From an uncultured Candidatus Bathyarchaeia archaeon (GTDB lineage: Archaea > Thermoproteota > Bathyarchaeia > Bathyarchaeales > Bathyarchaeaceae), in NCBI GenBank assembly GCA_964556565.1, contig CAZKWF010000002.1, positions 107,499 through 163,511 on the forward strand: a DNA stretch of 56,013 nucleotides. Direction: 5' to 3'. Each line of letters begins with the position of its first letter. Position 1 is the first letter of the stretch. Both the position numbers and the translations under genes were made by a program. The notes beneath the pieces are model-generated. The model was not told the origin of the DNA and did no database searches. It saw nothing but the letters and a program-made list of their open reading frames with translations. This document shows, piece after piece, positions 1-56,013 of the stretch.

Positions 1-361
1 TCTGTAAAACCGTGTCGAAAGAACCATGCACAGCACCGATATCCGCCACAACCCAACTTGTCTTTTCCTTCACACCCATTTTCTCTGCGTTTTTCAACGC
101 TATTTTTACGGCTACTTTGTCTAGGTCGACGCCGACAGCTTCCTTTGCTCCAAGAAGAACCGCGCCAATCGCTAATCTCCCAGTGCCACAACCCAGATCA
201 ATAATTGTTTTGTCTATAATATCGTCATAGATGTACGTCGCCGTGTAGAGAATTTCTCCAGCGACTTCAGGAGGTATCGTGTATTGTTCCAAATAAGCTT
301 TAGGCGTCGGATGGGGTGCGATCTCTAACAATGCTTTTTCTAAGTCTAGCTTCCGAACCAT
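1..361 (-). CDS. METTL5-like RNA methyltransferase (partial, runs off window start)
   Basis: Not in the ORF track. ATG at 361 overlaps the dph2 3' end and reads MVRKLDLEKALLEIAPHPTPKAYLEQYTIP...IIDLGCGTGRLAIGAVLLGA, with the family LEQY motif and SAM-binding motif I. Confidence 0.85.
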   Translation of the reverse strand, partial: MVRKLDLEKALLEIAPHPTPKAYLEQYTIPPEVAGEILYTATYIYDDIIDKTIIDLGCGTGRLAIGAVLLGAKEAVGVDLDKVAVKIALKNAEKMGVKEKTSWVVADIGAVHGSFDTVLQ

Positions 362-1347
362 CCTTTTCTGCATAATTCTTTCCAGCTTATTTCTTCCAGC
401 ATAACGAGTGTTTCATTGAACGTTAGAACGGGTGTGCGAAAGCTTAGTGTGTCATCTAGAGAGATGCGGGGGCAAGCGGTATTTACGTACGCGTCTATGT
501 CAAGGAACTGCATAAGCCCACTTGGTGTGACCTCTCTTACTGCAAGCAAGGTTGCTTTCTTCCCGTTCTTCTCCAGTTTTTCTTTCATTTCAAGGGCTTT
601 TCCAACTCTTTTCTGACCAGTTTTTAGGCCAATTAGCACTCCGAAGGTTTCTGCTTCTTTTGCTTCACTAATGCTTGCCCATCGCTTTTTAAGTATCCTT
701 AAAACTTCGTCATGAATGGAATAGGCTCTTTTTTCATAGGGATCAGCAATTATTGTGGGCTTTCCGGTGGTTAACTCTACACCGATAGCATGGAATCTGC
801 CTCCTCCTAGGAAAAGGAATGCCTCAACATCTTTTGAAATCGATTGGGCGTTGCTGAAATCACAGCCGATCACTTGTCCAGCGTATTTTGATTGTCCAGC
901 ATCTCCGATCGCGACTGTTTTTCCTGCTTTCAGAAGCAATTCTCTTGCTTCGTTGAGCACATGGGCGTGTTGAACTGTGGTTGTTAATCCGATGCTTGTA
1001 TAATCTTCAAGTAGTCGTATTGCTTTTTTCACTGCGCCTTTGATGCTGATTTTTGCCCTCGCTTCAATGTACAGCGTTTGCATCCGTTTCTGTTTCATCA
1101 TTTCACTGTGGCCATAATGTACAATCAAGTCTACATCTAGACTTTCAGCATCAAGCGTGGCTAAATCACAGGCGCCATAACATGGATCAGCCGAAACAAT
1201 TGCAACTGCTCCAGTCTTTTCGATTACAGCTGCAAGTCTTGAACCTTCTTGTTTTAATCCTTCAGGAAGCTGAATAAGAACCCGCCTTGCTTCAAGCCTT
1301 TCTATTTCCTCCTTTACTCTCTCTTCTTCAAAATCGAATTTTTTCAT
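346..1347 (-). CDS. dph2: Diphthamide biosynthesis enzyme Dph2
   Basis: QLPEGLK, CYGACD, IGCDFS and ACPRIS motifs, with the three Fe-S cysteines. Confidence 0.95.
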   Translation of the reverse strand: MKKFDFEEERVKEEIERLEARRVLIQLPEGLKQEGSRLAAVIEKTGAVAIVSADPCYGACDLATLDAESLDVDLIVHYGHSEMMKQKRMQTLYIEARAKISIKGAVKKAIRLLEDYTSIGLTTTVQHAHVLNEARELLLKAGKTVAIGDAGQSKYAGQVIGCDFSNAQSISKDVEAFLFLGGGRFHAIGVELTTGKPTIIADPYEKRAYSIHDEVLRILKKRWASISEAKEAETFGVLIGLKTGQKRVGKALEMKEKLEKNGKKATLLAVREVTPSGLMQFLDIDAYVNTACPRISLDDTLSFRTPVLTFNETLVMLEEISWKELCRKGWFGS

Positions 1348-1645
1348 AAGAACACACTCAAATCATCAGGACGAAAAATATTCACTTGAAAGAAATAAAT
1401 GATATTGCAAAAAAGGGCAATTGAGTGTAAGCATTTCACCACCATTCAGGGTTTTGGTTGAGTTTCCCACACCAAACCAGCTCGACTTGTTATATCCTCT
1501 CACAAGAGTTGTCAAATGACACAATGCATCACCCTCGTCAGCAATCACTACTGTAACTGTCGGCTATACCACGCCACATTGTATGCATGCAGTTTTGTGC
1601 CGCCTCAAGTCTTCTATATTTTTCAATTGCACCTGCGCGATGAAA

Positions 1646-4246
1646 TTAACTTGTCTCAGATAATTTCTTTATCAAATAATTAGCATTGACTTCGCTTACT
1701 ACTAAATCTCTGGAAATCTTTACAGGATCTTTGTCACGTTTTTCTATAAGACCCATCAAGTCATCTTCTATTTCTTTCACAACCAACAGAGTTTCAACAA
1801 CTTTGTCAGGGTTGACACCGATTGAATCAAGATGTACTACGAGGAATTTTATGAAATCTTTTCCCAAATCACTCGGTGCTTGTCCACAGATACCAACAGA
1901 ACGAACAGGTTCCATAGAATGGGCTCCTTCACACAACATCTCTATAGCCTTTTTCACTGCGGGATTTGACTCATCAAATTCCCATGCCAAGACCTCAGAA
2001 TCCCTGTCGATAGCCAGAGTCAGTTGGGTTAAATCGTTACTACCTATGCTGAAGCCATCGCAATAGGCGCCAAACTTTTTGGGAGTGATACAAATGCTAG
2101 GAACCTCTGCCATGAAAATCATTCTTGGCATTTTCAAGTTGGCTTCTTCGAAGCCTTTCCTAATCATATCAGTGACTTTTTCAGCTTCGTCGGTCGTCCT
2201 TACAAATGGAACCATTGGTATAGCATTAGTCAGATTCGATTTATGAACTCCAGTGAAAGCTTTTAGTTCCAGATTGAATGCTTCAGCAAAAAGTTCACTG
2301 ATGTATCTTGAAGCTCCTCTGAACCCGAGCATCGGGTTATTCTCCACAAACTCCAGCTCGATTTTATTACATTCAATCTTGTTTGAGTCGCAAATTGGAC
2401 ATCTATCTTGTTTTAATAACGATATACTTTTGCCACAATCGCAAACGATCTCATAATGCGAGGCTCCAGGGAGTCCGGAATACTCATTCGTCTTGAAATC
2501 ACTGAATCTAACTATTATGTTTCTTGGATGAAATGCAGAAGCAATTATCGAAATTCCAGTCTTGAGTCTTTCTACATATTCTTGAGAAAGAGATCTTATT
2601 CCCGGATATTTTTGTTTCATGTCATCGGCCCATCTATCGTAGCCAAGTCTATCAGCCTTCAAAGCAAAAACAGGATGCATATCTGTACTAGCAACTATGA
2701 ATTCTATTCTGACCAAAGAACTCCCTTTTGAAGGTAATTGACTTACTTTCAGGGCTTCATCTGGAGAACCTATATTCACCAGAACTTTAGTAATAGTCTC
2801 AGGGATTTCTTTCAACTCTACTTCTTGCACTTCGAACGGCAAGACTTTGCTGTAAATTCTAGCCTCTCCTAAAGAGCAGTCGAGAGTAATCTCGTCTCCA
2901 TCTTTTAGTTTGAGGGCGTTAGAAACGCTCACAGCACATGGTATTCCTCTTTCTCTCGAAACGATAGCCGCGTGTGAGGTTCTGTTCCCTCTCTCACATA
3001 TTATTCCAGAGACTTTTTCTAGATTCATCACGACTTCCCAATCAGGAGTAGTCATGGAAGTTACTAGTATAGGTCTTATTCCTTTGTCATTCTGGGTCTC
3101 AACTTGCCTTTTCGCTTCGGTGTGATCCAAGGCTTTAACAACTGAGCCTATTGCGATTTTTGTTCCTACGGCTATACCAGTATGGGTCGGTTCTATTTTT
3201 GGCGTCCCTTTAAGTTTATACAGAGTCAGAGTTGTTCTCGTGGCATGAACGGTTTCAGGTCGAGCTTGGGTAATGTGCACTTTCCCATTCTCAACTGCAA
3301 ACTCAATGTCCATCGGTTTGCCGTATGCCTCTTCAATTCTTGTTACAAACTCTGCAACTTGTTTTGCTTCGCCCAATGTTAAGACTCTTGGATCATCGGC
3401 TTTTACAGGGACTTCAATATTCTTTCCAGTTTTAGAATCAAAAATGAGCATCTTTCTTTGTGGCTTTAGAGGAGCTATTGTACCGAGCACTTTCACTTCA
3501 GGTTTTTTAATGAAAGCTGTCCAAGGAGCGTTCTCTTTTCCTTGAACTATCATTTCTCCAAGACCATAAACTGCTTGGATGACGCCAACGTTTCTATTAC
3601 CGGTGTCAGGATCTATGGAAAAGGCAACTCCAGCCTTTTCAGAGTCAATCATGACTTGAATTATAACAGACAAGATTCCTTCCTTAACGAGTTCGACTTC
3701 AGAAATGTCTAGAAGGCGTTTTTTTCTCAAATCATTTCTGTAGTCTACGACCCTCCAACCATAAGCAGATGCAATGCATTTTAACACGTATTTAGTCACG
3801 TTGGAGTCAAGTGGAACATTCAGGTAAGTTTCGAATTGACCGGCAAAGGCAGCAGTAGGTAAGTCTTCAGTAACACCAGAACTCCTAACAGCAACTCTGT
3901 GTCTTTTTGTATCTCGTCTCATAGAGTTAACTCTGTCGATGAGAGCATTGGATAGTTCTTCGGGTACTTCCATGTTTTTAATTTCTTTTTCTATTCTAGC
4001 TGCGATTTTTTCTGCAGTTTTCTCATCGCCTTTAGTGAGTTTTTCGTCTAATTCTTCAACCGATTCAATTATTTTCTCATTATTTAGTAGAACTTTAGAG
4101 AATTGGGTGGTAACCATGATTGAGTGAGGTACATTTTCTTCGCCTACGATTCCCACTAGTTTAGCTAGGTTAGATCCTTTTCCACCCGTTACCCTCCCAT
4201 CAGAGGCAGATGGATCGTTAATATCTACAACGTAATTCATTTTCAC
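1646..4246 (-). CDS. ppsA: Phosphoenolpyruvate synthase (pyruvate, water dikinase) with zinc-ribbon-like insertion
   Basis: GGKGSNL, RSS..EDL..AAFAGQFETYLNV, phospho-His RTSHAAIVSRE, RFSDFKTNEY, NPMLGFRGASRY, GICGQAPSD. GTG start overlaps the rpl10e stop (GTGA). Confidence 0.93.
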   Translation of the reverse strand: MKMNYVVDINDPSASDGRVTGGKGSNLAKLVGIVGEENVPHSIMVTTQFSKVLLNNEKIIESVEELDEKLTKGDEKTAEKIAARIEKEIKNMEVPEELSNALIDRVNSMRRDTKRHRVAVRSSGVTEDLPTAAFAGQFETYLNVPLDSNVTKYVLKCIASAYGWRVVDYRNDLRKKRLLDISEVELVKEGILSVIIQVMIDSEKAGVAFSIDPDTGNRNVGVIQAVYGLGEMIVQGKENAPWTAFIKKPEVKVLGTIAPLKPQRKMLIFDSKTGKNIEVPVKADDPRVLTLGEAKQVAEFVTRIEEAYGKPMDIEFAVENGKVHITQARPETVHATRTTLTLYKLKGTPKIEPTHTGIAVGTKIAIGSVVKALDHTEAKRQVETQNDKGIRPILVTSMTTPDWEVVMNLEKVSGIICERGNRTSHAAIVSRERGIPCAVSVSNALKLKDGDEITLDCSLGEARIYSKVLPFEVQEVELKEIPETITKVLVNIGSPDEALKVSQLPSKGSSLVRIEFIVASTDMHPVFALKADRLGYDRWADDMKQKYPGIRSLSQEYVERLKTGISIIASAFHPRNIIVRFSDFKTNEYSGLPGASHYEIVCDCGKSISLLKQDRCPICDSNKIECNKIELEFVENNPMLGFRGASRYISELFAEAFNLELKAFTGVHKSNLTNAIPMVPFVRTTDEAEKVTDMIRKGFEEANLKMPRMIFMAEVPSICITPKKFGAYCDGFSIGSNDLTQLTLAIDRDSEVLAWEFDESNPAVKKAIEMLCEGAHSMEPVRSVGICGQAPSDLGKDFIKFLVVHLDSIGVNPDKVVETLLVVKEIEDDLMGLIEKRDKDPVKISRDLVVSEVNANYLIKKLSETS

Positions 4247-4746
4247 TCTTCTTCTAGTCCTTTCTCAATAAACACCTTACAGGGCGTTGGTAATTTGGCG
4301 CCCCCACGCTTTAACGCTTCTTTTGCAACTTCAATGCCAGCCTCATTTACATTTACTATTATAACCGCCTGGTTTGGTTTCACTCGTGCAGCCGTTCCTA
4401 TGGGCTTGCCGAAGGATCTTTTCATCCCATCTTGCAGTCGATCTGCGTGTGCTCCAAAGATCATTTTGTTTTCTCGAAGTACAATATGTGGGTACGGCAG
4501 GATTTGTAAGCAGTAGTTTTTCCCCAATTTTTCCGATAGCAAACGATTGGTTGCTACACGGGCTGCCTCTAACGCGTTGTGGCGTACTTGGACTTCTCTT
4601 TGGGCGATCAAAGAGGCTTGATACTCAAAACTACTCGCAGGGTCGCCCATGGTGAATTTGGTAATTTTCGGCGCGGGAAAGCCTCGCATATACTTCTTTC
4701 TCGTATAGGATTGGCCTTTCACCTTTCGATAATTGCGTGCCTTCAT
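4243..4746 (-). CDS. rpl10e: 50S ribosomal protein L10e/uL16
   Basis: YTRKKYMRGFP, QVRHNALEAAR, DGMKRSFGKPIG, KLPTPC. Confidence 0.97.
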   Translation of the reverse strand: MKARNYRKVKGQSYTRKKYMRGFPAPKITKFTMGDPASSFEYQASLIAQREVQVRHNALEAARVATNRLLSEKLGKNYCLQILPYPHIVLRENKMIFGAHADRLQDGMKRSFGKPIGTAARVKPNQAVIIVNVNEAGIEVAKEALKRGGAKLPTPCKVFIEKGLEEE

Positions 4747-4857
4747 GGCTTTTCCCCTCAGCTTACAAAGTCCGAGGTATTTAAAGAATTTGTTAGCACT
4801 ATTCTTTATTAGAATTATGAATCCATGATGCTGTTAGCTTATCTGTCAGGTGGTTCT

Positions 4858-5343
4858 TCATTGTCTGTCGTATTTTTCCACTTCGTCGTTCATTACAACG
4901 AGTCCGATTCCTGCGTCCTTGAACATTTTCACAGTATCTGCTTCAGCGTGATAATGTTTTTCTGCAACCACATGTTTGATGCCAGAATTGATAATCATCA
5001 TTGCACAGGACCTGCATGGAACCATTTTGCAGTAAAGCGTCGCTCCGTCTATAGATACCCCGAACTTTGCAGCTTGGATTATCGCATTTTGTTCTGCGTG
5101 CAATGTTCGTACACAATGTTGAGTAACATTTCTAGCGTCGTCAAAAACCTTACGCATGTCATGTCCAATTTCATCACAATGGGGCAATCCTGCAGGCGAA
5201 CCGACGTATCCTGTAGTTAGAATTCTTTTGTCTTTTACGATCACGCATCCGCTTCTGCCTCTATCACACGTCGCTCGTTTTGAGACAGCTTCACATAGAT
5301 CAAGGAAATACCTGTGCCAACTTGGTCTCTTGCACTCTTCCAT
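4858..5343 (-). CDS. dCMP deaminase (ComEB-like cytidine/deoxycytidylate deaminase)
   Basis: RATCDRGRSG, TGYVGSP, HAEQNAI and PCRSC zinc-deaminase motifs. Start placed at MEECKRPSW; the ORF track extends to 5457. Confidence 0.88.
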   Translation of the reverse strand: MEECKRPSWHRYFLDLCEAVSKRATCDRGRSGCVIVKDKRILTTGYVGSPAGLPHCDEIGHDMRKVFDDARNVTQHCVRTLHAEQNAIIQAAKFGVSIDGATLYCKMVPCRSCAMMIINSGIKHVVAEKHYHAEADTVKMFKDAGIGLVVMNDEVEKYDRQ

Positions 5344-5463
5344 GTTTCTGCACATCGATTTGGAGTTATGATGCGTGCCTTGACCAAGCAATAATATGTA
5401 CTCGTATTTATACTTCTTTTCAGAACGTAGGTCACTTTCGAGTTTTGCAGCCGACAATGCAGC

Positions 5464-5910
5464 TCATTTTTGCTCTTTTTCTCTCTCTAACAACAAATGC
5501 TCCTTCAGGAACCCGTGTTTCTTGTACAGACGTATCGCTCGCTTGTTTTCTTTCTCGGTTCCTACATGGAGTTCCATGATTCCCATTTTATCAGTCTGCT
5601 TGATCACCTCTTTCAGCAGTTTTGAACCTATGCCCCTGCCTTGGTAGTCTTTGTGGATGAAAAAGTAGTTGATGGTTGCCTCATTCCATTTCTCCCAAAC
5701 AGACGGTAGAATGTAATAGTCGATGAAACCAACGATTTTGCGGTTTAGCTCAGCCACAAGGATTACGTAGTTTTCGGTTGCTAAAAGTTTCTGCAACGCT
5801 TTTCTAGCCCAAGCCTCATCTTGCAGATAAATCGTCTTTAATACCTCAATTATTCCGCTAAAGTCGTCGCTTGAGGCTTCCCGTATGACCAAATCTTTTG
5901 TATGTTTCAT
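5464..5910 (-). CDS. GNAT-family N-acetyltransferase
   Basis: IHKDYQGRGIGSKLL acetyl-CoA motif A and NKRAIRLYKKHGF. Confidence 0.9.
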   Translation of the reverse strand: MKHTKDLVIREASSDDFSGIIEVLKTIYLQDEAWARKALQKLLATENYVILVAELNRKIVGFIDYYILPSVWEKWNEATINYFFIHKDYQGRGIGSKLLKEVIKQTDKMGIMELHVGTEKENKRAIRLYKKHGFLKEHLLLEREKEQK

Positions 5911-5950
5911 AACCGTTCCTCTGAAAAGATGTTGTATTGTAACTTTAAGT

Positions 5951-6586
5951 TTATTTCACCGGGCGTTGCCTAGACTGACGCTCGGCTTGTATCACTATTA
6001 TTGTTTCAAATGCAACCTTCTTTTTAGCTATAATCATGGTTTTTAGTCCTTCTTCCTCGAGTTTTTGAACTGTCTCATCAACGTTGGAAAGAGTTGATTG
6101 AACTAAGACGATTTTGCCTTTTTCCGTCAAATAGCGTGGCGCCTGAGAAATAAACTGATCGCCAAGTTCTCTTCCAGAGGACCCTCCAGCCCAACTTCGT
6201 TCTATCCATGTTTTCTGTTCGCTTCTTTCTGAGGGTAGATATGGAGCGTTGAAAACTATCATGCTAAACTTTTCGTTTCCTTTTACGGGTTCAAAGAGGT
6301 TACCCAGCCGTATGTCCGATTTACCTGCGACCCCGTTGAGTTTTGCGTTCATTTGGGCACAACTAACTGCGTGAGGGTTCACGTCTATGGCGACCACTTT
6401 TTTCGCTTTTTTCGCCGCAAGAATCCCTATAATTCCACATCCTGTCCCCACATCCAGCACAACATCATTTTGGTTCACAACGAGGTTTTCAGCCAGAAGA
6501 AATGTGTCCTCGGCAGGTTCGTAGACGTCCTTCAAAACGTAAAAAGCATGGTTTTCGAAGAAAATTTTCTTCTTAGGCGAATTCAT
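5951..6586 (-). CDS. HemK2/N6AMT1-like methyltransferase
   Basis: VYEPAEDTFLL, VLDVGTGCG, FNAPY, WAGG..GRE. Conserved position next to rsmA. Confidence 0.9.
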   Translation of the reverse strand: MNSPKKKIFFENHAFYVLKDVYEPAEDTFLLAENLVVNQNDVVLDVGTGCGIIGILAAKKAKKVVAIDVNPHAVSCAQMNAKLNGVAGKSDIRLGNLFEPVKGNEKFSMIVFNAPYLPSERSEQKTWIERSWAGGSSGRELGDQFISQAPRYLTEKGKIVLVQSTLSNVDETVQKLEEEGLKTMIIAKKKVAFETIIVIQAERQSRQRPVK

Positions 6587-7385
6587 CGGCTAGAGCCCCA
6601 AAATCTTCTGGCGCCAATTGCCGCACTCTTTTGTCGTGAAAGAGTAGGGAATCTGCCCGTTTTGCCATGTCTTTTTTCTCTATTCCTCGATTGCGCAGAA
6701 AAGGAACAATTGCATTTCTCACTTTTTTGTTTCGTTGGGTAAACAATGTCCGTGTGAGTTCAAAAAAGATTTTTTCATCCCTCACTCGGAAAGGAGGCTT
6801 CCTAGGCTTCAACCGCACGACTATGGAGTCTACGTCTGGAGGTGGATAAAACATGTCTCGAGGCACGTAGTCTAGGAGCTCCGCTTCAGCTCGATAATAT
6901 GTAGAGACTGTTAGCCGCCCATAGTCTTTGCTGCCAACATGAGCTACCATTCTCTCCGCAAATTCCTTCTGAAAAGTCAAGGCGGCGCAGTCAAACGATC
7001 TTTCCAAAAGCCAAAACAAAATAGGAGATGAGATAGAATATGGAGGGGTGGAAATCATCTTGTCGAATGAAGGAACATTAACGCTTAGTATGTCTCCTTC
7101 TATCAAGTCCACGTTCTGCAACTCATGAAGTTGATCTTTTAATATCTTCACTAATTTGGAATCAACTTCGACGGCAACAACTCTTTTGCATTCTTGAGAA
7201 AGAAGTTCGGTGAGAAAGCCTAATCCAGCTCCCACTTCTAAAACAATGTCTCCCTTGTTTATAGACGCGTAAGAGATCATTCTCTGCAGAAGGGCACGGT
7301 TCACTGTAAAGTTTTGTCCTAGGCGTTTTTTGGGCGAAAGTTTGTGAATGTAGATGAGTCGTTTTGCCTGTTGAAGGAGGCTCAT
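6573..7385 (-). CDS. rsmA: 16S rRNA dimethyladenosine transferase KsgA/Dim1
   Basis: KKRLGQNF, VLEVGAGLGFLT, STPPYSIS, YGRLTV, FYPPPDVDS. Confidence 0.96.
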   Translation of the reverse strand: MSLLQQAKRLIYIHKLSPKKRLGQNFTVNRALLQRMISYASINKGDIVLEVGAGLGFLTELLSQECKRVVAVEVDSKLVKILKDQLHELQNVDLIEGDILSVNVPSFDKMISTPPYSISSPILFWLLERSFDCAALTFQKEFAERMVAHVGSKDYGRLTVSTYYRAEAELLDYVPRDMFYPPPDVDSIVVRLKPRKPPFRVRDEKIFFELTRTLFTQRNKKVRNAIVPFLRNRGIEKKDMAKRADSLLFHDKRVRQLAPEDFGALADEFA

Positions 7386-7396
7386 AGTTGTACCAA

Positions 7397-8008
7397 CTAC
7401 GGTGCTCTCGTGAACAATCTATATTTGCTTTCGCCGGGTAGTTCCTCTAAAATCCTCTTTGCCACGAGTTTAGCAGGGCTGGGTATGTTGGCGCGTTGCT
7501 GCAAGTCGTCAAAGTTTTCAAAGGGTTTTCTTTCTCGTTCATCGATAATTTGCCACATGTATTTTTTTCCGATGCCTGGAATCAATTCTAACGCGTGCAT
7601 CCTAGGTGTTAGCGCTTGAACCATGTTGAAGAAGTTGATAAACCAGCTTTCACGATTCAGCACAATTTTTTCCACTACGCTGAAAAGTTCCATTTTTGCA
7701 TTAGACGTCAACTCGTCATAGTTTATTCTCCCGATGATGTATGTGATCTTTTCACGGTTGCTTTTTCCAACATAGACCCGGTCATATGTCTTTAGAACAA
7801 CTCCTTCTTTTACGATTGCTTCAAGGAGTGTGAAAAATTCTTCACCGACTACTTGAGCTAGGGCGCCTGCTCGATATCTGTGTCTGGCTTCTGATCTTCC
7901 GTGAGGGAGATAGTCGAGGACGTATGCGTGTTCTTCATAACGTTTTGAGGGTTCGTATACCCTCTCGGTTCTCTCTTCTCTACGTCTTGAAAACTCGTTG
8001 CCCCGCAT
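7397..8008 (-). CDS. DUF655 family putative nucleic-acid-binding protein
   Basis: YEEHAYVLDYLPHG, EEFFTLLE, RMHALELIPGIGKK helix-hairpin-helix. Synteny with rpoF and rsmA; start uncertain (8008 or 8065). Confidence 0.88.
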   Translation of the reverse strand: MRGNEFSRRREERTERVYEPSKRYEEHAYVLDYLPHGRSEARHRYRAGALAQVVGEEFFTLLEAIVKEGVVLKTYDRVYVGKSNREKITYIIGRINYDELTSNAKMELFSVVEKIVLNRESWFINFFNMVQALTPRMHALELIPGIGKKYMWQIIDERERKPFENFDDLQQRANIPSPAKLVAKRILEELPGESKYRLFTRAP

Positions 8009-8287
8009 TTGAGTTTCACGCCTTATATCAACTACTTTTTCAGAAAGTCTGTTCTGGATTCGCACTTGTGGATGGTTGTTTTGCGGGGTTTGCTTTCCAA
8101 CGTTGCATCCTTCTTATGGTATAATATCCTTTACGAGTTCGCGTTTATTAGTTTTCTTACTTTTGAATACACTATTTCTTAGTGCATTCGGTTTTTCCCT
8201 AAAAATTTTATTCGAGCTTACGCAACAAGTCTTGCCATATCCACTTCTGGTTTGTTCGGTGGGTCGATTTCCCACTGTGCGAAACTT

Positions 8288-8626
8288 CTACTCTTTTTTT
8301 CGGTACTCATCTAAGAAGGCGAGTATTGCTTCTAGCTTGGAGGTTTCTACAATTTTATGTCCGCCAGCTAAAAAGACTCGAATCTCCTGTATGCTTTCAG
8401 GCATGCAGTTGACGACTTGAACAGCCTCTTCTTCTTCCAATTTAAACTGCTTCACAAGTTTTTTCACGATTTTTTCTGCAGTTTTAGCATCTACCTTGGA
8501 GAATTTTGCCGTGTAATCCAGCGATCTTCGTTGGAACTGATCAAGCTGTTCTTCGCCTATTGATTCTAGCATTTTCTTAACCTCTGGAATTGTGACTATA
8601 TGCTTCTTCGTTGTGTTTCTTGGCAT
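8288..8626 (-). CDS. rpoF: RNA polymerase subunit F (Rpo4)
   Basis: VTIPEVKKML, QRRSLDYTAKFSK, NCMPESIQEIRV. Follows rpl21e. Confidence 0.92.
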   Translation of the reverse strand: MPRNTTKKHIVTIPEVKKMLESIGEEQLDQFQRRSLDYTAKFSKVDAKTAEKIVKKLVKQFKLEEEEAVQVVNCMPESIQEIRVFLAGGHKIVETSKLEAILAFLDEYRKKE

Positions 8627-8629
8627 TTT

Positions 8630-8929
8630 TCATCCTCCTACATGAGGTTTTAGATGTTCTGGACGTACAATTATCTCTTTCACCGCTTTTCCCTGCGTGA
8701 CGTTTACGATGTATGCTCTGCCTTTTTTATCAGTTATGACGCCTATTCTTCCATGGAATCTTCGATGAGGCATGCCCTTATGAACGCTTGGATCAATCTT
8801 AACTACTACTTTCTCTCCCGGCTTATACTCGTAGAGTATTTTACTAAGACCCGTTTTTCCTCGTTCTCGAGGCTTTCTCTTCAAAAGGGAGCGAGTTTTC
8901 CTTTGATATCCTTTCGCTTTTCTTCCCAT
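8630..8929 (-). CDS. rpl21e: 50S ribosomal protein L21e
   Basis: KGYQRKTRSLL, IDPSVHKGMPHRRFHGRIG, VRPEHLK. Confidence 0.97.
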   Translation of the reverse strand: MGRKAKGYQRKTRSLLKRKPRERGKTGLSKILYEYKPGEKVVVKIDPSVHKGMPHRRFHGRIGVITDKKGRAYIVNVTQGKAVKEIIVRPEHLKPHVGG

Positions 8930-8931
8930 TT

Positions 8932-10233
8932 TCAAGATTCCCCCATAACGACGTTTAGAACGTCTAACTCGAGAGGTTTAGCCTTAGCGTTAACGATCTT
9001 AGTGACGTTGGGGTCGGTTCGACCTTCGTCGCCGGTTATTAATTCTTTAATGTAAAGTCCTCCTTGACAACGGATTCTCATTTCCACTCGGCTAGGCTTT
9101 AACCTCTTTATTTTCGTCGTATATATGTACTTTTCTCGAATGCGGTCTGCTCTTCTGTGCAGGACACGTAGAGGGGTTTGCTGATGAACAAGTAGATTGG
9201 TAAGCGTTTTCTCTAGAGCCTCTAACTCTTCATCAGAGATTTTTCTATCAAACTCGACGATTGTCTTGTAGATTTTTTGTGCTGCCTCCGCTTTCTTTAA
9301 TTTTCTAACCATATTTCTCTCAGTGACTTGCAGATTAAGAACTTTCACTTTGCCCTCTGCCTGTTTATTGATTGTTCGCGCAAGATTTCGTAAGCTTATA
9401 AATCGTTTTTTAGGCTTTTTGACTTCTATAATGAAAGGTCTTCCAGACCCCAGCATGCGAGCATCGACATCTTCTCGCCCAGCCGCATGAAATGCGGTCC
9501 CTGCTCCACAGGTTTTTTGTAATGTTGGTCCTGCGATGATTTCTTCAACCGATTCTGAGTACGTTTTTCCTGTTCCGTTGCATCGTGGGCACCCTTTTCC
9601 TCTACATTCAGAGCAAAGCCATTTTGACTGCGGTATTCCTCGGGTCAGCTTTTTGTATTTACCCATGATACACAGTGGATTTACTTGGAGTGTGACTTGT
9701 TTGGTGAATGGGTTGACGAGGACTACAACTTCTGGCTTTGCGTATTCCGCTGTTTTTTGTATAATTTCTGAGAGTTTCTTACCGATGTTACGGCTAAATT
9801 CGTTCCTCATGCTTTCTCCGTGTTTCACCGCAAACTCAGCCTTAAACTCGTCTTCCCTTTCCTCCACTTCGGCTGGTAGTTCTATGCCTACCAAGAATGT
9901 GTCATACTCGTAGTCCTGCAATTTTTCCACTGAACTGTCTACTAATTCTTGTAAGAGTTCAAATTGGCCCTCACAGAGATGGCACTCCCGCTTTTTTCCG
10001 ATCCTTTTTTTCATTTTTCTTAATATTTCGGCAGCCATATCGAAGGATCCATTGGTTGCCATTGTTTTGAGGAGCAAGACCCCTGCTTTCTCCCCCACGA
10101 GCGCTAATTGGTGACCCTTCAGGGTTAACATTAGCTTGAGAGCTTCACCTCGTTTTTTGTTGTCTACTCCGTAGCCTAGGAGAGCAAATTGTCTCCCTAA
10201 GCAATGGTTGCAGAGGGGATGTTTCTCAAGCAT
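8932..10233 (-). CDS. pus10: tRNA pseudouridine(54/55) synthase Pus10
   Basis: LCNHCLGRQFA, AAGREDVDARMLGSGRPF with catalytic Asp, GGLYIKELITGD. The frame is open upstream to a possible ACG start at 10260. Confidence 0.95.
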   Translation of the reverse strand: MLEKHPLCNHCLGRQFALLGYGVDNKKRGEALKLMLTLKGHQLALVGEKAGVLLLKTMATNGSFDMAAEILRKMKKRIGKKRECHLCEGQFELLQELVDSSVEKLQDYEYDTFLVGIELPAEVEEREDEFKAEFAVKHGESMRNEFSRNIGKKLSEIIQKTAEYAKPEVVVLVNPFTKQVTLQVNPLCIMGKYKKLTRGIPQSKWLCSECRGKGCPRCNGTGKTYSESVEEIIAGPTLQKTCGAGTAFHAAGREDVDARMLGSGRPFIIEVKKPKKRFISLRNLARTINKQAEGKVKVLNLQVTERNMVRKLKKAEAAQKIYKTIVEFDRKISDEELEALEKTLTNLLVHQQTPLRVLHRRADRIREKYIYTTKIKRLKPSRVEMRIRCQGGLYIKELITGDEGRTDPNVTKIVNAKAKPLELDVLNVVMGES

Positions 10234-10312
10234 CTTTTGCGCCCTTTCAGGTATCTCCGTGAAGAACCATCCTCCTTTTACTTGAACATACTACAGGTTT
10301 TTTAGATGTTTT

Positions 10313-11641
10313 CTATTGCGGGATCCTAAGTTTTTTTCCAAAAAATGGAAGCTTCTTCCTTCGCAAGGTTTTCATCATCTTTTTCATCATCGAGTGTTGT
10401 TTAAGAAGCTCTTTCACTTCTTTCTCGGTGGTGCCTGATCCTCGAGCTACGCGTCGTATTCTGGATGCATTGAAGATTTTCGGTTTCTCCCTCTCAGTTG
10501 GCGTCATTGATTCGATTATTACCTTCCATCTTTCTAGGCGGTCTTCAGCGATGTCCATTTGGTCTTCAGGTATGTCATAAGAAAAACCGGGAATCATCTT
10601 CAGAAGATGTCGAAGCGGGCCCATGCTTTTCACGGATTCGAATTGCTCATACATATCCGTGAGAGTGAACCTTCCACTCAGAATCGCTCGCATCTTCTTT
10701 TCTGGAACCTTTACCTCTGCTTCCCGCACTTTTTCGATGAGCGTTTGAAGGTCACCCATGCCTAACAGTCTACCTACGAACCGTGATGGAACAAAGGATT
10801 CTATGTCGTTGATTTTTTCACCTGTGCCAATGAATTTTATGGGTGCACCTATGGCTGCGACGGCTGAGAGTGCACCTCCTCCTCTCGCGGAGCCATCCAG
10901 CTTTGCAACTAAAATTGATCCAATTGGTGTGGCTTCATGGAATGCCTTTGCTTGTATTGCTGCTTGCTGGCCTATGGTGCCGTCAACTACCAAGACCACT
11001 TCTGTGGGTTTGACTGCCTTTTCCATTTCTTTCATTTCTTTGATCAGGCTTGTCTCGTCTTTGTGTCGTCCAGCGGTGTCAACGAGGATCACGTCATATT
11101 TGAGAAATTGTTCCAGTCCGTCTCGAGCAACTTTGACGGAATTTTTTGCTTTCGAGTCTCCGTAGACGGGAATGTTTATGCGTTTGGCTAGTTGTTCTAG
11201 TTGTGCGAGTGCGCCTGGTCTATAGGTGTCTGTGCAGACAAGCGCTGTTTTTAATCCTCTTTTTTGGAGGTATCTAGCAAGTTTTGCCGCAGCCGTGGTT
11301 TTGCCTGAGCCTTGTATTCCCACAAGCATGAGGATGTTTGTTTTTCCAGTTTTTATCTTCAGGGGAGTAGGTTTTTCACCCAAGAAGCGTGTAAGTTCTT
11401 CGTAGACCACTTTTATTACATGTTCTCGTCTGGAGACCCCGGGCGGAAGCTTTTCTCCTAAAGCTCTGTCTTCTATTCGTTTCGAGATTTCAAGAACAAG
11501 CTTCACGTTAACATCCGCTTGGAGTAACGCTCGTTGAATATCGCGGACCAGCTCCTTTATGGTAGCCTCGTCTACGATGGGAACTCGGAAAATCTTCTTT
11601 AACGCACTGTATAGGCCTTTTCCCAGCGTTTGGAGCGCCAC
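10313..11641 (-). CDS. srp54: Signal recognition particle protein Srp54
   Basis: GIQGSGKTT, DTYRPGA, DTAGRH, KLDGSARGGGALS and an M domain (SRIRRVARGSG). Confidence 0.98.
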   Translation of the reverse strand: MALQTLGKGLYSALKKIFRVPIVDEATIKELVRDIQRALLQADVNVKLVLEISKRIEDRALGEKLPPGVSRREHVIKVVYEELTRFLGEKPTPLKIKTGKTNILMLVGIQGSGKTTAAAKLARYLQKRGLKTALVCTDTYRPGALAQLEQLAKRINIPVYGDSKAKNSVKVARDGLEQFLKYDVILVDTAGRHKDETSLIKEMKEMEKAVKPTEVVLVVDGTIGQQAAIQAKAFHEATPIGSILVAKLDGSARGGGALSAVAAIGAPIKFIGTGEKINDIESFVPSRFVGRLLGMGDLQTLIEKVREAEVKVPEKKMRAILSGRFTLTDMYEQFESVKSMGPLRHLLKMIPGFSYDIPEDQMDIAEDRLERWKVIIESMTPTEREKPKIFNASRIRRVARGSGTTEKEVKELLKQHSMMKKMMKTLRRKKLPFFGKKLRIPQ

Positions 11642-11818
11642 CGTTTATTCATTGTCTCCTTTATTCTCGTGCTACATTCATTCTGTTCATTGCATCTTTT
11701 AACGAAGCGTCTTATTTGTTTGTTATCCCTTTCCACTTAGCGACACAAGTCCTCTTCTCCGTTTCCAAAAACTTTCATCATCAAATACAATTCTTCGGTT
11801 TTTTCTAGAAAGAGGTCA

Positions 11819-12104
11819 TTATGGGATTTTGGAGTATTTTTCAATAAACCGCTTTATTTCCTTTGAAAAGTTAGGGTTTGAGAAAAACATCTGTGCCATG
11901 ACCAGTCTTCTTCTTTCCTATCCATCCCATCTTGATTAACTTCTTAACTACAGTTTGGCAGATTCCATATTCGTGAGGGGGAAGCCCCTTGGGAACATTT
12001 TCAATAGGGGTGTGTCTTTTGCCCCAATAGTGGTGATGATAAAGTTTCCATAAAATTCTAAACTTATGTTTGACAAAGGCTTCCTCTTCCAATGCAATCG
12101 CCAC
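11819..12104 (-). pseudogene. Small wHTH-like protein apparently frameshifted near its C-terminus
   Basis: The ORF ends ...DVFLKP* at 11871. Deleting one base from the T3 run at 11877-11879 gives ...DVFLNPNFSKEIKRFIEKYSKIP*, ending at 11819. Confidence 0.55.
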
Positions 12105-12202
12105 ATCCTACTATACCTTTCACACAAATTAATATGATCTCTTGAATCGTACACTAGATGACTACAATATGTTACGTTAAGTGTATCTAAAAGTTATCAT
12201 TG

Positions 12203-12214
12203 AGTGTAAACACT
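12203..12214. promoter_or_regulatory. Palindrome AGTGT-AA-ACACT, candidate operator of divergent gene pair
   Basis: Inverted repeat abutting the TATA-like TTATATA (12214-12220), between two divergent HTH genes. Confidence 0.35.
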
Positions 12215-12264
12215 TATATATCCGTCAGTAGACGTTTGCATACTAGTAAAGAAGGGCGCCATGA

Positions 12265-12594
12265 ATGCTGGAAGATTTGTTCGGTAACAATGCTTTCACG
12301 AAAGTCTTAGATTTCTTTCTAGAAAACAGATTCTGGGACTACACAAAAAAAGACGTTGCAAATGAATCTGGAATAAGTAGGACTCAGCTATACAGATTCT
12401 GGAATGTTCTAGAAGAATTTGAACTTGTCAAAGAAACCAGAAAGATAGGGGGAACAACTCTCTACAAGGTAAACCTAGATTCTCCAATAATAAGATTGTT
12501 AGAGCAATTATCACAGAATGTAGCAGACGAAATAAATGAAAGAATACTCATAGAGGAAAAGAAAGCCATTAGCCCGATGCAACTCATGAAATAA
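12265..12594 (+). CDS. Winged-HTH DNA-binding protein
   Basis: YTKKDVANESGISRTQLYRFWNVLEEFELV HTH followed by a wing (TRKIGGTTLYKVN). Confidence 0.8.
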   Translation: MLEDLFGNNAFTKVLDFFLENRFWDYTKKDVANESGISRTQLYRFWNVLEEFELVKETRKIGGTTLYKVNLDSPIIRLLEQLSQNVADEINERILIEEKKAISPMQLMK

Positions 12595-12700
12595 GTCCAC
12601 TATAGTTTCCCCATTTGTTTCTGCGACCTACACAAAAAAATTCTCATTTACCATAACTCTTTTCTCCCACATCAACAAATCTAAACAGAGGAAACGAACT

Positions 12701-13444
12701 ATGTCACAACCCGTAAGAATCATAGAAAAAAAGCCTATACCTACTGAAGCGTTGATGCTTCACGGACTTCCAGACGTGGGCCTCGTCGGACTCATCGCAA
12801 CCTCCTACATAATATCCGAACTCGACCTAGAAGAAATAGCATACGTAGACTCAGACCTCCTTCCACCAGCGGTTGTAATACATGAAGGCTTCCCACACGC
12901 TCCACTGCGAATCTACGGAGGCAAAAGCGTAATCGCAGCAATCTCTGAGATGGCAATCCCCGCCGCAGCAATCCACCCTGTCATGCGGAAACTTATCGAC
13001 TGGGCACAATCAAAAAAAGTGAAAATGGTTCTGTCAATCGGGGGGATGCCATTACAAAACAGACAAGACATTAAGGCCCCAAAGGTTTTTTGCGCCGCAT
13101 CAAACACAGACCTTCTCGACCTGTTAGACAAGAAAGGCTTGAACATTTTGAAGGAAGGTTACATGGTTGGACCTCAAGCACTTACCATGCGATATTGCGC
13201 CGAGAGAAAACTCTCAGCCATAGCCTTTCTAGCCCAATCGTTTTACAATTATCCTGACCCAGAAGCGGCAGCCGTGGCAATCAACGAAGTTGCCAAAGTA
13301 GCTGAATTCAAAATAGATGTCTCCAAACTGCTTGAGAAAGGAGAGGAAATTCGGCTGAGAGCGAGAGACATAATGAAACGAACCCAACGTGAATTGACCC
13401 ACATGAAAAAGTCGCAGGAATACGACCTTCCACTGTACGTCTAG
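12701..13444 (+). CDS. PAC2-family proteasome assembly chaperone
   Basis: GLPDVGLVGLIA, HAPLRIY, YPDPEAA, IDVSKLLEKGEEI and a C-terminal HbYX-like ...PLYV. Confidence 0.9.
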   Translation: MSQPVRIIEKKPIPTEALMLHGLPDVGLVGLIATSYIISELDLEEIAYVDSDLLPPAVVIHEGFPHAPLRIYGGKSVIAAISEMAIPAAAIHPVMRKLIDWAQSKKVKMVLSIGGMPLQNRQDIKAPKVFCAASNTDLLDLLDKKGLNILKEGYMVGPQALTMRYCAERKLSAIAFLAQSFYNYPDPEAAAVAINEVAKVAEFKIDVSKLLEKGEEIRLRARDIMKRTQRELTHMKKSQEYDLPLYV

Positions 13445-13456
13445 GAGGAAAATGCA

Positions 13457-13909
13457 TTGACGTACAAAAGACAAAGAAAACGTTCAATCTTCGACATAAT
13501 GAGCGATTATGTAGAAGACTTCAAAACTTGGGCTGAAGAAATAATCGAGTCTGCCACCAATGAGCGCCCTAGCTGGGACATCGAATCCTGCTCGCTTGAA
13601 CCGCTATGCAACATTTTCGTCACAACAAAAGAAGTAGTGGTCACCGCAGATCTTCCTTACACAGAACCCAAAATGGTCAGGGTCGAGGCAATAGGCGAAG
13701 ACATTATCGAAATAGAGGCAAAGATGAAACGAAAAATGCATTTCGACGACTTCGGCATCACCCATCGGAAGGGCGAGTTCTCCTCATTCCTTTGCCAACC
13801 CCGCATCCCAGTGCCCATTAAGCCTGAACAAATGAAAATCTCCTTCAAACACGGTATTCTAGAAATACGTCTACCGAGGAAAAAAGGCTACGAAATCAAA
13901 GTAGAGTAA
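13457..13909 (+). CDS. Small heat-shock protein (Hsp20/alpha-crystallin)
   Basis: EPLCNIF, VVVTADLP, FKHGILEIRLP and a C-terminal IKVE (IxI) motif. Confidence 0.88.
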   Translation: MTYKRQRKRSIFDIMSDYVEDFKTWAEEIIESATNERPSWDIESCSLEPLCNIFVTTKEVVVTADLPYTEPKMVRVEAIGEDIIEIEAKMKRKMHFDDFGITHRKGEFSSFLCQPRIPVPIKPEQMKISFKHGILEIRLPRKKGYEIKVE

Positions 13910-13952
13910 CTGCATCGTTGCATGCATGCGTTTGTCCTTGCCGAATGTTAAC

Positions 13953-14414
13953 TCATCTATTCTTTAACCATTGTGCGACTTGTCTTAGTTTGGGGTCAGC
14001 AGTTTGATTGATTATTGGGATTTCTCGTGCGCCGATTTTTTTGATGGGTTGATATTTGGGCATTTGTGAAAAGATGACTCCAGTCCAATATCTTGTGCCT
14101 TTCAACGCTTGTTCCACTATTATGTCATTATGGGCTTGATATGGCAAGGCAAGAAACACTATCCCTTCCGCCCAGTTCAACGCTACTTGCTCTCCAGATA
14201 TCGCCATCATCTCTACCCTCTTAAAGAACTCATCAATCTGAAACCCCGTGCAATTAAGAATAACAATTTTCTTTATAGACCGAAGACTAATCTCAACCTT
14301 TTCACTCTCTTCCATCCATGAACCACCAATTGCATCAGAGTTTTCAAATTTTGCATGCTTGAAAAATCTTTCAAAAAAAGAAGGGGGAATGAGAGACTTC
14401 AGTGATTTGTTCAT
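13953..14414 (-). CDS. Hypothetical protein
   Basis: Globular-looking ORF. Start is either 14414 (ATGA overlap with the basic micro-ORF stop) or 14315 (MEESEKVEI, GGTGG upstream). Confidence 0.7.
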   Translation of the reverse strand: MNKSLKSLIPPSFFERFFKHAKFENSDAIGGSWMEESEKVEISLRSIKKIVILNCTGFQIDEFFKRVEMMAISGEQVALNWAEGIVFLALPYQAHNDIIVEQALKGTRYWTGVIFSQMPKYQPIKKIGAREIPIINQTADPKLRQVAQWLKNR

Positions 14415-14467
14415 TCCTCTTTCTTCTTGCCCTTCTTACCTTTCTTCTTTCCTTTCTTCCCCATCAT
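14411..14467 (-). CDS. Basic micropeptide MMGKKGKKKGKKGKKKEE (18 aa)
   Basis: Starts right after the acidic micro-ORF (TGA TAA ATG ATG). Its four Gly use four different codons (GGG, GGA, GGT, GGC). Confidence 0.6.
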   Translation of the reverse strand: MMGKKGKKKGKKGKKKEE

Positions 14468-14470
14468 TTA

Positions 14471-14518
14471 TCACTCTTCTTCTTCGTCTTCTTCTTCCCA
14501 GTCTTCATCTTCTTCCAT
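14471..14518 (-). CDS. Acidic micropeptide MEEDEDWEEEDEEEE (15 aa)
   Basis: Clean ATG-to-TGA frame of Glu/Asp plus Trp, with GAGGGA upstream. A similar peptide is encoded at 42791. Confidence 0.6.
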   Translation of the reverse strand: MEEDEDWEEEDEEEE

Positions 14519-14782
14519 GCCCTAGTCCCTCAAAAATCCCTTAAGGCACAGTAAGATGTATATATGCATTTCGTTCAAAGAAATATGAATAAAAAATCCT
14601 TCTCTAACGAAAATATGGCTTGTTTGGGCTCCAATTTTTGCCTTGCATACAATTTTTCACCATGTAAGCGAACATGCATGCGTATATGCTTAAAGCTGTT
14701 TGTCTTCACCCTAAACACAGCGTGCTTAGAGAGTTACAAGTCAGTAAATTGACTTATTCTTAATATTGTGCTAGTTTGGTTG

Positions 14783-14915
14783 GTTTTGAGGAGTTGCCCT
14801 CGGAGCCTGTACCACGCCACCCGGGATAAGTCACGTTTGGCTTTCTCTTTATGAGAAGAGCAGGTACGGGATTTATGCGTGCAGAGCAGGTCTTCTGCAA
14901 GGGCAACCCCAAAAC
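14783..14915. ncRNA. Unassigned structured element (multi-helix RNA or MITE-like)
   Basis: Terminal arms GGAGTTGCCCT (14790-14800) and AGGGCAACCCC (14900-14910), extendable by GTTTTG/CAAAAC, enclose CCTGTACC/GGTACGGG, TTCTC/GAGAA and TGCAGA/TCTGCA helices. Confidence 0.35.
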
Positions 14916-15370
14916 ACAAGCACATTCTTCAGTTTAAATGATTTATGAACCTGAAATGTCTTTTTTCTGACCTTGTTTGGGGTTAAATTTTGACCACACA
15001 CACAAATTACTGGAACATTATCCTTCCGTTGTTCTATTGCATGCGTGCATGCATCGCAAATCATAAAACTGAAGCAAAAGATCACTGACACTCAAATGAG
15101 ACCGAGAATTGTTTTGATTGCGTATCGCCGTTTTGCCATTTAACCTATCTGCAGTAAGTGCTGACCAAACTCCTGATTTTGCCTCCAAAGGCCTTCCACA
15201 ATCAGCTAAAGCACCGTCTATTAACCACCGTTCTTTTTGGTCTTCCGCACCGCCTGCCACAGAATGGAACAGAACACATGCATGCGGGCATATTGACTTG
15301 GAATGTTTAGTTGTAATTCATAAATCAGATTTTTGCCAAAATCTCTCTAAGAGACTGGAGAAGAAAATCA

Positions 15371-15850
15371 GTGTCAGCTGTTCCAAGGAGTTGCGTTGAG
15401 AAGTATCGACGTTTCAGTCAGAAACTGGCAAATCCAAATGTCCTTGCTGAGTTAAGGAACCTTTTCGAAAGAGAATACACTCTACCTGAGTTATTAGAAT
15501 GGCTTCACCACAAAGTAAAATGGAGCAAGGGCAACATAAAACGACATAACGCCCCAATGGAAATTTTGGCTTATGGAAAGGGGAAATGCGGAGAATTCGG
15601 TATCTTATTCACAGCTCTCTGCCTAGCCCACAACTATCGTGCAAGGCTAATTCTTGACATGTCTGATCACGTTTGGACAGAGATATGGAACAAAAAGGAG
15701 AGAAGGTGGGTTCACGTGGATCCATCAGAGAAAAGAATAGATGATCCTGAAATGTATGAAAGAGACTGGAAGAAGAGCCTGAAGAAAATATATGCTTTTG
15801 AGAATGGCGACATGGAAAATGTAACACGGAGATACAAGCTGGGCATGTAA
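15371..15850 (+). CDS. Transglutaminase-fold protein resembling peptide:N-glycanase (Png1/NGLY1) core
   Basis: GKCGEF, DHVWTEIW, RWVHVDPSE, DPEMYERDWKK, giving a Cys-His-Asp triad. Confidence 0.8.
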   Translation: MSAVPRSCVEKYRRFSQKLANPNVLAELRNLFEREYTLPELLEWLHHKVKWSKGNIKRHNAPMEILAYGKGKCGEFGILFTALCLAHNYRARLILDMSDHVWTEIWNKKERRWVHVDPSEKRIDDPEMYERDWKKSLKKIYAFENGDMENVTRRYKLGM

Positions 15851-15876
15851 CGAGTAGATGACTATAGGCGAAAACA

Positions 15877-17124
15877 ATGAAAAACACGGTTTCCACTGAA
15901 AGTAAGCAAAATCGGCAGGCAAAAGGATTCTATCAAGGGAATATTGCAGTTATCGCAAGTAGCAGTGCAACTAGGAGCTTTGGAACAGGGATAATAAGCA
16001 CTTATGTTTCCCTATACTTCGTCAGTATCGGTGGAGACCCTATCACACTAGGGTTAATGACATCAATAGCATCTGTAGTTCAGTGTTTTGCGCTTTTTCT
16101 TGGAGGGTTCATATCAGACCACTATGGCAGAAGAAGAATCATGGTTTTAGCAGCCTTCTATAGCGTGCTCTTCCCGGTGCTCTACGCAATTATCCAAGAC
16201 TGGCGCATCTTCATTGCCTCAACCATAATTGCCGCTTTTGGAGCGGTATCTAGTCCTGCGTCTCATGCAATAGTGGCTGACTCCATCCCTCCTGAAAGAC
16301 GAACCACAGGGATAGCATCGCTTCAAGTAGCCTCCTCTTTACCTGTCATATTTGCTCCATTGATTGGAGGATGGCTTATCAAAACCTACGGACTCATTGA
16401 TGGCTTCAGATTGGCATCCGTCTACACAGCCGTAACCACTTTAGCTTCAGCTCTAATCATCTTTTTCTTTCTCAAGGAAACGATGCTGAACAGAGTCGGT
16501 CGAAAACCAAGATTGCTGAGTAACGATGTGCTAAGAGACTTCACGAAACGGTTGAGACAGTTGCCCAGCAGCCTAAGAACTCTACTGATTTCATACGCGC
16601 TCGTTGTATTTGCTAACGGGCTGGTTGGTCAGTATTACATTCTTTACGCGACAAAAATTATTGGTCTCACGGAACTGGACTGGGGAATCATCGTCAGCCT
16701 ACAATTTCTATTAGCAAATGTCTTGAGAATTCCTGGAGGATGGGTAAGTGACAAAATTGGAAAGAGAAAAGTTATGGCAATTTCAGTTTTGACATGTGCC
16801 CCATGTACCATAATCTTTGTTTTGTCTCAGTCATTTCTTCAAGCTGCTATTGCTGCTCTTCTTCTCATAACTACTGGAATATATTATGCGCCAGCTCATG
16901 AGGCGCTTCAAGCAGACTTGACACCTAAAGCGGTGAGAGGACGAATTACAGCACTTTGGGACATAGGCAATGCTATTTCTGTAGCGTCAGGCACACTCAT
17001 TGGTGGTTATCTCTTTCAGACAGTCAATCCTGCAACACCATTTTACCTGTTTACTGCAACCGAGTTAGTTGCTGCATTCTTGATAATGGGTGCCGTTAGA
17101 GAACCTTCTGAAAAAGAAGCCTAG
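15877..17124 (+). CDS. MFS transporter
   Basis: About 12 hydrophobic segments; MFS motif A twice (GGFISDHYGRRR, GGWVSDKIGKRK). Confidence 0.93.
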   Translation: MKNTVSTESKQNRQAKGFYQGNIAVIASSSATRSFGTGIISTYVSLYFVSIGGDPITLGLMTSIASVVQCFALFLGGFISDHYGRRRIMVLAAFYSVLFPVLYAIIQDWRIFIASTIIAAFGAVSSPASHAIVADSIPPERRTTGIASLQVASSLPVIFAPLIGGWLIKTYGLIDGFRLASVYTAVTTLASALIIFFFLKETMLNRVGRKPRLLSNDVLRDFTKRLRQLPSSLRTLLISYALVVFANGLVGQYYILYATKIIGLTELDWGIIVSLQFLLANVLRIPGGWVSDKIGKRKVMAISVLTCAPCTIIFVLSQSFLQAAIAALLLITTGIYYAPAHEALQADLTPKAVRGRITALWDIGNAISVASGTLIGGYLFQTVNPATPFYLFTATELVAAFLIMGAVREPSEKEA

Positions 17125-17227
17125 ATCTATGGATGCATGCAGGAAAAAGTGGAACAACATAGAGCAAAAGGCAACCACAGAGCCATGTATTCAAAGTTGA
17201 GTGAATTGCGAAAATGAACTGAACTGG

Positions 17228-17623
17228 TTAACCTTTCGTCCGCGTTATTTTCGTTCTGCCCAAAATGCGCCAGTATTCAACTTCAACACCGGAGACAAGC
17301 TTTGACTTTAATCCTTTCTCTTCAGGCAAGGGGGCTTCAAATATTTCATATGTTTCTAGGTCCATCACCTGAACAGCCGACGGCAATATCGCAACGACTT
17401 GACCTCCCTTTTTCTCAATGAGAGGCACTTCAGCTTGTGCACTAACCGGCTTGACAAACGTTCTTTTTGCTCCATCAAACGTGCCTATAGCTACGATTCT
17501 CGCCTTTGCAGAGCCGTGTTTTCCCGGCTTTGACTTTGTTACACTGACGATGCGGCATGGTTCTCCGTCAACGATTACGTAACTGCCAACTCTCAAGGCT
17601 CCTACTTCCATGGGCTTACTCAT
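17228..17623 (-). CDS. eif5a: Translation factor aIF5A
   Basis: Hypusine motif [11 protein letters not shown]. Confidence 0.97.
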
Positions 17624-17765
17624 TTTTCTTTCACCTTGTCACACAGCAATTCTTACAACGTGATTTATAGATTAAGGTATCGCTGTAACGTTGTAAATTA
17701 ACAGATGAATTAACCATTTAAATAGTTAATTTTCAGCATTCTCTTATATCAGGTTTAAGCAGTAA

Positions 17766-18641
17766 ATGTTAGTCGTTGCGTTGGAGGAAATAGGACTGTT
17801 TAATACCGTGGGTTTAGTTGCACGCGTTGACCGAAAAGCTGCGTTGAAACTTGCAACAGAACTGCTAACTCACCTCGAAGCTAAAGGACTGTCTATATTT
17901 CTTGAGACAAAACTAGCAAGGCATATCAACAAGACCGAGGCCGCCTTGCCGCTGAAAAAAATGACGCCTGATCTAATCGTCACAATAGGCGGCGACGGCA
18001 CCATCCTGAGAACATGCCTTCAAATTCCGAAGCCTGAACCCCCCATTCTAGCCATTAACATGGGTGTGCGAGGTTTCCTAGCAGAAGTCAATCCTGAAGA
18101 AGGGTTAGATGCATTGGACAAATGTTTGGAAGGAAAATTCATGCTTGAACGTTACATGAAACTTGCAGCTTTTATAGCAGGCACCCGACTGCCCGACGGT
18201 TTGAATGAAGTTTTCATCACGTCCCACGCACCAGCTAAGCTTTTGTACGCTAGAATATGGAAGGATGGTGAGGCGGTGGCAGAATGTCGAGCTGACGGAG
18301 TAGTGGTTGCGTCCCAAGCTGGCTCAACGGGATATTCGTTGTCGGGAGGGGGTCCAGTGTTGGACCCGGAAGTTGACGCTTTCGTTTTAACTCCTATTTG
18401 TCCGCTCACCGTTTTTCATCCTATAGTTTTTTCTGCAAAATCCACAGTTAGCATTGAGCTTCTTAAACCTAAAAGGGCGGTTGTGGTGATTGACGGGGAT
18501 TATCAAATGAAGATGGAACCAAAGAATCCACGCATTACGATTAAAAAGTCAGAATACGAGTCCTCTTTCGTTCGGTTTGAAGGCAATTTTTATCATCGTT
18601 TGAAGGGTCGGCTTCTTTTCTCTAGAGGGGAAAAGCTCTGA
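17766..18641 (+). CDS. nadK: NAD(+) kinase
   Basis: IGGDGTILR, NMGVRGFL, LNEVFI, DGVVVAS..GSTGYSLSGGGP. Confidence 0.95.
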   Translation: MLVVALEEIGLFNTVGLVARVDRKAALKLATELLTHLEAKGLSIFLETKLARHINKTEAALPLKKMTPDLIVTIGGDGTILRTCLQIPKPEPPILAINMGVRGFLAEVNPEEGLDALDKCLEGKFMLERYMKLAAFIAGTRLPDGLNEVFITSHAPAKLLYARIWKDGEAVAECRADGVVVASQAGSTGYSLSGGGPVLDPEVDAFVLTPICPLTVFHPIVFSAKSTVSIELLKPKRAVVVIDGDYQMKMEPKNPRITIKKSEYESSFVRFEGNFYHRLKGRLLFSRGEKL

Positions 18642-19171
18642 CGGCGATTAAGAGGAAGGCCCTCGTCTTAGATGCCTCTGCGTTCATAGCAGGCTTTGAT
18701 CCTCTTTCACTCAATGATAGACAATATTCAGTTCCTCTGGTGAGAATGGAACTTTTTGCAAACTCGATGCCCTCCATGCGGTTTAACACAGCGGTGGAAG
18801 GTGGGAGATTGAAAGTTAGGACCCCGAGCACATCTTCCATAGAAAAGGTTGAAGAAGCTTCTGAAAAGGTTGGGGATGTGCTCCTTTCTAAGGCGGATAG
18901 GCAGGTTTTGGCTCTGGCTCTCGAATTGAAGGATGAGGGTTATGATCCACGGATTGTAACGGATGATTACTCTATTCAGAACGTGGCCAACCTGGTGGGA
19001 GTAGAATTCGCGTCTCTCATGACTTTTGGCATACGGTACCGCTTATACTGGATCAAATATTGCCCCGCGTGCCACCGGAAATATCCTTCAGACTATAAAC
19101 ATAAACATTGTGAAATCTGTGGCACCGAGGTTAAGAGAAGGCCCCTGAGAAGAAAGCCTGTAAGGAAATAG
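18638..19171 (+). CDS. nob1: 20S/pre-16S rRNA endonuclease Nob1 (PIN + zinc ribbon)
   Basis: The PIN motif LVLDASAFIAG lies upstream of the ORF-track start (18740). Also LSKADRQVLALA, TDDYSIQNVA and CxxC..CxxC. Only a near-cognate start (CTG 18638 or ACG 18641) is available. Confidence 0.88.
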   Translation: MTAIKRKALVLDASAFIAGFDPLSLNDRQYSVPLVRMELFANSMPSMRFNTAVEGGRLKVRTPSTSSIEKVEEASEKVGDVLLSKADRQVLALALELKDEGYDPRIVTDDYSIQNVANLVGVEFASLMTFGIRYRLYWIKYCPACHRKYPSDYKHKHCEICGTEVKRRPLRRKPVRK

Positions 19172-19219
19172 GGAAAGAGGCAGAGTCTTGATGCATTTTT
19201 TGGGGTCTTTTCGTAGGTA

Positions 19220-19975
19220 TCAGAGCCTCTTTTGCATGGTATGTTCATGAACCTTCACAGCCGTGACTAGAAAGACGATTGCGAATGCTACAAGAACTGT
19301 AAGGTCAAGCTCAATTGGATAGTAACTAATGCCTTGTATGGAATATCTTGCCAAGTCTGTGAAATATGTTAGAGGAGAAATCGAAGAGATTGTTTTGCCC
19401 CATAAGGGCAGTTGCTCTATTGGAATGAAAACTCCGCTTATGAAAATTAGTGGGAATTTGACCATTGATGACAACATCATTACGCCGGCTGGGGTATCCG
19501 TGGGAGGATAGGCGGATAATAGTATACTGAATGATGCGAAACAGAATGTTCCGAGAATAATTCCAAGTCCTAGAATCAAGGGATTTGAAATTTCGACACC
19601 AATGAACAAGCTAACGATTACAGGAAATACAGAAACAAGGGCTCCGAAAAGGAATGACGAAAGCACGTCGCCGAAGAAGATTGCCCAGATGGAAATGGGA
19701 GAGGATATAAGTCTTTCCAAAGTTTTTGCTCTTGCCTCCCATGGAACGATTGCAGGTCCAACTGAAGTAGCCGTGAAAAAGGCGGTCATTCCAAGCATTC
19801 CTGGTACAAGAGCTTCAGCAGGCATGTTTCGCCCGATGTAGAATGACAGAAAAAGAAAGAAGGGAACTAGAAGGCCAAAAATGACGACTGGGCCTTTTGA
19901 ATAATAGATGCGTATATTCTTTTTGACGATGGCAAAAGACCGCTTGAACTGTTCCCAATAGCGACTATTTTCCAT
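19220..19975 (-). CDS. ABC-2 type transporter permease
   Basis: Six TM segments; TLERLISSPIS, FISGVFIPIEQLP, SPLTYFTDLAR. Confidence 0.9.
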   Translation of the reverse strand: MENSRYWEQFKRSFAIVKKNIRIYYSKGPVVIFGLLVPFFLFLSFYIGRNMPAEALVPGMLGMTAFFTATSVGPAIVPWEARAKTLERLISSPISIWAIFFGDVLSSFLFGALVSVFPVIVSLFIGVEISNPLILGLGIILGTFCFASFSILLSAYPPTDTPAGVMMLSSMVKFPLIFISGVFIPIEQLPLWGKTISSISPLTYFTDLARYSIQGISYYPIELDLTVLVAFAIVFLVTAVKVHEHTMQKRL

Positions 19976-19990
19976 TAGAATGTCGCCACC

Positions 19991-20920
19991 TTAACTTTCC
20001 CTCACAAGTTTGAGAAACACATCTTCCAAAGTGGGTGCAAGTGTGTTAAGGGAAACAATTTCAAGTCTTTTTGAACGTGCAAAATCAACCAGCTTATCTA
20101 GTACTACACTGGGCTCGTCCACGTAGAGTCTTATCTTATCTCCCACCTTTTTTGCTTCCTTTACACCTTGAAACTTCGACAAATCTTCAACGTTTACTGC
20201 TTTGTCAAAGCTAACTTCAATCGATTGTAGTCCACTACTTCGTAATCGAAGCTTTTCTGGGCTATCAATCGCTGCGATTTTACCGTGGTTGATGATCGCT
20301 ATTCTGTCGCAAAGCTCGTTGGCTTCTGCCATGTTGTGCGTTGTCAAGAACACGGTTGCTCCATTTTTACTGAATTCTCGAATCATATCTTTTATTAGTC
20401 GTTGGCTCTCCACATCCAAGCCAAGGGTTGGCTCGTCTAAGAAGAGGATTTGAGGTTCACTAATCAATGCCATGCAGAGCAGCAGCTTCTGTTTCATCCC
20501 TCTTGAGAAACCCCTGACAAGGTGTTTCCTTCGCTCATAGAGTCCAAATTCTTCCAGAAGCTTGTTGGCTCTTTTCTCCCTGAGCTTTCTACTAACTCCA
20601 TATAGTTCTCCGATTAGCATAAGGTTGTTCCAAGCTGAGAGGTCCACGTATGCATTCGCCATTTCAGGAACAATTCCCATTAGTTGCCTAGTCTTGAGAC
20701 CCTCTCTAAGAATGTCATAGCCAAAGATCGAGGCTGTACCTTCATCTGGCTTAATTACGCCCGTAAGCATTCGAATTGTAGTAGTCTTACCTGCACCATT
20801 AGGCCCCAAGAAACCAAAAAGCTCTCCTCTCCTAACTTGAAAGTTGATATGGTCAACGGCTACTAGCTCGCCAAAATGTTTCGTCAGGTTTGAAACTTCA
20901 AGTGCATTTTCACTGTTCGT
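19991..20920 (-). CDS. ABC transporter ATP-binding protein (DrrA-like)
   Basis: GPNGAGKTT, FSRGMKQK, FLDEPT. The coding frame continues upstream of 20809 through ALEVSNLTKHFG to an ACG at 20920 that has a GAGGTG Shine-Dalgarno. Confidence 0.9.
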   Translation of the reverse strand, partial: TNSENALEVSNLTKHFGELVAVDHINFQVRRGELFGFLGPNGAGKTTTIRMLTGVIKPDEGTASIFGYDILREGLKTRQLMGIVPEMANAYVDLSAWNNLMLIGELYGVSRKLREKRANKLLEEFGLYERRKHLVRGFSRGMKQKLLLCMALISEPQILFLDEPTLGLDVESQRLIKDMIREFSKNGATVFLTTHNMAEANELCDRIAIINHGKIAAIDSPEKLRLRSSGLQSIEVSFDKAVNVEDLSKFQGVKEAKKVGDKIRLYVDEPSVVLDKLVDFARSKRLEIVSLNTLAPTLEDVFLKLVRES

Positions 20921-21257
20921 GGCTAGGCACCTCTGGCAAATCCGTTAAGAGATTAATTCGGATTTCCTTGGTTTTCAATTTCCAAATCTTTTCAGGAGCA
21001 CCACCCCCGATCTCTCGATATTCAGCTAATTCGATAATGCCCGCCTCTTCCAGTTCGGAAAGATGATAATAGAGCCCTGACCTAGAAAGACTCTCTCCGG
21101 CGTCCTTTAACCCCTCGAAAATTTCATTAGTACTTATTGCCCCGTCCCCTATGAGGCGTATAATCACCCATCTAGTTGGACAATGAAGAGCCCTGAAGTA
21201 CTTCTGAAATTTACCAGACTCCTGTGGACAGCGCCCTTTACATCCGTCGCCGCACAT
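20910..21257 (-). CDS. ArsR-like wHTH regulator with Cys-rich N-terminus
   Basis: RALHCPTRWVII, LSRSGLYYHLSELEEAGII, GGGAPEKIWKL; N-terminus MCGDGCKGRC. Confidence 0.82.
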   Translation of the reverse strand: MCGDGCKGRCPQESGKFQKYFRALHCPTRWVIIRLIGDGAISTNEIFEGLKDAGESLSRSGLYYHLSELEEAGIIELAEYREIGGGAPEKIWKLKTKEIRINLLTDLPEVPSHEQ

Positions 21258-21329
21258 CGAGCTCTCACCTGAATTAACCCTTTGAACTGAAAACCACTTC
21301 CCATGCCACCCGCAAGATGGTTAACGAGT

Positions 21330-21521
21330 TTATGTCTCTTTCAGATGTTTTTCAGCGTAGCTTAGGACGACATCAGCATCTTCGAATTTGCCTTTGGAAA
21401 TCAACTTTCGTGCTTCACTTATGTGTTTTAACGCACAGCCTTTCCGATCATGTTCAAACTCACATTTCTCTTCTTCTTTGCACATGCATGTCCCTTCTTG
21501 GCTATTTGATGATGTTATCAA
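21330..21521 (-). CDS. Small hypothetical Cys/His-containing helical protein
   Basis: Co-oriented ahead of the ArsR-ABC genes; MCKEEEKCEFEHDRKGCALKH. Alternative start at 21485. Confidence 0.5.
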   Translation of the reverse strand: MITSSNSQEGTCMCKEEEKCEFEHDRKGCALKHISEARKLISKGKFEDADVVLSYAEKHLKET

Positions 21522-21569
21522 AAATACTGTAATATTACAGGAATATAAGCTTTTTCAATAACACCCAGA

Positions 21570-21608
21570 CTTGTTTACTGCCACAGGATTAAGAGAAAAG
21601 TAAACAAG
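21570..21608. promoter_or_regulatory. Perfect 10-bp inverted repeat, candidate operator or tRNA terminator
   Basis: CTTGTTTACT-N19-AGTAAACAAG, between the tRNA 3' end and the TATA-like box of the ArsR-ABC unit. Confidence 0.4.
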
Positions 21609-21668
21609 ACAAGCCACATATCTTGGGCTCACCCCAAAATCCCGTTTGAAGTCGTTTTCGGATTGTTT

Positions 21669-21839
21669 TGGCGCCGGGGAAGGGATTTGAACCCTTGAGG
21701 CTCAAAGAGCCACTGGATCTCGACTCTGCCCCTTCTCCTAAGCTTCTATGATAGGAAAAAGGGTGTCCAGCGCATTACCACTCTGCCACCCCATGCTGAG
21801 ACACAATATGTCTTGGCAACGGAGGACTAATACCCCGGC
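21669..21839 (-). tRNA. tRNA-Ser(CGA) with two intervening sequences, CCA encoded
   Basis: Spliced form is GCCGGGG TG GCAGAGTGGTAATGC G CTGGA-CT-CGA-GA-TCCAG, long variable arm GGCTC/GAGCC, AAGGG-TTCAAAT-CCCTT, CCCCGGC G CCA. Intron 21724-21764 (41 nt, position 32/33); insertion 21793-21836 (44 nt, acceptor stem). Confidence 0.9.
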
Positions 21840-21974
21840 CCGTGTCTTTCCCAAACCCTCAAAGCCACTCTACATCTAAAAGCATTTTGTTCCACGCATC
21901 AAGTTCCGACAAACCAAAACAACAAAACAATGCTCACAAAAAAATAGCCAGAAAGCAACTATAACAGAAGCCAT

Positions 21975-22050
21975 GACCCCCCTAGGTAGGGGGTCTAATA
22001 AGAGAGAATGAGAAACTGTAAAAAAATTATAGGGGGGGTCTAAAGAGAGA
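21975..22050. repeat. G-string direct repeat and hairpin upstream of tRNA-Ser
   Basis: TAGGGGGTCTAATAAGAGAGA (21987-22007) and TAGGGGGGGTCTAAAGAGAGA (22030-22050); GACCCCC/GGGGGTC stem at 21975-21995. Confidence 0.5.
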
Positions 22051-22081
22051 GACATACAAATAACGTAATAAAACATAAGCC

Positions 22082-23062
22082 TCAAACAGGCTTAGGCATC
22101 ACCAAATCAGCAATATCAACACTGTTATCATAAATCCGATTCATTAAAGAAGCCACAGCAAGAACATGCGTCGCAACATCAACAGACAAACCACCCATAG
22201 CAGCCTCAACCTCACCAAACACAGATAAAACATTCTCTCTTTCATTCCTAACAGACTCAGCCACCGAAACACTGCGAGAGAACACAGCCCTCAAAGCATT
22301 CTCATGCGCCTCATAAACCAACCCGTGAAAACGCAAAACAAACTGCAACAACTCCTTCGGAAGCTTCACACCCTTCAACTTAACCACCTTACCAGCAATC
22401 TGAACAGAACGATCACCAATCGACTCAACCAAACTAGCCATCAAACGATAATCCAAACAATCAATAGGAAACACACCTAACTTCTCACTCAAACCTGGAT
22501 TCTGAACAACCGTCCGCAAACTACGCACCAAAAGAAAATACAACCGATTAACCTCATTATCCCTCGCAACCACATTCTTAGCCAAATGCACATCACCCTC
22601 AACCAAAGCAGTCACAGCATCCCGATGCATACCAGACGCAATAGAATATTCACGACGAAGAACCTTCCCAGGCGGAAAAGTAGAAAGCTCCAAAAGACAC
22701 TGCATAACAATCTTAGAATAGTCCTCCTCAATAATTTCTAAGCCAACCAAACGAATCGACGCCTGCTTAACACGCTCACGATCAACAGAGCTTATCCTAT
22801 CCTTCGCCTCAACCCGAATAACGTCATACCCCAACAGATACTTCCCAACAATCTCACGATCAAGATACACAGAAGGCTTAATCACCGCCACCTGTGGAGC
22901 ACGCTCCACATCATACTTCGGATCAACACAAAGCCGCCCATCAGCCATCTCAGAAACCGCAACAACGGAACTACGCTGAAGCCCACTTCGCTCAGCCCAC
23001 TCTTTAGGCACACAAACAAAAAAAGTCCCACCACTTGTTTTCTGAACTCTCCGCAAATCCAT
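22082..23062 (-). CDS. phoU: Phosphate uptake regulator, AbrB-like N-domain plus PhoU repeats
   Basis: RRVQKTSGGTFFVCVPKEW, YLLGYDVI, RDNEVNRLYFL, VESIGDRSVQIA. Confidence 0.88.
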   Translation of the reverse strand: MDLRRVQKTSGGTFFVCVPKEWAERSGLQRSSVVAVSEMADGRLCVDPKYDVERAPQVAVIKPSVYLDREIVGKYLLGYDVIRVEAKDRISSVDRERVKQASIRLVGLEIIEEDYSKIVMQCLLELSTFPPGKVLRREYSIASGMHRDAVTALVEGDVHLAKNVVARDNEVNRLYFLLVRSLRTVVQNPGLSEKLGVFPIDCLDYRLMASLVESIGDRSVQIAGKVVKLKGVKLPKELLQFVLRFHGLVYEAHENALRAVFSRSVSVAESVRNERENVLSVFGEVEAAMGGLSVDVATHVLAVASLMNRIYDNSVDIADLVMPKPV

Positions 23063-23329
23063 ATCAAACCCTCAATACGAATATTAACTCATCTGAATAA
23101 TAATCTATTATTAAAAGATAGATGAACAACGTCAGGATTAATAGAAAACATCAAAATAGGCATAGACTTGACGGAATAGAAATCACTAAAAATCATAAAA
23201 GAAGGATTTGACATAATTGACACCCACCCCGCTTCACCCGCAAGGCGTTAAAAATGCCCACAAAAGACTGGCAAAAAATTCAACAGATTTTCATAAGCAT
23301 TGGCTTAGAGGGAGGCTTAAACACGCATA

Positions 23330-23473
23330 TTGGCGCCACATGAAACTGACGCCGTGACTGCAACATCAACTGGACACCTTCACCTAAAAGGAAAAACAGA
23401 GCTAATAAGAGACAATAAAGAAGGCTACATCGTCGTCCCAATAAAGAGTGACTGGAGAGTGCTACAATTATGA
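23330..23473 (+). CDS. 47-aa hypothetical protein translationally coupled to PolD DP1
   Basis: GGGAGG upstream, TTG start, MAPHETDAVTATSTGHLHLKGKTELIRDNKEGYIVVPIKSDWRVLQL. Its TGA overlaps the DP1 ATG (ATGA). Confidence 0.65.
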   Translation: MAPHETDAVTATSTGHLHLKGKTELIRDNKEGYIVVPIKSDWRVLQL

Positions 23474-25017
23474 GCGACAGACTTCAAAGAGCCGTTTCCT
23501 TCACAATAGCCGCAGGATATCAATTAGATAAACAAGCCTTCGATTTTTTAAACACACTCTCCCAAACAGAAGACCCTGTTAAATTAATGGAAGAAGTGGT
23601 CAAAAAAATAAAAAATCTCCCTCAGAAAACTTTGTTCATACAACGAAGCTTTCTAGAAGAGATTGCGGAAAAAACTCTTCCAAAGGTGAAAGAAGAGAAG
23701 CCTAGTTTGCTTACACCTCTGTCGCCAATTCTAGAAGCCAAGAAGGGTTTTCACGCATTTGCAAAAGACATCGACGGAGACATAAAAGTAATAGAAGATC
23801 CAACAGATGAAATATGTGAAACCGGGTCCATTGAAGAATATCTAGAGTATTTCCAAGATCGCTTCCAAAGAACACAGAGGTTTCTAAGAAGAAGAATGGA
23901 CGTTAAAGATGCGACATCAATATCGGAGGCACTCAAATCTTCAGCTAACACAAAGGTGAAGATCATTGGCATGGTCACTGAAAAACGGGAACGCAAACAA
24001 AGGGTATTCTTAACCGTTGAAGACTTGGAAACCAGCGCCACTGTACTTGTATCCCCAAGCACAAGCCAAGAGGTCATAAAAAAGGCACAGATGTTACTAT
24101 TAGACCAAGTTGTTTGCATAAACGCCATCAAAGGAAGAAACGACTTGCTCATTGCAGAAGACATTGTTTGGCCTGACATGCCCAAAAGAAAACCCAACAA
24201 AGCCTCAATACCGGTCTACGCAGCACTCATATCAGACTTGCATATCGGAAGCAAAATGTTTATGCGAGAAGAATTTAGTCGGTTTGTGCTTTGGTTAAAT
24301 GGGAAATTTGGAAATGAAAGTTTGAAGAATCTGGCAAGCCATGTCAAATATGTGGTGGTCGCCGGCGATCTTGTAGATGGGATAGGGGTTTATCCGAGAC
24401 AGTTAGACGAACTGGCGGTAACAGACATCTATGAACAGTATGGAATGGTCTCGAAATTCATTGAACAAATCCCAGATTATATCGAATTGATAATAATACC
24501 TGGAAACCACGACGCGTCTCGGAAGGCATTACCTCAGCCCGCCATACCTAAAGATTACGCAGAGCCACTTCATGAATCTAGGAAAGTATATTCCCTAGGA
24601 AACCCAAGCACTGTGAGGCTTCACGAAGTCGAACTGCTTCTGTATCACGGACGTAGCCTAGATGATATTGTTGCATCCATTCCAAACGTAAGCTTTCAAA
24701 CTCCGGACAAAGCCATGAAATTTCTTCTACAAAGCAGACATTTAGCGCCCGTTTACGGAAAAAAAACGCCTATAGCACCAGAAAAAAAAGACTTCATGGT
24801 CATAGAAAGACCACCAGACATTTTCCACGCTGGACATGTGCATGTGATAAAGTATGACACTTATCGAGGAACACTTATCGTTAACTCGGGGACTTGGCAA
24901 AAGCAGACTGAATTCCAAAAGAAAATGGGGGTTACTCCTAACCCAGGAATCGTTCCAATCGTAAATCTTCAAACATTACAAGTTACACCCATCAATTTTA
25001 CAACATCTTATGCGTGA
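23470..25017 (+). CDS. polD1: DNA polymerase D small subunit DP1 (3'-5' exonuclease)
   Basis: YFQDRF, OB fold, ISDLHIGSK, AGDLVDGIGVYP, PGNHD, YHGRSLDD, FHAGHVH. Confidence 0.96.
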   Translation: MSDRLQRAVSFTIAAGYQLDKQAFDFLNTLSQTEDPVKLMEEVVKKIKNLPQKTLFIQRSFLEEIAEKTLPKVKEEKPSLLTPLSPILEAKKGFHAFAKDIDGDIKVIEDPTDEICETGSIEEYLEYFQDRFQRTQRFLRRRMDVKDATSISEALKSSANTKVKIIGMVTEKRERKQRVFLTVEDLETSATVLVSPSTSQEVIKKAQMLLLDQVVCINAIKGRNDLLIAEDIVWPDMPKRKPNKASIPVYAALISDLHIGSKMFMREEFSRFVLWLNGKFGNESLKNLASHVKYVVVAGDLVDGIGVYPRQLDELAVTDIYEQYGMVSKFIEQIPDYIELIIIPGNHDASRKALPQPAIPKDYAEPLHESRKVYSLGNPSTVRLHEVELLLYHGRSLDDIVASIPNVSFQTPDKAMKFLLQSRHLAPVYGKKTPIAPEKKDFMVIERPPDIFHAGHVHVIKYDTYRGTLIVNSGTWQKQTEFQKKMGVTPNPGIVPIVNLQTLQVTPINFTTSYA

Positions 25018-25174
25018 CAATTTACGTAACAAGTCTATCCACCAGTGAAAATTCACAAATGACTTCTCCACACCTAACAGCTCATAATGCTTCCAGACAA
25101 TTTATGAATTGAACTATGTTTCTCGAAAGCTCTCTGGCGAACTCACCAATCTTAAAACAGCAGTACCTTTATCT

Positions 25175-26422
25175 TTAATGCCTACTCGAAATCTCTGCCA
25201 AGTATTTAGGCGCATACTTGACCAGACGTTCAAGTCTATCATCCGTGGTGAATGACGCTCGAATAATACTACGTGGTATGCTCAGACGAATCTTTTTCGT
25301 ACGCCCGTACCGTCCCATGCTCACAACTCGTGCGTTCAACAACCCTATTACATCCAATTCATTCACTAAACTGCTCACCCGTCTTTGAGTTAACGGTGTA
25401 AGCCCTGACTGACTACAAAGCTCACAGTAAATTTCATAAATATCACCAGTCACCGCACAGCTAATTTTCGCCTTGCCCAACAGATAGACGCTACATAAAA
25501 CGAGTTTTGAGTGAAGTGGAAGGTTCTCCAAAGCTTCCGCAATCCGATCGTGTTCAATCCTCTTTTCCGCCCGCCGTATATGATCCTCTACAACAGCTTC
25601 AGAACCTTCGCGCTCAGCCAACTCACCGGCAACCCGAAGAAGATCCAAAGCTCGCCGTGCATCTCCATGCTCAGCAGCGGCCAACGCGGCACATAGACTC
25701 AGAGCGCCATCAAACAAAACGCCATTATGAAATGCCGGTTGGGCACGGTCTAGAAGGATGTCTCGAAGCTCAGCTGCGTCATATGGCCTAAATACAATCT
25801 CCTCCTCACTTAAAGAACTCAAAACTCTGGGATCAAGAAGCTCTTTGAATCTAAGATCGTTGGAGATTCCCACAATTGAGGCTTTGCTATAACGAAGAGT
25901 TTCGTTTATTCTAGTCAATTCGTAAAGCAGAACATCCCCCCGGGTTTTTATGAGGGCATCAATTTCATCAAGAACAACGATAAAAAGGATTTTACATGAG
26001 TCTAAGCCCGTTTTAAATCGGTCAAAAACTTCTCCCACAGCTAGGCCTGTAAATGGAACCTTCACCTCCAAAGTAGCACATAAACTTGAGAAAATCCTGT
26101 ACTCTGTACTCATTAGTCGACAGTTAATATAGCAGACCTTCACAGGTGCCCCAAGTTCACAAGCCTTATGACCAAGTCTGCTCAACACATATTTTATAAC
26201 CGCGGTTTTTCCTGTGCCTGTTTTTCCATAAACCAAGACGTTAGAGCACCGGAACCCCTTCAAAACAGGGGCACATATTTCACCAAGGTAACGGATCTGC
26301 TCCCTACGATGTGGGAGCGTGTCAGGGATATAGTCATGCCGCAACACTTCTCTGTCTTGAAATATACCGTTGCCTTTCAAAAAATGTTCAAATACCTTAT
26401 CTAGCACAGTAGTTTTACTCAT
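25175..26422 (-). CDS. cdc6: Orc1/Cdc6 replication initiator
   Basis: LRHDYIPDTLPHR, GKTGTGKT, VLDEID, GDARRALDLLR and a C-terminal wHTH (GRYGRTKKI). Confidence 0.97.
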   Translation of the reverse strand: MSKTTVLDKVFEHFLKGNGIFQDREVLRHDYIPDTLPHRREQIRYLGEICAPVLKGFRCSNVLVYGKTGTGKTAVIKYVLSRLGHKACELGAPVKVCYINCRLMSTEYRIFSSLCATLEVKVPFTGLAVGEVFDRFKTGLDSCKILFIVVLDEIDALIKTRGDVLLYELTRINETLRYSKASIVGISNDLRFKELLDPRVLSSLSEEEIVFRPYDAAELRDILLDRAQPAFHNGVLFDGALSLCAALAAAEHGDARRALDLLRVAGELAEREGSEAVVEDHIRRAEKRIEHDRIAEALENLPLHSKLVLCSVYLLGKAKISCAVTGDIYEIYCELCSQSGLTPLTQRRVSSLVNELDVIGLLNARVVSMGRYGRTKKIRLSIPRSIIRASFTTDDRLERLVKYAPKYLAEISSRH

Positions 26423-26469
26423 AACATTGCCCTCAGATGTTAATTCATTGTTGAACGTTCACACCCAGA

Positions 26470-26489
26470 CCCCTACATTTCCTATGGAA
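26470..26489 (-). promoter_or_regulatory. ORB-like box upstream of cdc6
   Basis: Minus strand TTCCATAGGAAATGTAGGGG, a degenerate ORB core plus G-string. Confidence 0.55.
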
Positions 26490-26653
26490 TAGCCTAAAGA
26501 TTTTTAGGAAATATCCTTCCTTTTTTATAAGGAATAGCCCTCCAACGGTTAGGTATCATTTTTTTATTTAATAATTATGATAAAACACTTTGAAGTGTTT
26601 ATACAGACTTTTTGGTTAAACATCATCTACTCCCTTTTCAACGGACTTGGCCG

Positions 26654-26923
26654 TCCAGTGGAAACTTAGGGGTTGGCGTCAAAGAAATAACCATGCTTGT
26701 TAGCAATTTTAAGTATGATGTACGCAACCATTCTTATTAAGTCGAAGTACGCTTTTATTAACACGTTAGATTGAACGAGCTGTTTACCTGTTGAACACTT
26801 AACTTTTTGTGAACCATTGTAGAATTGGTTCTTTTATTATTCTACTAAACGTCCTGTTTCATCAAAATTTACCTTTTTCTGTCCTGTGACGTGTAAAGAG
26901 CTGACCCCTAGTCTTCCACTGGA
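26654..26923. other. Replication origin oriC (inverted ORBs flanking AT-rich DUE)
   Basis: ORB1 TCCAGTGGAAACTTAGGGG (26654-26672, +) and ORB2 TCCAGTGGAAGACTAGGGG (26923-26905, -) flank an AT-rich spacer of about 230 bp next to cdc6. Confidence 0.88.
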
Positions 26924-27120
26924 GAATTAAGGTTACTGCGCTCTTTGCGTCCATTTTACAAACATCGGTCTTTGTGAAGTCTGTGAATCTAAAAAGATGC
27001 AAATTGCGTTTATTTTTCAATTTTAAGACATAATTACCCTTTTTACCCTTTCAACGTTCACCGTAACTTCTATAACCTGTGATGTGTTAAATTGTAAAGA
27101 GTTTTGTTTGGTGCTTAGGG

Positions 27121-27546
27121 ATGCCTGCAAGGAAAATGCGAGTGGAGGTCTTCGACGAAAATGGAAATCGTTATACGATAACCTTTGCGGGTCATATTAC
27201 TAGAGACAAGGCTCTTCGTTTACTAGATGTTGTTGAATTACTCGGTGGCATGCCTGGGCTTAACCCTGGCGTGGGTGACTTTCCTTCGGAGTTGTCCAAA
27301 TTTGATAAGGTTCGCTTGATTGTTGAGAAGAGTTTTCCAATTGCGTGGTTTTCTTCTAAAGACGTTCAATCTACATATGAACAAGAGTTTAAAACCCCCA
27401 TCAGCTTGAGCACAGTCTCCACATATCTGTCTCGGATGGCCCAGCGTGGCGTCCTTGCAAACAGAAGTATGTCGAACCGCAAACGTTATCGGCGGATGAC
27501 TAAAATGCCACAGAGCGCATTAAATTACATGAAAGGTGATAAATAA
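27121..27546 (+). CDS. Hypothetical protein with C-terminal winged-HTH
   Basis: Small beta-beta-alpha N-domain, Gly/Pro linker, then FSSKDVQSTYEQEF..ISLSTVSTYLSRMAQRGVL. First gene right of oriC. Confidence 0.8.
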   Translation: MPARKMRVEVFDENGNRYTITFAGHITRDKALRLLDVVELLGGMPGLNPGVGDFPSELSKFDKVRLIVEKSFPIAWFSSKDVQSTYEQEFKTPISLSTVSTYLSRMAQRGVLANRSMSNRKRYRRMTKMPQSALNYMKGDK

Positions 27547-27620
27547 CAATCAATTTTAAAAATGCTGGATGTTTCAGTTCCGGATTGTATACAAGCTTTA
27601 TTTCTTACGGAGGGAGCTGA

Positions 27621-28652
27621 ATGAGCAAAATCAGCGAAGATTTAGCAGAAATGAAGAAGAAACTGAAAAGATACATTGACAAAGGGCGCGAAGTAGGCTA
27701 TCACATGATTAGGGAGGAGCCGGTGATAGCGGTTAAGCCTGATAAATCCAAGATAAAGCCTTTGAGAAAAATGAAAGGCCGTAACGTAAATTCTCTGGCC
27801 GTAGACTGCTCAACCAGAACTTTGAAGAGAGCAAATAACTGGGGCATTTACCTCATGCGGGCAGCATACGCCTCTGTGGAGGAGCGCAACGTGAATTGGG
27901 GTTATGAGGAAAGTATCGTCAGTGTGGTTGGAGATCGCCGAACACGCTCTAATTTCTTAAAAGATAGAAGACTGCAATTAGAAAGCGAAATGGCTTTGAA
28001 AATTCTTTACGAAGAGTCTGAAAGTGATGATGTGGGCGTAAGTAGGAAGGCTCTTCGTAGACTAGATGAAGGAGATTATATTCTTCTGGATGGAGCCAGC
28101 TTCTTTGGCGGAAAGAGGGGGTTCTATACCTCACTTTACGAAGAGGCTCTTCGTAAAAGGGTCACTCTCCTTGCTGTAAGTAAACAGTCTCCGATGCTTC
28201 ATGATGAAAAGGGACGAGATCTTATGGCAGCAACATATATGCTCACGTCTTATCCAATCTGGGTTTACTACCCAGTTAGAGAAGCAAATAAAGATAAACA
28301 TCTATACGGAGATGTGTCTATTGTGAAATTGTGTGAAGATAGCTTACACGCTTTTCGTTGTGATATAATGGAATATTTGACTAATCGCGAGGTATCTGAG
28401 TTACTTTCTCCACTCACGGCAATCTCAGAAGATCCAAGATGCCTAGGGTACCCGATTACCCTTTGGCTTGCCCATGATTTTTCTGCTCCATCTGACTCAA
28501 AACTCCTTCACCATCATGATCAAGTTGAGGAAACACTAGCTAGCGCCGGATTCTTAAATATACTTCGGGTTGAAGAGCTCTCATGCAGTTTTCCAGATGA
28601 ACTTCATGGTGTAAAACATCCATTTCAATGGGAGCGGATTGAACACGCCTGA
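27621..28652 (+). CDS. nurA: NurA-family nuclease (divergent)
   Basis: LAVDCS (usually DGS), LESEMAL, ILLDGAS, AVSKQS, LGYPITLWLAHDFS. Confidence 0.8.
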   Translation: MSKISEDLAEMKKKLKRYIDKGREVGYHMIREEPVIAVKPDKSKIKPLRKMKGRNVNSLAVDCSTRTLKRANNWGIYLMRAAYASVEERNVNWGYEESIVSVVGDRRTRSNFLKDRRLQLESEMALKILYEESESDDVGVSRKALRRLDEGDYILLDGASFFGGKRGFYTSLYEEALRKRVTLLAVSKQSPMLHDEKGRDLMAATYMLTSYPIWVYYPVREANKDKHLYGDVSIVKLCEDSLHAFRCDIMEYLTNREVSELLSPLTAISEDPRCLGYPITLWLAHDFSAPSDSKLLHHHDQVEETLASAGFLNILRVEELSCSFPDELHGVKHPFQWERIEHA

Positions 28653-30183
28653 GCCCGCAGGGTTTGTCCGTGAGGTAAAGGGAGATAAAGTTTCCTTCTT
28701 CCTCAACAGAGGAACTGACCTCTCATTCGGCCAGATCGTTAGGATAGACTCAGACAATAGAAGCTTCTATGCACGTGTCGTGGATGCTGGGAGTTCCTCC
28801 ACGCTAAAGACGGATGAGCAACTTCGTGAAGCAGAGGGGAAGGAATCCTTTGGGCCATACTCTAGCTATAGGCATGTTGATGCAATCCTTTTCCTTGAGA
28901 AAAACCTCGGGAAGATTCGTTCTCCAACTTTTAACCCGGATTATATGGACAAGGTGTATGCGGCTAGTGATGAGGACTGTTCGGTTTTAAGGCTTGCAGG
29001 GGAGTTGGGGATAGGGCGTTTACGTTCAGGGGAGCATGTGCTTGGCCCTGTCGGTATAAGTGTTGAGGCTATTCCTTTGATGATGGGAATGTTTGGAATG
29101 ACAGGATGTGGAAAGACGAATTGTGAATTGATGCTCAACGCTCGGATTATAGATTCAAGCCCAAGGACTGTTGGGTTAATTTTTGACTTTGCAGGCCAGC
29201 TTCTTGAGGGAAAAGGGATAGCGCCTCAACGAGGCCTGAGGGATCATCCACTCTTTCACACAAAAGTTCGTTATTACTCGGCTAGAGAGCAGAAGATGCT
29301 TGTTGGTCTATATACAATTCGTCCTCAAAAGCTTTCAACACTCTTTCCTGACATTTCACATCATCAAGTTAGGCTTGCTCAAAAACTTTACAAGAGTTTG
29401 GGGAACACTTGGATAGAACAGTTGCAAGAAGCCTATAGCATAGGCGGACATAAGGGGGTGGCTGAGCTTACCGATTACAAGGGCAAAGCCGTGATAGATG
29501 CCCTTATGCTGAAGCTTTCAAGTTTGTCTCCACATCTTTTTCCGCCGTCTGACTACAGTTTCGTTGACGATGTAGTACAGAACGTTGGTCAAGGCGTCAC
29601 ATGCCTCGTCGATATTTCAGGTCTCAGTTCCGAGGAACAATATGATGTTACCTGCCTCACAGCTTCTAGCGTGGCTCTCTACTACAAGAGGTTGTGGGAG
29701 AGTAATTTTGGTGAGTGGAAAAAGCTTCCAACCCTTTTGATAACTCTTGAAGAGGCCCATGAGTTCCTTGATCCAAACATGCCTAAAACAATATTCTCGG
29801 ATATTGCACTGACATATCGAAAGTATAGGGTGGGACTGAACGCGGTGACACCACGGCCTTCAAGAATAAATCCTAATGTCTTCGCTGAGCTTTGGACCAA
29901 GGTTGTCATGAAGACAGAGTTGCGACGTGACAGGGTTTACCTAACGGACAACACGCCGTATCTTGAGTACAGTGACACTGAGATAAAGATGCTTGATGTT
30001 GGGGAAGCTTTGCTTATCTCAGAGCCTAAAATCCGATTCGCAGTTCCGATAAAGGTTACTCATTATCCCGAGTATCTCAAAGAGCAGAAAAAGGTTGACT
30101 ACAAGCTCTCCATGTCAAAACCACTTTCTGAAATGGATAAAAAGCTCAAAAAGCTTCGTGAAGCTGGAAAAACAAGTTTGTGA
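28639..30183 (+). CDS. herA: HerA/FtsK-family ATPase with N-terminal HAS barrel
   Basis: HAS-like beta N-terminus, Walker A GMTGCGKT, Walker B ITLEEAHEF, YRKYRVGL arginine-finger region. Overlaps nurA. Confidence 0.85.
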   Translation: MNTPEPAGFVREVKGDKVSFFLNRGTDLSFGQIVRIDSDNRSFYARVVDAGSSSTLKTDEQLREAEGKESFGPYSSYRHVDAILFLEKNLGKIRSPTFNPDYMDKVYAASDEDCSVLRLAGELGIGRLRSGEHVLGPVGISVEAIPLMMGMFGMTGCGKTNCELMLNARIIDSSPRTVGLIFDFAGQLLEGKGIAPQRGLRDHPLFHTKVRYYSAREQKMLVGLYTIRPQKLSTLFPDISHHQVRLAQKLYKSLGNTWIEQLQEAYSIGGHKGVAELTDYKGKAVIDALMLKLSSLSPHLFPPSDYSFVDDVVQNVGQGVTCLVDISGLSSEEQYDVTCLTASSVALYYKRLWESNFGEWKKLPTLLITLEEAHEFLDPNMPKTIFSDIALTYRKYRVGLNAVTPRPSRINPNVFAELWTKVVMKTELRRDRVYLTDNTPYLEYSDTEIKMLDVGEALLISEPKIRFAVPIKVTHYPEYLKEQKKVDYKLSMSKPLSEMDKKLKKLREAGKTSL

Positions 30184-30190
30184 CATCACG

Positions 30191-30898
30191 TTAAGCTTTA
30201 GATTCCTTTTTTAGGATTTTTTGCATCTCTTTTTTGATGCTGTAAGCATATGGAATTTTTTGTACGTCACGTTCTAGATATCCTTCTTCGTACAGTTTTT
30301 TCATTAGGCGAGCGGTGTGCTCTCTTGTGAGTTTTACTCTTTCTCTAATTTCTGGGGCAGTCTTTTTTCCCTCTACAGCAAGAATCTCAAGTACGATTAG
30401 CTCAGTTTGCGTCAACGGGGCCAACGCACGTTCCCTCTTGATTGGAATCGCGGCCTCTATTTTCGACTCAGGTGTCACTGTGGGTTTGCGTCTAGCCTTT
30501 TCAACCTCTTCAATTCTTTTCATAATGTTCTCTTGTTTTGTGAATATTTCGTTCATTCTTTTGCCCATGGTTTCAATTTCCGCTGAAACTTTCCGTTCGA
30601 CTTCTGAAATAGGTTTCATTTCAGCGGTGAACTTTGCTAGTTGTCCATCGTACTCCTTCATTCTTTTTGCCGTTTTTTCACTCTGAGAAGCGGTTAACTC
30701 GGTTTTGTGAGCAACAACGTTGAGCCTGTTTTCTTGGGTCCGCAACTGTTTATTGAAACTTATGATAACGTCATCTACAACACTCTTCGCTTCGTCGTAC
30801 TCTCGATATGCTTTCCTTATTCGCCTATAATACAGGACAGCAGTGCCCCCGGTCATGAGTAATAAGAGAATTGTGGCTACTAAGAATGGGTCGTACAT
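30191..30898 (-). CDS. Membrane-anchored coiled-coil protein with C-terminal winged-HTH
   Basis: TM segment FLVATILLLLMTGGTAVLYY, a long E/K/Q/R-rich helical stalk, then LTQTELIVLEIL..TAPEIRERVKLTREHTARLMKKLYEEGYLERD. Confidence 0.82.
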   Translation of the reverse strand: MYDPFLVATILLLLMTGGTAVLYYRRIRKAYREYDEAKSVVDDVIISFNKQLRTQENRLNVVAHKTELTASQSEKTAKRMKEYDGQLAKFTAEMKPISEVERKVSAEIETMGKRMNEIFTKQENIMKRIEEVEKARRKPTVTPESKIEAAIPIKRERALAPLTQTELIVLEILAVEGKKTAPEIRERVKLTREHTARLMKKLYEEGYLERDVQKIPYAYSIKKEMQKILKKESKA

Positions 30899-30973
30899 GC
30901 TAAAGATTCTCCAAGCAGTTCAAGTACGTGAAGACAAAGGAACCTACGGCTTGTAATATGCCCCAGAAAAAGC

Positions 30974-31356
30974 GTGATTTGAACGTGACATCTGTGATCT
31001 GCATAAATATCACACATCACATTGTGCTATGAATGAACTTAAGGATTATGGTGAATGGACGCGAACAACGTTTATCCTGTGACGTGTGACATCACAAATG
31101 CCCCAGCTATTTTCGACTGGTATGGATAGGCGGTTGGGTATGCTCTGTGGAGTGTTTAAAGAAGTTATCACTCACTGAATCTTGCTGATTATGTTGTTTC
31201 TTGGTGGGTTCAATGTTGGCTGATGATGAGGATTGATGGTGGGACCTGTAATTGACCGTAAGGCTTTGTACGAGGCATTTTGTGGCTTGTAATTTTGGAA
31301 GATTAATGTATCACTTGGAGCGCCTTAGCGTCATTAGTGTGATGTGTGATATCACA
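30974..31356. repeat. Cluster of TGTGAYGTGTGAYATCACA boxes
   Basis: 31078-31096 TGTGACGTGTGACATCACA; 31338-31356 TGTGATGTGTGATATCACA; 31007-31021 reverse TGTGATGTGTGATAT. Partial copies at 26885, 27078 and 30179. Confidence 0.8.
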
Positions 31357-31909
31357 TCTTTCCCGACATGTTCTTCGGCTTAGATAATTGTTCTAGGCTG
31401 GCTTCTAGGTCCTTGCGAAGCATACTTATCACCGTTATATATTCATGCGTTGCTTTCCGTCCTCCTAAGGCTTCTCTATAGGCACTCATGTAGGTTTGCA
31501 GTTTGTTTGCGATTTCAATGTATGGATCTAGAAGTGTGCTTTCGAGGACTCCTACGTAGCCGAGAAGAAGAATCGTATAGACTGATTGAATGACATTCTT
31601 CTTGGCCTGCCTTAAAGTTCTGTTGAAAGCGCCGCGACTTACTGCTGATATTCGTAATTTGGCTTTTTCTTCGTATTTTAATGATTTTTGAGCTATATTT
31701 TCTGTTAGAGCGTCGATTAAGAGTGTTTCGAGCTGTGTTTTGGTTAAATTACTGTTTTCTGCGAGTGTTTTTGTAATTGGGTCGTCTATGGAGCGTTTTA
31801 GCCATTTTTGGGTTTTTTCCTTTAGTCGCAATTGTTTCACCGACGAGTTTTGCTTAAAGGATACAATTTTGTATACGGAGTAGAAAAGACTTGTGGTCTT
31901 TGTTAACAC
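31352..31909 (-). CDS. Hypothetical HTH-type protein
   Basis: NSNLTKTQLETLLID and VSRGAFNRTLRQAKKNV, a sigma70-r4/Tfx-like helix pair. The real start is probably GTG 31840 or TTG 31831. Confidence 0.72.
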   Translation of the reverse strand: MLTKTTSLFYSVYKIVSFKQNSSVKQLRLKEKTQKWLKRSIDDPITKTLAENSNLTKTQLETLLIDALTENIAQKSLKYEEKAKLRISAVSRGAFNRTLRQAKKNVIQSVYTILLLGYVGVLESTLLDPYIEIANKLQTYMSAYREALGGRKATHEYITVISMLRKDLEASLEQLSKPKNMSGKM

Positions 31910-31998
31910 TGTCTGCGTGGCTGATTCAACGTACTCTTCGTCGAAAGGTTGACAAACGTAAACATTTTATGCATAGAGGAGGATCATTGTGGTGAGGG

Positions 31999-33177
31999 TT
32001 GGTATTGGCAAAGCACTTCAGAACTGCATCGCGACTGAAAGGAATTAGCCCCTCTGATATTCGCCGCCTTTTTTCATTGGCACAGAGCATTCCTGGGGTT
32101 ATTAGCTTAGGGATAGGTGAACCAGATTTTGTGCCTCCACCGCATGTTCGAGACGCAGCTAAGCAGACTTTCGATGAAGGTAAAACGCACTATATGCATA
32201 CCGCAGGTATTCCAGAACTCCGCGTAGCTCTGACGAAAAAAACAAAGCGTGACTACGGTTTGTCGTATGATCCAGAGTCTGAGGTGTTAGTCACGGTTGG
32301 AGGAACGGAAGCGATTTTTTTGGCTTTGCTGACGGTGATAAATCCTGGCGACGAGGTATTAGTTCCTGATCCAGGGTTTGTCTGTTATAGACCCAGTATT
32401 TTGATGGCGGAAGGTATTCCTGTTTCTATGCCTCTGCTTGAGGAAAATGACTTTACGCTTAATGCCGAAGCTGTGATGTCTTTGATCACAAAGAAATCAC
32501 GTGTGATAATCATAAATTCTCCTAATAATCCAACAGGGTCTGTTTTCTCTCACGATGACTTGGCTGGGTTGGCAAAGCTTGCGGTGGAGCATGATTTGAT
32601 TGTGATTTCTGATGAGGTTTATGAAAAAATGACGTATGATGATGCCAAGCATTATTGTTTGCCTACTTTTTCTGGTATGCGTGAGCGTACGATAGTTGTG
32701 AACTCTTTTTCAAAGACGTACGCAATGACAGGTCTTCGTGTTGGCTACGCGTTGGGTCCTAAAGAGTTGATTGCTCCCATGATGTTGGCTCATCAATTTA
32801 CCACAGCATGCGTAAGTGGACCAGCACAATACGCTGCGATTTCAGCTCTAGAAGGACCGCAAAACTGTGTTAGGGATATGGTTCAGGAGTTTGAAAGGCG
32901 GCGTCGATTTCTTCATGCTAGACTTGATGAAATTGAAGGGTTTAGATGCGGTCTTCCTAAAGGAGCGTTTTACATGTTTCCAGATATCAAAGAGTTTGAG
33001 ATGTCGTCTAAAAAATTCGCTGCCCACCTTCTTAACAAAGCGAAAGTGGTGACTGTGCCAGGGTCTTCATTTGGAGAACGTGGCGAAGGTTATCTACGAT
33101 TTTCGTATGCTACTGCCCATGACAAAATCGAGGAAGCGTTGGACCGAATAGAAAAAGCTGTGAAAGGATTTAGATAA
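31999..33177 (+). CDS. Class I/II PLP-dependent aminotransferase (aspartate aminotransferase-like)
   Basis: LGIGEPDF, GIPELR, NSPNNPTG, SDEVYE, SFSKTYAMTGLRVGY. Confidence 0.93.
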   Translation: MVLAKHFRTASRLKGISPSDIRRLFSLAQSIPGVISLGIGEPDFVPPPHVRDAAKQTFDEGKTHYMHTAGIPELRVALTKKTKRDYGLSYDPESEVLVTVGGTEAIFLALLTVINPGDEVLVPDPGFVCYRPSILMAEGIPVSMPLLEENDFTLNAEAVMSLITKKSRVIIINSPNNPTGSVFSHDDLAGLAKLAVEHDLIVISDEVYEKMTYDDAKHYCLPTFSGMRERTIVVNSFSKTYAMTGLRVGYALGPKELIAPMMLAHQFTTACVSGPAQYAAISALEGPQNCVRDMVQEFERRRRFLHARLDEIEGFRCGLPKGAFYMFPDIKEFEMSSKKFAAHLLNKAKVVTVPGSSFGERGEGYLRFSYATAHDKIEEALDRIEKAVKGFR

Positions 33178-33502
33178 GGACTCCTGCCTTTTCTAGAAGT
33201 TCTCTTAATTCTTTTTCAATGTCCTTGTTCTTTCTATATGTTTCGAGCAGTTGATGCGTTGCGTAGCCTTCTTTCCGCGACTCTTCTGTTAGGGGTTTCA
33301 TTTTGAGTTCTTGAGCCTGAATATTCGGGTGGGTTTTCATGGTGATGTATGCTCGTGAGATGTTTGCTATGGTGGCTTCTTGAAAGATCATGGTTGATTC
33401 GTTTTTAAGTTTCATGCAGACTCGCAGGTGTTTATGGCCTTCAGGTGTTCCTATTAACACTTGATTTACATCTTCGTTTCGGATTACGTGGATTTTGTTC
33501 AC
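33170..33502 (-). CDS. Hypothetical protein
   Basis: 110-aa ORF co-oriented after the nitrilase gene; no motif recognised. Confidence 0.65.
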   Translation of the reverse strand: MNKIHVIRNEDVNQVLIGTPEGHKHLRVCMKLKNESTMIFQEATIANISRAYITMKTHPNIQAQELKMKPLTEESRKEGYATHQLLETYRKNKDIEKELRELLEKAGVLI

Positions 33503-33512
33503 TGCGTGTGCC

Positions 33513-34367
33513 TCACAGATTTTCTGCTTGTTCTTTCAAGGAGTTGAAGAGTTCTGGTCTCAGGTCGCGGAGGGTTGGGACAAAAGTTTCTATTCGTTCT
33601 AAGTCGGCGTAGGCGATGCTTCCTGTTGCTAGGTCTTCTTCGTCGTATTTGGCTTGTGTGGTGATTCTGCCGTTTGGGGCTATGAGTCTGCTTCCTCCCC
33701 AAAATTGTAGGCCGTTTTCCACGCCGACAAGATTGACGTAGGCTAGAAAAACGGTGTTTTCAATGGCTCTGGCGGCGGTTAGTACTTCAAAGAATTTGCG
33801 TCGTCTGGCTGGAGAGGCTGATATGCAGATTATGAATTGGGCGCCTTTCAGTCTTAATAGGCGGGAGATTTCTGGGAAAAACACGTCATAGCAGATTATT
33901 AACCCTAGTTTTCCGATTTCTGTCTCAAATACTGGTGTTTGATATCCTAGTCTAAAATAGCGTTTTTCTTCGAAGACGCTGTGTGTTGGTAGGTGCATTT
34001 TTCGGTATTTGCCGATGAATCCTTTGGGGCCTAACAGAACTGCTGTATTATAAAGGACTGCACGTGCTTTTTCGCTTCGCTCCAGCATCCCGAAGATCAC
34101 GTGGATGTTTTCTTTTTTTGAGGTTTCTTCTAGGAGTTTGACTGATGGTCCTGGGATGGGTTCTGCCAGTTCGTAGGCGAGGTCTCGGGTTGTGTAGCCG
34201 GTTAATGAGAGTTCTGGGAAAATAATGATGTTTGCGTCTCTGTTTTTTGCTTCTTCAACTTTTTGCTTCATCTTGTTTATGTTATGTTTTTTGTCTCCGA
34301 TTTTACAGCTCATTTGTGCGAGAGCCACATTAATCTCCTTTAACATTCGTTTTCCCTCCGTAATCAT
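33513..34367 (-). CDS. Carbon-nitrogen hydrolase (nitrilase family), probable glutaminase partner of NadE
   Basis: Glu-Lys-Cys triad: FPELSL, YRKMHL, ICYDVFFPE. Confidence 0.9.
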   Translation of the reverse strand: MITEGKRMLKEINVALAQMSCKIGDKKHNINKMKQKVEEAKNRDANIIIFPELSLTGYTTRDLAYELAEPIPGPSVKLLEETSKKENIHVIFGMLERSEKARAVLYNTAVLLGPKGFIGKYRKMHLPTHSVFEEKRYFRLGYQTPVFETEIGKLGLIICYDVFFPEISRLLRLKGAQFIICISASPARRRKFFEVLTAARAIENTVFLAYVNLVGVENGLQFWGGSRLIAPNGRITTQAKYDEEDLATGSIAYADLERIETFVPTLRDLRPELFNSLKEQAENL

Positions 34368-34394
34368 ATTCTACTATTTTCATTGAGAAAAGGC

Positions 34395-35255
34395 TTAGTA
34401 TGGTGTGTAGGGAAGTCTGAAGTCGGCTCCAACCGTCCTGTATCCCAGCTTTGTTGTTAGGGGTGTCCGCCGCTTGTGCTCAGTTGCTAGCCATCGCTTC
34501 TTAATGCCATCAACCAGTTTTATAGAGAGGTTTAATTGTTTTGCAATTTCCTCTGTTGTCATGAAGCGTTCTAAGCCGAATAGAATCAAGTCCAGTGTTT
34601 CATATTTGACGCCTAATTCTTCCTCTGCTAGTTGGTCAGGCCAGAGTCCCGGTGTTGAAGGCTTCGTAACTATTTCAGTGGGGACGTCTATGTGCAAAGC
34701 TAGTTGCCTCACCTGCGTCTTATAGATATCCATAAGAGGTGAAATATCCGCGGCAACGTCTCCCCATTTTGTGAAGTATCCCATCATGGTCTCAGACTTG
34801 TCTGAACTGCCACACACTATCTTCTTGAGTTCATTAGCGTAATAATAAAGGTAAACCATTCGGATTCTCGCCTTTACGTTTCCTTTGCTGAGCTTGTCAG
34901 AGGCGTCGTAAATTGGAAGGGATTGAAAACAAGCGTTTAAGGTGGGTGAGATGTCAATAGTCTCCAGTTTGAAACCAAATTTTTCCGCAACCAGTTTTGC
35001 ATGCTGAACATCAATAGCGTTATACGTTTCTTCTTCCGGCAGTGTGATGCCCAACACCTTGCGGCCTCCCAGAGATAGAGCGGCGAGAGCGGCTGTTGTG
35101 CAACTGTCTATACCACCAGATACTCCTAGGACTACGCCAGTTGCTCCGCATTTTTCTATGTAGTCTTTGATGAACCGTTTGATTCTAGTTTCAACTGATG
35201 GTGAATCTAGTTTTAAGCGTTCTTTTGTCAGTTTCAATGTTAAGGCTCCTTGCAT
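34395..35255 (-). CDS. nadE: NAD+ synthetase
   Basis: GVSGGIDS, GNVKARIRM, GYFTKWGD, KPSTPGLWPDQ, EHKR. Confidence 0.96.
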   Translation of the reverse strand: MQGALTLKLTKERLKLDSPSVETRIKRFIKDYIEKCGATGVVLGVSGGIDSCTTAALAALSLGGRKVLGITLPEEETYNAIDVQHAKLVAEKFGFKLETIDISPTLNACFQSLPIYDASDKLSKGNVKARIRMVYLYYYANELKKIVCGSSDKSETMMGYFTKWGDVAADISPLMDIYKTQVRQLALHIDVPTEIVTKPSTPGLWPDQLAEEELGVKYETLDLILFGLERFMTTEEIAKQLNLSIKLVDGIKKRWLATEHKRRTPLTTKLGYRTVGADFRLPYTPY

Positions 35256-35402
35256 TCTGTTTCTATGATTTCTTTTATAACTAAAGTTTACTCTTTCTTG
35301 CTTCTTCGTTTATGCGTTGGGAGAAATATTTAAGCGATAGTAATATAGTGGAGATGTGGCAAATCTCTATCTTGATTGTTATGTTCATGCAGAGGATTTG
35401 GC

Positions 35403-35645
35403 ATGGGTAGAAGAAAAAGAAAAGTAGTTCGCATTCCTAAAAAGCGGTTGCCCAAGGTTTTCTTATGTCCTAAATGCGGAAAAGAAGCTATCAGAATTGA
35501 ATTCTTTGAGGGGCGTGAGCAAGCCACGGTGCGTTGTGGGAGTTGCGGTTTGAGTGAGGAGTTACCTGCTAAACCAGCCTTTCAGGCGATCGATGTCTAT
35601 TGTCGTTTCACTGATAAATTCTATTCTGGAACCGTTGCCAAATAA
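35403..35645 (+). CDS. elf1: Transcription elongation factor Elf1-like zinc ribbon
   Basis: [28 protein letters not shown]. Confidence 0.88.
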
Positions 35646-35657
35646 TGAGGATCGGTT

Positions 35658-36434
35658 ATGATTGGGCGAGTGGAAAAGTACCTACTGAATAAGATTAAGA
35701 AAGACGGGGCTATTCACTTAACTCTCATTGACCCCGAAAAAGTGTCTCTCAAATCAGCCTCTCGCATAGCCCGTGAAGCAGAGTCCAGCAAGACGGCATC
35801 TATCATGATTGGCGGATCTACCATTGTTTCCACTTCCCGTTTAAATAATACTATAAAAGCAATAAAGAAGGCAGTTGGCATTCCAGTGATTCTTTTCCCT
35901 AATAACGTAACAGGTATCAGCAAACACGCCGATGCCATATGGTTTATGTCGCTTCTCAACTCCTTGGACCCATACTTTATCGTGGGTGCGCAAGTCTTGG
36001 GTGCTCCACTCGTCAGAAAGTTTGATTTGGAAGCCATTCCACTCGGTTACATAGTTGTTGGAGAAGGCGCCACAGTAGGTGTTATAGGACGAGCCAGTCC
36101 GATTCCATATGATAAGCCAGAACTTGCTGCTGCACATGCATTGGCGGCGCAGTATCTTGGCATGCGGTTTGTGTATTTGGAGGCGGGGTCTGGGGCTAAA
36201 CAACCTGTGCCAGATGAAATGATTAGGATAGTGAAGGATCTTGTTGGTGTTCCTTTGATTGTTGGTGGGGGCCTGAGAAGTGGTGGGCAGGTGAAGGAGA
36301 AGGTGAAGGCTGGGGCTGATATAATTGTCACTGGTAATGTTGTGGAAGAGTTTGAAGCTAAAGATAAGGTTGAAGAGTTGGTGAAACAGGTGAAATGGTA
36401 TCGAAGGGCCTTGAAGCGGCCTAAACGTAGATGA
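35658..36434 (+). CDS. Geranylgeranylglyceryl phosphate synthase (group II)
   Basis: HLTLIDPEK, ILFP, SLLNS, YLEAGSGA, VGGGLR. Confidence 0.93.
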   Translation: MIGRVEKYLLNKIKKDGAIHLTLIDPEKVSLKSASRIAREAESSKTASIMIGGSTIVSTSRLNNTIKAIKKAVGIPVILFPNNVTGISKHADAIWFMSLLNSLDPYFIVGAQVLGAPLVRKFDLEAIPLGYIVVGEGATVGVIGRASPIPYDKPELAAAHALAAQYLGMRFVYLEAGSGAKQPVPDEMIRIVKDLVGVPLIVGGGLRSGGQVKEKVKAGADIIVTGNVVEEFEAKDKVEELVKQVKWYRRALKRPKRR

Positions 36435-36545
36435 TCCACTGTTTTTTTGAGTTCGCGTGGAATAATTCTGTTGCGTTCTCTTTGACTTGTTCTTGTTAGA
36501 AAAGTTGAATATGCACGTTACAGACTTTACTGAGGGAAAACCGTT

Positions 36546-39500
36546 TTGAACGTCGCGATGAGCAAGGAACACCAGCAATATGTGTCTACATTAGAGAGCA
36601 AGCTCACGGGTATATATGAAATTGCGGAGAAGGCAAGAGAAAAAGGGTTTGATCCCTCTCTTCACTCTGAGCCTAAAGTGGCTAAAGACTTAGCCGAGCT
36701 TGTGGAGGGTCTGGTTGGTCCACAAGGTGTTGCTGAAAGCATCCGAAACTTAAGCAAGAAATTGCCACGAGAAGAGCTTGCGTTCAAAATTGCTGAAGAG
36801 ATTGTATACGGAAAATTCGAGCACATGAGTGCAAGTGAAGCCGCTGAGCAGGCGATAAGAACTGCCCTTGCCATACTGACCGAGGGTATCACCGCCGCGC
36901 CTCTGCAAGGCGTAGCACAAGTAGCCGTGAAGTATAACTCTGACCGAACGAGGTATTTGGCAATTTATTATGCTGGTCCTATACGTTCTGCAGGTGGTAC
37001 GGAACAGGCCTTAAGCTTGCTGGTAGGAGATTTTGTTCGTCGTTTGCTGGGGCTGGACCGTTATAAGCCGACTGAAGATGAGATTGGGCGTTTCATCGAA
37101 GAAATGCGACTATTTGAACGATCAGTAAGTCGGTTTCAATATCATGTGTCGGATGAAGAATTGAGAAGAGCACTTCAATTTCTCCCCGTGGAAGTTACTG
37201 GGCTGGAATCTGATCCCGTTGAGGTTTCTGCCTACCGTGATCTTCCTCGAATCGAGACAAACCGGGTACGAGGTGGTGCACTCCGTGTTGTAAATGATGG
37301 AGTTGTGGGGCGTTCTGCAAAGGTGTGGACGATTGTGGAAAAACTGGGGATTGAGGGTTGGGACTGGTTGAAGAGTGTTCGAGAGATCGAGCGGAAGAAG
37401 AATGCTGGTTTTATGGAGGATATTATTGCGGGGCGTCCCATCTTTTCATTTCCTTCAAGGCGTGGAGGTTTCAGACTTCGCTATGGAAGATCTAGAAACA
37501 CCGGTTTAGCTGCAGTGGGGGTCCATCCGGCAACCATGATGGTTCTTCAGAACTTTCTTGCAGCAGGCACTCAAGTACGCATTGAAGGCCCAGGGAAAGC
37601 TGGGGTTGTTCTTCCGGTAGATACGATAGAGCCTCCAATTGTACGATTGAAGGATGGATCTGTTGTTCGTGCTTCACTTGAAAACTTTGCACAAATAAAA
37701 AATGTGGTTGACAAGATCCTATTTTTAGGCGACATCCTCATCGGGTTTGGCGACTTTCTGTATACCAACAAACCTCTTCTCCCGTCAGGGGTCACCGAAG
37801 AGTGGTGGTGTCAGGAGCTTCAAGCGATCATTAAACAGAAATTGGGTGGAGATCTAAAGGAGGCTGCGACGACGGCGAAAATTTCTACAGATCGCCTTGA
37901 AGGATTTCTCGTAGACCCTTTTAGAAACAAGCCAACTGCCGAAGAAGCAGTATCACTGTCCCTAGCGTTCGGAGTTCCTCTTCATCCATTTTTCACGTTC
38001 TTCTGGGCGTACATTTCTTCTGATGAACTCCGAATGTTACGGAAGTGGCTCTTAAACGCTCGAAGAGAGGTTGAGAACGAAACTGTTGGTGAAATATCTG
38101 GCGAGATGAACGAATCAGTAAAGCAGCTGCTTGAAAAGATATGTATTCCCCATAAAGTTGTGGAAGGCAACATTAGGATAGAAGGGGATGAAGCTTATGT
38201 CTTTGCATTTTGTCTCGGGTTAAACGATTCCAAAGCGAGAATAGCTAGTGCGAAGTCTGTTCTTGAAAACATTGGTAAACTCTGTGGTGTTAGTGTCAGA
38301 GATAAAGCTCCGACGTTTGTGGGTGCGAGAATGGGGCGTCCGGAGAAGGCGAAGAGGCGAGAGATGAGGCCTCTGGTTCATGTGCTTTTCCCTGTTGGGC
38401 TTGCTGGTGGTCCTCGGCGAAACATTGTGAAGGCGTTAAACAGAGTTATGATTGATGTTGAGCTTGTGAGGCGTCGATGTCCTGATTGTCGAACGGAAAC
38501 TCATAGAATAAAGTGTGCTAAATGTGGGGCAGAGACGGTTTTGGTGAAGTGTTGTCCTCGGTGTGGCAAGGTTCTGAAACAGGATGTTTGTCCGATCTGT
38601 AAAGTTTCAACAAGGAGCTACAGTAAACAAGCAATTAACTTGAGGGAGTTAATGAATGAGGCGAGTGAAAGGCTGAACCTTCCTGTTCCAGAACTTGTGA
38701 AAGGCGTAAAAGGTTTAATAAACGAAACAAAGATGGTTGAGACGCTTGAAAAAGGGATTTTGCGAGCCAAATATGACCTTTCTGTTTATAAGGATGGAAC
38801 AATTCGGTTCGACGCTACAAACGCGCCATTAACGCATTTTAAGCCGAAAGAAATCGGTGTCTCTGTTGAAAGGCTTCAGGAAATGGGTTATCTTCTTGAC
38901 TGCTACGGGAATTCATTAACCGACCCTGATCAGATATGCGAGCTTAAAGTTCAAGACATTGTTATTCCAGTGGAAAATGCTGAATACTTTGTTCGTGTGA
39001 CCAATTTCTTAGACGATCTTCTTGAGAAGGTGTATGAGCTTCCTCCATACTACAACGTTAAACGTGTTGACGATTTAGTTGGACATTTAGTCGTAGGCTT
39101 GGCACCGCACACCTCAGCGGGTATTCTCGGCAGAATAATCGGGTTCACAAACCATAATGTTTGTTATGCTCATGTCCTTTGGCATTCAGCAAAGCGTCGG
39201 GACTGCGACGGCGATGAGGACGCTTTGATGCTGGCTTTGGATACTATCTTAAACTTTTCTAAGGCTTACCTGCCAGCTCAGATAGGTGGAATAATGGATG
39301 CGCCACTTTTCATTATTCCCCTGGTGAACCCTGCGGAAGTACAACGGCAGGCTCATGAGGTGGATGTTGCTGGGACGTATCCGCTGGTGTTTTATGAGAA
39401 GACTTGGCAGAGCGTCATGCCCCGTAAAATTGGCGAACTCATAGATCTAGTTGAGTATCGATTAAACAGTGAAGCGCAGTTTCAAGGTTTCAACTATACG

Positions 39501-39959
39501 ATTCCTGTTTCGGATATTAACTTGGGTAATCGTGAGAGCATTTACAAGAGGTTGGGGCGAATGCTTGACAAGTTGAGCAGTCAACTTACGTTAGCGGAGA
39601 AGATTGAGGCTGTAGATGCTGAGACCGTGGCGAGGAAGGTTTTGACCACGCATTTCATGCGAGATATCATGGGCAATTTGCGGGCGTTTACCACCCAGAG
39701 CTTTCGATGTAAAAAATGTAACAAACGTTTCAGACGATTACCTCTTCGCGGTAGGTGTTCCGTGTGTGGAGGCGAGGTAGCCTTGACAGTTCATCGTGGT
39801 GGAATCGAAAAGTACTTGGAAGCGGCGCGTCAGCTTGTGAAGAAGTATGGGTTATCCGATTATTATGCTCAGCGACTTACGTTGGTGGAGGAGGAGATTA
39901 GGTCTTTGTTTGAAGGTGATAAGCCTAAGCAGGTAAGCCTCTCTGACTTTATAGCCTGA
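36546..39959 (+). CDS. polD2: DNA polymerase D large subunit DP2
   Basis: GITAAPLQG, GPIRSAGGT, GFRLRYGR, GARMGRPEKA, KRRDCDGDED catalytic Asp pair and C-terminal zinc fingers. No intein. Confidence 0.97.
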   Translation: MNVAMSKEHQQYVSTLESKLTGIYEIAEKAREKGFDPSLHSEPKVAKDLAELVEGLVGPQGVAESIRNLSKKLPREELAFKIAEEIVYGKFEHMSASEAAEQAIRTALAILTEGITAAPLQGVAQVAVKYNSDRTRYLAIYYAGPIRSAGGTEQALSLLVGDFVRRLLGLDRYKPTEDEIGRFIEEMRLFERSVSRFQYHVSDEELRRALQFLPVEVTGLESDPVEVSAYRDLPRIETNRVRGGALRVVNDGVVGRSAKVWTIVEKLGIEGWDWLKSVREIERKKNAGFMEDIIAGRPIFSFPSRRGGFRLRYGRSRNTGLAAVGVHPATMMVLQNFLAAGTQVRIEGPGKAGVVLPVDTIEPPIVRLKDGSVVRASLENFAQIKNVVDKILFLGDILIGFGDFLYTNKPLLPSGVTEEWWCQELQAIIKQKLGGDLKEAATTAKISTDRLEGFLVDPFRNKPTAEEAVSLSLAFGVPLHPFFTFFWAYISSDELRMLRKWLLNARREVENETVGEISGEMNESVKQLLEKICIPHKVVEGNIRIEGDEAYVFAFCLGLNDSKARIASAKSVLENIGKLCGVSVRDKAPTFVGARMGRPEKAKRREMRPLVHVLFPVGLAGGPRRNIVKALNRVMIDVELVRRRCPDCRTETHRIKCAKCGAETVLVKCCPRCGKVLKQDVCPICKVSTRSYSKQAINLRELMNEASERLNLPVPELVKGVKGLINETKMVETLEKGILRAKYDLSVYKDGTIRFDATNAPLTHFKPKEIGVSVERLQEMGYLLDCYGNSLTDPDQICELKVQDIVIPVENAEYFVRVTNFLDDLLEKVYELPPYYNVKRVDDLVGHLVVGLAPHTSAGILGRIIGFTNHNVCYAHVLWHSAKRRDCDGDEDALMLALDTILNFSKAYLPAQIGGIMDAPLFIIPLVNPAEVQRQAHEVDVAGTYPLVFYEKTWQSVMPRKIGELIDLVEYRLNSEAQFQGFNYTIPVSDINLGNRESIYKRLGRMLDKLSSQLTLAEKIEAVDAETVARKVLTTHFMRDIMGNLRAFTTQSFRCKKCNKRFRRLPLRGRCSVCGGEVALTVHRGGIEKYLEAARQLVKKYGLSDYYAQRLTLVEEEIRSLFEGDKPKQVSLSDFIA

Positions 39960-40012
39960 CGTGCTAGTGGAAACCTTTTCTATGTGAACTGAGAATTTTG
40001 GTTTGAGGAACC

Positions 40013-40291
40013 ATGTTAAAGGGAGACTATGATCCTAAGGCTTTTCTGTCTCTGAAGAGGAATATCCGACCTGGATTAGTCGCTAGGACAAAAATTCTTT
40101 TGCTTCTAGAGAAAGGATCGTCTAACACTAAGGATATTCTGAAGAAGAGTAAGCTTAGTTACGCGTCTGTTTTACATCATCTGCATCTTCTTGAGGCTGA
40201 GAACACTCTTGTGCATAAGGGCAAGAGGCTGTACGTTTGGGAGTTGACTGGTGCTGGGCAGCAAAGATTAACGAATGCTACGTCGACCTGA
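40013..40291 (+). CDS. ArsR-like winged-HTH protein
   Basis: ARTKILLLL, LSYASVLHHLHLLEAE, wing WELTGAGQ. Confidence 0.78.
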   Translation: MLKGDYDPKAFLSLKRNIRPGLVARTKILLLLEKGSSNTKDILKKSKLSYASVLHHLHLLEAENTLVHKGKRLYVWELTGAGQQRLTNATST

Positions 40292-40340
40292 AGCATTTGC
40301 AGGGTGACTGTTGACATTACATGCGATCCTAATTGAACGT

Positions 40341-40823
40341 CTACCACATGTTCGTTTTCAATTTCGTAGAATCTTTTTCTGCTAGTTCTTCTATGCTGAA
40401 GAGCTTCGCATCAGGTATGGAACTGATTTTTCTCGCGGTCTCTTCCATTTTCTCTGGGTTTCCGTGCAGTAGCTCCGCTTTGAGGCTTTGGAAAACCCCT
40501 GTCTTCATTTTCACTCGAATGGCCCTGTGCTCTGCGTGGAATACAGCTGAGATTTCGCTGAGATTTGCTACGGCTATGTTGCCTTTTCCAAGTGTGCATC
40601 CTGTTGCCACTTGTATGCCATCGACTACACAGGATAAGGGTGGTTTGTTACCGGTGTTAACAGTCACAGATAGGTCGCGGAATCCGTTTGTCTTGAGAGT
40701 CCGTCTTGCTAACAATCCTATTCGAACTCCGATTGTTAAGAACGGGCCGAGGTGTCCATGGAATTCCGCTGCTTTATTCAGTATATCCTTAAGCTCTGTG
40801 TCTACGCTTCGTCTAGATATCAC
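40341..40823 (-). CDS. FmdE-family protein
   Basis: AAEFHGHLGPFLTIG, SCVVDGIQVATGCTLGKGNI. Confidence 0.88.
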   Translation of the reverse strand: MISRRSVDTELKDILNKAAEFHGHLGPFLTIGVRIGLLARRTLKTNGFRDLSVTVNTGNKPPLSCVVDGIQVATGCTLGKGNIAVANLSEISAVFHAEHRAIRVKMKTGVFQSLKAELLHGNPEKMEETARKISSIPDAKLFSIEELAEKDSTKLKTNMW

Positions 40824-40843
40824 GGCGAATTGCTCCTTGCGAC

Positions 40844-41380
40844 TTATTTCGAGTGGCTTGGAATAACTATTCTGGTCTTAAGAGCGTTGACTAGGACGAG
40901 TCCGAATATGCCTCCAATAATGCCGCCGATCGCATGGTTTGTAGCGAATGTGATGACTGCCCAGATCGGGTTGAGGCTCATAAAAATGCTTCCGATGATT
41001 AGACCGGCTACGCCTGCGCATATTGTGGAAAATGAGATCATGCTTATGGTGCTGGGTAGAGGCTTTTCGAAACAGTTACTGTAACCTATTGTTCTTGTTA
41101 GAATGTCGAAGAGGATGCTTGCTGCCATGAAACCGAGCATGTGGTAGCGGCCTGTTAATGCGAACGTTAATATTGTGACTATTAGTCCAGTCAGTGAGAC
41201 TGCGCCAAACTTTCTTGTCCACCATGCAACTAGTATTAGTGATGTGAATGCTAGAAAGTCGCACAGGAATGGCATACCAGTCATCTGCCAGAAAATTGGA
41301 GATAGTGTGTTATTCAGAACTGCCCATAAGACGGCGCACATGATTATGGCGGTTATGTCTCGTGTGTTGAAGTAAGCCAT
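40844..41380 (-). CDS. Membrane protein, ECF transporter S-component-like
   Basis: About six hydrophobic helices, 178 aa; divergent from nikR. Confidence 0.6.
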   Translation of the reverse strand: MAYFNTRDITAIIMCAVLWAVLNNTLSPIFWQMTGMPFLCDFLAFTSLILVAWWTRKFGAVSLTGLIVTILTFALTGRYHMLGFMAASILFDILTRTIGYSNCFEKPLPSTISMISFSTICAGVAGLIIGSIFMSLNPIWAVITFATNHAIGGIIGGIFGLVLVNALKTRIVIPSHSK

Positions 41381-41383
41381 TTG

Positions 41384-41440
41384 GTAACACCTTATTTACA
41401 AAAAGTATTACTACGCTTGATAAAAGCTTTATGGTAACAC
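41384..41440. promoter_or_regulatory. Candidate NikR operator half-sites
   Basis: GTAACAC (41384-41390)-N14-GTATTAC (41405-41411), with a further GTAACAC at 41434-41440, in the divergent promoter. Confidence 0.45.
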
Positions 41441-41467
41441 GCCGAACAGTTCAACGAGGAAAATGAT

Positions 41468-41872
41468 ATGAGCAAAATTGTACGCGTCGGCGTCACTTTT
41501 CCTCCTGACCTACTTAAAGAACTTGATGAAGTGCTTGAGGAGACGGGTTATGAGAGCAGGTCTAAGGCGATTCAGGACTCTGTGAGCGCTTTTGTCAGCG
41601 AACACAAGTGGCTTCGGGAGCAAAAGGGCGTGAGAGTTGGCGTCTTAGTGGTGCTTTATGACCATGAGGTGAAGGGCTTAAATGAAGCTCTTATCGACAC
41701 TCAACATGAGCATGCTGACGTGATCTATTCCTCCATGCACATTCACCTAAGCGAACAAGACTGCCTAGAAGCCATAGCAGTAAAGGGCGAAGCCGAAGAG
41801 ATTAAAAAATTAACCCAAGAGTTAAAAACAAAGAAAGGAGTAAAACAGGTCAAGCTATCCATAGTTTACTGA
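41468..41872 (+). CDS. nikR: Nickel-responsive regulator NikR
   Basis: RHH N-terminus RVGVTFP, RSKAIQD, YDHE, HIHLSEQDCLE (HxH..C nickel site). Confidence 0.92.
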   Translation: MSKIVRVGVTFPPDLLKELDEVLEETGYESRSKAIQDSVSAFVSEHKWLREQKGVRVGVLVVLYDHEVKGLNEALIDTQHEHADVIYSSMHIHLSEQDCLEAIAVKGEAEEIKKLTQELKTKKGVKQVKLSIVY

Positions 41873-42032
41873 TAATCCTTGAAACAACAACTGTAAACCT
41901 ACCACCTCTTGTTCACGTTCTTCGCTTCGAATTTCGAATGTCAATTTGGTAAAACCAAGAGTTTATGTATGCACCTACTGTGTTCATACAATAGGAAGAG
42001 TAAATATGCAATAATCACCTTCTCAAATTGAA

Positions 42033-42470
42033 ATGAGGGCGACCTCTTTGTCTGACGAAATGACAGAAGAAGATTGGGAAACACATCTAGCGAGATATTT
42101 CCCAAGGTGTCCTCTGTGTGGCTCTAAATCACTTGAATTTGACATAAAATTCGAACGCCCATATGATTATATTCGTTGTCACAGTTGTCATGCTAAATGG
42201 GAAGTTGATTGGAAAGGTCAAGACTATGCCATCGAATCCATCAAGCTTGTGGAAGTCAGGAATGTAGACAAAATTCAATTGAAAGGAAAAAAGCTTAAAC
42301 CCGAATTTTGGCTGGAGGCAGCATCAGAAGCAAGAGAAAAACAGCCAACCACCAAAGAAAAAGAAGTAATAAAAGAAAAAGAGGTAATCGTAAAAATCCG
42401 ATGCCCATACTGCCATAGAGTCTACAATGAGGACCTGGACACATGCCCTCACTGTGGAGCATCAAGATAA
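42033..42470 (+). CDS. Double zinc-ribbon protein
   Basis: CPLC..CHSC and CPYC..CPHC, with a KEKEVI x2 linker. Confidence 0.75.
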   Translation: MRATSLSDEMTEEDWETHLARYFPRCPLCGSKSLEFDIKFERPYDYIRCHSCHAKWEVDWKGQDYAIESIKLVEVRNVDKIQLKGKKLKPEFWLEAASEAREKQPTTKEKEVIKEKEVIVKIRCPYCHRVYNEDLDTCPHCGASR

Positions 42471-42790
42471 CATGTGTACATTAGTTATGTATAGCCATAA
42501 CAGGCATTAGAGTAATTGAATTTGCAGAGCTTTTAGGATTTTATCTCTTCTTAATGGCATTAGTGCCTTGACGACAGCGTTCGGATTCAATCACAGATGA
42601 GAACTAAAATATTAGATATACATGCATGGAAGACTGCTTTATCGATTTCTGACTTTACCTTTCTGAGTTCAATGGTTTCTGTTATCGTTGTTCCTCAATG
42701 CATGCATTTTGCGTCTATATTTTTGGAAGAAAAAACATAAATACCACACTGGTATTGGTGCCAATTACGCAAGAATCGGAGGTGAAAAGC

Positions 42791-42856
42791 ATGAATGAGG
42801 AAAGGGAATGGGAAGAGGAATGGGAAGAAGAAGATGATGAAGAAGAAGATTGGTAG
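42791..42856 (+). CDS. Acidic micropeptide MNEEREWEEEWEEEDDEEEDW (21 aa)
   Basis: Strong Shine-Dalgarno GGAGGTGA just upstream; clean E/D/W frame resembling the 14471-14518 peptide. Confidence 0.65.
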   Translation: MNEEREWEEEWEEEDDEEEDW

Positions 42857-42881
42857 GAAAAAAGGGAAAGGCATGAAATAA
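42834..42881 (+). CDS. Possible basic micropeptide MMKKKIGRKKGKGMK (or MVGKKGKA from TTG 42850)
   Basis: Overlaps the acidic ORF end and parallels the 14411 peptide. Partly explained by the purine-rich tract. Confidence 0.35.
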   Translation: MMKKKIGRKKGKGMK

Positions 42882-43093
42882 AAGCAAAACACACTAGGTA
42901 GAGTTTCTTTCAGTCTTTTTATGAATTCTCTTTTTCGAAAAACTTCATGTAATTTTCGTGATTTTAGGGTTTCTATTTTTCCGAGTTTCAGGGCATTTTC
43001 CCTGAACTTAAATACCTTGCTGAGAATATTATATCAAACTAGTTTCAAATAGACTCGGGTTTTCTTTGCAGACGCCCGAGCTAGAAAGGATAA

Positions 43094-43609
43094 ATGACAA
43101 TCTTGTTAGACAAAATGAGAATAACTGCTCGCTCTAAAAAACGTGTGGGGTTCACTAGAAATCACATAAGTTTCTACACGAAATATGCCGTGGTTGTCTT
43201 CAATACCTTGAGAAAACCTTTGTTTCACAAGTTTCTTAATTGGGTGTTAAGAAAAGAAAGAATAGAGAAACATAAGGTCCAGGATGTTCAAATCAGGATG
43301 TTCCCGTTGAGAAAAGAGAATGGAAATGGACTTGCCGGAAAGTGTAATAGTGAAGGAAAAATTCTCCTATATCCAAGGAGACTCGAGTTTTGTCGAAAAA
43401 AGATGCGAGGACTTGGCATGGAAAACCTTGACTTTTACATTAAGAGCAGAGCTAGGGCTACTTTGATACATGAGCTTCTGCACCTAAAATACGCAAGTGA
43501 CGAAGAAAAAGTCAGAGAACTTACAAAAAAATACTTTAACATATTTACTAAGCATAAACGTTCAAAAAACTCAGATTTGCACAACATTACGAAAATGTTG
43601 TTCGCGTAG
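43094..43609 (+). CDS. Hypothetical protein with HExxH zincin-like motif
   Basis: GLAGKC..GKILLYP and ATLIHELLHLKY; start uncertain. Confidence 0.65.
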   Translation: MTILLDKMRITARSKKRVGFTRNHISFYTKYAVVVFNTLRKPLFHKFLNWVLRKERIEKHKVQDVQIRMFPLRKENGNGLAGKCNSEGKILLYPRRLEFCRKKMRGLGMENLDFYIKSRARATLIHELLHLKYASDEEKVRELTKKYFNIFTKHKRSKNSDLHNITKMLFA

Positions 43610-43885
43610 TAGAAAATGTATGCGTGCATGTTATTATCCAATATCAGTTACTAAGCCAGAAGGCATAAGAATTCTTTCGCTTGCTAGTGACTGGCTTTGG
43701 TGATGTTAAACATCTAATCCCTTGATAAGCCAAAAGAGTGTGTGCATGCACAGCCTTAAGGCTTAATTCTGTCTGCCCCCCCATATAGGCATATCAATTG
43801 ACGTAAATCTAAGCTTGGCATTGGACTTCGGGGGATGTCTCCACTGCAATCAGATTAATTCCAATCTGCTAAATTTTTGCATGCA

Positions 43886-44668
43886 CTATTTTTGTTCAAT
43901 AATTTTCATGTAGGCAATCGTAGCTGCTGTAACGAATATTGCTGAGAAAACAACTAGGTTTCTTATCATATCAATTGCAAAAGGCGGGTTACCCAAGAGA
44001 AAGGCTCTAATCAGGTTTGCACCGTTGCTTAAAGGGTTGAGTTCAGCTAGCACTACCAAGGGCTGTGGCATTATTCCCTCTTGACCAAGCGTCTGTATCA
44101 GCGACAGTGGATAGAAAATACTACTGCAGAAAAAGAGCACATAATATATCAAACCTCTTACAGTGATGAATTTTTCAAAGCTAGATATGGAAACTGCAGC
44201 AGCTATGCTTACACCTGAAATTCCTGTCGCCAACAGAAATAGAGCACCTAGAATTATGAAGAGTTGCAGAAGTGAGGGGAAACCAACGATAAGAAAAGTG
44301 GTCAAAAGTAGTGGCGTCATATACATCATTCCTCTCAATCCACCTGCTAGCAATCTACCTAAAGCGAGCTCCAAACGTGTAATTGGAAGGCTGAGCATGT
44401 AATGGTGAATTTGGCGCCGTACTTCCATGTTAATCTCTCGACCAATCATAAAAGCCGAGGCAAATAAGCCAACAACCGTGACGCCTGGAGCGAAAAAGCT
44501 GAAGTAGCTTTTGATCTGCTCAGCTATCTCAGGACTCAACATCTGATCATATACAACTGCCATTATCAGCAAGTCTGCAAGATTCATGCTTATCAGACCT
44601 GCCAGCCACCACTTATAGCGGAAAAAGTTTCTAAAATCATGTTCAATCAAATGAAGAATCGCTTTCAT
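43886..44668 (-). CDS. ABC-2 type permease
   Basis: Hydrophobic; FFAPGV, SSIFYP, LNPLSNGANLIR. Confidence 0.88.
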   Translation of the reverse strand: MKAILHLIEHDFRNFFRYKWWLAGLISMNLADLLIMAVVYDQMLSPEIAEQIKSYFSFFAPGVTVVGLFASAFMIGREINMEVRRQIHHYMLSLPITRLELALGRLLAGGLRGMMYMTPLLLTTFLIVGFPSLLQLFIILGALFLLATGISGVSIAAAVSISSFEKFITVRGLIYYVLFFCSSIFYPLSLIQTLGQEGIMPQPLVVLAELNPLSNGANLIRAFLLGNPPFAIDMIRNLVVFSAIFVTAATIAYMKIIEQK

Positions 44669-45439
44669 CTATTGCCAACCTCCACCTTCAAGTCGTTTCT
44701 CATAAAATGTGACGCCGACAAACGTGAATATGAAGAAGAATATGACAATACCTATTATCGCTGCTAAAGGCATAGGAGACATGGTCAAGTATCTTTCTAT
44801 TCCTGTACCCCAACGGAACAAGTCAGAAGCATAAGTAACTGGATTGAATTGTGAAAATGTTGCATACGCTTGATTTGCGTCTTGAACAAAAGCTTGAGGA
44901 TACATTGTAGTGCTTAGTCGAATTATAAGGGCACTTAAGACTCCCATGAAAATATCAAACCGGTCACCTGACTTCAACGTAACTGCGATCGTAATGCTCA
45001 TCCCCGAGATACCAAAAGCAAACAAAAAGAGCGCTGAAAAGGCAACAAGAAGGTTAAGCGGGTTCGCAAGTCCAATTATAAATAGTGTAATTGCGATAAT
45101 TGGACCTACAAGAATGAAACTTCGTATTCCACCGCCAATAGATCTCCCCAAAACAAGTTCCTTGCGGGAAACAGGGAGACTTAGCAGATACTCGAAAACA
45201 CCGTGTTCAGCTTCTTCAAAAATATCATATCCAATGAATACAGAGGCAGAATATAGCATCATTATTACAACACCTGCAACATAAAACTCAAAATAGATAT
45301 CTGCCAACTCAGGTACAACCATGCGAGAAGCAATTAAACCAAAGAAAGCAACCTGCGCAGCAAACCATATTGTACGCAAGATTATGATGAATTTAAATTG
45401 TATGAACCTGCGCAGATCTCTTTCAATGACTAGTAGCAA
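44669..45439 (-). CDS. ABC-2 type permease
   Basis: GVFEYLLSLPVSR, FNPVTYASDLFR. Confidence 0.88.
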   Translation of the reverse strand: MLLVIERDLRRFIQFKFIIILRTIWFAAQVAFFGLIASRMVVPELADIYFEFYVAGVVIMMLYSASVFIGYDIFEEAEHGVFEYLLSLPVSRKELVLGRSIGGGIRSFILVGPIIAITLFIIGLANPLNLLVAFSALFLFAFGISGMSITIAVTLKSGDRFDIFMGVLSALIIRLSTTMYPQAFVQDANQAYATFSQFNPVTYASDLFRWGTGIERYLTMSPMPLAAIIGIVIFFFIFTFVGVTFYEKRLEGGGWQ

Positions 45440-45454
45440 TTTCCTCGTCTTTTT

Positions 45455-46420
45455 TCACCTTGAATTGCCCTTTTGCTCTGCTTCCTCGATAGTCAATCCC
45501 GTATAATGAACAAAAACGTCATCAAGCGATGGTTCGCTCATACGAATCGAAGAAATCAGTAACCCTGCATTCGAAAACAGGTTCATAACATGTGGGACAA
45601 CTTTCTCCACCTTGTTAAGATGAATTCTCAGGTCATCTGGCTTCACCACTACTACTTCCACTACTTCTTTTAAACCCTTCAATTCATCCAGAACATTCTT
45701 GCTCACTTTCTTTTCAAGTTGAACCTCGACAACATCTCCTCCAAGAATGCTGTCCTTCAATGTTTTGGGCGTATCGCACACTAACATCTTGCCTTTGTGC
45801 ATAATTCCAACACGGTCAGAAAGTACATCTGCTTCGTAAAGCTCATTAGTGGCCAAGATTATGGTGGAGCCTTCATCTCGTAGTTCTCGAATCATATTCC
45901 AAATTTTGTGTTTGCCAACAACATCGATTTGAGAAGTAGGTTCGTCAATGAATGCGATTTTGGGTCTTTGAATCAGAATCTTGGCAACTTCAACACGTTT
46001 CTTCATCCCACCAGAAAGACCATGAATCCTTTTCCGCCTATGATCCCACATATTAACATGTTCCAACGTCTGCTTGACTCTTCGTTTCCGCTCTTGCGTT
46101 GAAAGACCACAGACTTTCGCGTGCCAATTCAGGACGTCCCATGGCGTGCTGACCCACATAAGTTTAGGGTCTTGAAAGCAAATACCAATCAGCTTTCTCA
46201 CATCATCCGGGTTTTTTCTTATATCATAACCACCCACGACTGCTGTTCCATTGGTCGGCTTAATCACGGTTGAAAGCATAAGAACAGTTGTTGTCTTTCC
46301 AGCGCCGTTAGGACCCAACAATCCAAAGATTTCTCTCTCATCAATACTCAAACTGAGTTTGTCCACTGCCACCAAGTCCTCGAAACGCTTTGTCAAATCG
46401 ATCGTCTGAATAATAGCCAC
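45455..46420 (-). CDS. ABC transporter ATP-binding protein (DrrA-like)
   Basis: GPNGAGKTT, LSGGMKKR, FIDEPT, C-terminal EPSLDDVFVHYTG. Confidence 0.95.
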   Translation of the reverse strand: MAIIQTIDLTKRFEDLVAVDKLSLSIDEREIFGLLGPNGAGKTTTVLMLSTVIKPTNGTAVVGGYDIRKNPDDVRKLIGICFQDPKLMWVSTPWDVLNWHAKVCGLSTQERKRRVKQTLEHVNMWDHRRKRIHGLSGGMKKRVEVAKILIQRPKIAFIDEPTSQIDVVGKHKIWNMIRELRDEGSTIILATNELYEADVLSDRVGIMHKGKMLVCDTPKTLKDSILGGDVVEVQLEKKVSKNVLDELKGLKEVVEVVVVKPDDLRIHLNKVEKVVPHVMNLFSNAGLLISSIRMSEPSLDDVFVHYTGLTIEEAEQKGNSR

Positions 46421-46616
46421 TAGCGTATCCTCATTAGCCTGCGAGTTTTTTGGAGCATAATAATGAAGAGGACTAGTGGATAAGCATATCGACTTTCACG
46501 ACGCCTATACAGCGGATTAATCAAAGGCTGCTTCTCTGTCTATGTCCCAAAAATATACATGCATGAAGAATTACGGTCTTCTCTCACCTTTTTTCTGGTC
46601 TTTTCGCACGCAAACA

Positions 46617-47939
46617 CTAACGAATCTTAACATACTTGTACGCTTCAGTCATATTCTCAAAGCAAAAATGAACCTTCTGGAAATCTTTCCGAAACTCAAC
46701 GACATCCTTCTTCACTTTATTCACGTCTTCCTTGTCAATGACAACTCTTTTCATAAACTCCGCAATCTCAGCCATCTCACTTTCCTTCATTCCTAACCTC
46801 GTAACCTCACTAGTTCCTAAGCGAATGCCGCCAGGATGCATAAAATGACGCCCAGCTTTAATGTCCCAAGGAAGCAGATTTCGATTCAAAATGACATTAG
46901 CCTTCTCTAACTCACCCTCCAAGGTACCCCCGTCACCATACTTTGTAATATCAACTAGAACCACATGTGACTCGGTGAAGCCCTTGTGCTCTGCCAAAAC
47001 ATCAAAACCACGCTCGAACAAAGCCTGACCCAAAGCTTTCGAATTCTTAACAACCTGCCTAACATACTCCTTGCCAAATTCAAGCAGCTCAGCACAAGCT
47101 ATAGCAACTCCAGCTACAGCGTGAAGATGATGATTACTCGAAAGCCCAGGAAAAGTCGCCCGCTTAATCCTATCCGCATACCGATCCCAAGACAAAACAC
47201 CACCATGCTGAGGACCAAACAACGTCTTATGAGTACTCAACGTAACAACATCAGCCCCTTCCCTCAAAGGATCCTGAAAACACCCTCCACCAATCAAACC
47301 AGCCACATGAGCCGCATCATACGCCACTGTGGCTCCCACATCGCGAAACGTATCAGCCAACTCCCGCACAGGATGTGGAAACGGAAAAACACTGGCACCA
47401 AACATCACCAACTTAGGAGCCTTTCCCTTCTCCACAAGCTTCCTAACCCTCTCCTTCGTCCTATCAACATCAATATTCAACTCCTTATGATCTAAGGCAA
47501 GGTATTCCACCACCAAGTCGCAAACAGCCCCAGCAGTTCCCCCAAACTTCTTCTTCCCCGTGCTAATGTGGCCCCCACAAGGAATAGGTAAAGCCATCAT
47601 GACATCGCTTGGGTCTGTGAACGCCGTATAAAGCACCAAATTCGAAACAACACCCGATATCGGGCGGACATCAACAAATTCCGCCTTGAACAATTTCTTC
47701 ATCAGCTCAATACAAAGAAGCTCCACTCGATCAATATACACACATCCCGCGTACACGCGCTCTTCAGGCCAGCCTTCTGCATATCGATTTCCAAAATCGG
47801 TTACTAATGCCTCACGCACAGCTGGGCTTGGCACATTCTCACTTGCAATCAGCGGAACCGCCTCTCTGAACCATCTATGATGCTGCTGAAGGAGCCCAAA
47901 CGTTCTGTCATAATACTCACGAGCAGACGTCATAAACAC
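46617..47939 (-). CDS. glyA: Serine hydroxymethyltransferase
   Basis: PLIASEN, RYAEG, CGGHIS, DAAHVAGLI, LSTHKTLFGPQHG, GGIRLGT. Confidence 0.97.
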   Translation of the reverse strand: MFMTSAREYYDRTFGLLQQHHRWFREAVPLIASENVPSPAVREALVTDFGNRYAEGWPEERVYAGCVYIDRVELLCIELMKKLFKAEFVDVRPISGVVSNLVLYTAFTDPSDVMMALPIPCGGHISTGKKKFGGTAGAVCDLVVEYLALDHKELNIDVDRTKERVRKLVEKGKAPKLVMFGASVFPFPHPVRELADTFRDVGATVAYDAAHVAGLIGGGCFQDPLREGADVVTLSTHKTLFGPQHGGVLSWDRYADRIKRATFPGLSSNHHLHAVAGVAIACAELLEFGKEYVRQVVKNSKALGQALFERGFDVLAEHKGFTESHVVLVDITKYGDGGTLEGELEKANVILNRNLLPWDIKAGRHFMHPGGIRLGTSEVTRLGMKESEMAEIAEFMKRVVIDKEDVNKVKKDVVEFRKDFQKVHFCFENMTEAYKYVKIR

Positions 47940-48054
47940 ACCTCAACCTCATATCAACCTTAACAAAAATAAAACCTTTGGAATGGACATAACTTTAATT
48001 AAAGGGTAGCCATCCAGCTTATAACCAAAAGAACCAAGCCTGAGGCCGTCATTA

Positions 48055-48249
48055 ATGAGTAGCGGACGAAAGAAAAAACGCGAGAAAAAGGCACCTATGC
48101 CGATGCAAAGTGCTGGTTTGCTTCGATTCTTTGAAGAGGAAACTCGTGGCGTAAAAGTAAGACCCGAGATAATTATGATCTTAACAGTAGCATTGGTAGT
48201 GTTTGCTATCTTGCTGAAAATGGGTATTTTTCCAGGTCTTCCTCCCTAG
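48055..48249 (+). CDS. secG: Preprotein translocase subunit Sec61beta/SecG
   Basis: SAGLLRFFEEE..KVRPE followed by a single TM. Confidence 0.9.
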   Translation: MSSGRKKKREKKAPMPMQSAGLLRFFEEETRGVKVRPEIIMILTVALVVFAILLKMGIFPGLPP

Positions 48250-48293
48250 TGTTTGCAACGTTTCGCAGTCTGGAAAACGAGATAATACTGAAA

Positions 48294-48584
48294 CTATTTA
48301 CTTCTGTGCAAAACTTCGATACGTTGAACAGAGTTCAAATTGACAAAAATCTCGCTTCTTTTCTCTTTGCTCACAACCTGCGGCACTGGTTGCGCTATCG
48401 TGGACCGCAATGTTATCACGTCAGCGTCAGAAAGCCAAATTCCCGGCGGTTGTCGCGTAACTGCAACTAGCGTTCCTTCAAATCCATACGAAGCATCTAA
48501 AATCGCTGCTATTCGTCGACCTATGTTTCGTTCAAGCATGTGAAATATCGTTGGAGGTAGTCCAGTCTGAGACATTGCAACCAC
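48294..48584 (-). CDS. Divergent Sm/Lsm-like protein
   Basis: Helix, then Sm1-like IGRRIAAIL..GFEGTLV and Sm2-like SEIFVNLNSVQRIEVL. Confidence 0.6.
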   Translation of the reverse strand: MVAMSQTGLPPTIFHMLERNIGRRIAAILDASYGFEGTLVAVTRQPPGIWLSDADVITLRSTIAQPVPQVVSKEKRSEIFVNLNSVQRIEVLHRSK

Positions 48585-48677
48585 TATAATGTTGTGATAT
48601 TCAAGAATAAAACTTTATCCTACCTTCTAGGCTGTTAAACATCAAGGGCTTCTGTAAATGATGAAGAACTCATCAGG

Positions 48678-48923
48678 TCATATAAACATGCGTCTAATGT
48701 ATCCCGCATATATGTTGAAGGTGATTACTCCGTTTACTGAGCGTGTTCGAATTCCTGTCATTTCGCTAATCTGTCTAACTGTTAAAGGTTTTTGTGATCT
48801 ATGTAATGAACGAAAGATTTTTTCCGTGTAACCTTTATACGTCGGAGTGTCTTGTAAATAAAACTCGCCCTTGGTGCATCTCCTTTCTCCTTCCTTCGTT
48901 AAAGTATACTTATACCTTAACAT
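48678..48923 (-). CDS. Small winged-HTH hypothetical protein
   Basis: PLTVRQISEMTGIRTRSVNGVI HTH-like segment. Confidence 0.6.
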   Translation of the reverse strand: MLRYKYTLTKEGERRCTKGEFYLQDTPTYKGYTEKIFRSLHRSQKPLTVRQISEMTGIRTRSVNGVITFNIYAGYIRRMFI

Positions 48924-49069
48924 ATCTAGACCAGCTTGGGAGCCTGTCTACATAATAATCTAACCTGACTTTATTTAAAAGTTATGAAGAAAATCTCTAC
49001 TGAGTGTCGAGCACCTGAAATTTCAGCATTGAATACCTTCTAGGTTACCGTTTTGCAACCCCAATCTTT

Positions 49070-50941
49070 TTGAACTCATATTTTACAGTTTATGAACACG
49101 TTATAGGGATGCTCAACATGGTTTCTGACAGGTCACTGGATGGGTACATAGGTAAGGCGACTAAGCGCTACTCATCATTGTTTACACTTCCATCTCGAAG
49201 AAAGATTATTCTTTCACTATGTATATTATGCATATTCGGCAGCGTTCTAGTAATCTTGCCATTGTCTTTTTCCTACTATGGACTTACGCTAGGCTTGATG
49301 TTTGGCGCATCTTTCTTTTTCATTGTTGTATTATCTGATTTCACAATTACTCAGAGTTGTATGAAAACAGACCATATTTTTAATTTGAGACGTTGCTTGG
49401 GCCTCTCTTTTTCTTCCAGCCTACTATGGTTTGGATTGATTTTTCTCGGCGACATCGTCAGCGTTTTTTCTGGAAATTCAGATCTTTGGATCAAGTTTTT
49501 CCTTTTCGGTTATTGCGTAGCATTGATTCTTCGTTTGCTAGTCTTTTCTACAGCCTCAATTGCTGACCGTGGAAGAGCTATCCTTTCTTCTCTTCTGCAG
49601 CCCACATTATGTATTATCCCTATTCTTTTCATGAACTCGGTGATAAAATACGATTTGACTTCCCTTTTCATCTTCTTCTCGCTTTCCATTCCAATCGCTG
49701 TGCTGACGGTTTTTCTTTTCACTTTCCTTCTAAATCGCGTCGGCAAAAAAACCCTGGGGATACCTTCTCTTCCTCTCTTCAAGGCATTTCTAGTAAATTG
49801 GACAGAAGATATTAACGCGCCTCTTGAAAGATTCTTTGAGAGACTTGGCAATGAAAGAGACATAAGGTTTTCTTTACTAGCGTTCAAGAGTGATGAGAGA
49901 ATAAAAGCTGTGATTGTTGTTCCAGAGTGTCATCCGGGGCCGTTCAGAAATGTTGGCAGTAGCCTTCTCCCCTATATGATTCAAGGCGCGCTAGAAGATA
50001 AATTGCAGTGTGTAGCTTCAATACCTCACGGATTACTTGGGCACGATTTCGACCTTTCCTCTCAGCTTCAAAGTCGAAAAGTTGTAGAAGGCATTCTTTC
50101 TCACATGGATTTTTCTCACTTCAACCATGAGGTTACTCCTTTCATTCGAATTCGAAAAGGCGGAGCGAGTGCAAGTTGCCAAATATTTGGGGATTGTGCT
50201 TTTGTTACGTTAACCATGGCGCCTAAAACTATGGAAGATTTACCTCAAAGATTAGCGTCATCTATTGTTGGTGAGGCTGAGAACCGAGGGCTGGCTTCCA
50301 CAATAGTCGTTGATGCCCATAACAGCATAAATGGGCCCTTTGAACTTGACGAAGCAATACGATCTCTTAGAAAAGTTGCAGTGACGAGTCTTGAGGAAGC
50401 GCTTTCAGCTAAACGATCTTCATTTGAAGTAGGAGCTGCAAAGGGGGTTCCTAAAGAGTTCAGCGTTAAGGAAGGTATGGGGCCCGGGGGAATAAGCGTG
50501 ATCGTAACGAAGGTGGGTGACCAGAAAACCGCATATGTGACCATTGACGGAAACAACATGATGTCTGGGCTACGAGAGAAGATTCTTGCAATGCTTCAGG
50601 AAATCGGCATCGTTGATGGAGAAATTCTCACTACCGACACGCATGTCGTGACTGGTGTTGTGCCAACCGCCCGTGGCTATTACCCTATTGGCCAAGCGAT
50701 AGATCATACAAAGCTAATCAGTTACATTAGGGAGGTTGCGGCAAAAGCATTAGATGATTTGACGCCAGCAGAAGTGTCGAGGCTCACAGGCACGGTTCCA
50801 AACGTCAAGGTTATTGGAGAAAGACCCATAGCAGACTTATGTCTCCTTGTCGACGAATCGATGAAACAAGCCAAAAGACTGGCGGTTTCTCTCTTTTCGG
50901 CAGCTGCTATTCTTTTGATTGGGCTGCTTGTGCTTCTTTAA
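49070..50941 (+). CDS. DUF2070-family membrane protein
   Basis: Multi-TM N-half; HPGPFRNVGSS, HDFD, VDAHNS, DGNNM, TTDTH. Start may be 49118. Confidence 0.85.
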   Translation: MNSYFTVYEHVIGMLNMVSDRSLDGYIGKATKRYSSLFTLPSRRKIILSLCILCIFGSVLVILPLSFSYYGLTLGLMFGASFFFIVVLSDFTITQSCMKTDHIFNLRRCLGLSFSSSLLWFGLIFLGDIVSVFSGNSDLWIKFFLFGYCVALILRLLVFSTASIADRGRAILSSLLQPTLCIIPILFMNSVIKYDLTSLFIFFSLSIPIAVLTVFLFTFLLNRVGKKTLGIPSLPLFKAFLVNWTEDINAPLERFFERLGNERDIRFSLLAFKSDERIKAVIVVPECHPGPFRNVGSSLLPYMIQGALEDKLQCVASIPHGLLGHDFDLSSQLQSRKVVEGILSHMDFSHFNHEVTPFIRIRKGGASASCQIFGDCAFVTLTMAPKTMEDLPQRLASSIVGEAENRGLASTIVVDAHNSINGPFELDEAIRSLRKVAVTSLEEALSAKRSSFEVGAAKGVPKEFSVKEGMGPGGISVIVTKVGDQKTAYVTIDGNNMMSGLREKILAMLQEIGIVDGEILTTDTHVVTGVVPTARGYYPIGQAIDHTKLISYIREVAAKALDDLTPAEVSRLTGTVPNVKVIGERPIADLCLLVDESMKQAKRLAVSLFSAAAILLIGLLVLL

Positions 50942-51065
50942 CTCATTAGTTTTCAAATCGGAGGCTAACACTAATATTGCTGGGCTCATATTTTCATTTC
51001 TACAACCGAAGGAAAACACGGTCTTAAAAAGGCTCATGGGTGAAGCGTGACAAGGTGATCATTAT

Positions 51066-51314
51066 ATGATTGCTCTGAAAACTTTACCAAAGGAAGAAAA
51101 AAGACGAAAAGGAATGATCGTAATTAATGAGGAGTTATGTAAAGGGTGCACACTCTGTGTAAACGTCTGCCCTTTCCATCTTATTCAAATCGCGGATCAC
51201 ATCAGCTCTAAAGGCTACTATCCCGCAAAATTCGTTGATTTAGAAGGGAAGTGTACGGGATGTACTTTGTGTGCTATAATGTGCCCTGACGTTGCAATAG
51301 AAGTTTATCGGTAG
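51066..51314 (+). CDS. 2-oxoacid:ferredoxin oxidoreductase delta subunit (2x[4Fe-4S])
   Basis: CKGCTLCVNVCP and CTGCTLCAIMCP. Confidence 0.93.
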   Translation: MIALKTLPKEEKRRKGMIVINEELCKGCTLCVNVCPFHLIQIADHISSKGYYPAKFVDLEGKCTGCTLCAIMCPDVAIEVYR

Positions 51315-51334
51315 AAGAAGATGGAGGAAGGGAT

Positions 51335-52396
51335 ATGGGCAAGAAAACACTAATGACGGGAAACGAAGCCATAGCCGAAGCTGCGGTTCAAGCAGGGTGC
51401 AGACATTTTTTTGGCTATCCAATAACTCCGCAAAGCGAAATTCCTGAATACCTGTCGAAGCGGTTTCCTGAAGTTGGAGGCTGCTTCCTTCAAGCAGAAA
51501 GCGAAATAGCATCAATCTACATGGTTTTTGGGGCAGCGGGAGCTGGTGCAAGGGTGATGACCTCGTCTTCAAGCCCGGGGATCAGTCTAATGCAAGAAGG
51601 CATCTCCTATATTGCAGCTGCAGAGCTTCCATGCGTGATTGTTAACGTGATGCGAGGAGGTCCAGGATTAGGGGGGATTCAACCATCTCAGTCAGATTAT
51701 CTTCAAGCAACTAAGGGAGGAGGGCATGGGGATTACCATGTACTTGTGCTTGCACCGTCTACGGTTCAAGAGGCTGCTGACCTAATGATGGAAGCTTTTG
51801 ATTTAGCGGACAAATACCGTAATCCAGTGATGATTTTGGGTGATGGTTTCTTGGGGCAGATGATCGAGCCGGTAGAGTTTAAGCGTAGGCCTTCTACTGA
51901 TCGCCCAGTTAGGGATTGGATCATTACAGGCGCAAAAGGGCGAGCTCAAAACGTGGTGAAAAGCCTTTATCTTAAACCCGATGTTCTGGAACAACATAAC
52001 CTGAAGCTTCATCGTAAATATCAAAAGATGATCAAAAATGAAAAGCGTGTCGAGACCTATCTAACAGAGGATGCACAAGTCGTCATCGTAGCCTTCGGGA
52101 TGGCTGCAAGAATAGCGAAGACAGCTATCAAAATTCTGCGTGAAAAAAATATCAAGGCGGGGTTAGTGAGACCAATCTCGCTTTTTCCCTTTCCTTATCA
52201 AACTCTTGAAAAAGTAGCTGAGAAAGTGGATAAGCTGCTGGTTGTTGAAATGAATTTAGGACAGATGATTGAGGATGTTAAACTCGGAGTTTGTGGGAAA
52301 GCAGAAGTTCATTTCTATGGTAGAGTCGGAGGTATGGTCCCAAGTTACGATGAAATCGTAGCTGAGGTAGAGAAAATCGTAAAGAAGAGGCGGTGA
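51335..52396 (+). CDS. 2-oxoacid:ferredoxin oxidoreductase alpha subunit (Vor-like)
   Basis: GYPITPQSEI, QAESEIA, TSSSSPG, MRGGPGLG. Confidence 0.93.
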   Translation: MGKKTLMTGNEAIAEAAVQAGCRHFFGYPITPQSEIPEYLSKRFPEVGGCFLQAESEIASIYMVFGAAGAGARVMTSSSSPGISLMQEGISYIAAAELPCVIVNVMRGGPGLGGIQPSQSDYLQATKGGGHGDYHVLVLAPSTVQEAADLMMEAFDLADKYRNPVMILGDGFLGQMIEPVEFKRRPSTDRPVRDWIITGAKGRAQNVVKSLYLKPDVLEQHNLKLHRKYQKMIKNEKRVETYLTEDAQVVIVAFGMAARIAKTAIKILREKNIKAGLVRPISLFPFPYQTLEKVAEKVDKLLVVEMNLGQMIEDVKLGVCGKAEVHFYGRVGGMVPSYDEIVAEVEKIVKKRR

Positions 52397-52402
52397 TCTG
52401 AG

Positions 52403-53149
52403 ATGAAAAAGGTTTTTGAACGCCCCAAATCTATGTACCCGGTATCAACTCACTATTGCCCCGGATGTGGCCATGGAATAGTCCATCGTTTAATAGCTGA
52501 AACAATTGATGAGCTAGGGATTTTGGAAAAAACAGTTGGAGTGGCACCAGTGGGCTGTTCTGTTCTTCTATACAATTATATTAATTGCGATATGTACGAA
52601 GCAGCCCACGGGAGGGCACCAGCGATTGCAACGGGTTGTAAACGAGTGAATCCTGAACTTGTTGTTTTCACCTATCAGGGAGACGGAGACCTAGCCTCCA
52701 TCGGAACAGCCGAAATTATTCACACGGCTGCTCGAGGGGAGAAGATCACGACAATTTTCATCAACAACGCTATCTACGGGATGACCGGCGGACAAATGGC
52801 CCCAACAACTCTTATTGGTCAGAAGACAACGACTTCACCCTTTGGACGAACTTCGGAAGAAGCAGGCTACCCGTTGAGAGTGTCGGAGATTCTTGCAACT
52901 CTTGATGGGGCAGCTTATATCGCACGAGTAGCGGTAAACGATCCCAAAAATGTCATACGGGCAAAGAAAGCGATAAAGAAGGCGTTTGAAACTCAGATGA
53001 AAGGTTTGGGCTTTTCCTTGGTAGAAGTTTTATCTCAATGTCCAACGCCTTGGAGAATGTCTCCTCGCGAAGCGGTAAAGTGGGTGGAGGAAGAGATGAT
53101 GCCTTGCTATCCACTTGGCGAATTCAAGTCTCCTAAAGAGGAGGGATGA
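52403..53149 (+). CDS. 2-oxoacid:ferredoxin oxidoreductase beta subunit (TPP-binding)
   Basis: [40 protein letters not shown]. Confidence 0.93.
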
Positions 53150-53156
53150 GAAGAGA

Positions 53157-53708
53157 ATGAAAGAACCTTTCTATGAAGATATTATACTGGCAGGTTTTGG
53201 TGGACAAGGAATAATGTTTATTGGAAAACTGCTGATACATGGTTCAATGAAAGAAGGGAAAAACGTGACATGGATTCCTTCTTATGGTCCTGCAATGCGA
53301 GGAGGAACAGCTAACTGCACGGTAGTCATTTCAGACGAAGCAATTGGATCACCCGTTATCACGTCTCCTCATTCTTTAATCGTGATGAATAACCCATCAT
53401 TAGATGCTTTTGAACCTCGGCTAAAAGAAGGCGGCGTGCTAGTAATGAATAGTTCCTTGATCACCCGCAAAGTCAAGAGAAAAAACATCATTGTGATTGG
53501 AGTGCCCGCAAATGAGATTGCTTCTGAAATCGGTGACAAAAGAACTGCTAACATGGTGATGTTAGGAGCATACATTGCACACACAAAGACCGTGTCTAAA
53601 GAAAAGATTCTTGAAGGATTGACAGATCTTTTAGGAGAGAAAAAAAGGCAACTGTTTGAAGTAAATAAGAAAGCCTTCGAAAAAGGAATGGAGTTTGGAA
53701 AGGTTTAG
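53157..53708 (+). CDS. 2-oxoacid:ferredoxin oxidoreductase gamma subunit
   Basis: AGFGGQG, PSYGPAMRGG, ANMVMLGA. Start at ATG 53157. Confidence 0.93.
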   Translation: MKEPFYEDIILAGFGGQGIMFIGKLLIHGSMKEGKNVTWIPSYGPAMRGGTANCTVVISDEAIGSPVITSPHSLIVMNNPSLDAFEPRLKEGGVLVMNSSLITRKVKRKNIIVIGVPANEIASEIGDKRTANMVMLGAYIAHTKTVSKEKILEGLTDLLGEKKRQLFEVNKKAFEKGMEFGKV

Positions 53709-53720
53709 CTCGTTGAAAAA

Positions 53721-54932
53721 CTAAATTAAACCGAGCTTTTTGCCACCTTCCTCAAATACCTCAACGGCTTTGCTCAATTGTTCTTTTGTGTGCTTGGTGC
53801 ATAACTGAGCTCGGATTCTTGCTTTGTCACGGGCCACCATCGGATATACAATCGGTAGCGCGAAGAAACCCTTCTTCCAAATGAAATCTGCGAGATCCTT
53901 CGCCCTCTTGCTATCACCACACATCACTGGCACGATTGGTGTTTCGCTGTTCCCTGTGTCAAAGCCTAGGTCTTGCATTGCCTTTATGAAGTAGTTGCGA
54001 TTTTCCCAAACTTTCTTGACGTGTTGTGGCTCCGATTCGAGGACGCTGATTGCTGCACTGCATGCAGTGGCTACTCCTGGGGGTACGCCTCCGCTGAGTA
54101 ACCATGTTCTCGACTTGTTGTAAGCAAAGTTTCGCAGGTCTTCACAACCTGTAATGTGCCCACCGACAACCCCAAAGGCTTTTGAAAACGTTCCCATTTC
54201 AACATGCACTTGCTTGTGGTCAAGGTGGAAATGATTGACAATACCACGACCGCCGTCTCCAAGTACACCTTCTCCGTGTGCATCATCTACGTATACACCT
54301 GCACCATGCTCTTCGCCAATTTTTGCGATTTCAGGTAGTGGAGCAAGGTCGCCGTCCATGCTGAAGACACCATCAGTGAAGATCCAGATGTGCTTGTAGG
54401 GTGGTTTGTGCTTTTCCGCTTCATCCATAACTCGTACTAGGTCTTCAACATCCTTGTGTTTGAAGATAGCGCGATCCGCGTGGGTCAGTCTTACACCGTC
54501 GATGATGGAGCCGTGGTTCAACTCGTCTGACACGAAAAGGTCACCTCTGCCACCAAGTTGAGGGATGAGTCCCTCATTTGCCATGAAGCCTGTTTGATAA
54601 GTCAGCGACGCGGGTGCGCGTTTAAATTTGGCAAGATGCTGGTCCAGCTCTTCATGGGCTGTCATGTTTCCAGCGATCGATCGATCACTACCAGCCCCTG
54701 CACCATACTTTTCGGTTGTCTCAAGCATTGCTTTAACGACTTTGGGATGAGTAGACAAGTTGAGATAGTTATTGGCGCAGAGCATGATGACTTCTCTGCC
54801 GTCGACGGTACAGACAGGTTCGCTGGGGGTCTGAAGTTCTTTAAGTTCCCAGTTCAGGCTTTCACGGACTAAGCGTTGATATTCTTCGCCCAAATATCTT
54901 GTTGGATGTCGCTTTACTGACACTTGAATCAC
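53721..54932 (-). CDS. kbl: Glycine C-acetyltransferase (2-amino-3-ketobutyrate CoA ligase)
   Basis: ANNYLNL, DELNHGSIIDG, TDGVFSMDG, DDAHG, TFSKAFG. Directly downstream of tdh. Confidence 0.88.
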   Translation of the reverse strand: MIQVSVKRHPTRYLGEEYQRLVRESLNWELKELQTPSEPVCTVDGREVIMLCANNYLNLSTHPKVVKAMLETTEKYGAGAGSDRSIAGNMTAHEELDQHLAKFKRAPASLTYQTGFMANEGLIPQLGGRGDLFVSDELNHGSIIDGVRLTHADRAIFKHKDVEDLVRVMDEAEKHKPPYKHIWIFTDGVFSMDGDLAPLPEIAKIGEEHGAGVYVDDAHGEGVLGDGGRGIVNHFHLDHKQVHVEMGTFSKAFGVVGGHITGCEDLRNFAYNKSRTWLLSGGVPPGVATACSAAISVLESEPQHVKKVWENRNYFIKAMQDLGFDTGNSETPIVPVMCGDSKRAKDLADFIWKKGFFALPIVYPMVARDKARIRAQLCTKHTKEQLSKAVEVFEEGGKKLGLI

Positions 54933-54992
54933 CTTTTAATGAACAGTTTAAACCTCTCTTTCTAATTTAACGAACATTCTCTTAACATTTAC

Positions 54993-56013
54993 CTATTCCC
55001 ACCTAGGCTCAAGAACAACCTTTCCAGCTTTTTTGGAATGAATTGCTTCCATGCCTTTAGCTACGTCCTTAATTGGAATACGATGCGTAATAATTGACGC
55101 AATCTTATTTCTAAACGTTGGGTCAGAGAGCAACCCCCTCACTTGATACCACGTTTGAAACATCCTTCGTCCAGAGATGCCGTAAACAGTTGCCGCCTTA
55201 AAAACCACCGCGTTATTCAAATCGAGTTCCACGGGGTTATCAAACAAACCAAAGAGAGAAACCCTTCCACCCGGAGTAAGTATTTCAAAAGCCTGTTTCA
55301 CAGCTGATGGAGCCCCCGACATCTCTAACACAACATCCACACCATTACCATCCGTCGCATCCCGTATTATCTTCACAATGTTTTCGCCCTCTTCTCTAGC
55401 GTCGAGAACCATATCCGCCCCCAACTTCTTTGCTAATTCCATGCGCACCACGCTCCGACCACCACCAGTTGCAAAAATTTTCCCAGCTCCTAACGTGCCA
55501 AGGACTGCTATGGCCATCAAACCTATTGGACCACAACCCAAAACTGCCACGTTTTTTCCTGCAACGTCTTCAATATGATCTTTCGGTAGGACTGTTTGAA
55601 CTGCATTTCCTAGTGGTTCTTGGATAGAGGCGATGGCTGGGTCTAAATCGGGGGGGTTCTTCCAAGCGTTTCTTTCAGGTAGTGCAGCGTATTCGGCGAA
55701 AACTCCGTCGGTGTCTACCCCTAAGATTTTTAGGTGTTGGCAGATATGCATGCGGTCGGTTCTGCATTGATAGCATGTGCCGTCTGCTATGTGGGTTTCT
55801 GCTGACACCATGTCTCCTACTTGCACGCTGGTTACGTCTTTGCCAACTTGGGTTACTTCGCCTGTGAATTCGTGGCCGATTATGAGTGGGATTTTTCTTA
55901 TGCGGTTTTGCGACCATTCGTTCCAGTCCCATATGTGTACGTCTGTTCCGCATATGGCGGCCATCTTGGTTTGAACGAGGACCTCTTTGTTGCTGATTTT
56001 AGGGGTGTTTACG
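54993..56013 (-). CDS. tdh: L-threonine 3-dehydrogenase (5' end beyond window)
   Basis: ICGTDVHIWDW, GHEFTG, EPLGNAV, GCGPIG, GISGRRMFQTW. The frame stays open to the window edge. Confidence 0.92.
   Translation of the reverse strand, partial: VNTPKISNKEVLVQTKMAAICGTDVHIWDWNEWSQNRIRKIPLIIGHEFTGEVTQVGKDVTSVQVGDMVSAETHIADGTCYQCRTDRMHICQHLKILGVDTDGVFAEYAALPERNAWKNPPDLDPAIASIQEPLGNAVQTVLPKDHIEDVAGKNVAVLGCGPIGLMAIAVLGTLGAGKIFATGGGRSVVRMELAKKLGADMVLDAREEGENIVKIIRDATDGNGVDVVLEMSGAPSAVKQAFEILTPGGRVSLFGLFDNPVELDLNNAVVFKAATVYGISGRRMFQTWYQVRGLLSDPTFRNKIASIITHRIPIKDVAKGMEAIHSKKAGKVVLEPRWE

Follow-up and report, generated by a model that had tools for sequence, protein, structure and literature searches.

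The window analysed here, i.e., the whole 56-kb stretch of DNA (56,013 nt), carries on its minus strand, from position 21839 to position 21669, a 171-nt pre-tRNA-Ser(CGA) region that most probably (about 85%) represents a functional, promoter-driven Bathyarchaeota gene with two BHB-type introns. An initial annotation of the window had described the acceptor stem of this tRNA as interrupted by a 44-nt insertion without a canonical BHB. We find instead that the region of this insertion is, as judged from the locus and its orthologues, a normal 22-nt archaeal BHB tRNA intron at the rare position 3/4. The GCCGGGG copy of the acceptor 5' strand found further upstream is accordingly predicted to be part of the 5' leader, and to be removed, because a 22-nt intron with GCC 21817-21815 as exon 1 fits the BHB. 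An apparent exception is thereby lifted: the acceptor-stem insert would obey the ordinary archaeal BHB rule, so that no new splicing or repair chemistry would be needed.

Gene structure and genomic context

Pre-tRNA position n corresponds to window coordinate 21840 - n. Read along the minus strand, the region is laid out as GCCGGGG-UAUUAGUCCUCC-GUU-GCC, followed by AAGACAUAUUGUGUCUCAGCAU (22 nt), GGGGUGGCAGAGUGGUAAUGCGCUGGAC, a 41-nt insert, and UCGAGAUCCAG ... CCCCGGC-G-CCA. Excising in silico the 44 nt located after the first GCCGGGG(U), together with the 41-nt insert, yielded an 86-nt tRNA-Ser(CGA) for which ARAGORN returned a flawless cloverleaf, with a 7-bp acceptor stem, a 3-bp D stem, a long variable arm, G73, an encoded CCA, and the anticodon CGA, i.e., the features of a class II tRNA-Ser. 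This cloverleaf confirms the identity first assigned to the gene, and several of the accompanying observations were likewise reproduced. The 5' strand of the acceptor stem is indeed interrupted, as the contiguous body starts with ...CAU-GGGGUGGCAG and its acceptor is mismatched in ARAGORN. A perfect acceptor match, GCCGGGGT, is located 44 nt upstream at 21839-21832, which is its sole occurrence on both strands of the 56-kb window (0.47 expected), and a copy of GGGGT stands at either end of the 44 nt.

In the gene structure that we propose, exon 1 is the GCC at 21815..21817 (tRNA positions 1-3), whose cut after C3 is derived from BHB geometry and whose joining to GGGGU restores GCCGGGGU. Exon 2 (GGGGUGGCAGAGUGGUAAUGCGCUGGAC, 21765..21792) provides tRNA positions 4-32, and exon 3 (21669..21723) provides positions 33-76, including the anticodon CGA, the long variable arm, the T arm, the 3' acceptor strand CCCCGGC, G73, and the encoded CCA. 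Neither ARAGORN with default settings nor Rfam at gathering score detected a tRNA anywhere in the 56-kb window, and Rfam with permissive E-values, applied to the whole window, returned a T-arm fragment and a sub-threshold sR52 match, and nothing more. When introns were allowed, ARAGORN found the body alone (21669-21796), with a mismatched acceptor stem. Since default ARAGORN and Rfam miss the gene, Ser(CGA) decoding could be wrongly scored as absent in these Bathyarchaeota genome bins. Introns near the ends of tRNA genes are the reason for which tRNAscan-SE 2.0 extends its candidates by 60 nt (PMC8450103).

The tRNA gene neighbours a gene encoding a PhoU-family protein (22082-23062, minus strand), and the genes for the small subunit DP1 of DNA polymerase D (23470-25017) and for Orc1/Cdc6 (25175-26422) are located nearby. 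The closest homologues of this PhoU (92–98% identity), along with many remoter ones, were found in genome bins of "Candidatus Bathyarchaeota archaeon". Scanned against Pfam, the 56 ORFs of the window portrayed an ordinary archaeal chromosome segment, including PolD DP2, aIF5A, Pus10, SRP54, KsgA, ribosomal proteins L10e and L21e, and pyruvate:ferredoxin oxidoreductase. The same scan identified no EndA, RtcB, Thg1, or RNase P proteins among the 56 ORFs of the window.

A canonical BHB at position 3/4

The 44-nt insert includes a second GCC (21817-21815), located within an invariant GTTGCCAAG. Taking this GCC as exon 1, a complete hBHBh' can be folded around a 22-nt intron 1 (AAGACAUAUUGUGUCUCAGCAU, 21793..21814, A26-U47, minus strand). 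The 5' strand of the central helix H is GUUG (21817..21820), which comprises leader positions -3 to -1 along with G1 and is invariant in all orthologues, while the 3' strand is CAGC (21798-21795); together, these form 4 bp (G20-C45, U21-G44, U22-A43, G23-C42), one of which is a G-U wobble in the window. Two 3-nt bulges are found on opposite strands: CC↓A on the 5' side (C24 C25 ↓ A26, i.e., C2, C3, and the first intron base, with the arrow marking the cut), and AU↓G on the 3' side (A46 U47 ↓ G48, 21794-21792). The outer helix h' (21813-21809 with 21803-21799) associates A27-GACA with UGUC-U41 over 5–6 bp, of which the five in AGACA/UGUCU are Watson-Crick pairs. The outer helix h is a 3-bp UCC/GGG (U17-G51, C18-G50, C19-G49), for which the last 3 nt of the leader linker (21823-21821) provide the 5' strand and G5-G7 of exon 2 (21791-21789) the 3' strand. 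In a canonical hBHBh', the outer helices h and h' each include at least two Watson-Crick pairs (PMC7714728), and intron 1 has both, with C19-G49 and C18-G50, plus U17-G51, in h, and five pairs in h'. Cleavage at CC↓A and AU↓G, i.e., after the second nucleotide of either 3-nt bulge, would unite GCC and GGGGU, which is the exact mature sequence and restores the 7-bp acceptor stem.

These cut sites place the junction after C3, and no motif was found for registers 4/5 onwards. Among the junctions first considered possible, from 3/4 to 8/9, it is thus the rare 3/4 position that is retained, while 8/9 drops out: the upstream copy is followed by T in some loci and by C or A in other orthologues, so that U8 must be provided by the downstream copy. 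The hairpins initially noticed in the insert are also parts of this BHB and not separate structures: AGACA/UGUCU makes up h', CUCC and GGGG belong to h, and the UGC/GCA pairing is an alternative register that competes with the GUUG/CAGC pairing of H. Similarly, the figure of 44 nt holds in an evolutionary sense, as ~44 nt part an ancestral-looking 5' end from the tRNA body, but the predicted spliced intron is 22 nt long.

The reading put forward in the initial annotation takes the upstream GCCGGGG(T) as exon 1, and has a BHB-less 44-nt insert that is either spliced loosely, bypassed by Thg1-like repair, or kept as an extra arm. Several properties of the upstream copy would fit this scenario: the 8-mer matches the acceptor strand perfectly and is unique in the window, the copy is conserved in all orthologues and stands at the promoter distance expected for a tRNA 5' end, and minimum-free-energy folds have it paired with the 3' strand. 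We nevertheless consider this scenario very improbable. As originally stated, no 44-nt register provides a 4-bp central helix, and this extends from the window to the 19 other orthologues, in which the best registers reach three of four pairs and lack outer helices; in contrast, a complete and covarying BHB is available for the 22-nt intron. The computational identification of a standard BHB, which the annotation had itself named, alongside normal cleavage, as counting against its proposal, is what was obtained here. A 44-nt intron would also leave the invariant GUUGCCAAG within the insert unexplained, and the varying base after the upstream copy could not supply U8. Each of the three suggested outcomes becomes superfluous as well: a relaxed, non-BHB splicing mode is unnecessary when a standard BHB is present, and so is a retained arm when a standard intron is flanked by exons, while 3'-5' repair of the Thg1 type would find nothing to add, the whole 5' strand (GCC + GGGG), complementary to CCCCGGC, being already present in exons 1 and 2. 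No Thg1-like gene is found in the 56-kb window either.

Conservation and covariation across orthologues

Orthologous loci, whose comparison had been recommended in the initial annotation, were gathered through three routes (synteny, a pattern scan of genomes, and a pattern scan of metagenomes), leading to 20 distinct locus versions. Synteny provided the orthologues in CP070709 (L001, with a PhoU 94% identical) and CP070754 (L002, with a PhoU 76% identical), five Bathyarchaeota loci were obtained from the pattern scan of species-representative genomes, and 14 further loci came from the metagenome scan, for which the pattern purposely omitted the upstream GCCGGGG. When synteny was followed toward remoter orthologues, the tRNA was not found beside PhoU in L003 and L006-L010. 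L005, also a remoter relative, encodes a tRNA-Ser(CGA) at a nearby place, with an anticodon-loop intron only and an uninterrupted 5' end.

Across Bathyarchaeota genome bins and metagenomes, the BHB motif of intron 1 was found at the same site in 20 of the 20 distinct orthologues. The insert is unevenly variable between these loci: the block GUUGCCAAG is invariant, and the hairpin behind this block shifts in sequence while keeping its pairing. The bases immediately 5' of the downstream GGGG follow the consensus C-R-R-Y-A-N, and the partners of GUUG are CAGC, CAAU, CGAU, or CAAC. Overall, 97.8% of pair cells in the alignment (A1) were standard-paired, compared to 37–52% when the 3' partners were slid by 1–3 columns. 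For H, 100% of the cells were paired in the 19 aligned sequences, and three of its four pairs displayed one-sided, pair-preserving changes (G-C/G-U, U-G/U-A). The h pairs U17-G51, C18-G50, and C19-G49 were 96.5% paired over the alignment, with a contiguous h of 2–6 bp in 19 of the 20 orthologues and a mismatched first h pair in the last one (L018). Finally, h' varies from 2 to 7 bp in length and displays compensatory variants, i.e., AGACA/UGUCU, AGGC/GCCU, AGGCAU/AUGCUU, AGGCGUC/GACGCCU, and AGUCC/GGGCU, with both-sided changes at two h' pairs (9 cells in alignment A1). A covariation score as high as the one observed was reached by 0 of 500 column shuffles, although this count is not a probability because the sequences are related.

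Two other pairings were considered and set aside. RNAfold suggested for L002 that a conserved UUGCCA pairs with UGGCAG of exon 2, but L011, L024, and L027 have UGACAG and yet retain UUGCCA. A pairing between AGAC in the leader and GUCU in the intron is present in some lineages and is not conserved.

The orthologues also inform on whether the locus could be a decaying or unexpressed pseudo-tRNA, with repeats that would represent duplication debris. Such a pseudogene would be consistent with a gene that standard gene finders miss, and with the RNA data, i.e., assembled metatranscriptome contigs (X22, X23, X32, X33), among which no spliced RNA was observed. Specifically, contigs from two metatranscriptomes span the unspliced locus at word depths of 138 and 624, with the PhoU region equally deep or deeper, and joints at the tRNA introns were seen in none of the assembled contigs; DNA or PhoU read-through could equally yield such contigs. 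Conversely, the exon sequences differ little or not at all, and always form a perfect cloverleaf, across lineages in which introns and leaders have diverged and PhoU is only 76% identical. The changes seen in the BHB are pair-preserving or compensatory, the promoter is conserved, and this gene is the sole tRNA-Ser(CGA) seen at the syntenic place, all of which argue for a functional gene and make a pseudo-tRNA highly unlikely in our view.

Nearest-neighbour thermodynamics assigned to the exact BHB an equilibrium probability of 1e-7 to 1e-2, a range which is usual for a structure with two 3-nt bulges and not supportive by itself.

A second predicted intron at position 32/33

Intron 2 (41 nt, 21724..21764, minus strand) is predicted at the non-canonical position 32/33 (C32 ↓ U33), where ARAGORN likewise places an intron, and is associated with a slightly relaxed BHB. 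Its H (CUGG/GCAG) includes three Watson-Crick pairs, formed by C27, U28, and G29, and a mismatch, G.G (or G.A), beside the 5' bulge. The two bulges read AC↓A and AG↓U, while G26-C34 and C25-G35 make up h, and h' extends over 9 bp, and up to 10 bp. This geometry is repeated in 16 orthologues, and a full 4-bp H is found in L018. The 32/33 intron is missing in L023, and L015 has an intron at or near the canonical position instead, which suggests that intron content turns over within the group.

A conserved acceptor-strand copy in the 5' leader

The likely promoter is a TATA-like box, TTTTAGA (21875..21881, minus strand), which is found in this form or as a near variant, at a similar location, in most orthologues with upstream sequence. 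In the window, the box is located 35 nt upstream of the GCCGGGG copy (21833..21839, minus strand). Among intron-bearing genes, it is separated from the upstream copy by 26–38 nt and from the true G1 by 45–57 nt, while in L005, which has no 3/4 intron, G1 is located 29 nt past the TATA box, matching the distance of the upstream copy elsewhere. The upstream copy is thus probably the ancestral 5' end, because it is sited where the intron-less orthologue has the 5' end of its tRNA. Between the copy and GUU, the leader linker (UAUUAGUCCUCC, 21821..21832, minus strand) is variable, with a length of 6–13 nt, and cannot be aligned between lineages save for the pyrimidines adjoining GUUG.

The copy, by comparison, occurs in all 20 of the distinct orthologues, among them the 14 loci that had been retrieved with the copy left out of the search pattern, and its G1 is found 16–23 nt ahead of the true G1. 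For nine representatives, the mean pairwise identity of the copy was 0.94, as opposed to 0.33 for the 7 nt before it and 0.29 for the 6 nt after it. In minimum-free-energy folds of the whole precursor, the copy was paired with the 3' strand CCCCGGC in six of seven lineages. Two variants of the copy were observed: GCUGGGG in L028, in which pairing to the 3' acceptor strand is retained through a wobble, and GCCGGGA in L023, in which a preceding GC lengthens the complementarity to G73 and C74. This strict conservation suggested that the copy may pair with CCCCGGC in the precursor while the true 5' strand sits in the BHB. Because the 3' acceptor strand never varies, this particular pairing is beyond the reach of covariation analysis.

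We tentatively propose that the copy might act as a functional placeholder, which would pair with the 3' acceptor strand, give the precursor a tRNA-like fold with a protected 3' end, and prevent the 3' strand from competing for G4-G7 during the time that the true 5' strand sits in the BHB. This is a possibility to which we grant less than even odds, but if true, it would represent a previously undescribed adaptation making acceptor-stem introns tolerable, and might mark 3/4-intron tRNA genes in general. Alternatively, the intron model may be right and the upstream GCCGGGG may merely survive, as a neutral relic, from the ancestral 5' end after the event that introduced the intron, devoid of any role in the precursor. 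The promoter distance of the copy, equal to that of G1 in L005, is what such a relic would display, and thermodynamic modelling revealed no consistent benefit of the copy for BHB formation: when wild type, mutated copy, and truncated leader were compared in 7 lineages at 37 and 60 °C, P(BHB) was tiny and changed in no consistent direction. In addition, the invariance of the copy within the closest 11 sequences is not significant alone (0/7 vs 6/15 variable sites, p = 0.12). Against this reading, the 7-mer has kept an identity of 0.94 over ~7 deep lineages, with flanks that have drifted to near random (~0.3) and a linker that changed in length, and the variants in L028 and L023 respectively keep the wobble and gain pairing. 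To a purely neutral copy, we likewise grant less than even odds.

Another potential role for the copy would be in a two-step nested splicing, in which the two GCCGGGG copies brought together by removal of the 22-nt intron form a second BHB, from which a second 22-nt piece leaves, so that the upstream copy would furnish the mature 5' strand. By hand analysis, the self-complementary CCGG of both copies would form a perfect 4-bp helix with GG↓U on both strands, and nested introns with sequential removal are known in archaea (PMC8450103). However, this second motif has no outer helices in either the window or L002, with A-G and U-U in place of h' and G-G in place of h, and the 6–13 nt linker has no conserved pairing. 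Removal of the leader by RNase P gives the same product more simply, and we accord very little credence to a nested intron.

A T-arm pattern search for other tRNA genes, conducted on ~200 kb of loci, gave no match, the pattern being too strict.

Proposed processing of the precursor

Cleavage by the splicing endonuclease, ligation, and RNase P cleavage are established steps of archaeal tRNA processing (PMC4090602, PMC7714728); for this locus, we infer which enzymes act, in what order they do so, and what the leader copy does. Transcription would start a few to about a dozen nucleotides upstream of 21839, a placement based on the usual archaeal TATA-to-start spacing, and the resulting leader of ~25–35 nt would contain the copy. 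The leader bases UCC-GUU, G1, intron 1, and G5-G7 of exon 2 would then fold into the canonical hBHBh', which the archaeal splicing endonuclease would cleave at CC↓A and AU↓G, leaving GCC and GGGGU to be sealed by an RNA ligase. The 41-nt intron 2 at 32/33 would be removed likewise from its slightly relaxed BHB. Because H and h are partly built of leader bases, the splicing of intron 1 would have to occur before RNase P cuts 5' of G1 (21817), a cut that would discard the whole leader including the upstream copy. The copy, for its part, may pair with CCCCGGC in the precursor as long as the BHB occupies the true 5' strand, and after splicing, the rebuilt true strand would displace the copy, which RNase P would remove with the leader.

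In terms of origin, the linker, the new GCC, and the intron may have been inserted behind the ancestral 5' end, making this locus a plausible footprint of intron acquisition. More broadly, the spare acceptor strand poses the question of how a precursor is folded and protected when its own 5' strand is held in a splicing motif.

Comparison with known systems

There is ample literature on non-canonical BHB introns and multi-intron tRNA genes from Crenarchaeota and Thaumarchaeota. Introns at position 3/4 have been reported in certain Thermoproteales (Sugahara et al. 2008, as cited in PMC4090602), and the review that cites them refers to this position as "an extreme case" (PMC4090602). The predicted intron 1 resembles these Thermoproteales introns in its location between positions 3 and 4, in a leader that supplies half of H and h, in its 4-bp H with two 3-nt bulges and two outer helices, and in the presence of a second non-canonical intron in the same gene. 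Unlike these introns, it is found in Bathyarchaeota (class Bathyarchaeia), in a window that also encodes PolD DP1 and DP2, and its leader includes a conserved 7-nt acceptor copy 16–23 nt upstream of the true G1. In the literature consulted here, reports of 3/4 introns are limited to certain Thermoproteales, and the present locus would now place one in a widespread sediment lineage. Our literature search retrieved no paper on tRNA introns in Bathyarchaeota, and no description of an acceptor-strand copy in the leader within the tRNA-intron literature consulted, which did not include Sugahara et al. 2008 itself.

For tRNA genes of Crenarchaeota and Thaumarchaeota that carry multiple introns, intron gain or transposition has been documented (Fujishima et al. 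2010, as cited in PMC4090602). The Bathyarchaeota gene shares with these a lineage-specific presence and absence of introns, with the 3/4 intron missing in L005 and the 32/33 intron missing in L023 and replaced in L015. As a difference, in the loci compared, each of which provided one tRNA gene, nothing pointed to a kinship of its two introns with each other or with introns of other tRNA genes. Where non-canonical introns occur, a broad-specificity endonuclease of the (alpha-beta)2 or epsilon2 type is found, according to PMC5829648.

Two other systems are similar to this locus in more limited ways. As with Thg1-like repair, it is the first nucleotides of the acceptor stem that are concerned, but unlike in a repair substrate, the complete 5' strand (GCC + GGGG) is encoded in the genome. 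As in the split and permuted tRNAs of Nanoarchaeum, Caldivirga, and Cyanidioschyzon, sequence outside of the mature tRNA would contribute to the BHB cut by the endonuclease. Unlike in these tRNAs, the three exons are colinear within 171 nt, with one TATA-like box upstream and one ~200-nt transcription unit, so that neither trans-splicing nor a circular intermediate would be needed. Taken together, the predicted intron 1 displays, at the sequence level, all the features of archaeal BHB introns and of the 3/4 class, and differs from previously reported members of this class in its host lineage and in its leader copy. Of all its elements, only the pseudo-acceptor strand conserved in the leader may be without precedent.

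Intron content and 3′ end of tRNA-Ser(CGA) orthologues

At the sequence level, recent gain and loss of introns is apparent in the tRNA-Ser(CGA) genes of Bathyarchaeota, and lineages differ in which introns they carry, as illustrated by the orthologous loci L015/L021, L023, and L005. The L015 gene combines a 3/4 intron with an anticodon-loop intron at or near the canonical position, the latter replacing the one at 32/33, while L023 contains the 3/4 intron alone and L005 an anticodon-loop intron alone. In the window, the second intron (21724-21764, minus strand) occupies the non-canonical position 32/33, and the central helix of its bulge-helix-bulge splicing motif includes a G.G mismatch and only three Watson-Crick pairs. 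This mismatch is G.A in some orthologues, and the full 4 bp are found in a single locus, L018. Because the helix at 32/33 combines three Watson-Crick pairs with a mismatch, its sequence implies that the splicing endonuclease of the host would tolerate relaxed motifs.

Differences between orthologues extend to the 3′ part of the tRNA. In L027 (contig Ga0209427_10209617), the T loop is broken after GGGGTTCAAA by an unrelated sequence, AGGATGAATAGTAAAACC..., which continues to the end of the extracted sequence; L024, a close relative, displays GGGGTTCAAATCCTC at the corresponding T-loop region. Judged from these sequences, the interruption may represent a third intron or else an assembly break. 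Most orthologues, like the window, encode a CCA directly after G73; it is absent from L026 and L005, where the 3′ ends read CCCCGGCGTTCA and CCCCGGCGCTAC, respectively, and an encoded CCA is thus not fixed in the group.

Neither ARAGORN (default settings) nor Rfam (gathering thresholds) reported any tRNA in the whole 56-kb window, leaving 21669-21839, i.e., the tRNA-Ser(CGA) gene, as an annotation gap for both tools at these settings. This gene could be scored as missing from these genome bins by pipelines that rely on ARAGORN or Rfam.

Genomic neighborhood and repeat element

The order of the genes encoding Orc1/Cdc6 and the small subunit of DNA polymerase D (PolD), which span 23470-26422 in the window, and then PhoU is kept across Bathyarchaeota loci L001-L010. 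In the window, the PolD large subunit gene, DP2, is located 11 kb away (36546-39959). Directly upstream of DP2, the 3′ end of a PcrB-family ORF (35658-36434) is overlapped by a weak, sub-threshold Rfam match to sR52, an archaeal C/D-box sRNA family (36345-36392, plus strand). This match scores 23.6 bits, with an E-value of 0.96; the gathering score is 50.

Between the PhoU stop codon and the tRNA promoter lies a repeat region (21975-22052), in which two copies of the direct repeat GGGGGTCTAA(T)AAGAGAGA are found 45 nt apart, beside an inverted repeat, GACCCCCC/GGGGGGTC. Similar C/G-run palindromes are present downstream of PhoU in L001 and L003. In metatranscriptome contigs, the repeat region of the window reaches a very high depth (up to ~10,000) and is joined to several unlike flanks, which together suggest a dispersed, transcribed repeat element. 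The repeat is located ~3 kb from orc1/cdc6, and an origin-related or terminator role is possible.
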